Origin: Auanema rhodensis
Lineage: Eukaryota > Animalia > Nematoda
Assembly: GCA_964057225.1 (NCBI GenBank)
Contig: OZ059900.1
Span: forward strand, 6,076,001 to 6,140,000
Direction of reading: 5' to 3'
DNA: 64,000 nt
Shown here in pieces: positions 1 through 64,000 of this stretch. A model generated the notes under the pieces. That model saw only the letters and a list, made by a program, of their open reading frames with translations. It was not told where the DNA came from and made no database searches. Within the stretch, counting starts at the first letter, position 1; each line of letters opens with the position of its first letter. The translations under genes and the position numbers were made by a program.

Positions 1-349
1 ATCCTCTTCAAGAGATGGCTCAAAGACTTCATCTTCGTAATCACTAAAGTTTAAGCCAAACGACGCATCATCTGCAGCCATAGAAGAAACATTGCTAATG
101 AAATGGCTTAAATCAAATGAATATCTTAATCTTGTATAAGTATGTACAACTTACATTCTTTGACGGTAATTTTTTTCTTTGACATCTGTCATCGGAAGAA
201 TTCTATTCCTATCTTCTTCCACCTTCTTCATAAATTGTGCATTCATGTAGTTGAAATATCTATTGAACCAAGCACTGTACAACACAATAATTCATTCATA
301 CAATAAATCAACAAAGAACTTACTTGTTAGAAATATTGGTCTCAGTCAT
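1..349 (-). CDS. Hypothetical protein, 5' part only (continues beyond the left edge)
   Basis: ATG at 349 directly after ...ttgattaAG. Exons ~349-324, ~275-154 and ~94-1 join through GT-AG introns into one frame: MTETNISNNAWFNRYFNYMNAQFMKKVEEDRNRILPMTDVKEKNYRQRINVSSMAADDASFGLNFSDYEDEVFEPSLEED. No family recognised. Confidence 0.65.
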
Positions 350-864
350 CTTAATCAAAGAAGTAAATACAAGTAAGAAGGGGTTAACTAAAATTAACTT
401 TATTTCCCGAAAAAAAGAAAAAAATTAAACAAAGAGAAAGAGCGAATACAGAAAAAAAGAACATAAATCTAGATAGGAAAGAGAGAAAGAAAAAACTGCC
501 AAAAGCAGACAGAGTGACAAATGGATGCGGTGAGTACGTTATCGCGGTCGAAATCGCGTAAACATCGCTACACAAACATTTCAAATGATACTGTACGTTG
601 TTTACAATTGTGTTCGCTATAGTATATGGTGACATGTGAAAGTCTATTATTGGCAAATGTTCAAATATTCCTTCAGTACATTATAGCCAAAAAAAAATTG
701 AAAGGATCAGGGAATATTAGAACATTGATGATACAAAGTACAAATATTTTAGTACACTAATTCTAGATTAACTATAATCAATAAAAAGGCTAATAAAGAA
801 TACACTCGTTCTTATACTACGTAAATTACAATGAAATTTTCTTTTTCTGATAGTATTGTTCATT

Positions 865-2719
865 TTATTTCTTCACAGTTGGCACCAATTGATAATCGCA
901 GCCAAAGAAGCGTTTTGCATTCAGGATGAGATACTCTGTGATCTGAAAATAAAAGTTGTACATAACCTGTCGCCTGTTCTGAGGTGTTAGTAGCTGACCT
1001 TGCTGCCACATTGGCTGTCTTCAAGATCGGTTCCACCAAGCAGATTTGGACCAAAGACAATGGCTAGGTTATACGCATCCATTCTGTAAATTGAAAACAG
1101 AATCTTCAAATGTACAGTATGATTTACAAATTCTGATCTTCGTATAGCTGTAGTTCAGCCAAAAATTGGATTATGTATGAAAGATTATCCAAATGCGTTG
1201 CTGGCATTTTACTGAGACAGACTTCTATAGCTTTTCGGAGTTCTTCTCCATCCAATCTGCAGATTATTTTTCTAAATTATCTATTCAACATTCAGATATT
1301 TCTTACAATGCTGCTTCGAGCCAATCAGAATAAAGACGGTTAGTAAAAAGCGGATCAGGTAGTTCTCTCAAGTACAACTTGAGTGCCCCACAAACACTAT
1401 GTGGATCGTCTTTGTAGTTAATGATGTCATGCTGTAAATAATCATTTTACAAGCAACGGTTGTTTAATTTTTTTACATTTATTTGACCAGCATTCATAGA
1501 AGCTTTTATTCTTTTTATTTTTACGGAATTTCCGTTAACTCTGAATAAGCCTAAAACAATTTATTTATAAAATCTTCTATGTGATGTTGTCGCAACCTTT
1601 CTCATTCAGCCCGATGTGTCGCAAAAGAACACAGCATTGTTCAATTGGAACAGCTATCTGCTTGTTAACATGGTGAAGATGCTCAGTTAAGTCAATGCCA
1701 AACATTGGTTTTGGACGGAAGTATTCTATAATACCAAATGTATAACAATATATGGCATTGTCTAACCAATTTCTCGCCGAATTTCAAGAAGAGCAGCTTC
1801 AAGAGTTCTCACAGCTGCTCTGTGAAACTCCAGTTGTTCTTCCAGGTAAGCGCTGAACATCTAAAACAACTTTAATGATGCCAAGTGTTAAAAATATCAA
1901 CTTGCTTTAGCAATTTCTTGTTCTTTAGAAGCTAGATTATAAACTTCAGTTATAGTCTCATCCTGAAAACGAACATATTAAGTTATAGAAAAGTCTGTAA
2001 CAATAGTTACCAATTGCTTTTCAAATTTCTTGGTAGCTTCAGCCAATTTAGCTTTTTGTGTAATTTCAACTTCTATAATATATAATGATATATACATACA
2101 TATATGTATAGCTTTGATGTAAGCTAGATATCTACCCTGTAAAGCTTTTCTCAACTTCTTTTTATGATCCATCGTCAACTTTTCTAAATCGACATATTGC
2201 GTTAGTTTTACTAGCACACGTTCTTCGATGTTTATCTCACATTTCACCTAATTAGATAAATTTTTTGTTGCACATTACTCATTGAAATAGATACGTACCT
2301 TCTCCTCTGTGATTTCCTGAATTACGGAGCCAATCTTGTTCATGACATAGCAAAGACATTTTGCAGATCTTTGCAAATCAACAGCACCTTCTTTAAATTC
2401 TGTGCCGATGTTAAATTCATCAAAGTTCTTCTTAAATTAGGACTTTTGTAAAGAGATAGAAAGACAATTTAACCTTAAGAAGATCAATGTTGCTAGGCTT
2501 CAAGCCTGTCTTCACAGCATCTGAAATGGTTTTACGGAAGGATGTTATTCCTTCAATTAGTTTGGCATTTCGATATTGCAGCTCTTTAATATTTCTCCAT
2601 CCTTCATAATTTTCAATTTTGGATGAGCTATAGTTGTACTTATTAAATGCATAAATATCATAAACGAACCTTATCAAGCTGCTTTTGATACGTCGCAGAG
2701 TATACTCAATGTCGAACAT
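865..2719 (-). CDS. BAR-domain RhoGAP (RICH/nadrin/ARHGAP17/SH3BP1 family; rga-8-like), multi-exon
   Basis: Spliced translation gives a helical BAR-like N-terminus (MFSAYLEEQLEFHRAAVRTLE) followed by RhoGAP motifs PMFGIDL, GLNEKGLFRVNG (arginine finger intact), DPHSVCGALKLYLRELPDPLFT and MDAYNLAIVFGPNLL. Stop TAA at 865-867. Confidence 0.9.
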
Positions 2720-3753
2720 TATTGCAAGAGTTGACAGAAAGTATGAATTTAAGCGTGAACCTGTAATAAGTTTACAAGTTATATTTTAAAAGTGAAGTTA
2801 TGAGGAGCGAGATAAGAGACCACCATCAGGTAATGAGAAAAATAGAATAACCAAAAGCTGACTCGGCTGACTGTTTTATATGCCAAGTGACCTTTTGTTC
2901 GAAAATTTCAAGCGAACTTAATTTTCAAAAAAGAATCTAAATGAATGAGCACAATTTGTATTCATAAAACTTTTGGCTGTAAAAAAATAATAGTCAAATA
3001 TGGCCAAAACGTTTTAATAAACTTATTTCTATTATTTATTAAATTCGACGTGAATATAAGTAATCAGAATGTCATACTAAAAAAAAGTTTTAAAAAAAAT
3101 TATATTTATATTCGAAAAATGGACTATAATGGAAATTATAAAGGTATTATATTATGAAAGTTATATGATATGAATATTTTTTTGAATTGAAGTAATCAGT
3201 GAATTTCGGTAATCATTTTCATTGTGCGAACTTTTCAATTTTTCAATTTTTTTATTACTTCCTGAAGATATTTCCTTTTTTTTATTAATATCATTCTTTT
3301 TTTTTCTGAGTAAGCAAAGAGCAATTCCATCACAAATATATTTATAACCGTTTGCTTGATAAAAAGAATCATTAAGCGATTTTTTGGCTGCAAACATGCT
3401 CTAATCACAATTTGACCTAATAAATAGGTAGATCATATATGTAGATCAAATAGGTAAAAAACAAACTAAAATAGATGTTTCGAGAAACGTTCTTTGCGCA
3501 TTTTCAGTTCATTGTTGTTTTTGTTGTGGTAGCGATCGGTTGCTAAATAAAAGCTCTTTTGCTAACCTTACTATTACCTTAGTAATAGACAGCTGTCTGC
3601 CTTTGCTATTTCTAGCTCAAAATTGTTTAAGTACTTCTCTATAGATATTTTGAAACTAATACTTATTTTTCTGACAGTTTACATTGAAAAAACAACTTTT
3701 TTTTCAGGTAGTTCGGTTTTTAGTTATTAGATAGAAAATAAATTTTTACCATC

Positions 3754-5446
3754 ATGTTCTCGATGATGCCAGATCTTTTAGACTTGCATTATAGTGAGAC
3801 TCCAGCAAACATTCAGTTTTTATTCTATTTTTTTAGGAAGGTATCAACAAGTCGAGCTTGACGTTAGTAAATGTGTTTTTCAACATTCGAAAATTGTTCA
3901 AGCTATGTTTCCAGTTGTCAAACTAGAGGCAAGATTTGACGCAGGCCGGAATGTAAGAATCCAGGAAATTGCAAAACTCTGTGATTGTAAGTTTAATTTT
4001 TAAAATTATAAAATAGATAATAGAATGGAAAAATGCACGCATACGTCAAACAACTTCCTTAAATTAAATTTGGTATTCATCAGTGTTCAATTGAAAAAAA
4101 TAGCGATTATCGTAAGAATTGAGAATATAGATGAGCATTCATACAATTTTGAATATATAAAATTGATAATGGCGATATTCACATTTTTATAGGCTGTATT
4201 TGTAAAGATATGAATAAGTTGTGGCATCAGGTCGTAAGCACGTATAAAGCAGTTGTCTCAATCAACGAAGGACTGAGAGCCGACTTTCAGAAAAAATCAA
4301 CACTCTTTCTTCTGAGTCCTCTCTGTGACTTTAGAAAAATTTATAACGTCCTGGTCTTAGGAACAGAGATTGCCTCTAGATTGGCACCTAAACTGCTATT
4401 TAGAGACATGTCCTGCCTTTTCTTCAATAATAGTTAATTGAGATCTTTTTTCATACATACACTTCTCATTTCAGGCGCTCAAATGCTAGAATGTCTCATA
4501 GCACAAGCAATTGAGTTTATCAATATGCTTGATTTTCTCAGAGATCAGCTTTATGAAGGATTTGCGAACGTTTTTGTCGTTCGAGTTTGGGATCCATTCT
4601 TCACGAAGGCGTGTGGTCCAAAGATGAGAAATCAAGCGTTCTCAAACATGTTTAATGTTGTTCATAATTTTCGAAATTTTGAGAACCGAACCATGTACAG
4701 AATATTTGAGCCAGGTTATAGATTTGAATTGATTGCAGGTGCAAACATTTTTTTTTCAGTTCTATCTTGGGGAAGTTTTAATCTGATAAAAGTGAATAAA
4801 TATATGATAATAAGAAAAACGGTACAATATTGGAAAAGTTCTATGAAATTTTTTTTTATTAGGGTGGAGGTGCAATGAAAAGTCTTTTTACACTATTGGA
4901 AAACCCTATCGAAACGTTCACGTTTAAGTCTGAAGAGTATAAATTACATCTCTGAACTTAAAGGAGTATTTAAATTATTTCAGCGATGCAAAAGAAGTAA
5001 CAATTGATTTATATTATAACGATTCTATTGGGGATATTTGGATTCAATCCAGTAGACAAATTATTCTTAAAAATTTTGTTTTTGAAACACCGGTCCTTAT
5101 GAATGGAACTTTCTCACGAGTTAGATACTTTAAACCGCGATTCTACTTACTTATACTTCAGGCATTTTCTTATAAAAATTTTCTTAATTCTATTGTAAAA
5201 GATGTAAACGCACGTGAACTTTCGCCTGACATAATTCTCGACAAGCATTGCAATTTCACTGTTACTGTTCCAATCTCTACTGGTTCGCAACTTGAGAATG
5301 ATCTGATTGTCACATTTTCTCACTTAAGGTACATAACTTTTACTATCATGTAAAGTATTTTAATGATTTACAGGGCTCGAATTCGTGTAGAGACAATGCT
5401 ATTACAATACAAAGTGAAAGAACAGGTGAAAACAGAAGCTTTTTAA
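3754..5446 (+). CDS. Hypothetical multi-exon protein (~400 aa), family not recognised
   Basis: ATG at 3754. ORF-track fragments 3794-4003, 4210-4437, 4438-4878 and 5099-5353 link through short GT-AG introns. Last exon ARIRVETMLLQYKVKEQVKTEAF* ends at 5446. Divergent from the RhoGAP gene. Confidence 0.7.
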
Positions 5447-5848
5447 GATACTATTGACAGATTGACAGTTTTTATATTTTTCAAGTTTTATCAAAAAGAT
5501 TTTGTTATGGTTTTTTATTGTTTTTATTTTTTACTAATAAGGTTGTTATGTATTCATGTTATTTAACTTGAAGTAAATGTTAATTTTCAAATGATCCTGT
5601 TTTATAAGTTTATAAAGCACTACAACAAGATGAAGAGAATAGGTTTACAGCTTAACTTTGAGCTTTTTTCATTTTTAAAAATACTTACTTGACTCAAGAG
5701 AAGGGTGTTCCAATCATCTTATATATATTAGAATGCTCCTTTTTGAATTTCGCTTATGTCACCAGGCACATAGTAAGATGGTCAGCAGTCAATACACATC
5801 TTTAAGATTTTTACCCCTGAAACTGAAATTATTTTTTTCTGTAAAAGG

Positions 5849-5850
5849 TA

Positions 5851-5897
<47 letters not shown>
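5849..5897. repeat. (TA)n microsatellite
   Basis: Near-perfect TA dinucleotide run of about 48 bp; it produces the spurious YIYIYI ORF. Confidence 0.9.
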
Positions 5898-5902
<5 letters not shown>

Positions 5903-7409
5903 TTATGTATTACTCGTTAATATTATTTCTCTAGCCATATACTATAGCATTTGAACCAGGTTATTGCTACTTCGTTCTTGTAAACTAAAACGGTAGAAAA
6001 AAAATTAAAAACTCACCAATGGGTCCGAGCGTTGTCGTATAAATGAGTTTCTCTCCTCACAATCCTCATCCATGAAAAGTAAAACTAAAAAAAGTTTGTG
6101 AATTAAATTCCAATATTGAAACAAATAAATGAGAAGAGAAAATTAAGAAATTAAAAGCTAAATTGGCTAGCCTGATCACGAGCCGAAGAAAACGTTGTTA
6201 TTTTATTGCTCTTCGTTGAAATCTTAAAAACTAATTTTAAAAGATTAAGACTAAGGCTCAAAATCTAAGTTTATATCCAGTTGATAAAAACGTTTCAGGA
6301 ACAGCTGGTTTTACTGTAAAGTAATAATTTATTCATTTATGAATTCCATGACGCAATTGAATATTTTGGAGAGAAAACTAATAAAATTTTTAGTAAAAAA
6401 CGAGGCAATTTACTTTATTTTTTGAGGAATAAATCTGATGACATAATTGAATTATCTTTTGTAATCAACAGTAATTAAACTAATAATAAAAAAATAATAT
6501 TATGAAGTTTTCATTAATAAGTATAATTATTTAGTCTTCATATCTACCTTTTCAAACATTTATTTTACTTTTTGGCATGTATATACTTCATTTCATCTTC
6601 AATCATTCATATTTAATACACTCTAAGCTTTTCTCTCAAATAATACATCTAGTTTTTTTACTTCTTTTTTTAACTTGTACATTCAATTCATTTAAGTACA
6701 TTAGCATGCTCATAGTAGGCAATAAACTGTTTTCAGACTGGTCTTAATGCTTTTCTTTTACCCATTTCTCACAAATGTCAAAGAACAATTTGATATTCTA
6801 AGATTTTGATGCCTATTGCTATTAGTCTTCTGCCACATCTATATAATTAGGTTATATATGCAGATATGAGAAAGCATACATGTCATGTATACCTCATAGT
6901 GTATTGTCAAAAGATGCGCTTCTTAGCCGTTCGTATCTCATTTTTCTCCTTCGCTATTGGTCGCCTATTTTCTTAATTTTAACCGCGTTCATTAAAACAA
7001 AAAAAAGTTTTTCAGTTTTCATTTTATTACTGGAGGCTAGGTGACGATTTGACGCTATCACGATATCCAATAAAGGATAGAAGGATTGTGAGTTTCAGTT
7101 TCTAATTAAATTCTTCGAAATATTATTGTATAATGAAGAAATTTGGTAAATGCTCTAAGCTAAATCTTTTATTCGTATGAAAAGAGTCAAAATGGGGCGG
7201 ACGGGGGGAACACCATCAGAGCATGTACGAGCCAATGTAATCATAATATCATGCTGAGTACAAACTTTTTCACTAGTAATTTAGCTTAATTTCATAGAAT
7301 TTAGAGAGGATAGCACCAATTTGCGCTTTTGCTGGACCAGAAATCGCTATACGTCATATATTTGGGTATTCTTAAAATCTATTCATAAATTCGTCATCAA
7401 GCAGAAGAT

Positions 7410-7745
7410 ATGACTGACTGTTTTTGTAAAACATTTGAAAAGTTGATGGTCAACTTTTTTGTTGCCCGAAATCTTATAATGCTGGATCTAATTGTTGTGT
7501 TCTCTATCATTGCCATGATTGTATGTTCCATCTTGGCACTTCTATTCATTGTCTTCCTCATACGACAGAGGATAATCATTGTAAATAATGCATATTTTGT
7601 GTACCAAATCATTCTGCTAGCAAAGAAAATGATTACTCTGATCAAAGTTGTCATGCTCATCATTATAATCGTTGTTGTCATGATTGAAGTAACGGTTGTT
7701 ATGTTGATTGCTATATCTGAGAAGTTCTGTAGTTTTGAGTTTTGA
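7410..7745 (+). CDS. Possible small two-pass membrane protein
   Basis: 111-aa ORF with two long hydrophobic segments (LIVVFSIIAMIVCSILALLFIVFLI followed by RQR; VVMLIIIIVVVMIEVTVVMLIAI). I could not splice the upstream exon-like pieces (7192-7367) in frame and recognised no homologue. Confidence 0.3.
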   Translation: MTDCFCKTFEKLMVNFFVARNLIMLDLIVVFSIIAMIVCSILALLFIVFLIRQRIIIVNNAYFVYQIILLAKKMITLIKVVMLIIIIVVVMIEVTVVMLIAISEKFCSFEF

Positions 7746-9796
7746 ATTATTAATCATATTTTCAAGTACAAAGTTTGCAAAAACGTAGTAAAATTGATGC
7801 ATACACTAGAATTATTATATCTGAATATATGTGTATATTTGTAGTTTTCAACGAATAAATTCAAATAAAAGCATTTGTCTTCAAAATTGTTCCCACGTTC
7901 TTACAGCCATTGCTCTCTAATACTCAAAATCCGATATCTCATTTAAACCAGTGAAGAGAGAGATAGAGAGAGAGAGAGAACAATTTAATTATGGAGACTC
8001 AAATTGGTTCTTGCACGTAGACCTTTCATGTCAGCAGCACTTATATGAAAATATTAGTAATTGCTCATAACATAAATATAAATATATATGTATATATATA
8101 TGTATATGATGAGTATAAGTATCAATTCAAAGTTGTTTCTCTTACTTCCTCAATAAACGTGATTTTAATTTCATTTCGGATATCTTGTATATGTTCATAT
8201 GATCATTAAAAGTCAGATTTTATATAAAACTATAAAGAAAGTATTTTTCCTACTTACATATGTCAAGTTATGTTGAATAACAACATATATACTCAACTAT
8301 AAAATAAATCAAAGATCATGTTCAGCGTTATTCTTAATCGCATTGGATCTGTCAAGAGCTGTTGTACTCGATTAAACTAAAGATATTTGTAGAGAGAGAC
8401 TTTAAGAATGTAATACATGAAACTAAACTATAAATAACCTCTGTTTGACCTTTAAGGACAACAACGTTAAAATATTTAAAAAGTTCAATTATTTTTGTAT
8501 TATGTGTATTTCTATTTGTATTCTAGAGTACAATGTTTACATTTGTTTGTATGATGATTCGTTTTGTGCTCTGTGCTATTAATAAAACAAAATATAAAAC
8601 AATGAGACCTTCACATCGGTTGGATTAAATAACAGATCATTTAAAGCGTATGCCCAATAATTATACAAAAGTTGATCATCATGATGAGAATGATTTGATA
8701 AACATAAACATAATCAGCTGAAAGCTGTTAACCAGAGAAATATATTAGGAAATTGGGGACCATATGAGTAACTTGTAACAAATAACGATAATTTGACATT
8801 GCTCAGTATACCAGATAACATTATTCTACCGGGAAGAAGAGCAAGATAGAGGGCAAACAAAACCATTTCTTAAATAGTCGTTGGGATAGAGATGCAGAAA
8901 GATTACGTAAGGATATTAAGAACTACATTCATATAGAACGACTTAATATTATGAATAAGGTATAGTGAGTAAAGGCTTTGTCAAATGGGAATGAGAAGGA
9001 TTGGAAGAATAGTATGGAGAATAACATCCTAAAGGTAGAAGCTAAAAGAACACACGGAGATAAATATTGAGATCATCTACATCATGCTCCAGCATAATCA
9101 TAATACAACTTTTTAAAAAGAATACTTGTAATATCATTACACCACTAAATTCACTATATCCTAGAATAATAGGGAAGACTGAGTATTAAACAGATACGAT
9201 GCGGTAGTTGGGTTTACATAAAAGGTGTGGGGATAACAGAAACAATAACTGTGAGATTATCAAGACCTTATGTGGCTATACATATGTGACTAAAGTTATT
9301 GTTAGTTATATATATATATATATAAATAGTTAGGAATATCATTAGTATTATACAACTTACAGGGGAGGGGGGGGATCAAATACTCGATCAAAACATAAAC
9401 GATCATCGAGTGAAGGGAGATTAAGATTGAGATTGAAAATTAGTAAAAAAAAGGATAAAAGTAGGATGAAATATATGCATAAAAAGAATTTGTACGAATA
9501 CATTTACATTGTAAATCTCGGACAAGTTTAAGAATAAGTTGAAAAGGGGAAAAAATATTAATATACATGTATGTACAGGTAATATATGCCTCTATCTATT
9601 CATCTATTTAACTATTTAGGTATAGTTATAGACAGATAGCTATATATGTCTATATGCATATATATGCATATATCGATAAAACTCTCTACATTGCATTAAT
9701 GCATTGTTATTTTAATAAAAAAATTAAAACATAGTTTGAAGAAAGAGAGCTGTTGTTCATTTGTCACGAAGACATACGGTGTGCTATACGTGGTGC

Positions 9797-12700
9797 CTAG
9801 AATCTGGGAAGGTCATACCACCGTTTTTCTTGCAAAAGTTTATCAAAATAAACAAACGATCTGTAATATGATGTTAAATTAAACTGATTTTGAACGTTTT
9901 CCGACTCACTTATTTAATTTTACTTCTATCCAAGCTTCACAATCATGAATGGCAGGCCTTTTAGGGTAACCAGGTCCAAAACCTTTGACGAATGAAAAGC
10001 TGAAAACGCATTCCCTACGTAAGTCTTCTATGCTTTCTTGATACTAAAAATAAAATTCATATATATATAGTTTACTAGGAATGCAACGTACTCGTTGGCT
10101 CAATTGCTCTTCTTTCTTAGCAAAACGTAAATTCAATGGAGTGTTCTTGGCAGCTTTGTAGTCTAAGAACATTAATTGCCTCATGCGACGATTACGCAGA
10201 CGCCGCATACAAAAAGTTTGATCGTAAACCTGAAAATATTTATTGCTTTCACTGATGATATGATAAAAAACAGACCTTTAAACGACCTCCAGGATAAATT
10301 TTATGAACAACTTTAGTAGTACTACGATTAATCTTCTGATCCAAATAAGGCGAATTCAAGAATACTGGCTCTTTACTGTAGTTACGGAACCAGATATCTC
10401 CATTACTTTTCAGCGAAACTCGTACACCTTCCAGTATATTTCGTCTATAATGTTTATTACTAAACTGAGGTGTAAGGATTGTTCTAAAAGTGAGGAAAAA
10501 ACTCTCAGCTACATTCATCTTATATTGCTTAATGTTACGATTTCATCGAAAATATTCAGCAAATAGCTGAAAGTTTTTTCCATACACGCATGCTGACGAA
10601 CACAGCTACGTCTGCTACATAGTAAATCAAGTTCTATATGTATAACAAACAACACAGAATAGAGAGTGCTAGATAGCTCACTTTATTTCAATTTTATAGT
10701 TCAACTTTCAAACTGTATTGCTATCCCTATTCTCCGATTCATGAATATTTTAATTATTGTCAAAAGGTTCAATAAAAATGCCACAAAACTGTTTAAAATG
10801 AAAAGTATTAGAAAAAAGAAAAATTGTGCAACTAAATCGATCACTCTATATTGCAATCTAAATTTGTTTCTAAATTGAATTTGTCATTTTTCTACTTTCA
10901 AAAGTGCTTTAGTTCATGTGATGATATTAGACATGTGAGGCTAACTAAGATGAACAACTCTAGTTTGCTCATAATTCAATAACTATAGGAAAATATTTAT
11001 AAACTACTTCTTTTTTAGAAGATTTCAATGCAAATAGTGGAAATGTATACACACCTTACACGTTCCGTCATAAAATCCCTGTATGGATTAAGTTCCATTC
11101 CAAGACTGAAACGATTTGGATCTCTCCCAAAGCCTCCATCAATATACATTGTGTTGTAAATAGCCTAGATTGATTGAATGAATAGTTGATTAGTGCTAAC
11201 ATCTTTCATTACCATTTTTTCATTAATTATCTCAGTTTTTTCATAATATACGAAAACTGCCCAATTTTCATTAGAGCAAACTGATTCTGAATCTTTGTTA
11301 TTAGTAAACCGAAATATTACTCTTTAACCAACCTAACGAAGCATCCATTGGTTCGAAAACAGGAGTAGGCATTACGCTTCTCACTTGATTTGCTGGAATA
11401 TAGAAGTTACTTAACAAAAGGCAAGATGCACATACATTGTATACTCTCAAGTTGAAGACGGCGAATATTGCCTACAGAATCTCTTAGCATATTTGATACA
11501 TCAGCGTTAGTTGCTTTGAGGAAAGGTGATTGTTGTAGCGCAGGAAATGACATATCCACATCAATTTCGCAATCCTAAACAATTTTTCAAGTTTAAATTG
11601 ATGAAAAAGGAATTTTACTTCATCTGAAGAACTAAAATCGTCAATATCCAATTCAAAGTATCGGCCTTCTGAAACATTTTCATTTAATTAAACATGTCAT
11701 TAATATGCATGATTGAGAGTGTAAATCTTTCTCTATTTTCAATTTTCTAAAATGTGCAAAGCTTCACCTGCAGAAAATTGCATAGTTTTCTTGCGAATCG
11801 GAGTTTGAGGCGCATTCAAACTACCACTGGTGCACCAGCTAGTTGTACTGCTATTGCTGCTACTACGGGGATCTTCATCATGCACACAACGTGGCATATG
11901 CATATTATGCATTAATGGACATCCAGTATTTCGATTTCCAAATGTTGGTGGAGGCGAATAGCTGGCTGAATCCCTTCTACGTTTTGAGTATACAAATGTC
12001 CGCCGACTTGAAGCACGTGTTGTAGCAGGAGAGCAGCTTATGACAGCTGAACTTTCCAATACATTAGGCGACATGCGCGAATCAAACAGTTCAGGTGTTG
12101 TGGCTGCCATTTGTTCGTTGTTTCTATACTGAAGCAAGCTAGGCGCAGCGGTAGCAGGCCTAGGCTGAACTTTAGTTTTTAAATTATTATAGATGGATCG
12201 TCGAATAATGAACAGCTCTAGTTCAGTCATAGGATCATTTTCACTATCATAGCATGGAACATCTTTGTATTGCTCATTTGTTGAGTTTCCTGATTCATGT
12301 ACTCCGCAAGCTGACATGCGATCACGTTCCGAAACATACAGCTCTCCTTGTGGCTGCATATGTTTGTTCATGATACTTGGATAAGTTGGTAATAAAGATA
12401 CTACCGATCGTGCCTATAAAATAAACATTTATCATTTTGTTTTGACATAATACTAACCTCGCTTTTTTCATTTTGATTAGTGAAAACGGATGAAGCATGA
12501 AGAGATTTATCTGCTTCTGGTGTCTCTAAGCTTTCTATATCAAGAGCTTCCACATCAACATCAATATCTTCTATTGACGTTTTTTCATCAGCAGATTCTG
12601 AATTTGCTTGTCGTATCGACACATCAGAATTGAATGATATTCGAGAGGCTTTTTCACAAGGAGCATCATAGTCAGTTTTCTTTTGAACGTCCTTGATATT

Positions 12701-15700
12701 CTTAATGTCAGCACTCTCAGATGGTGATTTATCATTGGCTGAAAAATTTATGTTTAGTATTAATAAATATCCTAAATTATATAAACATACTCTTATTTGC
12801 AGGAGGGAACGCTGCTGCTGTGTTTGAATCTCTCGACGGAGTTGAAAATGACTGAGCCAGCATATTAGTCAGAGGAACATTGTATCGATTTGATGAAACA
12901 TTTTGTTCTGCCATTTTTGATCCCGATAAAGCATTGATTATACTCAATATATAATTATAAACTAGTTCCGGTGACGAATGAGGTGGAAGCTGTGAACAGT
13001 TTGGTAACATGGATTCCGAAGGCTGTTGTTGTTGAATAGACGAGTTTTGTGTATTCTGACTATCCATGATTTGCTCTTGAAGCTTTTCATACGTTTTATG
13101 TTGGAAATTTGGAATACGTTCGTTTTGTAGTTTTGGATGTTGATGTAGACGTTGCTGCTCTTGCTGCCGTAACTGTTGCAACTGTTGTTGCTGCGATGGT
13201 TGAAGTTGTTGTTGCTGCTGTTGTAGTTGTTGTTGTTGCAATCGTAGTTGTTGCTGCTTCTGATGATGTTGTTGTAATCCAAAATTGATTTGCTGCTGAA
13301 TATGATCTGGTATTTTGAACGGCGTTAAGTGATTATTCTCTGAAAAATGTTGTATAGAATTAGCATAATGATGAATGTTCTTACCAATTGCACTATGTGT
13401 ACGCTTTAAACTACTGGAATGTCCGACTGTTGGTGGTGACATAACACTTCCATATGGAATACCAACATTAGTTCCGTGAGAACGGCCATTTGTTGTTTGC
13501 TGCATCAATCCAGTAGCAGCTGAACCAAAACCGGAAAAATTTCCTGTATTCATCTGCTTTGTGTTATGAGACAAAGGCAAAGATTCAACAGCAGGATGAT
13601 GTCGTACACCTAACGTCGAAACAGCAAGTCCACCAGATGGAGAACCATATCCGTTATTTCCACACGTGTTACTATTTGGTTGAATTGAACTTATAGAAGA
13701 TGGGCAAGCTTGACGAAATCCATTTACGCATGACCGCAAACCATTCTGATTGTGAACATTCCCTTGTCCAGGCAATACAGGTGGATTCATTAGTGAATTG
13801 AAGTTCATAGGACCTGCTGTATTTGGGGTATCGACAGAATTTGAGTTGTAGAACGGAGGTTGAGATTGTGAAACCTGTGGCTTATTGATTCCTATAGGAT
13901 TTTGATCAATAAGAGGAGATTGACGAAAGTTTGACTTTTGAGCATGATTAGATGTTTGTTGCATGAATGGTGTTACTGGCGTAGATATCGATATGGGTGG
14001 GTTGTTTTCTCGGAGCATTGGTGGAGAACATCCCATTGGCGTTGCCTGAGTATTCTGAATTGTACAGGACGTGTCATTAAACTGTGATGGTGTTGAAATA
14101 GGGATCGGTTGGTTCGATCCGCACTGTTGATTATTTGGTGATAGCAACTGCATAGTACTGTGTGGTAAAGGAAAACCAATGGAACTTTGATTGATTAAAA
14201 ACTGCTTTGCAGGCGGATTAGGAGGCTTTTGAATACCTATACCAGCCTGCATAACTGGAGATTGGGATTGATTTCCATTGGAAGGTTGGACCATTGTGTA
14301 GGATTTTGGAAATGAGTTAAGAATATCCTGTTGTGATATTTCCGAAGTTGTTCCATTGGATGTAGACTTTGGGCATCCTATTTGAGCTTGGCTCAATAGA
14401 GCAGCCATCATTTGAGATTGCTGAGTATTGTTAGGTGTTCGAGTTAGCATAGTAGATACGTTCAAAGATTGAGTATCTGTAGACTTTTGATCAGGGAAAC
14501 TCGTTGATACTGGACCGGTTTGTTGAACTTCAGCAGCTGACTGTCCAAGAATAGAACAAATCGAAAGTGCATTTTGTGGTTTCTGAACTTCTCCAGATGT
14601 CTTATTCAAGAAATTGCTTGTAGCAGCTGGTAGTCCGGTCGAACTTGATTTTTCTTTAGCAACTTGCATTGGCTGTGTTGACAGAGGCATGCTGCCATCA
14701 GATTGTACTTCACCAGATGTTTGAAGTATGGAAGGAAGGCCTAAAGTACTGTGCGCTGGTTTCATGTTGGATGTCTGTCCGAGTATGGACGAGATACCTA
14801 ACGGATTAGATGACTGGCCCAAAGTCGTAGGCTGCTGCGGCTGTCCAGGCTGTCCGGGCTGTCCGGGTACTCGAGAACTAGACGATGCAGATTGTGATGA
14901 TGGTCCAAATGCGCTGTGTTGTAAATTTAGTCCATTGGATGCAACACTCAATGCAGTTGTTTGGCTCATCGTTGTGGAAGATGGTACATACAGTGGAGAT
15001 GAAACAGATAGTCCAGGTGTGGTTGGTGGTAGCATTGCCTGTTGTCCAGAAATAGTATTTAAAAACGCCTGTTGATTTAAAGAAGTAACAAAAGGAGCAT
15101 TATATGGAGGTGGCGGAAATATAGAACTGGTGCTTGAGCAGGGATTGCGAATGGGAGGCGGTGTTGGAGAATAAAATCCATCCTGCTGTATCGGATTCTA
15201 AAATATCAAGGAATCAGTCTTAATCTTTTGGCTATCCATAAAAAAATACTTCCGCAAAGTAGGATTGTAATGGATTAGTGAACGTTTGAAATAACATAGA
15301 ATATGCTTACCCCGTCATCGTCTGTTTTCCTGGAAATAGTCTCAAAATGAACACTCGTTACAATCTTTTCATAATGCCAAGGATTAACGCATACATTCTA
15401 AAAGATAAAATGAATATTTGAAATACAAATAAGGATGAAACATACAGCTTCTTGTTTGTATTCGTAAGGGCATGAACACAGGGGTAGATTTTTTAATTCA
15501 TTCTTTTGAGCATGTGCATTTCGAAATATTCTTACATAAGTTACATGAGGAAATCCTTTTCGACCTGCCACCTATTAATTATATTGTTATTAATAAAATA
15601 TTAGAATACTATATAAATACCTGCAGCCGACCATCTAACGTTCGTATTATAGGAATACAAGGACTGGCATTAGTTCCATCTGACGCCACAGCCTGGATGA

Positions 15701-16621
15701 GCAGCTCCAAATCACTACGCTTATCTTTCAACTTTTTCACCAATGATTCACAGGCCTTTTTCGAAAATTCCGCGTCATCCACAGCCTATATACACATATA
15801 AATATACGATAGATCTTTCTAGTCATTCCTAATTTTTTCTTGCCCAACACTTCTTTTATTTCGGAACTGACCTTATTGAATAGCATCAACCAGCTAGAGA
15901 TAGTATGGCATGATTCATAAGCACTTGGAATTCTGGACTTTTCAATTGGCATATTTCTAGAGTTTCGTTTTCTAAATTTTCCACGACCGCCACGCGTCGA
16001 AACTACATTAGCAGAAGTGGATGGTCGAACTTGTGGGCTCACATCTAAGCCACTCCTCGGACTCGTCTCTGGTTTATCTTCGTCTGACGCTGTAAGTTAT
16101 TTTATTTACAAACATTAATGCATGCTATATACTATAGTAAATTTTTGAGAATCGTTTTTTTTTCTCAAACTTGATAATTACACCTATAGTTAGTTTGTTT
16201 ACGTTGTCTTTAAAAGCTTTTTTGTCAGATAAGCAAGGCTGGTCATTCTAGATAAGCGTGCCAATTTATGAGTTTGATAAAAATTATAGGATTTTGAACG
16301 TACTAATGCTCTAATCATTACTATATAAATATGTGTAGGTGACAGCCTTGTAAAATAAATTTTGCGTTCGTAAACTGAAGGTAATTTTATCGATTTGAAG
16401 TTAGTATTTTCATTTTTTGCAAGAAAAAAGCAATATATACATCAAGCAGCTGATTAAGAAAAGCCAAAAACTCAAACTTCAAAGAAAACAAATACAAATT
16501 TTTTCACAATTATCTTTTAAAAGTTCAGTATTTTGCGAATCGTACCTGCTTCATCATCACTAGTAACATGACTTTTATTCAACAGCTTTGTATCCGGTGG
16601 AGATAGTTCTTCATTGGACAT
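9797..16621 (-). CDS. Co-SMAD (SMAD4 class), DAF-3-like, ~1,650 aa, about 17 coding exons
   Basis: MH1: [50 protein letters not shown] (SMAD4-type VAGRKG hairpin, Zn ligands present). MH2: WAVFVYYE, YIDGG, NRFSLG, VFLNSPYLD, VHKIYPG, FSFVKGFGPGYP, AWIEVKL. Ends YDLPRF* with no SSxS motif. ATG at 16621 (frame stays open up to the acceptor, so further upstream exons are possible); stop at 9797-9799. Confidence 0.88.
13140..13280 (-). repeat. Coding poly-glutamine (CAA/CAG) low-complexity tract inside the SMAD linker
   Basis: tgt/tgc repeats on + encode QQHHQKQQQLRLQQQQLQQQQQQLQPSQQQQLQQLRQQEQQ. Confidence 0.85.
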
Positions 16622-16886
16622 CGTACACAACGATCGGCTATGCCGACTACGTGTCCTATAGTATTTTTTCTGAAAAAAAGATATTAATATAAAAGTAAGT
16701 CCAAACTAATAAGTTAAAAAAACTTTTAAAACGTAATACAATTTTAGAGCATAATATATGAAGTTGTCAATTCATTTCTTATTCAAAAATTCCTCAAAGT
16801 ACAAATTACAGCAGATGAACGAACTAGGTAAAATTTTAACAAAAAAATCTTATCACATTTTTTATCACAATTTAGCCATTTACTCT

Positions 16887-16922
16887 CAGACAACCCCAGA
16901 CACATAATAATGCAAGGCAGAC
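16887..16922. promoter_or_regulatory. Cluster of three CAGAC (Smad-binding element) motifs
   Basis: CAGAC at 16887, 16897 and 16918 in the same orientation, about 270-300 bp upstream of the SMAD ATG. Confidence 0.35.
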
Positions 16923-19900
16923 GTCCCTTGATTTAGAAAGAAAATAATGATATGATAAGAAAAGAAAATACGGATAAAATTATGCTAAACGTTTAGAAGA
17001 GGTCAGCCAATCAAAATATATTTATAAACTTTTAGTTTGAAAAAAATATATAATGTAAACAAGTTATTATTATCAGCAGATCGATTATTACAAGAAACGG
17101 TAGCCGCGATGCATACCTGTTGCGCGTCCCTCTGCAGAACGAATCAGCACAAAGGTCAACGCCAGGTATGAGCGGCAAATATGTTTTGATATGAAAAATA
17201 TGAATTTAGAGTTAAGGCTATTGTTGTTGTTTCCTGTACTACAAATAATTGCCGGCAGTAATGGCAACAGAAAAATGAAGTCAATGAACGGGCAATAAGC
17301 GAAGAATTGGATAATATTAAACAAATCTTGTAAATAATAAAAAGAAGGTGATGGTCAAAATGAAGGCATTTTTATGGTTCGAATTGTAACCTGTTCAATT
17401 AATCAGTTTTTTCTGTACCAGACATTCCTAGTCTCACTTATAAGAGTCAGCGTAGTTGTACAATCTGATAGTGTTTCCTACTGGAAAATAAAAATGCCTG
17501 ATAAGATAGCGGTGAATTTGACAGAACAGAAAACAAAACAAATAATATTATTAATTGTAATTGTTGATTTCAGAAATTTCATTTAGGGAAACTTTGAAGT
17601 ATTTCTCTGTTACGGAGGTTTTTCTTTGTAATTCACTTGTAACAGATCTTTTCACAAATTTTTCGATAAGATAGCAGGCTTGTAAAGGAAATTTATCGCG
17701 AAAACTATCACTAAATTCGCTTGATTATGAACAGATTTCAAAAAAAAACTAAAAAATGGACCTTTTCGATCTCGTACTATATAATAATATAAAGTGAATC
17801 ATAGACAATAGTTAAAATTAAATACTGAAGAAATCATAGTGCCTGGTAAGAAGAAAATAAGTTTGAATGTTTTTGACAATCTATTTAAAGCAAACTTATA
17901 ATAAAAGAAATAATTCTATAAAAAATAAAATATCTTACTTTACTAACTTGAACGTGTATCAAAATGTATGCAATAGTGTTTAATATCATCTCAAAGAGAA
18001 TTAAAGTTAAAAGTAATAGTGTGAAGTAAGAATTTCGTGCCAAAAAATTATTAGTGCAATGTTTATAAATGATAGCAAGTCATGAGAAAATAGGGTCATA
18101 GTTGGCAAAAACCAATCTAATGCAGTTGCACAGACTTTCTTGTGTAGTTTAATGATATCATGTCAGTAGCATCTAATGGCAGTAATGTAATAAGTTGTAA
18201 TGAGAAACGAATTCAGGACACTTGGTAGTTGTTCCAAAAATAAAAATAAAAAATATTAGGGAATTAACAAAAACAGTTAAATTGAATTTTTTTCGGAATT
18301 TTATTTGTAAAAAGCATGTCCAGCTAATTATAACAAAACGCAGAAAAGGACATAACGTAAAATGACAATGGAATGCGAGGATGTTACTTTGACCTCACAT
18401 GATTATTCGCAAATACATGTGTCCGTCAAATAAACACTGAGATTTCGTCCGGTTGAACTAAACAGCGGCCTACACATTCTTGGCTCAATTAAATTCTCCT
18501 TAAACAATGGATGATATCATGTAAAAAGCAAAACAAACAAAACTTTTCTCATCAAATTTAAATTATCTCACATCATCTTAGAAGTAGATATTTACTATTT
18601 GAATGGTTTCTACAAACAATGATTTATCACTACCTAATTTTGCAGACTTTTCCTTTATTCTCTTCATTGAAACAGTTTTGAAACAACGTGTTGCGGAGGA
18701 GGAAGCAGATAGAACAAAGTACAGCAACATTTTTACTCAAGAGCAAATGTACGAGTTGAGCAAATAACATCACATTTTAAACCAATTGAAACAGGGAAGA
18801 TTAAAAGAAAAATATTTGCAAGTTTGCTCATTGTTTTGTTTAAAAGCATTAGGTTGCAGTAAAGGTCATCGCTGATGCATCCGGTTTTATGATAAAAGCT
18901 GAGTACAAAATTTTGTCTTTGTAAAATTATTTTCTTGCAAAGAATGAAAAGGCGTACGAAACATATTCAATTCCATGGAACAAAAATGAAATTATAGTTC
19001 AAACTACATACAAAAGTACAAATAAATGTGAGAATGAGATTTTATAATGCTATAATATATGTCTGTGTGGATATAGATATAGATATAAGCTTTGGTTAAA
19101 TAAACAATAATTTGCGAACTATCGGAAAGGATCAACAAGAAAGGTTGAGTTGTCTTGAGATTTCGAATATTTTACGAATAAAGTTATTCGTGAAAATTCT
19201 CATAATACTGAACAAAGTGAAACATTCAGTTTTTTTTTGCAAATTTTAATAATATTCTTATCATAACAAAACTAGAAAATTTAGAAAATTTAAATAATTT
19301 ATTATTAAAAGTAAAAGAATGATAAAGCAGAATAAGAAAACATGAAAAGGATTGAATATATTCATTGTTTTTTTCTTTCTAATAATAGATAGGAACATGA
19401 CAAGTTAATAAAAAGATCTGTTGTTTTAGAAAACAAAGAACATAGTAGTCAAAGAAGAGCAAACAATGCTATTAAGTGACTTGATTAGTTTGTAGTTTGA
19501 TTCAGAGTTGTAATGTTAGAAGCTCCGAAAATAACAAATAAAAAGATATTTCATTTGTGATTAACTATCTTTGAAACTTGACCAGTTTATCACACATAGC
19601 TTAACAAAGACGTGTAAATCTTTGAAAAACGCATCAAAAACTCACAAAGCTATTTTGATGTCATGAACATTTGTTCGAATATAGCAATTTTTTTGAATAT
19701 CAGAAAAAACATTTTTTTTCAAAACTAGCTCAGCAAGAGTGGTGTCGAGGAGACTGCGACAACTATTCCGTAGCTACGTTGACAAACTCGGGTAAAGAAA
19801 AAGAGGGGAAGAGAGAGGAGGAAATAGGAAGATGAATAGAAAGAAAAAAATTGAGAGAGTAAAAAATTATATAGAGATAGACACAGACAAAGAGAAATAG

Positions 19901-20854
19901 ACCGAGAGAGAGAGAAAAACAGAAAAAGAGAGAGAGAACGCAGGCTAAAGCTGTTGTTCAGGAAAAAAATGTGATAGTATTGAAGTATAACTTAGAAAAG
20001 CTTGAAATAATTAGAAATAATAATCGTTAGAGTGCTTGTATTATAATTTGAATTTGATAGTGTAGACAATAAGTACAGCATGGAGATAGTGTGAGCAAAA
20101 ATCAGCAAAAATACACTTGAACCAGGAAGTTGATGCCTTAAAGGGCTTTTTTGGCGTTCTCTATTCATATAAAGGTGATTCTATAATAGACGACATTTCA
20201 TAGCTGTCCGTGTTCGTACTCTTGTACGTTCAAGCTTTTGATGTCTGCTACTACCCAGAAGCAGACAGACGTCTCGTTTATGCGTGTAAATACGGCTGTC
20301 ATTTAGCTAAATTGTAGGAAACATGTTAGAGACACTAAAGCAATGTGAGAGAATAACTAATGCCCAATGGTGATGTCAAATACAGAAGAACACTCAAAAA
20401 AAATCTGAAAACAGAATAAAACAGAATGTATAAATGGAAGCAAAAATTAGCGATTGCATTACATGTCCTTTTAGGTTAGTAAAGCTGAAAGATGATAGTG
20501 TAGTCATAAAAAAGTGAATCAGAATTTTGAACAAAGCGCAAACAAAACCTTGGATAGAGCATAACTCTTATAATATTTTAGAAAGCCAATTTCATGGAAT
20601 GAATCTTTCCGGTGGATTGTGGTAGAGGGTGCAAAGACGATTAAGATACGGAGATGAGATTAGTGCTCATGTTTAGAAAGCATGTCTGAGATTGATATGT
20701 GAGCTTGACCAAGAGATAATTCAGTTGCTTCCATTAATTGCACTGCAGACAATTTCGGTTTACTTGAAAGCATCTGAAGAGAAATAAGAGATATGCAAGA
20801 GAGAAATATACTACAACTAGTTAGCGATGCAGTTGAGATGAAAGAAAACATAAA

Positions 20855-20945
20855 TATGTATATGTGTATGTGTATATATATATACGTATATATATATATA
20901 TATACATATATTTATATTTATATTAATATATACATATAGATATAT
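20855..20945. repeat. TA/TG microsatellite-like tract
   Basis: Degenerate (TA)n/(TG)n run. Confidence 0.7.
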
Positions 20946-23900
20946 TATAAAAAATAATTTAAATATCAAACTATCGTCCAAATATGTTAGATTTCGAAAT
21001 CAATTTCTGGATATAGATATATATGTTCAGAAAACTAAGTAAATGACGAAATGGCTCAATGTGTTTGAGTATATATGAGATGCAAGACTAAAAAATGGAA
21101 TAAGTAAAATTTGCTAGCGAAAAGTAAGCAAGATATCTGGTCGATAACTATGAAAAAAACTGGCTCTCGATTTCTCATTAATTATAAATCTCGAGGCAGG
21201 CTATGCAAAATTATGTGTTAAGATTTCAACATGTTATTTGCAAACACTAAGAGAGCGGTAAATACAACATTGGCACATTTTCTTCTCAAGAGAATCAACC
21301 CATTCAAGGTTTTCTTGTGCAATATAACCAAAAACTAACTTACTAGCAGGATGTGTCCTCTCTTAACGCTCAAATACTGAAGGACAACTCAATTAACACT
21401 CGGCTATTTCAGTGCCAAACTGAGTTCTACATAGTTACGCATGGCTATTTGAAGTATTCGAACGGCTGATCGTTCTTTTGCTTAGACCGGCAGACCACCT
21501 GTTACACTATGCTGTCCATTAAAACAGTTGTGAGCGTTCATCATTTCCGGACAATGCTCTAACTAATTTTTTCTTATCAAATTGAAAAAGACACACTTAT
21601 ATTCTGGCGGTCTGAGTATGTCAGCTGTGCAGCAAAATCTTAATACTGGTGAACGGGTGTTAGTTTTTGTTTCTTGTTTGAACAGACAGATGTACCACAA
21701 AAAACGGATAGATGAAAAGAATCGGACATAATAGACACAATACTAGCTTCCGGCTTATCTGTATGACATCTAGAGTCATAGAACAATAAGTACAAAAAAG
21801 GAAAAGGAAAAAAGTGTGATTTGATAAAATGCACAAAAAAATCCATAATGATAGCTAATTTGCGGCAAATATTAGAGAAAGCGACCACAGCGATAGTTTT
21901 CCAGAATAATCAGTGTACTATGTTTAAAATTCCACGGATTTTATTTACTTTCATCAAACTAGTTTTTTTCAATTAGTTCTACATTGCTGTGATAATGATA
22001 CGATTCGAAAATCAACTGAAAAAACACTTTTTAATTTAATGAAAGATGGCAAAACGAATATTCGGTCAATATCCTAACTTTAGTTGCGGCATTATCATTC
22101 ATTTTTTTCAGTCAGGAACATGTATTAGAGTGGCACGCAATGTATTATTTTATAATACTTAGCGAGAAAGCCGGATTGCCACCAGGCTTGTCAAACTTTT
22201 TTGACAGATTATGTATTTGAAGTTTATAAAAACTTAAAACAGTATTTATAATAAATGTACATGATGATGTACTACGTATGAACTGTATAGTATTAGATAA
22301 AATAGAAAAGGAGAGAAATTATCAGAGAACAGACGCAAAATAAAAAAAATGTTAAAACAATTGGCTGTGTATTAGTTGAATGATCAGTGAAACGAAATGA
22401 AGGTATATACTATGAAACCTACGCTTTTTTTTTGTATGAATTTGTGTGAAAAGAACTTTAAGTTTTTTAGATTATAATTTTCTGAACTAACTACGCTATT
22501 CATCAGCAATGCAAGGTAGTTTCAACTAAACTGTTGATTGAGCGCTTGGAATCAAATCCAATACATAACTACACTATTTTATTGTTTTCCAGTGCAAAGA
22601 CGAGAAAAAGAGGGATAAGAGAATGTGGCAAAAAAATGTGTGAGAGCTATCAATGCTCATCTCAATTCTTAAACTTTTACTACACTCTTCTATATTATGT
22701 CAACTGCTTTTGAAATAATGTGATTCTACAAATGTCGGATCAAAAGCATCAAAGATTAATATGCAAGTAGCGATATTATTGTTCAAAAGGTGGAAGAGTG
22801 CAAAACAACTAGATTACACCAAAAATATACTTGAAAAAAAGAATATTTATTGCAAATATTAATGAAAATAATTGAAATTACCCAAACAAGTTATGTAAAG
22901 CTTAAGTTTTCCAAAAAAAAACTATTTGATTGTTGAGACCAATATAATCTCACCCAAAATAGTAAACATATCGATAGTTTTTTTGAAAATAAAAAGGGAT
23001 GCGCGCGAAGAGTAGTAAAGAGAGATCGAGAAAAAAGAGAGGAAGAGAGTGATAAACTGATAAAGAGAAAGAGAGAAAGTGAGAGAACAGACTTTATAAA
23101 GTAATTTTGAAATAAACTCGAAGAAAACAAGAAGTTTTGTTTTACTTATGTAATCAACATAATAAGTTTGTTTATGAGAAATAAACAAACACAAGTTCTG
23201 GAATTTCATTGAACGCGTTACCGATCTTTTAAGACCAAGATTTAATCTGTTGATCGACAAGGATAAAAAAAAGATTGTCAGCTGTTCTTTGAATTAGCAA
23301 AGTCAAAAGAGAGAAAAAAAGAGATAAAAAAGCTCATTGAAAGATATGAAAATGATATAAGATAATGTATATTTGAAAGCTGTTATAATATATTATACAC
23401 TGTGAATATTATGAATATATAGTTTAAAGATCTATAATACCCGAAAAGATAAAAATCTTTTCAAAGATTTTTTTCAAGAACACTTTCTCTATATTAATTT
23501 TTTTTATAAAAGATGATACAATGTATAGTTGAAGCAATTAACTATAATATAATAATAATAGTAATGATTTCTGTTTTATGTTCCTTCTGAAAATCTTGTG
23601 ATTTTATATAATTTACTATGAATAGATATGAGAAACATTCTATGCAATTTTAAAATCAAAACAATTTTAATTATAAAATTTTAATCATACTATACAATAT
23701 ATATATAAAATATTTTTAAAACAAAGAAAAATAGAAGAAATAATTTGTTTTTTTTTTCTTCTTGATCAAAATTTGTTTATTAAATGAATTGTAATTAACA
23801 ATCAGTTTTTCTTAAGACAGTATTAAGGTATAGCCAGCGTATTTCCCAAAAACCGGTTTTTGTATTTCTCAGACATACAATAGGGTCAAAACTGATACAG

Positions 23901-26900
23901 AATAATCTTGTCGATACATGTCTCGCCAGTGAGGGTCTATCCCGAAAAGGAATTAAAATTGGTTGGTGAACGATGTGAAGATCAGATTATTCATAGTTTA
24001 TGAGAAAAAAACGAAAATAAAATGAAATACTCAGAAAAAAAGCATTTTTTCAAATGTATTTTACTTATTTTGATTATGATAAAACATTTAGAATTCCATA
24101 ACATTACGTAATATGAAAAATGATTATCAACTACTTATTGAACTGAATATATCAACAAGAAGTAAGGTTATTACTGACGAAAAACAAAGGAATAACAGAT
24201 TTTGGGTGCACTAGAGATATGACTTTGAGAAATGTTAAGAATCATGATATAAGACAATACAATCAAAAAGAGAATTTAATGATCGGTCTTATAACAAACA
24301 ACACGACCACAAGCGGTGTTAACTGAAAAATCAGACATGTATGTATAGTTTGATCAGAGATCACAAAGTCTGATTTATTTCGTCTAGGCCTTCGAAACAA
24401 AAGGTTAGAAAATCTTTTACTCATTTAAAGAATTTTTTTTGTTCTATGAGATTGAAGATTGTAAATAAGGAGTGAATCTAGAAAGTATCATTCAACCGTT
24501 CAGTCTTTTTTCATTCTAATCCTTGAAAGAGGAATTTGATTCTCAAGATTATAGGTGAATACCGCTATATATCGTAAATTTGTCACAGTTCACCTAGTCA
24601 AGGACATGCTGTATACTTTAATCTTAATGAATAAGGAAGTAAACGCTTTTGAACATGATCAAGATATTTATTCCTCAATACATGATGTTCCATAACTATC
24701 GCTTTTCAATATAATATTAACTATATCATGAATTTGTATTGATTAATAAAAGTTTAACAATAAAAGTTGATTTGTTTGTCACAAAACACAGTGATAAGTG
24801 AAAATAAATAATATTGGACAACTCACATTGAAAAAGAAGACGAACAAGATAAAGAGAGAAAAAGAGAGGAAGAACGGGTAAAATACGTCGATTCAATATA
24901 AACCAAGAGAGTTCATAAGGTGAAAAAATGGAGAGTGTAATTGTCATTCTCATGTGATTAAACATTAGAAATAGTTTACAGAATATGCATTTATTTCGAT
25001 TATGTTTACCGGAAATTGTTGACGAAAACGCATGCATTCTACTGATAATCAAACGTTATAAAAGTTTTCAAGAATTGCTGAAACAGGAAATCAATCACAA
25101 TCAAATGGAAAAGTATAATCTCAGCAAGTTATCTAACCATTGAATGAAAAAAACCTTATAAAGTGTAACTAATGGCCAAAAAAAAATTAACGCAGTCTAA
25201 TAATGCAAATGATTGTTTCAAAAAATATATATATACCTTTATAATCTTTCAAAAACAAACATTAATTAATTTTTTTCTCGAATAATAAATCATAGTATGA
25301 GAGATAATTGATTAACTATATTTCAGTTTTAAGACTAAGACAAGAAATGAGAACAGTTTTTTCCAAGTTTTGCTTTTCAATTTCCAGAAAAATTAAGAAT
25401 AACACAATCGCATATTAAAATTATAATTATTTATAAAAGAATTATAATAAGAAGAAGAAATTGTTTACAGAAAACTTATTTGCAAATTAGAGAGATGCAT
25501 TTGAACTGTTGCATACTTCAGCCTTGACTTTGCATGCTAGTCGCTCAATCAGTTTCATCTGATTTTATATGTCAAGCAATTTGCTTCAAGACAGCTAGAA
25601 GAACAGGTCAATGCTTATATATAGATATCTGTTTTTTTCATTTCATGTTGCGGTATGTTGACATGAAACATATGATATTCTTTTTTTTTAAAGTTCGATT
25701 GAAATCAAATAATTAGTCAAATGTGTCCTCTTGATCAAGAGAAATTACATTTTTCAATTAATTCGCGAAAACGAAGCGGATATATAGGGTGCAGAATACA
25801 AAAAGAGAAATTTTTAGATTCAATCAAATCTATATATGTTGAAAAAGAATTATAATATCTTAAATCGGTTCAACACATATATTGATATGTTTGAATAAAA
25901 AATCAAGTGAAAGGATGATCCAAAAAGGAAAGTTAGTTATATATTTTATAGTTGAAGACAATGTCATAATTGATAACTATATGAAATATATATGCATGTA
26001 TATTCCTACATGGCTTGGTATGTTCAGAAATGGGTTTGTTGATTGATTGCTTCACATATCTTACACAAATCTACAACATCATCAGTTGGAAAAATATATT
26101 TTAAAACAGGCTGTAAATACTGAAATCTAATATTGGTATTGTACAAAAGCACTTAGATCTGGAAGATTCATTGATCATCAGCGGCGTTTCTTGTAGATAG
26201 ATAGCAAACGTGATGGTTTGTTGTTTTCTTGCTACTGACAGCATTATAGAGAAAACAAAGAAAGAGAGAGAAAACGTAGAGAACAAGAAAGAGATGGCGA
26301 ATTAAGGGGGTGAGTAGAAAATAAAGAAACAATTATGTTGAAAAACGAAAGGACTTTTGATAATTCTGAGAAAGAAAAAATATCATGAAGAGAATAAGGA
26401 AATTTAGGAGAGTAATGGAGTTATAGGAAGAAAATGCTCTTCGTCATTCATATGCATGTTAAAATAGCACTTACGTTGCTGATGATTCCTTGTTGAACGC
26501 TTCAATAATGAGTGATCGAAGAAGTTTTGCGATAAATGACGTGTTTATTGGATTATCAAAACAAATGAACAATTATTTGAGCTGGCACAACAGTTTCACA
26601 TACTGTGTTACAGCCATGAATTTATATATAGCTTTTGATAAAAAATGTTATAAAAAGAACACTTGAATGAACTTTACTTGAGCAGTAGTTATACGGAAAT
26701 AGAGTGCATATAGAAGAGAAAAGACAGTGTCAAAGTTCATTAGCAGTTTATGATGATGCGTCATTTTGCTTATTGATTCAAAATTTAATATTTTGTTAAA
26801 TACTCTCTTCTCTACTCATTCATTAATTTTTTTACTATTATTTAATGAATTTCTCTGTCTCATTTCACCTCCCACTCTGCCTTTTTTTTGATAAACACGA

Positions 26901-29900
26901 ATATTTTTTTTTATCATATTGCTTCAAAAAAGAAAAATTAAAAAAGAAAAGCAATGCACGGAAAATCATTGAAAGCATTAGAATCAGAAATGACGGAGGA
27001 GTTAGAAATTGCTATTATTGGTATAAAATTATTCATTTGATTTTGCGTTTTGAGAAATATGAATTATAATTCATATGTTTGGAAATAAAAATATTGTGAA
27101 CAACACTGAAAGAAGTCGTAATTTGAAAAATGAAATTCAACAACCACATTGTTCTTGAGAATTCAACATTTGCAGATTACTATTCACTTTAAAGGTAAAT
27201 AGAGATTATAATTAAGCTATTATATAAAGTTTGAACACAAGATGTTCATTATGCCTTAAATTGTCATACCAATTGATTAAGTAATGAGAATGTCCTACAT
27301 ATTCTGAAAAAAATAGGACACGAGCAATATTGAACAAAGTTTGAAAATCAAATACATGTCTGTAAAAAGTCTCATAGATTACAGGTGGCTGGCAAATAAT
27401 AATGAATATGTTAAATTTGCTAAAAATGTGAATAGTATTATAGAAAAATTCAAATTTACGATTAAAGTATGAATCAAGTATGTTGATTAGAAAGAAATTC
27501 AAAAAGAATCCAGATATATGAAGAAATCATAATGATGTTGTGGACATCCGAGAGATTGATGTAAACAAAAAGGAAATCTTAGATAAGCTTTTAAAGAATT
27601 GAACATTAATCAGAGTGGGATAGAAAAAGTTCTTTTAAAAATGAAAAGAAATAATCCGTTTAATTTGAGTGAAAAATTGTGAACTAAATGAAAATTTTTC
27701 TTCCGCTTTGAGCATTTTCAAGAAAAAGTTGTGTAGCAGTGCCCCAAACAAATGAAGACAAAAAGATTGAATAGGAATCCTGTTCGCAAGAAAATTTTAA
27801 TAGATTAGGAAAGCCATGCGAAAATCACAGATTAATAAATGGCTGAGCAATTGTACTCTTATAGAACTGTCACATGTTCACACATATCTCTTCTAAAGGT
27901 TCGTTTGTTAATGTAATGATAGTAAAGATCAAAGCTAATCTAGCCGAGAGAATACTCACACAATAGTCAAGAAGACTTGTAATGAGCAAAGACCATAAGA
28001 ATAGCCATGAGTCGCACAAAAATAATAAAAATATGTCTAGATATACATTATATATGTGTTCACCCTGCCTTTTTTTATAAAAAGACTTAATGTAATAGAA
28101 AAATGCGATACTATAATGTATGTGAAATTGGTGTTTAAAAGGTCTACGATCTACAATAAAGTCTGGGAAAATGATGAGTAGTTCAGACGACCATAACGTT
28201 ATCATTCTATAGTGATTGCATTTATAATGATTAAACGACTTTTGTAATGTACTGTAATCATATTGATTTTTTATGTGATTTTTTTAGTTTTTTTCTCTCA
28301 AACTAATCGATGTGATTATATACAATTGTATAAGCCATATGTTTTATGTAATAGTACAACAAGTCTAGCATATCATATATATGAATATTGAAACTGATTC
28401 AAGTATATATGAAATCAGTTTCAAAATGAAATTTCAAAACAGTTTTGAGCGTTTCTGAGAATTGTTTCGCCTACGATTTTCTTCACCTTTTATGATAAAT
28501 TGCTAATATTACGAAAAAAAAAGATTACACCGTTCGAGATTAGGCTGACTTAAGGCTATATATGTCATATCTATACGTAGACATTCGAAATATAAAGAAA
28601 TGAAATGAAGGAAATCATAATATATAAAGCTTTTTTCAAGAACAATTGTCAAAAGGATAATCGTAATGAAAACAACGAAAGAAATTCAATGAAAAAGCAG
28701 AAATCATATTAATGTGACATGTGCATGGATTATAATATTGAAATTATTGGTAGGTATTCAAGAACAGAGTTTTGAGACAAGATTTCAGCAAGAATTTGAG
28801 AAAAAAAGTCTGGCATACAATGTCTAGACCATTTACATACACTTCGAAGAGAAGTAGCTTTTCTGTCAAAATTGCATGAGATTCGCTATAATTTAGAAAA
28901 AAAGGCTGGTACGAAATGTCCAGAGCATTGATATGCACTTTGAAGTGAAGAAGCTGATCTGTCGAAATCGCATAAGGAAGTAGTGACTAAATCTAGGAAC
29001 TTGAGAATGTGTGCGAATTAATATTTTAATTGCTTGAGGGTAACAAGATTTGAAAAAGCTGAGAAAAATTTACACGTAGCGGTAAGCGAATGTGCTTCCA
29101 ACTGAAAAACAAAATTAATCTGTGACTGGCAGATGTGCTTCACCGGCAACTTGTCGTATATAGACATGCATGTTTCTCAATAGAAAACCTAATAAGCTGC
29201 GTGAACATGAGTGTGAACAAAATGAAGAGAATTAAACAAGAACATAGATTATAAAACAATGAAAAATGATAAAATAATGGTGGAAACGTGAAAAGTGACT
29301 GACGCAATAAAATAGATGAAGCTAAGCTGTGATCAACAGAGATGAGAACGAAAAAAATGGACCCGGAGTATAAGACCGGAAAAGCTTTGTTCTGAATTTT
29401 GCAGCATTTTTAGCTGTAGGTACTAATTGCAAGTTTATTATTTGCTCTCTAATTACATGAACAGAGTTAGTGAGACGAATGAAACCACAAATTTGAATAG
29501 GTGCCTATCAACTTTGAATAAAATGCTTATTATAATATATCCTTTTGAATTATGTGATACGGAAGAAAAAAAACCTGTATATATAATAGTTTGAATCATA
29601 GTTAGTTAATATTGTAGGCTATTATTACAATGTTATTAATAGAATGAGCAAGGCTCTGACTTCTATTCACTAGCTTGTTTATCAGAAACAACTAACTTTT
29701 GCAGGCTCTCTCATTTTTATATTAGCCTCCTAATAAATAAATAAATATATATATATATATATATATGCCCATCTAGTTTATTTTTTACAGATTGTATATA
29801 AAAACAAATTTAATTTAATAATTATTATTTAATTAAAAATATATAATAATTTATTATAACTATACTACGTTATTAATACATGTGAATAAACAACTTACCT

Positions 29901-32900
29901 TAATCAATTGTCGTACGACGTTGTTAAGAAATATGTAAGATAGATCTGTCTGTATGTGATCCAGTTTCCTAAATATAGGTGTCATATCCTGCTCAAAACA
30001 TATATAAAATGAAAAAAACACACGGATGAATACAAAATTAAAACATTAACTTGAAAATATATTAAGATTATAATGTTTTTGATGAAATCATACGAGATTG
30101 AACTGAGATAATTAGAAAAATTAGAAATCGGATGCGATTATTCATACCCGGAAGCCGAAATACACAATGCTGCGGAATAGAAGATTTTCATATGAGAGAG
30201 AGAGATAGAAGTTCATGAGTTTTCTGCATAAAATGTTTGCAAGCATCATGCCCACCCGAATAGATCATTAATTATCCTGAGGTCTTATGCGGAATATATG
30301 GATGTTTCTTTCAATTTATCTCAAAAGTTTTCTTTCCCTACATATCTTTTGATATTTGACCTTTCTTACTAAGCATTTTCAGCAGGGAATTGAATTGAAA
30401 TCAACAAGCAAACATCTAGGTCCGGATGTTTGATGTCATTTTACTAATGCTCGTCATCAATGGCATCATCCATCCTGGCAGAATCGTCATTTTCATTAAA
30501 GCCGTCGTGATCGCATGGTCAAACACGACAAGGATGTCTGCCGTGTGAATGAGGCGCAACTTCCATCCCACCGCTTAAACGGCCAATGACGACATTGACA
30601 ATCGACAAACGTGTGCATATCGAGAAATGGACAGCAATGGGCTGCTGACAGCATCAGCAAGCAACTAAAAGCGGATATCAATATATACATTATGATTTTT
30701 TCAATAAGAGAGAGATAGAGAAAGAAAGAGAGAGAGATCCAGAAAAATAAAAAGAGAGAGCAAAGGCTCAAGCCTACGGCAAAACTATGGCGGAAGTTAA
30801 GCTTTGTTGATCTCCAGCTCATCTATATAGTTTATGCCGCATTTTTCTCTAATGGGCATGACTCCTCGTATAGGCTTTTTCCAGCACATATGTGCACATA
30901 TAGTCAGATGAGTATTAAAAGATATTGATATAGATATCTGTAATATAGAAATAAACTAGTGAAAGATAAAGAAAAATTGATCATCCCGAATGAAAGTAAA
31001 GAATAGAAAAGATAAGGTAAGGTATTTTCTACATGGAAATATAATATCTCGCGATATTCGCTTCAAAAATGCCAGATAAATGTCGTCATCTTTCATAATA
31101 TTGTGAATCAAAATTGGAATCACATGAAAAACAGTTGTTTTTTTGCCACAATTTTTTTCTTTTTCAATTTTCCAGACGGTTTCCTGTCGGAAAAGAAAAA
31201 AAATGTGACATTATAATAAATCCATTGTGTGCTGTTTCTCTATGTGACTTTTGCTAGTAATCCTCATAATCACATAATGGACAAGTTGACATACTTTCAT
31301 TAAAAGAATAACAGACAAAACTAGAATAGCATGTGAAATATAGAAGACAGACGGAGATGAAACTGAAACAAAGTATGTTTGAGTGTGAAAAACGGTAGGT
31401 TCAATAACGGAGTTAGTGTGTCAAATCTTTAGGCTGTGATGTAACCAATACTTGATCTTTCAAAATGCATGCGTAAATGTGACCCATAGCTACAACGATA
31501 TGCAGAATATCTAACAGTTGCAAATATATCATGTGAGATTTGCTAATATGTGAGAGTTGCTTGAAAAGGATGGAAGAACATAGAGAGATTGAGACCGGAA
31601 TAACTGAGATACTCTCCTATCTCTTCATTGAGATGATAGAAGAATTATTGGCTAAAATTAGCTCATCTATCTTCTATCCTTTGAGTGTATTAAGCGCAAA
31701 ACTTGTAATGCCGATTTATATGCATAAAATTAATAGTATGCGAGATGAAAACTTGCAATCACATGTTTGATCAAGAAGGTATGAAGAATTTATTAGCAAT
31801 GAGGCAAAAAATAAAATAGTGCATGAAAGGATATGCACAATAATCAAATAGATGATTATCATCGAGCATATAAATCAGTGTTTCGCACTATTTTCAAATT
31901 AGCAGTAGTTTTCATGTATAGTTTGATCAATCAAAGAAAATCTGAGCGGAAAATGAAAAAAAAATTATTTCTATATCATATAGCGTGATTATAATTTAAG
32001 AATGAAGTAGATAATCGATTCAGACGAAATAAATCGGATGAGCATGTTAAGAAATTAATTTTTTTGCAAAGTTTTCTTGAAAAAAATGAAGATTACATAT
32101 CATGTGTATGCAGTCTTGAGTTTAATATATATTTAATATATAGTTAATAGTACGTAATTAGTTAGATATGTGCGTATATTATATCTTTAGTTAGATATAT
32201 TGAATGGAAACCGTTCATTTAGATAAATTATGTGTATCAAGCATATTTGTAGCTGAAAATTGCCAAAAGTCAAAGAATGCAATTGATAATTTGTAGAGAA
32301 ACGCACAAATTGAGCACGTGACATATGCTGTACAAGTGATACGTAGATCAGATAAAGATCAGCGTCAAAGAAAGAGATAGTAATAGCAATCGATATGACA
32401 TTAGCTTTTGATTATTTTCTTATTTGAATTCATATAAACTATATGTATCTATAGATACGACAGTCTGATTATTGTTCTTTGAATATAGTTTAATTGAATA
32501 AAACAGACAAGAAGACCATATATACTATACACTGAATGAGATTACAATTTTCCATATGTTTCAAGATATTGTTTTACAAGTTGTAACTCGCATCTCTCAT
32601 CTCTTTCACATCCTGTATATAGACATGGTTGTCTTCTTCTTCCAAAATACTCTGCTTGAACTATGCAAACGTGTATGCGAAACTCATAAAAACATATGTC
32701 ATTTTTACTCTGTCATCATGTAGCAAGACAATAACCTATTGAATTCTCAAAATATACATATACATCAAAACTTTAATATTAGCTGATGTTTTAGTCCTGT
32801 CTCATACAGTTTACCCATTTCATTTGAAAATTTTTTAGTTTTTTTTCCAAAAAGAAAACTTTGAATAATCTTATATTGACAGCCGTCATTGCAAACTAAT

Positions 32901-35900
32901 ACTAGTTAATTATTTGAAAGAAAAAGAAAAAAATGAACAGAATGAGTTGATAATAAACAGTTTGTCGAACAGGAATTGAAAAAATTTGCATTTCAATATG
33001 TTCTGTATGAAAAAAATCCAGATTCAATGGAAAAATAATATTGAAACATGGATACTAATATGAAGGAAATAAGATAACACAGGTATAAAGATACAAACTA
33101 ATACTAAATCTAATTAGTATTTCTGTTATTGAATCGAAAATGAAACTATTTTTAAACTTTTTACGTTTTTTTCAAAAAGATTTCAAATCTGAATAAAATA
33201 TTTGAAGATAATTAATAAAGAAATAGTCAACAAAATAATGGATAATATAACTTAATGAATATGCTAATAAAAATATTTAAAAATAGAATTAGTCGGTGTT
33301 TATTACTCAAGAAAAATTAGATTATCATCTAATTTTCAGACTGTTGGAACCTAGAAGCTTTGCAACTGATATCCAAAATATATGCAGCATAAGTGTGATA
33401 TAGAGAGAAAGAGTATGCTGACATTGAGAGTATTAAAGATAACAAGAAAAAGAGACAACGAGGAATGCCACTGAAGCATAATGAATTGAAGAGATGACGA
33501 GTGAAATGTACATCATGTAAGGTTGAAAACTTGAAAAAAATTTCGAAAAATGGAGATAGCTATATGATATAGTATAATCAAAACGCGCCATATTTAATAG
33601 CTGATTATAGAAAAATAGGAATAATAAAATGGAAGCAACAGAATAATATAAAGTGTATACAACAAATATATATTTATTTATTTTATATATTTTAAAATTT
33701 TATATATAATTTTGAACTATAATTTATAATAAATTAAAAAATAGAACTATAATTTTCTAATCTATTTTTTGTTGAAAATAGCTGTATATGTGCTGTATAC
33801 CATTTATACTTAGAGAAGTCGACATCTTTTTATCTTCAGAAAGAAATTTTCATTGAAATGAATACATGACTGAGATACAGTGATTTGAAAGTATAAAGAG
33901 GAAGTGCATTAAAGAAATTAGGAACAAAAACATTCATATATGGTTTCCATTCAATTTTTTCTGACTATATCTAGCCATGAATAATTCTAGATGCATTCTT
34001 TTCATGTTGTGAATGAAAGGATGAAAGCTCTAAATATGTTAAAGCGATAAAGCATAGATCATACTGCTGACCATACGCTTAATCTCTAGCTCAAAGCTGA
34101 ATTGTAATTAAAATAATGTTCGAGAAAAATGAAATGGCTATCCTGAGTCCGCTGACAAAAGACTAAAAGCTAACTATTATAATAAACTGCTTTATAACTT
34201 TTGAAATTTATGGAAAAAAATTCAATAATATGTTGTGATAAAGCCAAACATTTTTTGTAATAATTGTAAGCATCCAATAAGAGAAATGCTGAAATAAAAT
34301 ATATTCAAGCTAAAACAAAATACATATGCTGAACATATCCATACAGGAAATGACAAATTTAGAATTTGAGTTTGTAGATTTGTATGTTTACGTTGCATAT
34401 TCAAGCTGTAAGATAAGCGTGAACGGAAAAAGGAAATTAACAAGTAGGATTACTGATATATCTGTTCAAATAGTGACTCATAAAAACCTTATTTTAGAAC
34501 ATGTGATGATAATATAAAAGTAAAAATTGATATATATCATTAGCAATGATATTAATATATCATTTAAATCATATAATAACATATTCAAATTTATTAAATA
34601 ATATATAAATAAAAATTAAAAAAAATTAAAAAAAGAGAAAAACGTGAAACTGAGACGAAGGCAATGCGATAATTTATTCTTGATTTTTGATTTTTTAGTA
34701 ATATTTTAAAAGTGTTTCAAAGTTTCAAATAGAAGGGATTGTATCAATTTTTTAAACAAAAAATAGTACGGTATGCGGCAATAAAATATTTTTATAGCTT
34801 AGCGAAAAGAAACCCAAAAACTAAAACTTTATAGAAAAGTAAAACTAAATTGTAAATAAGAAAACTATGCCACATTATATCTGAGACCTATGCCATTAGT
34901 TTCAGCTCTTTAGCATTGCGCTTTACTTTTTTGAGTATAACAACCAAAATCCTCTATTCCTCTGCCCTCTTTTTTTTACTTCATTATTCTTACTCTCTCT
35001 CTCTCTTTGAATCTCTTTCTTCAAAATGCTTTAAACTATGTTCCTTCTCTCTTTCTAGAAAATCTCTTTACATTTTTCTTTCCAAGTATCTCGTTTTTGA
35101 TTTCTATCTTTCTCGTTCACTTATTCTTTTCTCCTCTCGTTTCTTTTTCGAGCATATCACTTTTTCTATCTACGCTTTGTTCCTTATTCTTTTTTGAGAT
35201 TGTTCGTCTAAGTTTCTATATATGATATACGAGAATGCATGTGACAATATTGTCAGATGCTACTAAATTTTACATGAAACAGCCAACTGGTAACAATAGT
35301 AGTTGGTGGGCGCTTGGACCGAAAAAAAGTGTTCTCTCTTTATTCTTCTGATTTGTCTTTTTTCTCACTTGAACATAATGAATAGATTTGAATAATGAGA
35401 ACAGAAAATCATTAGTAAATTATAAAGCTTTTTGCACCTTTTTTTTTCAAAAAAATTTCCCGAAAACACAGATAATATTAAGATTACATTTTTCGGTGAA
35501 AGAATAGAAATGAAAAAGAAAATGTGATTGCTGAAGCGATAATTTTGTGAAGAAATTTGTATGTCAGCCATTTGTTGTCATGATACTCTAAAAGATTTTT
35601 TTTGTAGTCATATAAGAATTGAGTAATACTGAAAATCTTAATGCAAACGAGCCATAATTGAAATTACATTATTTCATATACAAGATATACACAATGCTAT
35701 AGAACATCAATATACATTCATATACATAGATGTAGATGTAGATGTATATAGACATATGCATTTAAAGATATAATATTATATGTAGTATATAATACTTTGA
35801 ACAAACTATATGCTTTTTATAATCAACTTGAAGACAATAAGTACTAAAAGTTCTTCTGAATATAATATAATATATAGTTTCTGGAGAGGCCAAAGAATAG

Positions 35901-38900
35901 AACAGCAAAAAAAGCATATTTCCACATGAATATGATCAAATCAAAAGCGCAACTCTAGTTCATGAACTGATTTTTTTTAAAATTCAAATCAATAGACATA
36001 AACTATATGTTTAGTACAACAAGTTGATCATTTTCTCTTTTGTATGTATCTCTTTATATGAATCTACACATATATAAAAAAATATTGGATTTCCATTTAA
36101 AAAAAAACGGAATTTTCAACAGTGATGGGAGAAATATGTTTTTTATAGCTTTTCGGAAACAGAAAACATTTCGTTTCTTTCCGATTCTAGAATGAACGAA
36201 AAAAAACTATAAATCGTACCATGGGTACAAGAGTAACAGGGGGTAGCACTGAAATAGATTTTGAATTTTTGTTTTTGAAAAAAATATATTTGACAGATGC
36301 AAATATTCTTTTTATCGAATTTAAAATGAAACAGGTGAAAGATAGAATGAGTCACTATCTGTTATTAAGTCATTCAGTAACTATAAATCTCATTTGGCAT
36401 TAATATTCTTAAGCCGCCTCCACACTAAAATTCTTTATTCCTCTGTTATAGGATATAATTACAAATAATTATTTTATTAATTCATGTCATTCTAAAGTAT
36501 TTATATATATATATATATTCGTTTAATAAAAATCTGAAAAATATTTTGTGATAATCATTTTCAAATAAAACAGAAATCAATTAAACATTCAGCTTCTCAT
36601 GCATAATTTTAAATTAAAAATGCTCAGGATCAGCTGATGTGAATATCGGATGACTAATTCAGTGAAGTTTGTACGCCATTCTTGAGGTAAGTATTGAAAT
36701 ATTTAGCAATAATCGGTGAATAGATTGAAAACCAATCTATTACTAATATATCCAAAACAATGAGCAAATTTCAAACTCAAATGATATATTGGAAAAAGTC
36801 ATTCATTTATTTCATTTCGTATAAATAAAAGTTGAAAACAAAAATTTGGCATATAAAAATGGAAAATATACTTCCTAGTTATTGATTTCGTTGGTCTTAA
36901 TGACAATGATAAAATCTAAAACTACATAGATGAATAACGTTTGAGCAGAAAATTATACGATTATATGCTATAATCAGGGTGAAAAAACATTTTTTGCACA
37001 GATTTAAGCACAAACATCTTAATTTCGACTTTTCATTTCATCGAATGGCAGCGATAAAAGTTCAAAATTCGCTCTCAATCTTTTGACCTGTTGAAGATCT
37101 CTTTCACAGAATGTCTCATATTTCGAAGATAAAGTGTCGAAAAAACTAGATTAGAATGTAGCTCATTTCTTGCGTAATCTACTCATATGCTACAAAATAT
37201 TCGCTTAAATATATATTCTGTAAGTAAAAGGGAGAATTAGCAGTAATTATACAAAGTTTATAGTTTGTAGTTGTGAACATAATGGGATTATACAGATATA
37301 CAGATATACAGAAATACAGAAATACCGATATTGATACATATAATAGTAAAACATCATTTTTGGAATCGATGAACGATATTGACACAGCAGCTGAACTCTT
37401 TTGTAGTTTTTTTCCTCATTCACCATCTTTTTCCTTTTCATCTCTACTAATCCTTCCCGGTTTTTTCTCATTATGATGGAAGCTTATAAAATTAATTGAC
37501 TAATGCATCTCTTAACAAACAACTAATGATTTCTGTCTTACTTGGGTTTTCTAATATACGACGCGCAGCTAAAACATTTTTGTTTTATTTCGTTTACTCA
37601 AGTGTTTATTTGTCTCTTGTTGTATTCATATGAATAATCAGCATAGAGAAAGAGAAAAAGATAAATGATGGTTGATCACTGGCTATATGACAAATATTTT
37701 TTTCTGGTTCTCAAACCATATATAACTCTAAGTTTATACATAATTCGTCCTTTTTTGGCTCATGTTGTCATCGATAATACGAATAAAATTGCGTAATTGG
37801 TGAATTGTTGTATGGTTTTTCCGAATCAATACGTTTTGTGCTGAAATGACTTGTCTTCACAAGTATTATATTACTTTGACAGAACGAATTTAGGATTATC
37901 TCTAGTGAAGATAGAGCAAGGTTAGAAACTAGAGAGTTATATGCGAGAGTGAGAGAGAGAAAAAAAGAGTAAGAAACAGAATGAGAGAGAATTAGCCATT
38001 AAAGGTTAGATATAACGATTAGCCATCCAAATGTTTTTTGTTACTCAATTTCAATGTCATTCAACTGGTTCTTTGTTAGCAGCTCATCATAAATTGATAC
38101 ATATTACCAGATGGTCGCACCATATATACGTTTACTCTCCTCTCTCATATTGCTGAATATATTGCGCATAGAAAACGTGCTCTAATGCCATAACAAAGAA
38201 AAATTACATTCAAATTTCTATTTTATTTCTTTTTGTACCATTTTTTACTTTTTTTTTAGCAATTTTACATAACTTATTGAGTTTGTCTATAATATCTTCC
38301 GCTAGGATTAAGCATGTTTGCCCAATTGTTATTTGCTCATTCAACTCTCTGGAGATTTTATTGTCCGGAAAGAAGAATATTTTAATTTTTTCTTTAAATT
38401 TTGAAGAGACTTTACTTTTCTTTTAGTTTCCAAGAGATAAACTAAACATAAACTTTTCTGAAGTTTCTTTTATCCTATTTGTTTTGATTATCTCGTGTTG
38501 CTTCATTGATTGTCTGTCTTTCTTATGATTTTTCTATTAATAATTAAATAATCAATCTGAGTTCATCTCATAGCATATGAACGTATCTGTTGATTGGCTT
38601 TAAAAATCAATTGATAAGCCAAACGTTTTTTTTATTTATTATTGAAGTACATTGCTTTTCTTTGCTATAGAGTAATCTGCTTTTTTATTCTTATATATAA
38701 TCATATTTTGTTTAATTTTTGAAATTGCTTATGACGTTATTCTTTTTGAATTTTGGTTGCTGCTTGTTCACTTCAATTTCCCTCTTAACAGTGGAGAAAC
38801 TTACACATTAACGACACTATGTTGAAGAGAATAATCAAAAAAGGGATAGAGGAAGGATGAAAGGTATGTGAAGGACAATAGAAAGATGAGATAGTGAGTG

Positions 38901-40214
38901 ATAGACGAAGAACGCCTGTTATACAACAGCATGCTGTATTAGCGCAATCGTTGAATGTCTTTATAGTGTTGAATATATTGCTTCTTCATCTTGGCTGACT
39001 CGTATTCTCATCTCTGCTTCTATGTATCTTCTCTCCATTCATATCAATCTTTTTCTTCCTCCTGAATTACGCATTCTATGATATCTCTCTATTACGTCTT
39101 CTTATATCAATGGATCACTCATTGCTTCACCTTTGCTTTATGCTGAGAACCATGGGTGAAGTCATTGTTGCGAACTTTTGCAAACATGAGCCGTTTTCTT
39201 TCACAAAAACTTTTACGATACTAAATTTTATTTTCATGGTTTGTCGCATCACCCTCATCTTTGCGTCCCTATTTTCTTTGTTATTCTAATCTTCACTTCA
39301 CTCGTTTATGTAAAAGTATACCTTATTCAGACTTTTTTCAATCTTTTCGAACGGTTTTCTTTCACATTTTTCATCTCTACCTTTTCATTCATACATTGCA
39401 GTTGTCTCTCTTTTTCTTTATGTATTATTTCGTACTATCTCTTGTATATATTATTTGTGTGATGCGTTCTCTGTCTACGAGTAGCCCATTATTTCGAGTG
39501 ACCTGCTACAAACGACCGAGACATCCAAAGATGAGACACAGCACCCATACACACACATACACTCATTCACATACTCACCGAGTCTCATCATTCATTCTTC
39601 AGTTTCCACTTATTTTGTCCCTCGTTTCCTTCCTTGCCTCATAGTCTTCTTCACCTCATCTCGCCATACTCATCATCTTGCTCTTCATTTCCATCCTCAC
39701 CGGCAAGACCTCGATCGCTCATCTTCTTCGCCACCCGGTCCGTTCGGCTTTCCTTCCTTCCTCCATCCTCTGCTCGCTACATCCTCCTCATTCTCTTACA
39801 ATCTGTTCTCTCTTCCTTCTTTGTATTCTTTTCATTAGCCTTTCACTCACCACATGCCCAGGCTAGCCAGGTCAAAGGTCATCCGCAAACACCTCGCCAC
39901 ACAGCATTATGCGATTAGTATTGAACAGCACATATTATCCATTCCTATTTGTATTAAATGTACTGACTAGTTTTCCAAGTTTTTCCCAAAGTTGCTGACT
40001 TCGTTTTTCATTTTTTCTTCAATCCCTTTCATCTAGTTTGTTCTATCTTTAGCCTTTTGAATGTTTTTATTCATTCACACTCTGTTCAATCCGGTAGTAT
40101 GTTATATATCTGTAAAACTTTTTTTGTCATTTAGTCGTTTCGTATTTCTTTTCCAAAAAAGGAAACTGCATTGCATTTCAGTTTTTTTAATCAACAGGAT
40201 TTGTGTGGGTAAGT

Positions 40215-43200
40215 ATGGACCGTCTAGAGGAAGCAGATTCTATGTTATGTGCGGCATTAAAAGAACTAGAACAAACGCTACACGATCGCAATAGCAGTTA
40301 GTTTGCATTTAATTACCTATGTTTTTTCTATTTTCTTTAATCACCCTTTTGTCTCTCTCTCTCTTTTCTTAACTAATTATTCTTTTCATTTTTTACAATT
40401 TCTTTCTCGATTTTCTATCATTTTTCTTACTCTTCCTTCTAAACAATTTTGTTTGATTAGCTTAATTCCATTCTAAATTCTCCTAACAAAAAATAGTCTT
40501 TTAGAATATTGTTATAAGAGTATTATTGTTTACATTGATACGTTAGATTCTATGCAATTAATTCAATTAACAATACGTTGATTTGATTAGCCTTTTTCTT
40601 TCTTCTCATTCATTTCAATCAGTCGGAAATATTTATTTTAGCAGCGTCATGTCTCAAATCCATTCCTATGCATTAAAGGTCTAAATTTTGAACTATTATC
40701 AGCTAAGCACGCTAAGAATAGAACGATTTAACCAAAGTAACTCTTCGAATTAAGCATAGATCAAAATGAATAAAATTTAAAAAAAAAGAAACTTTACTCA
40801 TTCTTGCCCCATTAAACCTTATTGTCTCTTGATCATGAGCTATTTATTGTGTTCCTCATTTGCCTATTTTAATTGCTCAATTTGAATAGTTATTTTATAG
40901 ACTGCATCAGTTCTTTGAGCACATGCAATAAGTCGTCGTCATCTAGTTCTAGCCGTATGGAGCAGCCCAATGTATTCAGTCAAACAAATGAGCCAGTTCG
41001 TTTAATTTCATTTTAAAGCCTTTATCCGCAAAAATACGCTGTCTATATGCATGAAATGAAACATCATCCACATCATTTTAAATTATTTTTCCGCTGCTTA
41101 TTCGAATCATTTTTCAGAATGCAAATACAAAACTATTCAATAGTTTATCTCAATTGGAAAATATATCCAAATGGATTAATGGAAATATGGTAGAGTTTAT
41201 GAAAAGAACATTTTTGATTTGTCTCCTCATATGAATGAAATTGAAATTTTTTCTATTTTTGTTATTCATATATATATTTTTATAATCTTTGATATTATAT
41301 AAATCTTCTTAAATCCTAAAAAAAATCTTCAAATAATTTTATTTTTAGGACACGGATGTAATGAATACCCGGAAACCAATGCACGATCATATTGAAGATT
41401 TAGAGAGTATTCACGATAACGTAGTGAAAGAAGTAAACATTCATATTATTTCAAGATCATTTTTCATAAATTCTTTTAAGATTCGAAAAATCTACCATAA
41501 ACTAACGTTACAACGTAAGGATATGGATATTTTGAAAGATATGATGTATGAAAATCGGGAAGAGATTATGCGTATACAGCAGAGCCTTAACAATGTTTGT
41601 TGGATTGTAGTTCTCTTTGATTATAGTATTTTCAGGTTTATGATGAAGATGTTCGAGCAGAGCTTCAGTCTAGACGTGTAGATCTTTTAGCTAAAATGTC
41701 CAGTTTGAATTTATCATATGTTAATATGGAACGTGAATGCAGCTCCGATGAGATTCGATTGAACTATTTACAGGTTGACTTTATTAAAGATTAATCAGTA
41801 AAAGTTTTTATATATAACAGGAGCGTGAGCGTAAAACAAGTCTTGATCTTCAGCGAAATATGCAAATGTTGAATCGGAATTCTGGATCCATAAGAAGTAA
41901 GATGACCTTTACAGATATCTTGACACTAATATATTCATAGGTGATTTTGACTTACAATCTCAAAATGGGTATCAAAGCTCCGATGAATACGGCTGGAATA
42001 CGGCTAAAGGCCGACTATATCAAGAAAAAAAAGTTTATTCTGTGTAATTTTATGATTGATCATTACATCTTTTCAAGGATCATGCACGTTATTCATCACA
42101 AGGACGTTTAGTTGGGATAAATACTACGCCGACACACAAATCATCTCTTGTAAGATTGTCTTTTTTATCTAATGAGGTATTTCAATCCATTATAGCATTC
42201 ATTACCATGTACGCCATTGTCCAATGAACATTCACGTAGTAGTTTATCTGCAAATTCTCAAAGTAATTTGAATATCGATGTAGAAGAGGCCAGAATACCT
42301 AAATCACTAACACACGAAGTAATTTTCATCACAGATATTATTTCATTACAATCGTTCGATTTATAGATGGTTGCTCCACAAGCATCTACATCTACACTAC
42401 AGTCGGGAAGAGAACATGCTAATGATCAATATGAAGGAAATGAAGCATCATCAACTTTAATGAACAGCAAACGTACACGAAGTGCTCCTGATTTAGGTTA
42501 GAATTATGAATCATTTCAATGAATCGATTGTAAATTTCAGCAAAACTAGCTACTAAATCAAAGTCGAGTGAATCCGGAGAAAAATTACGAAACTATACCA
42601 AAGAAGATGTACGCACTTTAAAACGAGAACTAACTCGGTTATCTTTACGTAATATTCTGGCACCTCGCTCACGTTCTAGCACATGCAAGAAGAGTGGTTC
42701 AATTAGTGAACGATTAAGTACTATCAGGTTTGTAAAACCAAACACAGCATAACTCAATGGATTATCTATTTAGCTCACCTGAAGTACGATCAATACGCAG
42801 TGATTCGCGTTCACGGGTACATTATTTCCCTTCTCTATCAAAATTCCTGGCTTACAAGTATGCTGAGTTTATTTGTGAATATTAATTTTCAACATTTCAG
42901 TTATGATGATATGATTGAATGGATGAAATTGATTGGGTTCGGTCAATACACACCACGAATTCATGATAATATTCGAAATGCTCGTCACTTATTGAATATT
43001 AGCGGATTGGAAATGGAAAGAGTTAGTCAATAAATTGTGAAAATTAGAAATTTTCTTAAAATTTAAACATTTCAGTACCTAAATATTCGGAATCCTTTAC
43101 ATCGTAAACGCTTTAATATTATCTTACGGAGTATTAATTATGATAAAGAGCCAGCTAATTCACATTGGGATCTATATCAAACTCTCAGCTGGCTAGAATT

Positions 43201-44102
43201 AATAGGTTTACCACAGTACAAGGAAAGTTTTGCTGAAAGCTATATTGATGGGCCAGTGCTGACTCAATTGACTGGAGCTGATTTGCTCAAGGTAGGGATG
43301 TATAAAACAAGCTAATTCTGAAATCACAAGTTTTAGCTGCGCGTGCATAATGCTCAACATTTTCATACAATTCAATGGAGTTTACGACACCTTAATAATC
43401 ACCAATTCAATATTACATGTCTTGATCAACATGTGCAGCCTGTAAGTTTTTTTAAAAACTATATTAATTAGGATAAACTATCAAATTTTTGATATTTATA
43501 TTTATGAAAAGTTTTTTGTTCAGGTTTCTATCTGTTTAACTGCTGATCATGTTATACGATGGTCTCATTCAGCCACATGTGAATGGTTACGCTCTATTGA
43601 TTTAGAAGAATTCATTCCAAATATGCTTTGTGCTGGAATGCCAGGTGCACTAATGGTAATAAAATTTTTTCTTGAGCCACAACCCCTTCAGAAAATTTAA
43701 AATGACTAATCGTTCATAAATTTCAAACTATTTTTACAATGTTTATATCTTATCTGCTTTTTAGGTGTGTGAGCCATCGTTTACTGCTGAATCTCTTGCT
43801 GAAGTTTTAAAAATTCCTGTTAGCAAATCATTACTTCGTCGACATATTACTCTTCATTTTAATCAACTAGTTGGTCAACAGATTGTATCTGATAAGCGAT
43901 CTTATCTTGCCACGAATAAGCACCCTCGGCTCAATCCAACTTTACGCGTAAAGGTTTTATTTTAGAGGAAAAAGATTGTTTGTTTTACACATTTTGTTTA
44001 TTACAGGAATCAAAAAGGCGTTTCCCACTTAGCTTTACTGCCAAGAAAGATGTGGTTTTTGTGGATTTAGAACAACAGCTGATACCTGAAGCAAAACTTT
44101 AA
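40215..44102 (+). CDS. hlb-1: Liprin-beta (PPFIBP-like; coiled coil plus three SAM domains)
   Basis: First exon MDRLEEADSMLCAALKELE resembles the liprin-beta N-terminal DASDMLAAALEQM motif. Coiled coil ELQSRRVDLLAKMSSL. SAM1 DDMIEWMKLIGFGQY...NPLHRKR; SAM2 WLELIGLPQYKESF...IDGPVL; SAM3 WSHSATCEWLRSIDLEEF...GMPGALMVCEPSFTAESLAEVLKIP..KSLLRRH. Stop TAA at 44100-44102. Confidence 0.9.
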
Positions 44103-44624
44103 AAAGACTTTTACTTAATTTCTTGATGTATACTTTGTTCGCACTATATATGTTACAAGTAGGATGATGTTCTCGGTTTATCATTCTCATAATACTAGCT
44201 AGTTAATTTATTATTGAGATTTCGTCCAAGAAATATGACAGACAAAACTTGTCCAGCTATAAGCTTCTAATTTGGAAAGTTTTAAAAGATCATTCTATAT
44301 GTTTTAACTTATTACATGACGCAATATGGTCAATTGACTAATTCCATTATTCTAAGTAATCTAATAATTTGCTTAATGAAGTTCTTTTCATCCAGTTTCT
44401 CACAATACTTTTTTAACTGCGGAATTATCTAACATTTTCACACGAAGACACATTAAACAACCAATAAAAGAGTATTCAGTTGTTAACGACATAGTACTTA
44501 GCATTTCGTAGAGTGTTTTAAGCGAATAATTAAAATTTCTATGTTATCCTCTTCTTTTATTGTTTGCCACCTATTTTATTCACAATATACGTGGCACACA
44601 CCATGTCGATTAAGATATACCTTC

Positions 44625-44670
44625 GTAGAAGCGACACTAGAAGTGAGGTAGAAGCAACACTAGAAGTGAT
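44625..44670. repeat. 23-bp tandem duplication
   Basis: gtagaagcgacactagaagtgag followed by gtagaagcaacactagaagtgat (2 mismatches). Confidence 0.85.
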
Positions 44671-44864
44671 ACGCTATGTACAGAACAGACAACGACTCCC
44701 CTGAGGGTGCGGATTAATGCATCTTAATAAGTTTTGATAAACTAAATAATGTGATCTACATGTATTGATATGATTGCAGTTTGTTGTCAACTTGTTTATC
44801 ATTGTGCCCTGTTAATTCACAAAAGCTTAATCAGGTGAATGTTTTGATCTGTCTGAAATTCACA

Positions 44865-45109
44865 CATTTATCATCGTTTCTCAATATTATATTTGTTTTG
44901 AGAAGAGCATCAGTAATAAAATGTATTCAAGTCTTTGTAATTAAAATATTAATGATAGGCGTTTAAGTTTTATTTTATTTATTATATATTATCACATATA
45001 TATAGTCAATTTCAAGTAGTTTAACTATAAAATTTGATAAATATGAATATAATTTTTTGGTGCCAAAAACCACTGAGATCATCTTTTATAATACTTTTAT
45101 AGAAACAAA
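44865..45109 (+). repeat. 245-bp direct repeat, copy 1
   Basis: catttatcatcgtttctc...ttttatagaaacaaa; matches 48008-48252 with 3 substitutions by my reading. Confidence 0.95.
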
Positions 45110-46430
45110 GCTAAACAGTCTTGTGACAGAATACATTAAAATGTAATAAAATAAAAAATGCTGCCTGAACTTCAAAGTATACCAAATATATAGCATTTCT
45201 TGAGCATTTGAAATGTTTTATACATTTAGAGATATGGTCGTATTTTACGAATAAAGTACAAGTGATATGATACCAGTGAAGGTTCTTGCACAATTTTTTT
45301 AGGCAATAATACTCAAATTTTGAAGTGAATAGCTTGAACATAGACCAAAAACATAAAATATTCTGATATTATTTGCAAATGACGGTAACATGATAGGTGA
45401 TAAAGCTTAGCATTTTAATATCACTTATTTAATGTTCACTTATAATTAAATAGATTTTGATAGATATAAAATTGGTTATCATCATAGCTAGCTCTTATTT
45501 CCTATCATTATCGTAATTTTTAACATTTTTATAGCTTAATTATATGGACCATAAGGCAATAGCAATAGGTGTCAAATTAGACACAACTCTCCTTTATTCT
45601 GTGCTCAACACAAAATATGATAGAATGAATAGCTCTCAAGAATAGTTTTATGTATTTTCTTTTTTATATATATTTTTAATTTATTTCAAATAGTTTTCTA
45701 TAGATTGTGTTGAATAAAATATTTTTACATTAATTTTAAGCTATCGAATACTGTATGAAATTTTCAGAGAAGTCTTTTGCATAAAGTTTCACATTCAGTT
45801 TTTGTTCAAGCTTACATTATGAATCATATGATAAGAATATTGTTGAATGAAGTTATATGGAGATAACTCATAGCAGTAACATGTCATGAGATCCAACTCT
45901 AAATACTAATACAATGAATCATTGATAAGTTTCAGGAATGAATCATTGATAATACATCATGTTATCAAACAGTTCTTTTCTTCGACATAATTTTTAAATT
46001 TTCTGTTATCATTGAGTATCCTAATTTCAATGCTTCAATGCTTCTCTAACTTCATTCTTGTTAATATCTATGATTCTGAGCAATAATTCAGCAACTATAT
46101 ACTCCCTCAAGCAGTTCAACACTACTGATAATAAAGTGTCAATAAATGAAGTGGGAGACACCCATAATAACCATTGTTCACTTTTAGAGCTGCTCATTTA
46201 AGATATTATTGCGCATACTTTTTTTTCTTCCGAACATTTACTTTTGATGAAGTTCAATAAATAGTAACTATCATCTATCAAACTTAATTATATATTATTC
46301 ATTAATCCATCATTAGTCCAACATTTTACAAAATGTATAGTTCAACTGCTTATTAATTATTCTCTTATTATGTTTTATAAACACAAATGTAAAAACTTAT
46401 TCATCATTCACTATTTTTTTTTTAGCAAAC

Positions 46431-47296
46431 ATGTGTATATCATCAGCAGGTCAAATAGTATACGGGATAGTAATGCTCGGTTGCTTGGTACTTACAGCAG
46501 TATCTTTGTTCACCCCAGGTGACTACATCATAAAAAATGATCTCAGATCAATTATTTCTCGCTTTACTGTATACATATTTTTATTCTTTAATTAATTCAG
46601 GATGGACACAATCTGAGCATAAAGATTCGCTTACTGATCTTTTCAGTAGCAGCGAAGGAATTATGCCATGGGCATGTGCTAGACGATTCAAAAGTGAGAC
46701 ATGTAGCACATGGTGGGAGGTAAACTCATAATATTCTTGAATTTAAAGTGAATTTTCATTGCACTTGTAGGAAACTCCCGGATGGCAACATGTCGTCATT
46801 GTCTGTATGTGGATGGCTTTAATTATTGAAGCATTCTGCCTAGTTTGGAATCTTATTGCTTTGTAAGTTATTTTGAAAATATTGCTAGGACATGTTCATT
46901 GAAAAACATAACATTTAAAAAAATATAACTTTCCTATGAAGTTTTAAAAATTTAAGATATTCATTACAGGTTATCATGTTGCTGCAAGAATTGTCTATTA
47001 CATCCAATTATTATTGCTTCAATCTGCATTAATATTCTCCTACTCATCTCAGTATTGGTGTACGGAATCAAAGGAAAAGAGTTTGTTATTTATACCGAAA
47101 ATCCTCACATACGTACTGCTGGACAGGTTGGTAGCAAAGTTTAAACTTTTTTTAAAACAATTTGGAATATATAAATTTATCCAACAATTTTCAGCTTGGA
47201 TACTCTTATATATTAGCATGCATTGCTTTGGCTCTATCAGTAGGAGATACTGTTTTATCGTTTGTTATTGTATGTTGCTCCAAGATATGCTGTTAA
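46431..47296 (+). CDS. Claudin/PMP22-like four-TM protein (nematode Clc-like), 5 exons
   Basis: Spliced: MCISSAGQIVYGIVMLGCLVLTAVSLFTPGW...GIMPWAC...C..WW...WQHVVIVCMWMALIIEAFCLVWNLIALLSCCCKNCLLHP...LLLISVLVYG...LGYSYILACIALALSVGD...CCSKICC*. Has the W..G.W..C..C first-loop pattern, GYSY before TM4, and a ttttttAG acceptor 5 nt before the ATG. Confidence 0.85.
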
Positions 47297-48007
47297 GTTG
47301 TGTTTCAAATCATTATCTAGATATCTACATATATCTATATGATTTTTATTTCTACATTAATCTCATTTTCTTCAAAGAAAGAAAGTGAATCTAATGCTCT
47401 ATATCCTCTACCTCGGTGAAATAGTTCACTGTCACTCTATAATATAATCAAATCAAGTCTCTATACATATCTTATGGATTCATAGGTGAAAGTATATAAT
47501 TTAATATTATATTTCATACAATTGTTTCTATATATAACTCTTCTCATTTCGCCCTCTATTAACTATACTATACTATATATGTATATCTATAATCATTATG
47601 ATGTTTATAATCAATATTTTATTATAACAAACTACTTAAACGACTTTCAAAAATTATCACATTGTATTAATAAATCATTTTAAATTTTAAAATTCTACTC
47701 CCATGAGTCATGCTCTAAAGATTTTTTTGTTCAGCTTTACTGGCAGAAATGGATTCTTTGGGCTGCAGCCAGAGTTTTTGAATTGAATTTCAATTTTTCG
47801 TTTCGCCATCATTTGAAATATTTCATTCTGTTTTCCTATTATAAGATTATATAATTCTTATCATTATAAAGATTACACAACATGTAACATGAGTATATAG
47901 TCTTCACATTGTAAAAGTTCATAAATGGTGATTCATCTCTATGATAAACTATGTCCCATATACGGTTTTGCAGAGAAACGGACGTGATTTTAAAGCATAG
48001 CTTTACT

Positions 48008-48252
48008 CATTTATCATCGTTTCTCAATATTATATTTGTTTTGAGAAGAGCATCAGTAATAAAATGTATTCAAGTCTTTGTAATTAAAATATTAATGATA
48101 GGCGTTTAAGTTTTATTTTATTTATTATATATTATCACAAATATATAGTCAATTTCAAGTAGTTTAACTATAAAATTTGATAAATATGAATATAATTTTT
48201 TGATGCCAGAAACCACTGAGATCATCTTTTATAATACTTTTATAGAAACAAA
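48008..48252 (+). repeat. 245-bp direct repeat, copy 2
   Basis: Near-identical to 44865-45109, offset 3,143 bp. Confidence 0.95.
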
Positions 48253-51200
48253 CTCAGTGTTCAACATGCAATATACCAACATTTGTCGAGTAAATGATAT
48301 AACAAAAGAATTTTAATTCTTCTGGCAATATTGATTTTAAAATTTCATTTTGCTACTCCTTGAACTTGTTGAGTCACAAACATATTCCAATTTGGTGATG
48401 ACTGCTGCACATGTTTACCGAATTTGTGAAAGATTTCAAAAAAGAAAGTTGATGAAGGAATATAACAATAAAGGTTTTCTCCCTTTTTTTCTGTTCTATA
48501 TGGAAAAACTAACACAGAAAAAATCATAAATGTTCTACTAGGCTGCATCAGGCTTGAACAGAGAAAAGCTAATTTCTAGAAAAGAAATTGTTCATTCAAC
48601 TTCAGTCTTCTCACTATTGCTACTGCTATTGAGTATGCATTTGATGCAGCAGATGGCTGAAAGATAAAACATTTATTAGAGCTTGTATCTTATATGCGAT
48701 TTTTTCGTTTTCTCAGATTATTGCCGCATTTTCTTGTTTAATATTATAATTACGGGAAAATGATATTCTATCAATTTTATTCAATTTTTCGTACAATTGG
48801 TAGTTAAAACCTTTAATAATAATAAAATTTGTCATTTATACCAATTTCAAACCGAAAATGATATATTAATTTCGAGTATTTCACAATAAGATTAATATCA
48901 ATCTAATTATTTATTCAATAAAGTCTATTCAGCATCAAAATTAGTAGTTTGCTCGAAAATTAATAAAGTGTTTTGCTCTTATCCCTTGGACTTGTCCATC
49001 CATTTGATATAGTTTGATTTTTGTTCATCGTCATCAGTGCATATCTGCGATTTGTTGTCCATTTTATTGCTCTGGAGAATTATTCAACAGAAAAATCCCT
49101 GAAGATGATCTTGGTTGTCAATTTTTATTTATAAAAATATTAATGTTTCTACTAGATAAAAAAAAATATGTTATGGTTTCAAATAAGCTTGGAAGACTTT
49201 TAGTACAGCCATGTGGTTCAAATAATAATTTTTTTTCTTAACCATCCTATGTCAGATATAGTATATAGATAGCATGATGGCCAGAGAGATAGATGTCTAA
49301 AGTCAATTGTTAGAATTGTTTTTGCTTTTCCAAAAGCTATATCTGGCTTTTTCACTCTTTCAAGATCTCTTCTTCTTCTTTTTGCTTCTTCAACTTACGT
49401 CTCTATTTCTTGCTATTCCAGATTTTCCAATGTTTTTTCCGTTGTATTGAGCAATAACAGAAAAAATGCGATTTATTCAGTTTTCGTATGTGTCCTCTTG
49501 TAGTTCCGCGCTTAAATCTCACTTTTGATAAAAATCATTGCAGCTTTCAACGAAGCCTTTGTATTATTCTTATGTAGCAATTTCAGTGTTCATATTTTAT
49601 CATATCGATTGATATGCAAAATGGTTTTTATTTTTTTTTGCAGTTGATATATGGGAAAACATTTGAAACTCAGCTCTTGTATAGTTTTCTGCCACTTTAC
49701 GAGCTCTTTACAACATTTTCTCAATTCAATAATCTTTTTCTATCTATTCCATAACGAGCCTTTTTGCGCATATTCATGAAGTTCTTTGATTTTCTCTTTT
49801 TCTCACATTTTCGAAGTTCAATGCAAGGCTAATTGTAGTTGAGCCATCATTTTTTAGAAACCAATTAGACTAGTATTACAAGTTGTTCATTAGCCTCATG
49901 CATTTCAAAACTTTTTTTTTCTCATATAGTGCGTCATCATGTTAAGCGATAAATTGTCAAATCTATCATACAATGACTGAATTGACAAAGTAGTAGTGTT
50001 GATGTCTTCCTACAACTTTGGTCATGTCAGTCAGACAAATGAGTTCAATTTCAAAGAAATAATTGTATGTGTGCGTGTGTGGGAAGAGAATAGGAAGGGC
50101 GGAGACAAGCATGAAATACAATTACTCAAATAAAAGTTTATAAATGTTTTATTCGCGTAAATGAGCTCAATTGAAATTGACTCAATTTAATACAATACCA
50201 GAAATATTTGATTGAATTTAAAAAGAGCCAAATTGCTTGAAAAATCTGCTTTGAATTGACGGCGATCCGATATTAAATAAGATGAAAAGCGATGAAATTG
50301 TTGGCAAGGTAGTCCTATACAAGTTAGTTCACGAATATATTTATTTAAAAAATATATAACGATGTAACTAAGCTACCCCGCCCATGCTTTATAACCATGT
50401 CAACTCATTCATTGAGTATTGCTTAGAAACAGATTCCCATCAGTTTTTTTCTTGCCTTGTCTTGAAATTGCATCATGTTGTTTTCATATGCTAACTGGTC
50501 ATCTTCTTATTATTCTCCGACAACGACAACAAAAACACAGCATCGTATAAGCATAAGAATATGCACATATACATATATATATACATATATACATATGTGT
50601 GCAAGCGTGAGACTCAATTTCTTAAAACTTTTTTCAGAATCTTGTATATTTAAAATTCACATGTTTGAAAAGTTGACTCGATTTCAAGAAACAGAGTTCA
50701 TTTCATTAATTTTTTACTTTTTGTTCTCTTTTTTCTTTTTTCTTACTTCTTATCTGACTTTCTTCAAGGAAAATGCTTCTGTTTCTTCTGCGATTCCATC
50801 CTTTCAAAAAATGACAAATTCTTAAATGTCTGCAACAATATAAGAAATTCGTTTTTATTTCGTGCGTCGATGCTTTAGGCTATTTTTTCTATCTTTCCAT
50901 TTTGGCGGAAAAAATTACGATAAACGTGAATTTTGTTTTACTTTACTACTTTGTTTGTTTCTTATTTTTAGATTTAAATGTTTATTTAGATATATTGCAT
51001 ATTTATTTTTATTTTTCAAGGATTTGAACTAGTTTAACTCATGTTTTGATATTTTTTCGTTTGTTTTTGATCATTATTCTTAAATCTATCCCTAGTTTGC
51101 TTGCATATAGGCATATTTAAGTTCTTCCTCTTCATATATCTGTTACGTTAAATTAATTCTACTACTCTGAATAATCTGAGCAGACAAGGACGATGATGAC

Positions 51201-52199
51201 GATGACAACTACATATCCGTAAGCACAAATATGTCAATCGTTGTTTTTGTCATTACATTTCACATTGAAATATCACTTAGATTTTATTGCTTTCGCATAA
51301 TAAAACTATAGATAGGCAATGGAAATGTAGGCTGACAGGCGTTAAAAGCTCTTAAAGTTAATAGCAATATACTAACTTAATTTCAATATAAATGTATACG
51401 GTAATATTATGACGTTTCAATGTCCTGCTAGTGCTGCAAACAACTAGTCACATTAATAGATTTCTATTAGCAAACATCTGTGTAAAGATGAATGACAATT
51501 GTCTTTATTTTTGCTTCCTCTTTAACAATATGCATGCTACTTGTTTGAGAATAAAAAGGAAAAAGAAAAATGAAACAAGAGAGCGATGTATTTTGTGATT
51601 GAGGATGGCATCTTTTTGCAAGGTCGTCTTGGGTATTCCATATTCAACAACAGAGCAAAATTATTGATTTGAGTAACGTTTTTTTTGACTCATATTACTC
51701 ACAATGCTTGAAAGAATGAGAAGGAATACCCTCCAAAAAGTGGAAAAATGTTTTGATGACAATATCTAGAGCTTCTTAATGCCTGAAAAGTACTCAGAAG
51801 TACACTTACTCAGGGGGTTCATTCAGCTTTTGCGCGTAGATGCAACATATCGAAAGTATAGAGGTGACTTAGTAGACAAAAGGATGAAAGAATTAGATGG
51901 GTAGAGGGAGAAAGAAGAGAAGAGAGAGTACTAAGAAGCGATGGGGCGAGAGAAGGAAAAGAAGTAAAGATATTGGGTCAGAGAACTGCTAAAACGGCAA
52001 AAAAGGGTGGAGCATTTGCTTAAGGACAAAAAGGAAACGAAAAGAGAAAGAGAGAGCAGTAAACAAAAAAGGACGGATGTTGCCGTAAAATATTCTGCTT
52101 GAAAAATTAGATGAGAGAGATAGAAAAAAACATATAGAGAAGAATAGATTGAGAAAGTAAGAGATGAAGAGAAAGTGATAGAGTCTCAGTGACTCACAT

Positions 52200-52520
52200 A
52201 CATGCATGCATACATACACTCACACGCTCATTCTCGGCGTGTGAGCTCTGCTAGAGTGTCGTGCTCGAGTCAGTCGGCAGATTTAGATTTCACGGATGTT
52301 GGATGCTCGGCTTGTCCTTTGATTAGTGCTCTGCGAGCAGTTTGCTTCGCCCGTAAATTGGTTAGAACTCAACAAAAAATTTTTAAAACTGGACCACAAC
52401 CGTTTGTGAGATGTACTAACAAGTGTTATCATCAGGATCGTTATGCAGTCTTTAAAGCTGTTACATGCTACATTCCTCTATCTCTGTCCGCGTTTTTCAA
52501 TTGGGTCATTGCGACCTAAA
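52200..52520. promoter_or_regulatory. Probable promoter/5' region of the choline kinase gene
   Basis: Locally GC/CpG-richer core flanked by a GA-rich tract (51900-52180) and a CT-rich tract (52570-52680), 400-700 bp upstream of the ATG. Confidence 0.4.
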
Positions 52521-52922
52521 CATTCTCTGGTCATTTTCAGCAACGCTTAACTAGTTTTGCCTAAACCCTTTCTACTCTCGTTTTCTCTCTCTCTGTTCTC
52601 TCTCTCTTTTTTGTCTCTCTCTCTCTCTCCTTTTCTCTCTATGTATTTTCTTTTCTTTAATTTTTCCCTTTCTCTCTCCATGTTATTATATACTCCTATA
52701 CATCTCACTGTCCAACAATCTTTATCTTCATCTTTTTAATCTTTCATTCCTTTTTTTATGCTATCCTTCCTCTCTGTGGAATTTTCTGAACTTGCTCAAA
52801 TGATTTATTCGGTTGCAATGGTTTTCATTAACTACTAGTTTCAAAGATTGAAGCAACTAACCCACCAATTTTAGAGAGAGCTATTTAACTAAAATTGAGT
52901 CAGCCATCAAAAGTTTGCCAAC

Positions 52923-55500
<2,578 letters not shown>

Positions 55501-56378
55501 GATATCATCATATATTACGACTACTACATTCTGAGTCATATGTAATAATATGAAATACGAAACCAAAAAATACAGAACATGCAGAGATGTTTAATAGATT
55601 TAGAAATGACATTATCTTTCTGATTTAGCAATCAAGTTAACTCTTAATAGGTGCGTTGATTAGCACTGTGTGGATACAAACTACACTTTCTATTATTGTT
55701 TTTGAGAAAATGATGTCTATAATAGTCACGTTATACATATATTTATAACAAACAATACGTATATATATATAACAGTAGTTTTTTTCTTTGTTGTATGTTT
55801 CAGATTGATTGTTTTTAGAATAAAGGTAGGAATAGTTTCAAAGATTATTATAAGTTTTTATCAAAAATGCTTTGAATGCCAATATATAACTAATGATATT
55901 TGAAAAGTATTCATAAGAAAACAAATTGAAATTATTGACCATATGATTAGATTCTACTCGAAATTCTTAGATTTAAGTACATATATGATATGTGTAACTG
56001 TATAGAAAGAACGATGAATCACAATTTCCGGACAAGAATAGCATACAAGATTGCTCATGGTCATTTATAGGTCGTTGTATCTGATGATGATATAACAACG
56101 AATAAATAATGTTTTGTCATTTTACTATGTGTTGACAATGCGTTGATTCTTTCTAACATTGAATTGAAAAAGTTAGAGATATCTACAAGATAATAGATAT
56201 TTGGTCTAGACATACAATAAGCACGTTGACCAGAAAAACATGGTAATGTTCAGAAAATATTGATCATCAAGTGATATTGTGCGTTGAGAAATCATTTCAT
56301 ATATTTGGCTTCGTCTATTCGTGAATATATTGCATAAAACTTTAACTTTTTTTTCAGTTTAAGTTCAATAAATTCGAA

Positions 56379-56963
56379 ATGTTTTTAAGTTATCTTATAT
56401 CAGCTATTGTATTTAATCAGCTACACTACGTTGTGGAAGCGATACAATGTTATGAATGCACATCGTCACAGGTAAATTGATATTCTTAACTCTTTCAATC
56501 TTTCAGTTTATTTAAATTTAGGGTAAAGATTGCTTAGCACAAGCTTCCAAATGTGAAACAGGCTTTTTTGGATGTACAAAAATTGCAGCATTTAATGGTG
56601 GAGTAGATAAAAGTTTGTAACGATTATATAGCCTTGAATTTTAATTTTTCATTAAAATATTAAAAAAAACATTTATTAATTTATTTAGTGGGTATGTGGT
56701 CCCCGGATCAAGAACGTCGTATATTCACAATGATAAGAGGATGTTCCATTATTCCCTTAGGCAGTAAGATTTACACTTTTTCTGTTTCTCAGTTTGATGA
56801 ATAACTTCTAGGAGCTGACATTTGTGAGCAAACATCAATTTTGGGAACTCGAATCATCAAGTGCACATGCTTCACTGATTTTTGCAATAGCTCTTTTACA
56901 CCCAAACTAGGCATATCAATAATGTTTTTCTTTTTATTCAGGTTTATTGAATTATTTTTCTAA
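56379..56963 (+). CDS. Ly6/three-finger (LU-fold) protein, probably GPI-anchored, 4 exons
   Basis: Signal peptide then IQCYECTSSQGKDC...C....FGCTKI...IRGC...C...IKCTCFTDFCN (terminal C-x-C-x4-CN motif), followed by a hydrophobic tail SSFTPKLGISIMFFFLFRFIELFF*. Confidence 0.85.
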
Positions 56964-57155
56964 AAACTAGTACAAAGTTCTTGAAAAAAATATTTTATTA
57001 AATAATAATAAATTATTATAAACAGAAAAAATCAATAATTAGTTATTTGATCAAACTTTTAGCATGGTACAGATTGAAATTTTCGAATATTTGAATTATA
57101 AAACTATCAGATCTGACAGACTTGAGTCATTCTAATTGTTGTATACTGATTATGT

Positions 57156-58985
57156 TCACATTGAATCACTGTAAAATAGAAATTAGATTACTGTTAGAGA
57201 TTTCTCGTATTATTACTTGAATGAATCGAAAATGGTAACCATGAGAGTAACTTCTTTGTCGTAACCAGCGACAATTACCTCTACAGTTCGATCTTGATTA
57301 CCAGTCTTCACCTGAACTCTATTATATCCATTGCTAAGAAATTGATAACGAGCAAATACAGGCAAATCGTCAATTACACTAAGAACGTTCGTTTTCTAGA
57401 AATATTGATAGTTAATGAATAGCTTATCATATTCAGTTGTTACTTCAGGCGTCTGAAGTGCTTGAGAAACATTAACTATTATTTTAGCTCTAGGACAACC
57501 GATATCATCTTGAAACGCCAAACATAACGCTTTTATATTTTCTCTAAAGTCCTGTAATACAAGATGATTAAATTCCATCATTTTAGAATAAGAATACGTA
57601 CTTCATAAAGTTCAACGCCAGAATATTCAATCAAGATTGAATCGCTGCAATCAAACCAATTGCTAAGATTTCTGATAGCTTCGAGACAATAAAGAGGCTC
57701 CAGGAAGCGCTTTGCTGATGAAAAAACCAGTTGTTCTAATTTTATTCTGAAATTATTTGCTTAAAATCAAAGAAGACTGATATGAAACCAACTTGTTCTC
57801 AGCTATTGGCCATAAAGCTAAGAAGCCCCTATGTAAACACATGGCTTCAGTAGCAAATGAGAAATCAAATCCTAAATTAGAAGGACAGACGTCTGGGATG
57901 AGTTTCAAGCATTTCGTTCTTGAAATATCAATAAATTGAAAATAAAACTATTGTTTCACTTACTTCATGTTACTGATGAGTTCATCCATAAAATGAAATG
58001 GTAGTTGATGCGTATTAACATCTAGCAAAACTAAGGTTTCTGCACTTCCAATATTGCTAAGAAGCTCCTGAAAATGGTTTTAAATGCAACAATCAAAGCT
58101 AGAAGAATGCATACTCGCTGCACGTCAATATCCGCAATTGATCTATTCTCATCGCTCATTTTATTCTTGCAGATGTTCATGGCAATTCTGATTGACCTGT
58201 AAGTGTTAATCGTTTAGATATAAATTGCCTAGGCGCCATGACACCTTATGTATATTGATACTTCCTGTAGAGATATGTACTTAAACGATTGGAAAGAAGG
58301 ACCAGACATGTATTCAACAGATTTCTAAAAAATCATAAGTTATCACTGCATGTGGCAGAGACACTCACGAGTGATGGCTTCATGAATGGGCATACGAAGC
58401 TTTCACATTCACACTTTGGATGCATTGTCAAATGTTCAATATCTGAAGCATATTCATTTTCGCTTTTATCTGAATATCAAAATCTCACTGAACATAGCCA
58501 ATGCTTCAGCAACTCGAGAATCTTTACATAAACATCCTAAGTTCGAGACATCTACTTCTCTTAGAGCTATTCCCATGTTGTGCATAAAACGTAGTTTAGA
58601 CAGAAATCCTTCGACAGTTTTCGAAGTTAAAATATAATTAGCAGTGCAATTCTGGAAGAAAAATAATTATGAAAGTAATTTACTCAGTTATGCTTACTCT
58701 ATTATATCCAATAATAACGAACAAGTCATCACTATCATCAAGAATGAATTGATCAGAAGTTTTAGTAAAGAAATGCCTTCCAGCATTGGCAAAAGCTCTG
58801 TTGACTGTCTGGAAACAAATTATTAGAATGGGATGAACCATCGTGTATCATACCATTAATTCTAAACAATCATTGTTGTTTGCACCATCAGAATTAGCTT
58901 GAAAAGCTTCAAAAATTCGATAGTAGATATCATCGCACAGTGGCACAATGCGGTCTGGTGAGGCAGCATCTCCGGTAGTAGTCAT
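57156..58985 (-). CDS. F-box-like protein with degenerate LRR-like body, multi-exon
   Basis: N-terminus PLCDDIYYRIFEAF...CLELMTVNRAFANA fits the F-box pattern. Where I traced them, exons join through canonical short introns, ending ...TIFDSFNDSM* (TGA 57156-57158). Confidence 0.65.
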
Positions 58986-60990
58986 AATGTGCGGGTTAAA
59001 GATGGAAGCGTCAACTAAAACGTCTGAGAAAAGAGATAGAGTGATAAGAATGAGTAAGACAAGGACAATGATACAAATCAATAGCACTTTGAAATGAAGA
59101 AAAAAACGCGTTTTGATTCGGAAAATAAGCAATTGATTGCGTCGTCTTTTTCTAATTTAACAGATGATTATACAAAACTTAAATGTTATTATAAAAATGA
59201 ATGGTGAAAACTTCAATCAGCAGCTTATTCAGAAATGAATACGTTTTTAATTTTCAAAATTCATTTCCTATCCCATTTAAAACGATGAGGATAATCAGAA
59301 ATATTTCCAGCAAATTCAGATAACTCATTAGATGTATCTGCACGTGGGATAGCAAGGAAACGCTTGACTGGAATATTTTGTTTGTCACAATAGGAACTTC
59401 TCGACCGAGCCGCTTCATCTGGATTATCTTTTACGGCATTTAAATGAATAGTTTGAGAAATGAACTAAGATTCTTAAAGCAGATTATTTTAAATGAACAA
59501 TAGGTCAGCTTATTGATCACTAAAATGTTGGCACAATGCTCGAATACATAGATTTGAATAAGAAATAATACATAAATTTTCGAATATTAAACCAATACAC
59601 AATGAATATAAGTAGACAGAATGAAAGGTTATGGCGCAAGATAATTAATATTGAATGCTAAGAGATTAAAACTTTTACCCACTACATGTGAAGGCAATAT
59701 AAAATTAACCGTATGAGAAAATTAATTTTTCGCGGATAAAAACTAAGAGAATGTGTTAAATAATCGGCGCTAGTGCTCTGCCGAGCGACATAATTGAAAG
59801 CTTGAGAAAGTTAATGTGCGGAATATTGGTTAGATGAATGAATGAATATATTAGATATTCACTAACCTGTTCAATAAACATTGAAAATTTATATTTACAT
59901 ATAATATTCAATATCTCTTAATCTATAGAAATATAAAGAAAATAATGAAAGTGAAAAAAAATATATTTGTTTAAAATTTCATAATTTCACAATTTGAATT
60001 TTGAAAATTATGATATTTTGAGTGGTAATATGCTAATTTTAATTGGTCTCACCAATAAAATGTTTCAATGTTGTAGATGTATCAAGGTGTCAATATTCTT
60101 TTCGTTGGAAAATTGTTTGAGATAAAATACATTTCTCAATATCTGATAATTCACAAAGCTCAACTTCTTACGCTACCATATAAGACATAGAATTAGTATA
60201 TTATGTGATAACATTTAAAATCCCACAAAATCTCATGTAAAGAAGTACACCTTTCACATACGTAAATCTTATATAAATATATATATTCCTTTTTTTGTTC
60301 GCATAATTTATTATGACATTTATACGGATAAAATAAAAACAGACGAGTTTGGTCAATAACGAACAAATAAATGATTGGAAATTTCAATGGGAAGTTGACA
60401 GTACTAAACAGAAAAAATACGATATAGTATAATAAGAAAAACCATAAAAACGTACAAATCTACATAAAATAATTTTCAGATATTTCACTAATTAAATTTA
60501 TAATATTGAAGGTGATTTTGAAAAAAAGACAGCATGACAAGGTCAGCTTTTTGATTTTAAAGCGCTATGAAAACAGCTAGATGAATGAATTGATTCTCAA
60601 TATTCGACCATGCACATAATATTGCAAAACGGAAATAGACAAGTTCAGCCAATACATAAAATAAGATGAAAAAAACTTCGTAAGATTATATCATTGTGGT
60701 TATGAATTACGAGGAAACGGATGAGTTCAGATACACATCATGACTAAATAATTCGTTGGTATTAAATACTCTCACTGTTAATATATCATCTATATGTGTA
60801 TAATCAGTTTAACTTTTTAAAAAAAAGGTATAATTTGATGAAATGCTGTGATGATTACTTGTTTTCAGCTATCTGCTTTCACTTATTAGCAAAATCATTT
60901 GGCTCACAGCAGCAATTCATTCTAGAATTCAAAAAATTTTAAATAATTAAAATTTTTAAAAATATGAATAGGTATAACTATAGTACAACA

Positions 60991-61518
60991 TGAGATCATT
61001 TGCCCTCCAAAAAAAAAGAAGAAGAAAATTCAAAGAAAAAGGTAATATTGGTGCTCTACTACATTGTATTGCAACCAATATTCATGAGATCATAGCAGCC
61101 CAAAGGTGCAATACATATACTAGGTATTGATTAATATTATGTTGAGTAAATACAAAATGAGATCAAATTGCCCACAGCCCGCTAAAAAATAGCTGAGAAT
61201 ATTGGATGATTAAGCCATACTAGAAAATCACCAATATTCATGAGATCAGTCAGCCCATAGAATAAATTTAAAATAAATTTATGTTGTGTAATTTGGGGTT
61301 AAACCACAGTGTTTGAGATCATAAGTGCCCACAATGATGAAATATTGTTTGTGTGAAATAATTTTCACAAAAACGAAAATGAAATAAGAACTGAGTGAAC
61401 AGAAAGAAAGTGAAAAAGCATTTACGAAATAGTGTTTTAAGAGCAAATTCAATGAATGTATAGAATAAGTCAGATTAACATAATATTAAGTTAATCCAAG
61501 CATGAGATCACAAAGCCC
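60991..61518 (-). promoter_or_regulatory. Array of six GGGC-N3-5-UGAUCUCA elements (bantam/miR-58-family 8-mer sites) in the putative sad-1 3' UTR
   Basis: TGAGATCA on + at 60991, 61085, 61158, 61241, 61314 and 61503, each followed 3-5 nt later by GCCC. Confidence 0.75.
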
Positions 61519-62084
61519 AAAAAGAATTAAAAAGTAAGAATTGGATTGGATTTAGAAATTTTGAAATGCCTGTGGATTAGAAGAACATTTCCAAATGAAA
61601 TGCTCATAAATCAGTTGATGTTAAGAGCCAAATTCAAATCCTATTTCATATATCCATCCTTTAGAAAAAGGGTTGTAGCAGGGTTGAAAGTGGGCGTTTT
61701 TCAATTTTAAATGAAATAACTGTATTTTGTTTGAACTATGCTATCTTTCCGTTTTCAGCTCAATATGTGTATGTGTCATGTGCTCGAAGTTCATGTCACC
61801 ATCATTCGAGAGATAAAGTAATTCTAAGAAGCATTATATTAGTAATAGAATATGAAATATAACATACTGAACAAATCGTTGTTGATTCTAAAAACATAGT
61901 ATTCATGCTCTTCAACTAATATCGTCCACATATATATACATATATGTTTATATAAATTTATATATTTAACTGAAAACATGAATAATAATTTGTGCAAATA
62001 GCATAATAAAGAAACTAACCAATAATTTTTGTAATCACCAAAATGTTTAATCAACATGCTAGATGCTAATTCTAGAACACCAGT

Positions 62085-64000
62085 CTAACGCCTTCCTAAA
62101 CCAATATAATAGTTTTGATAAATAATCAAGTTGTGTATATACCTGTGGAAGTACTCGAGACACTACGTTTTGCTGAATGATAATTATGGTCAACAGATCC
62201 AAAATCACCTTTTGCGTATTCCTAAAACAAGTTTTGATAAGAAGATTGGATAAGTTGAATAGATAAATTACATTTTTATACATATTTATACTAATGTTGC
62301 TTTCAGAATCGGAACATGCTGAACTGACAGATGAGTCTGACAGACGCCGCGGACGTACCATCATTGCTGTATGCTGTGCTCGTTCAGCTCTGAAAAAAAA
62401 ACACAATCACATTAAAATGTTGGTCACGATATTACCTCGATTTACTACTTGATTTCTGAATAATTGTTGATAAATGTTCAACTAAACGTTTGAATCGACG
62501 TGTCGGTCCAGCCAATAAAATGAACTGAACAATGTAAGTTGTTGGATCATTTGGCTGTTGTTGTGATGAATTAACAATGTCAACCTTTAAAAATAGATAT
62601 ACGTAGATATATTAATATATAATATTCGTACATTCATTTTAATGCCACGACTAAACATGTTACCACCTGCCGTCGGTCCACGTTTATATTCTACACGGAA
62701 GGAATTCTGTCCAATAACAGAGTGGCTTAGTTCATGAATCTAAATAAGGAAAATGGAAAATGGAAGATTAATATTATTTTTAATAAAAAAATAATTCTAG
62801 CGATTTAAAAAAACTAACTGTCAAAAATGCTCGAATAAGCTCTGCTTTAATTCCATTTAAAGTTTTTCCTTGAATTGGCAAACAATGAGTATCATCACGT
62901 TCAACACTAATGCTCGAGGTTAAAGATCCAAACCACGATTTTTTCACCAAGCTGAACATTATGTTATAATTGTAAAATTTGAATATTTTAAGACATACTC
63001 GCTCGTATCGATAAGTTGATTATCTTCGTTATCGCTTTCCACAGACGAATTGGCTGGTTTTCTACGATGGAACCTAGGCGTTCCCAAGAATGAGTTTTTA
63101 ATATTGGTCAGCTTGGAAATCCATGGGCCGGACATGGATCCTAAACTCGTTTGACTGGCGCCGGTAGTTAATCCAGTTGTCGATGAAGATGTTGACGAGT
63201 TTCCTATGTTACTCACTATGGCTGACTCAACCATACGAGTTGCATTTGATTCCTTAAGAAATAGGGCTTCAAGTTTAAGGCAAATATTATCATTTATACT
63301 GACCTCTGAATCATTAGATAAATGTCTTTGACTACTATCTCGTCGTGGCTCAGAACCGCTTGAAATTGAAGCATATGCCCCAGACGACTTGGCGCTTCCA
63401 CAACTACTGCCACTACCACCATGTCCATCTTTCATTTCAAAGTTGACCGCTCGTGCATCATTTTCAATAGACACTCGTCGGGTGTTTTCAGCTAAGCCTT
63501 GAATTTCACCAGTAGATGAGCCATATGCATTATTGACAGCAGATCTGAAACGAAAGATTGATTAGAAATAAATGTCAAAATAAGACTTATGAACAAACCT
63601 TGCAGATTGGATAACGCGATCTTCTGTTCGAGAATAAACTCCAATAGCATTCTTGAGAAATTGCTCTCTTGGCGAACATTTTGGAGATTCGGTTGGAGAT
63701 CCTCCGAGACTATTAAAGCGTCCAGAACGAGTATGACGTCTTAAAGATTAAATATGTGCACTTTGTTAACTACGCTATTACAACGTGATATAGAAGCATG
63801 AAAAATTTAACAAAAACTTTGAGAAAATCATTATTTTCGATTAAGTACCCCATAAAAGTACATTCAAGTTTGAAACCAAGTTCATTGTTGTGTTTTGAAT
63901 AAATCATGTTCGATAAAAGTTCTAATCATGTATTCACTTACCCATATGTCTTGCGAGGATTTATCGGACTTCCGTCAGCAATTCCTCCAATCATATAACG
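62085..64000 (-). CDS. sad-1: SAD/BRSK serine-threonine kinase, C-terminal half (kinase domain lies beyond the right edge)
   Basis: Motifs IKNSFLGTPRFHRRK and LVKKSWFGSL, a KA1-like domain ([37 protein letters not shown]...FILLAGPTRRFKRLVEHL) and RPRRLSDSSVSSACSDSES. The proximal last exon ends STGRR* at 62085. Confidence 0.92.

Follow-up and report, generated by a model that had tools for sequence, protein, structure and literature searches.

Six putative miR-58/bantam-family sites with an invariant GGGC box in the 3'UTR of a rhabditid sad-1/BRSK mRNA

The 3'UTR of the SAD-1/BRSK gene in an Auanema-like rhabditid contains an array of six bipartite elements which are probably target sites of the miR-58/80-82 (bantam) miRNA family, each with a predicted supplementary helix in addition to its seed match. 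In the window (the whole 64-kb stretch of DNA analyzed here), the 8-mer TGAGATCA lies on the + strand at positions 60991, 61085, 61158, 61241, 61314 and 61503, which amounts to six copies in 528 bp. Each copy is followed by GCCC after a spacer of 3, 5, 4, 4, 5 and 4 nt (units 1 to 6, respectively), and in five of the six the second box is extended to GCCCA. A first-pass annotation of this DNA had described these six copies and their GCCC partners at a distance of 3-5 nt, and all of them were recovered at the positions it gave. On the minus strand, which for 6/6 units is the mRNA sense, the element has the form (U)GGGC-N3-5-UGAUCUCA.

The individual units, all on the minus strand, differ mainly in their spacers and surroundings. 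Unit 1 (60991-61006) reads AGGGC-AAA-UGAUCUCA on the mRNA and is the one unit with A in front of its GGGC. Unit 2 (61085-61102) reads UGGGC-UGCUA-UGAUCUCA and is directly followed, in the 3' direction on the mRNA, by a hairpin of 9-10 bp. Unit 3 (61158-61174), with UGGGC-AAUU-UGAUCUCA, has an extra GGGC 3 nt further 5' on the mRNA, while unit 4 (61241-61257), with UGGGC-UGAC-UGAUCUCA, is a paralogue of unit 2 and is followed by the same hairpin stem with a different loop. Unit 5 (61314-61331) reads UGGGC-ACUUA-UGAUCUCA, and unit 6 (61503-61519), UGGGC-UUUG-UGAUCUCA, lies closest to the stop codon. Neighboring sites are separated by gaps of 73-189 nt; this spacing is wider than the optimum for cooperative sites and counts against the miRNA-site reading.

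Such a concentration of the 8-mer is far from what the composition of the window predicts. Its first-order composition predicts 0.019 copies for a stretch of 528 nt, and the Poisson probability of finding at least six is about 6e-14. Compared with the earlier estimate of roughly one chance copy per strand per 64 kb, dinucleotide shuffles of the whole window gave a slightly higher value, 4.25 copies on both strands together. The remaining ~127 kb (both strands counted) hold four other copies, at 9068, 45074 and 48217 on the + strand and at 46545 on the minus strand, and the GCCC partner is absent behind all four of these outlying copies. None of the four (0/4) forms a hairpin, as a miRNA gene would. 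Within the UTR, TGAUCUCA is the commonest 8-mer and outranks every A/T-rich word. The + strand of the 1.8-kb UTR region contains seven GCCC in total, six of which are the partners of the units; the seventh is found 3 nt behind unit 3. Separately, two of the outlying copies fall one each in nearly identical stretches of ~75 nt on the same strand (45029-45103 and 48172-48246), 3.1 kb apart; this pair is a local duplication or a dispersed repeat and is unrelated to the array.

The array lies in transcribed, spliced and non-coding sequence. Logan contigs from four runs, representing four samples of one 2019 study, were mapped on 58500-64000 and showed no differing letters. They skip ten segments of 44-202 nt, identically in 4/4 runs, which are bounded by CT..AC on the + strand and thus correspond to GT..AG introns on the minus strand. 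Past the last junction (61868/61823) the contigs continue unbroken as far as 60328-60344, except in one run, where they stop at 60455. This defines a terminal exon at 60328-61823 (minus strand) which consists entirely of 3'UTR and encloses the whole array, an assignment made from assembled contigs rather than single molecules, with the strand inside the exon taken from its continuity with the spliced part. As far as these contigs tell, the array is therefore located in the sad-1 3'UTR, one of two possibilities named in the first-pass annotation, and not in a separate lncRNA, which was the other.

We assign the minus-strand gene to SAD-1/BRSK because three consecutive exons match consecutive thirds of the KA1_BRSK domain (Pfam PF21122). 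These exons, together spanning 62436-62951 on the minus strand, lie at 62819-62951, 62630-62739 and 62436-62582 and match PF21122 positions 4-36, 35-67 and 77-108 of 113, respectively; the orthologous loci encode Pkinase, UBA_BRSK and KA1_BRSK domains. The gene name given at first reading is thus borne out by both the exons and the domains of the orthologues. The stop codon was located by tracing the reading frame through the observed exons and is a TAG at 62085-62087 in the penultimate exon (61868-62094, minus strand), which also holds the first 217 nt of the 3'UTR. The 3'UTR is at least 1.71 kb long, with a G+C content of 28.5%, and the array occupies the part ~520-1050 nt past the stop codon. 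When three alternative splice variants were considered, the stop remained at or above 61741, and the array was non-coding in every variant tried.

The 3' end of this transcript probably lies just past the end of the contigs. Both polyadenylation signals that had been named as candidates, AATGAA at 60916-60921 and AATAAA at 60307-60312, are present on the minus strand. The contigs read through the former (AAUGAA on the mRNA) and end 16-32 nt before the latter, so the AAUAAA is the likely distal poly(A) signal; a UAUAAA at 60319-60324 (minus strand) also lies just past the contig ends. The stop codon is separated by 217 nt from a downstream 44-nt GT..AG intron within the 3'UTR (61824-61867, minus strand), the joint of which was seen in 4/4 runs. 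A stop upstream of a 3'UTR intron is an NMD mark in many animals; here the layout might also reflect alternative C-terminal isoforms. The next gene downstream of sad-1 is on the same strand (58500-58993); it too is expressed, and introns of 45-46 nt are spliced out of its transcript. An operon uniting the two genes is unlikely, because the start of the downstream gene is ~1.3 kb beyond the sad-1 3' end. Elsewhere in the window, the most G+C-rich part (0.39-0.40) holds an uninterrupted ATG-initiated ORF of 752 amino acids on the minus strand (12777-15035), which has no Pfam match and whose exact sequence is absent from a collection of 15 billion proteins.

The larger box has the features of a canonical site for the miR-58/80-82 family. 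In all six units UGAUCUCA is perfectly complementary to nt 2-8 of a guide with the UGAGAUCA seed, has an A opposite nt 1 and thus forms an 8-mer site, in agreement with the seed match originally recognized for bantam and miR-80/81/82. According to the contigs, all six of these 8-mers lie in sense orientation within the 3'UTR of an expressed mRNA. The smaller box is placed where supplementary pairing would occur. With a 4-nt spacer GGGC faces guide nt 13-16, and the spacers of 3 or 5 nt shift this register by a single position (offsets of -1, 0 and +1), so that the second box of 4-5 nt and the target loop of 3-5 nt together reproduce the geometry of a seed-plus-supplementary site. In human Ago2, the supplementary chamber has room for a helix of at most 5 bp at g13-g16, the target loop leading to it may be 1-15 nt long and affinity increases more than 20-fold when supplementary pairing is optimal (10.1101/476960). 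The sad-1 units have an architecture like that described for human Ago2, in that the seed match is succeeded by an unpaired bridging loop and then by a box that would form a short helix of no more than 5 bp, although that work measured affinity using the human protein and designed targets, whereas the match of the sad-1 units is geometric (10.1101/476960). A box composed purely of G:C pairs in a UTR of such low G+C content would be the expected appearance of a strong supplementary helix.

The proposal that GGGC is a supplementary block therefore stands as far as its position is concerned, since it faces guide nt 13-16; the family member with GCCC in its 3' half, which it predicted, did not appear among the bantam-family sequences examined from the small-RNA sets of three nematodes. 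These sets, from B. xylophilus, L. sigmodontis and H. polygyrus, each contain several abundant bantam-family members, and none of the bantam-family sequences examined from them carries GCCC at nt 13-16. The nearest candidate for a partner is Bantam-d of H. polygyrus (UGAGAUCAUCGCCUAUUAUUCGCU), which has GCCU at nt 11-14. [quoted passage not shown] The 3' halves of the family are very diverse in the three nematodes, as illustrated by UGAGAUCAUCACCAUAAGCACA, UGAGAUCAUGCCACAUCCGUCU and UGAGAUCAAAGGUUUUAGGGUAU, and because this diversity is lineage-specific, it is plausible that a lineage-specific family member with GCCC at nt 13-16 exists in the present species.

The history of the array can be partly read from the units themselves. 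Units 1 and 3 have the sequence TACAA(C/A)ATGAGATCA in common, units 2 and 4 share 19 identical bases, and the 73-nt intervals behind units 2 and 4 can still be aligned. Because these units and the intervals following them are recognizable paralogues, a block of ~160 bp with two sites was evidently duplicated long ago. The statement that the sequence between units is mostly unrelated, and that the array is no simple tandem repeat, accordingly needs to be divided. It is sound for the flanks, whose mean ungapped pairwise identity, anchored on either box, is 0.316 vs. 0.300 expected from base composition, and for the repeat structure, as Tandem Repeats Finder reported nothing across the array at a score of at least 30; it does not extend to units 1/3 and 2/4. 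A simple tandem or satellite repeat was rejected on the same two observations. The 8-mer and GCCC, in contrast to these flanks, are invariant at all 12 box positions in 6/6 units. Outside GGGC, a U at +1 is shared, one further position is shared weakly and the remainder shows random identity. Paralogous units in which flanks and spacers have reached random identity but the boxes have not changed indicate that purifying selection has acted on precisely these 12-13 nt. The array would then have expanded by duplication of a two-site block, with selection afterwards maintaining only the two boxes. A further sequence, CTGAGTGAACA / CTGAGTGAAC, occurs at 61390-61402, 78 nt past unit 5 and thus at the usual unit spacing, and lacks GCCC; possibly it represents a seventh unit that has decayed, and this would account for the distance of 189 nt that separates unit 6 from unit 5.

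The two hairpins mentioned above are alike in their stems. The one adjoining unit 2 (61043-61083, minus strand) is built from the stem sequences AAUAUUGG/CCAAUAUU and has a predicted free energy of -14.1 kcal/mol over 55 nt, and the one adjoining unit 4 (61197-61239, minus strand) uses the same stem sequence with an unrelated loop, at -13.7 kcal/mol. While the stems are identical (AATATTGG / CCAATATT), the loops, which are 22-26 nt long, are unrelated; each hairpin abuts a seed site. Preservation of the stem together with replacement of the loop means either that the stem is under selection or that a small inverted repeat was inserted. Strong hairpins 3' of the site are confined to these paralogous units; those at units 5 and 6 are modest, and units 1 and 3 have none. 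Taken together, the six units are modestly more structured than background (P ~0.02-0.03, with paralogous units counted as independent). The predicted energy required to open the seed matches is 1.75 kcal/mol, vs. 2.84 kcal/mol for background, a non-significant trend toward accessibility (P = 0.06).

Comparison with other nematodes suggests that the array is of restricted distribution. Single-exon protein searches (word index and HMMER) retrieved distant orthologues only, with identity of at most ~65% in the variable exon, and one sad-1 exon found no match in these protein searches. Three orthologues had sequence past the last coding exon: L003, of strongylid type (GCA_000507365.1), L004, on a 24.5-kb Logan contig, and L007, on an ENA contig. 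The contig with the best exon match ends before the 3'UTR and so lies outside the comparison. Within 1.3-4 kb downstream of sad-1, neither TGATCTCA nor the shorter GATCTCA and TGATCTC occurred in sense in L003, L004 or L007, so the sites are absent from the orthologous 3'UTRs of these three distant nematodes, which counts against the miRNA-site reading. Because all three orthologues are without sites, the long UTR and its array appear to be lineage-specific. A convergent neighboring gene is kept in synteny in L003 and L007, and in L007 it caps the sad-1 3'UTR at less than ~1 kb. A conserved exon of this gene at ~56700-56900 on the + strand of the window has the same relative position downstream of sad-1 as in L003 and L007, with a gap of ~5 kb here vs. 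~1 kb in L007.

Several other explanations of the two boxes deserve consideration. They could form a bipartite site for an RNA-binding protein with two RNA-binding modules, or a protein could read GGGC next to a seed site for a miRNA. A pair of boxes that do not vary, joined by a flexible spacer of 3-5 nt, would suit such a protein; hairpins flank some of the units, and GCCC at nt 13-16 is not known from any family member. We nevertheless regard this explanation as unlikely, considering that the larger box coincides exactly with the 8-mer site for the miRNA family that is most abundant in nematodes and that the range of spacers is just right to center the smaller box on guide nt 13-16; we know of no nematode RNA-binding protein with a motif matching UGAUCUCA or UGGGC. 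Dimeric DNA-binding proteins also typically recognize bipartite motifs with a variable spacer, and the next minus-strand gene is located 1.5-2.5 kb downstream of the array. The array could represent a transcription-factor array or enhancer in or behind sad-1, for instance one serving that gene at ~58.5-59 kb. A single orientation in 6/6 units, a location inside a transcribed exon and the identity of the 8-mer with a known miRNA site make this highly improbable, and no transcription factor with the array motif is known to us. For both the DNA-level and the protein-binding explanations, the bipartite form is the sole positive evidence.

The shared ancestry of the units raises a different question, namely whether the boxes are simply functionless relics of a tandem duplication that took place locally in a 3'UTR which is long and evolves fast. 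The recognizable paralogy of units 1/3 and 2/4 and of the intervals following them fits such a remnant, as does the lack of the array in distant orthologues. Neutral decay, however, would not spare precisely the box positions, and here flanks and spacers have decayed to chance-level identity, yet the boxes are identical in every unit; together with the blank result from Tandem Repeats Finder, this renders a functionless remnant very unlikely in our judgment. Finally, the + strand of the array resembles a series of miRNA 5' ends (UGAGAUCA...) placed 73-94 nt apart, which could suggest a cluster of bantam-like miRNAs or small RNAs starting with UGAGAUCA on that strand. We find this scarcely credible. 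When 100-nt windows were folded in 5p and 3p registers, no unit gave a pre-miRNA-like stem holding the 8-mer: the folds reached -7 to -18 kcal/mol with most z-scores near 0, and the significant ones arose only from the AAUAUUGG/CCAAUAUU hairpins of units 2 and 4. Splice evidence is restricted to the minus strand, and Rfam gave no match in the whole window at the gathering score. At E<=10, the array returned only chance-level matches to C/D snoRNAs and MIR171, all with E>3. Weak C/D-like matches to SNORD127 (E=6.8; 61326-61401, + strand) and snoZ155 (E=5.8; 60841-60917, + strand), which have a C box and poor terminal stems, are judged to be due to chance.

Clustered sites for one miRNA family in one long 3'UTR are a recurrent arrangement, known from lin-14 with lin-4, from lin-41 and hbl-1 with let-7, and from Drosophila hid with bantam. 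Those arrays are conserved across species and have known partners, whereas the sad-1 array appears lineage-specific and the 3' half of its partner is predicted. A preference for one family member is also classical, as pairing beyond the seed in lin-41 confers specificity of this kind. Other RNAs, such as CYRANO for miR-7 and the circular CDR1as, stand out by the strength or the number of their sites for a given miRNA, and target-directed miRNA degradation (TDMD) requires that the 3' end of the miRNA be paired extensively, in most cases at just one site. The sad-1 array differs from such triggers and sponges in that it has 4-5 conserved nt beyond the seed and belongs to an ordinary protein-coding mRNA. 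Extensive complementarity to the miRNA 3' end, well beyond 4-5 nt, is not found in the units. A role as a TDMD trigger, which was among the functions initially suggested, is therefore disfavored, because the conserved nucleotides beyond the seed number only 4-5.

Silencing of a neuronal kinase outside neurons, an idea which came from the same source, has a direct precedent in C. elegans, where miR-58/80-82 redundantly destabilize pmk-2 mRNA outside neurons with switch-like potency (PMC4335502). In that species, the nervous system shows no visible expression of a mir-58 reporter, and neuronal genes are enriched in miR-58 sites (PMC4335502). The pmk-2 system resembles the sad-1 array in its seed family, in concerning a kinase that acts in neurons and in the logic proposed here for sad-1, by which a broadly expressed miRNA family would remove the mRNA elsewhere (PMC4335502). 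It differs in gene and species and in that its function was shown genetically (PMC4335502), whereas the sad-1 array, with its six 8-mers each accompanied by an invariant GGGC, is known from sequence. A literature search found no published link of sad-1 to miR-58 or to miRNA regulation.

Ordinary miRISC-mediated repression is the mechanism with the best support, and it could operate on the sad-1 mRNA as follows. Each site would pair with guide nt 2-8 and present an A opposite nt 1 (UGAUCUCA); after an unpaired target loop of 3-5 nt, (U)GGGC would then form an all-G:C supplementary helix of 4-5 bp with guide nt 13-16(17). Six sites of predicted high affinity would recruit miRISC efficiently, so that the sad-1 mRNA would be destabilized or silenced wherever the family is abundant. 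If the family is abundant in most non-neuronal tissue, as in C. elegans, this would confine a kinase of synapses and polarity to neurons. A more specific, and rather doubtful, version is that this nematode lineage has evolved a miR-58-family paralogue of its own, with GCCC(A) at nt 13-17, and that the six sites in sad-1 are dedicated to it. This paralogue would then be nearly the sole reader of the UTR, which could act either as an all-or-none tissue switch or as a high-capacity neuronal sink that titrates the paralogue.

In summary, our observations point to a familiar kind of switch-off signal and do not indicate a new mechanism. The array leads to the prediction that one family member of this species carries GCCC at nt 13-16, and if the private paralogue should prove real, it would represent a recent, datable co-evolution of a miRNA paralogue and its target array. 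The array is also a natural experiment, in which paralogous units remain alike solely in the 8-mer and a G:C box of 4-5 nt at the spacing of the Argonaute supplementary chamber, and it offers a compact substrate for gauging the contribution of supplementary pairing in vivo. If the sites work, SAD-1, a conserved kinase of synapse assembly and neuronal polarity, would join pmk-2 among the neuronal genes that the housekeeping miR-58 family keeps off elsewhere.
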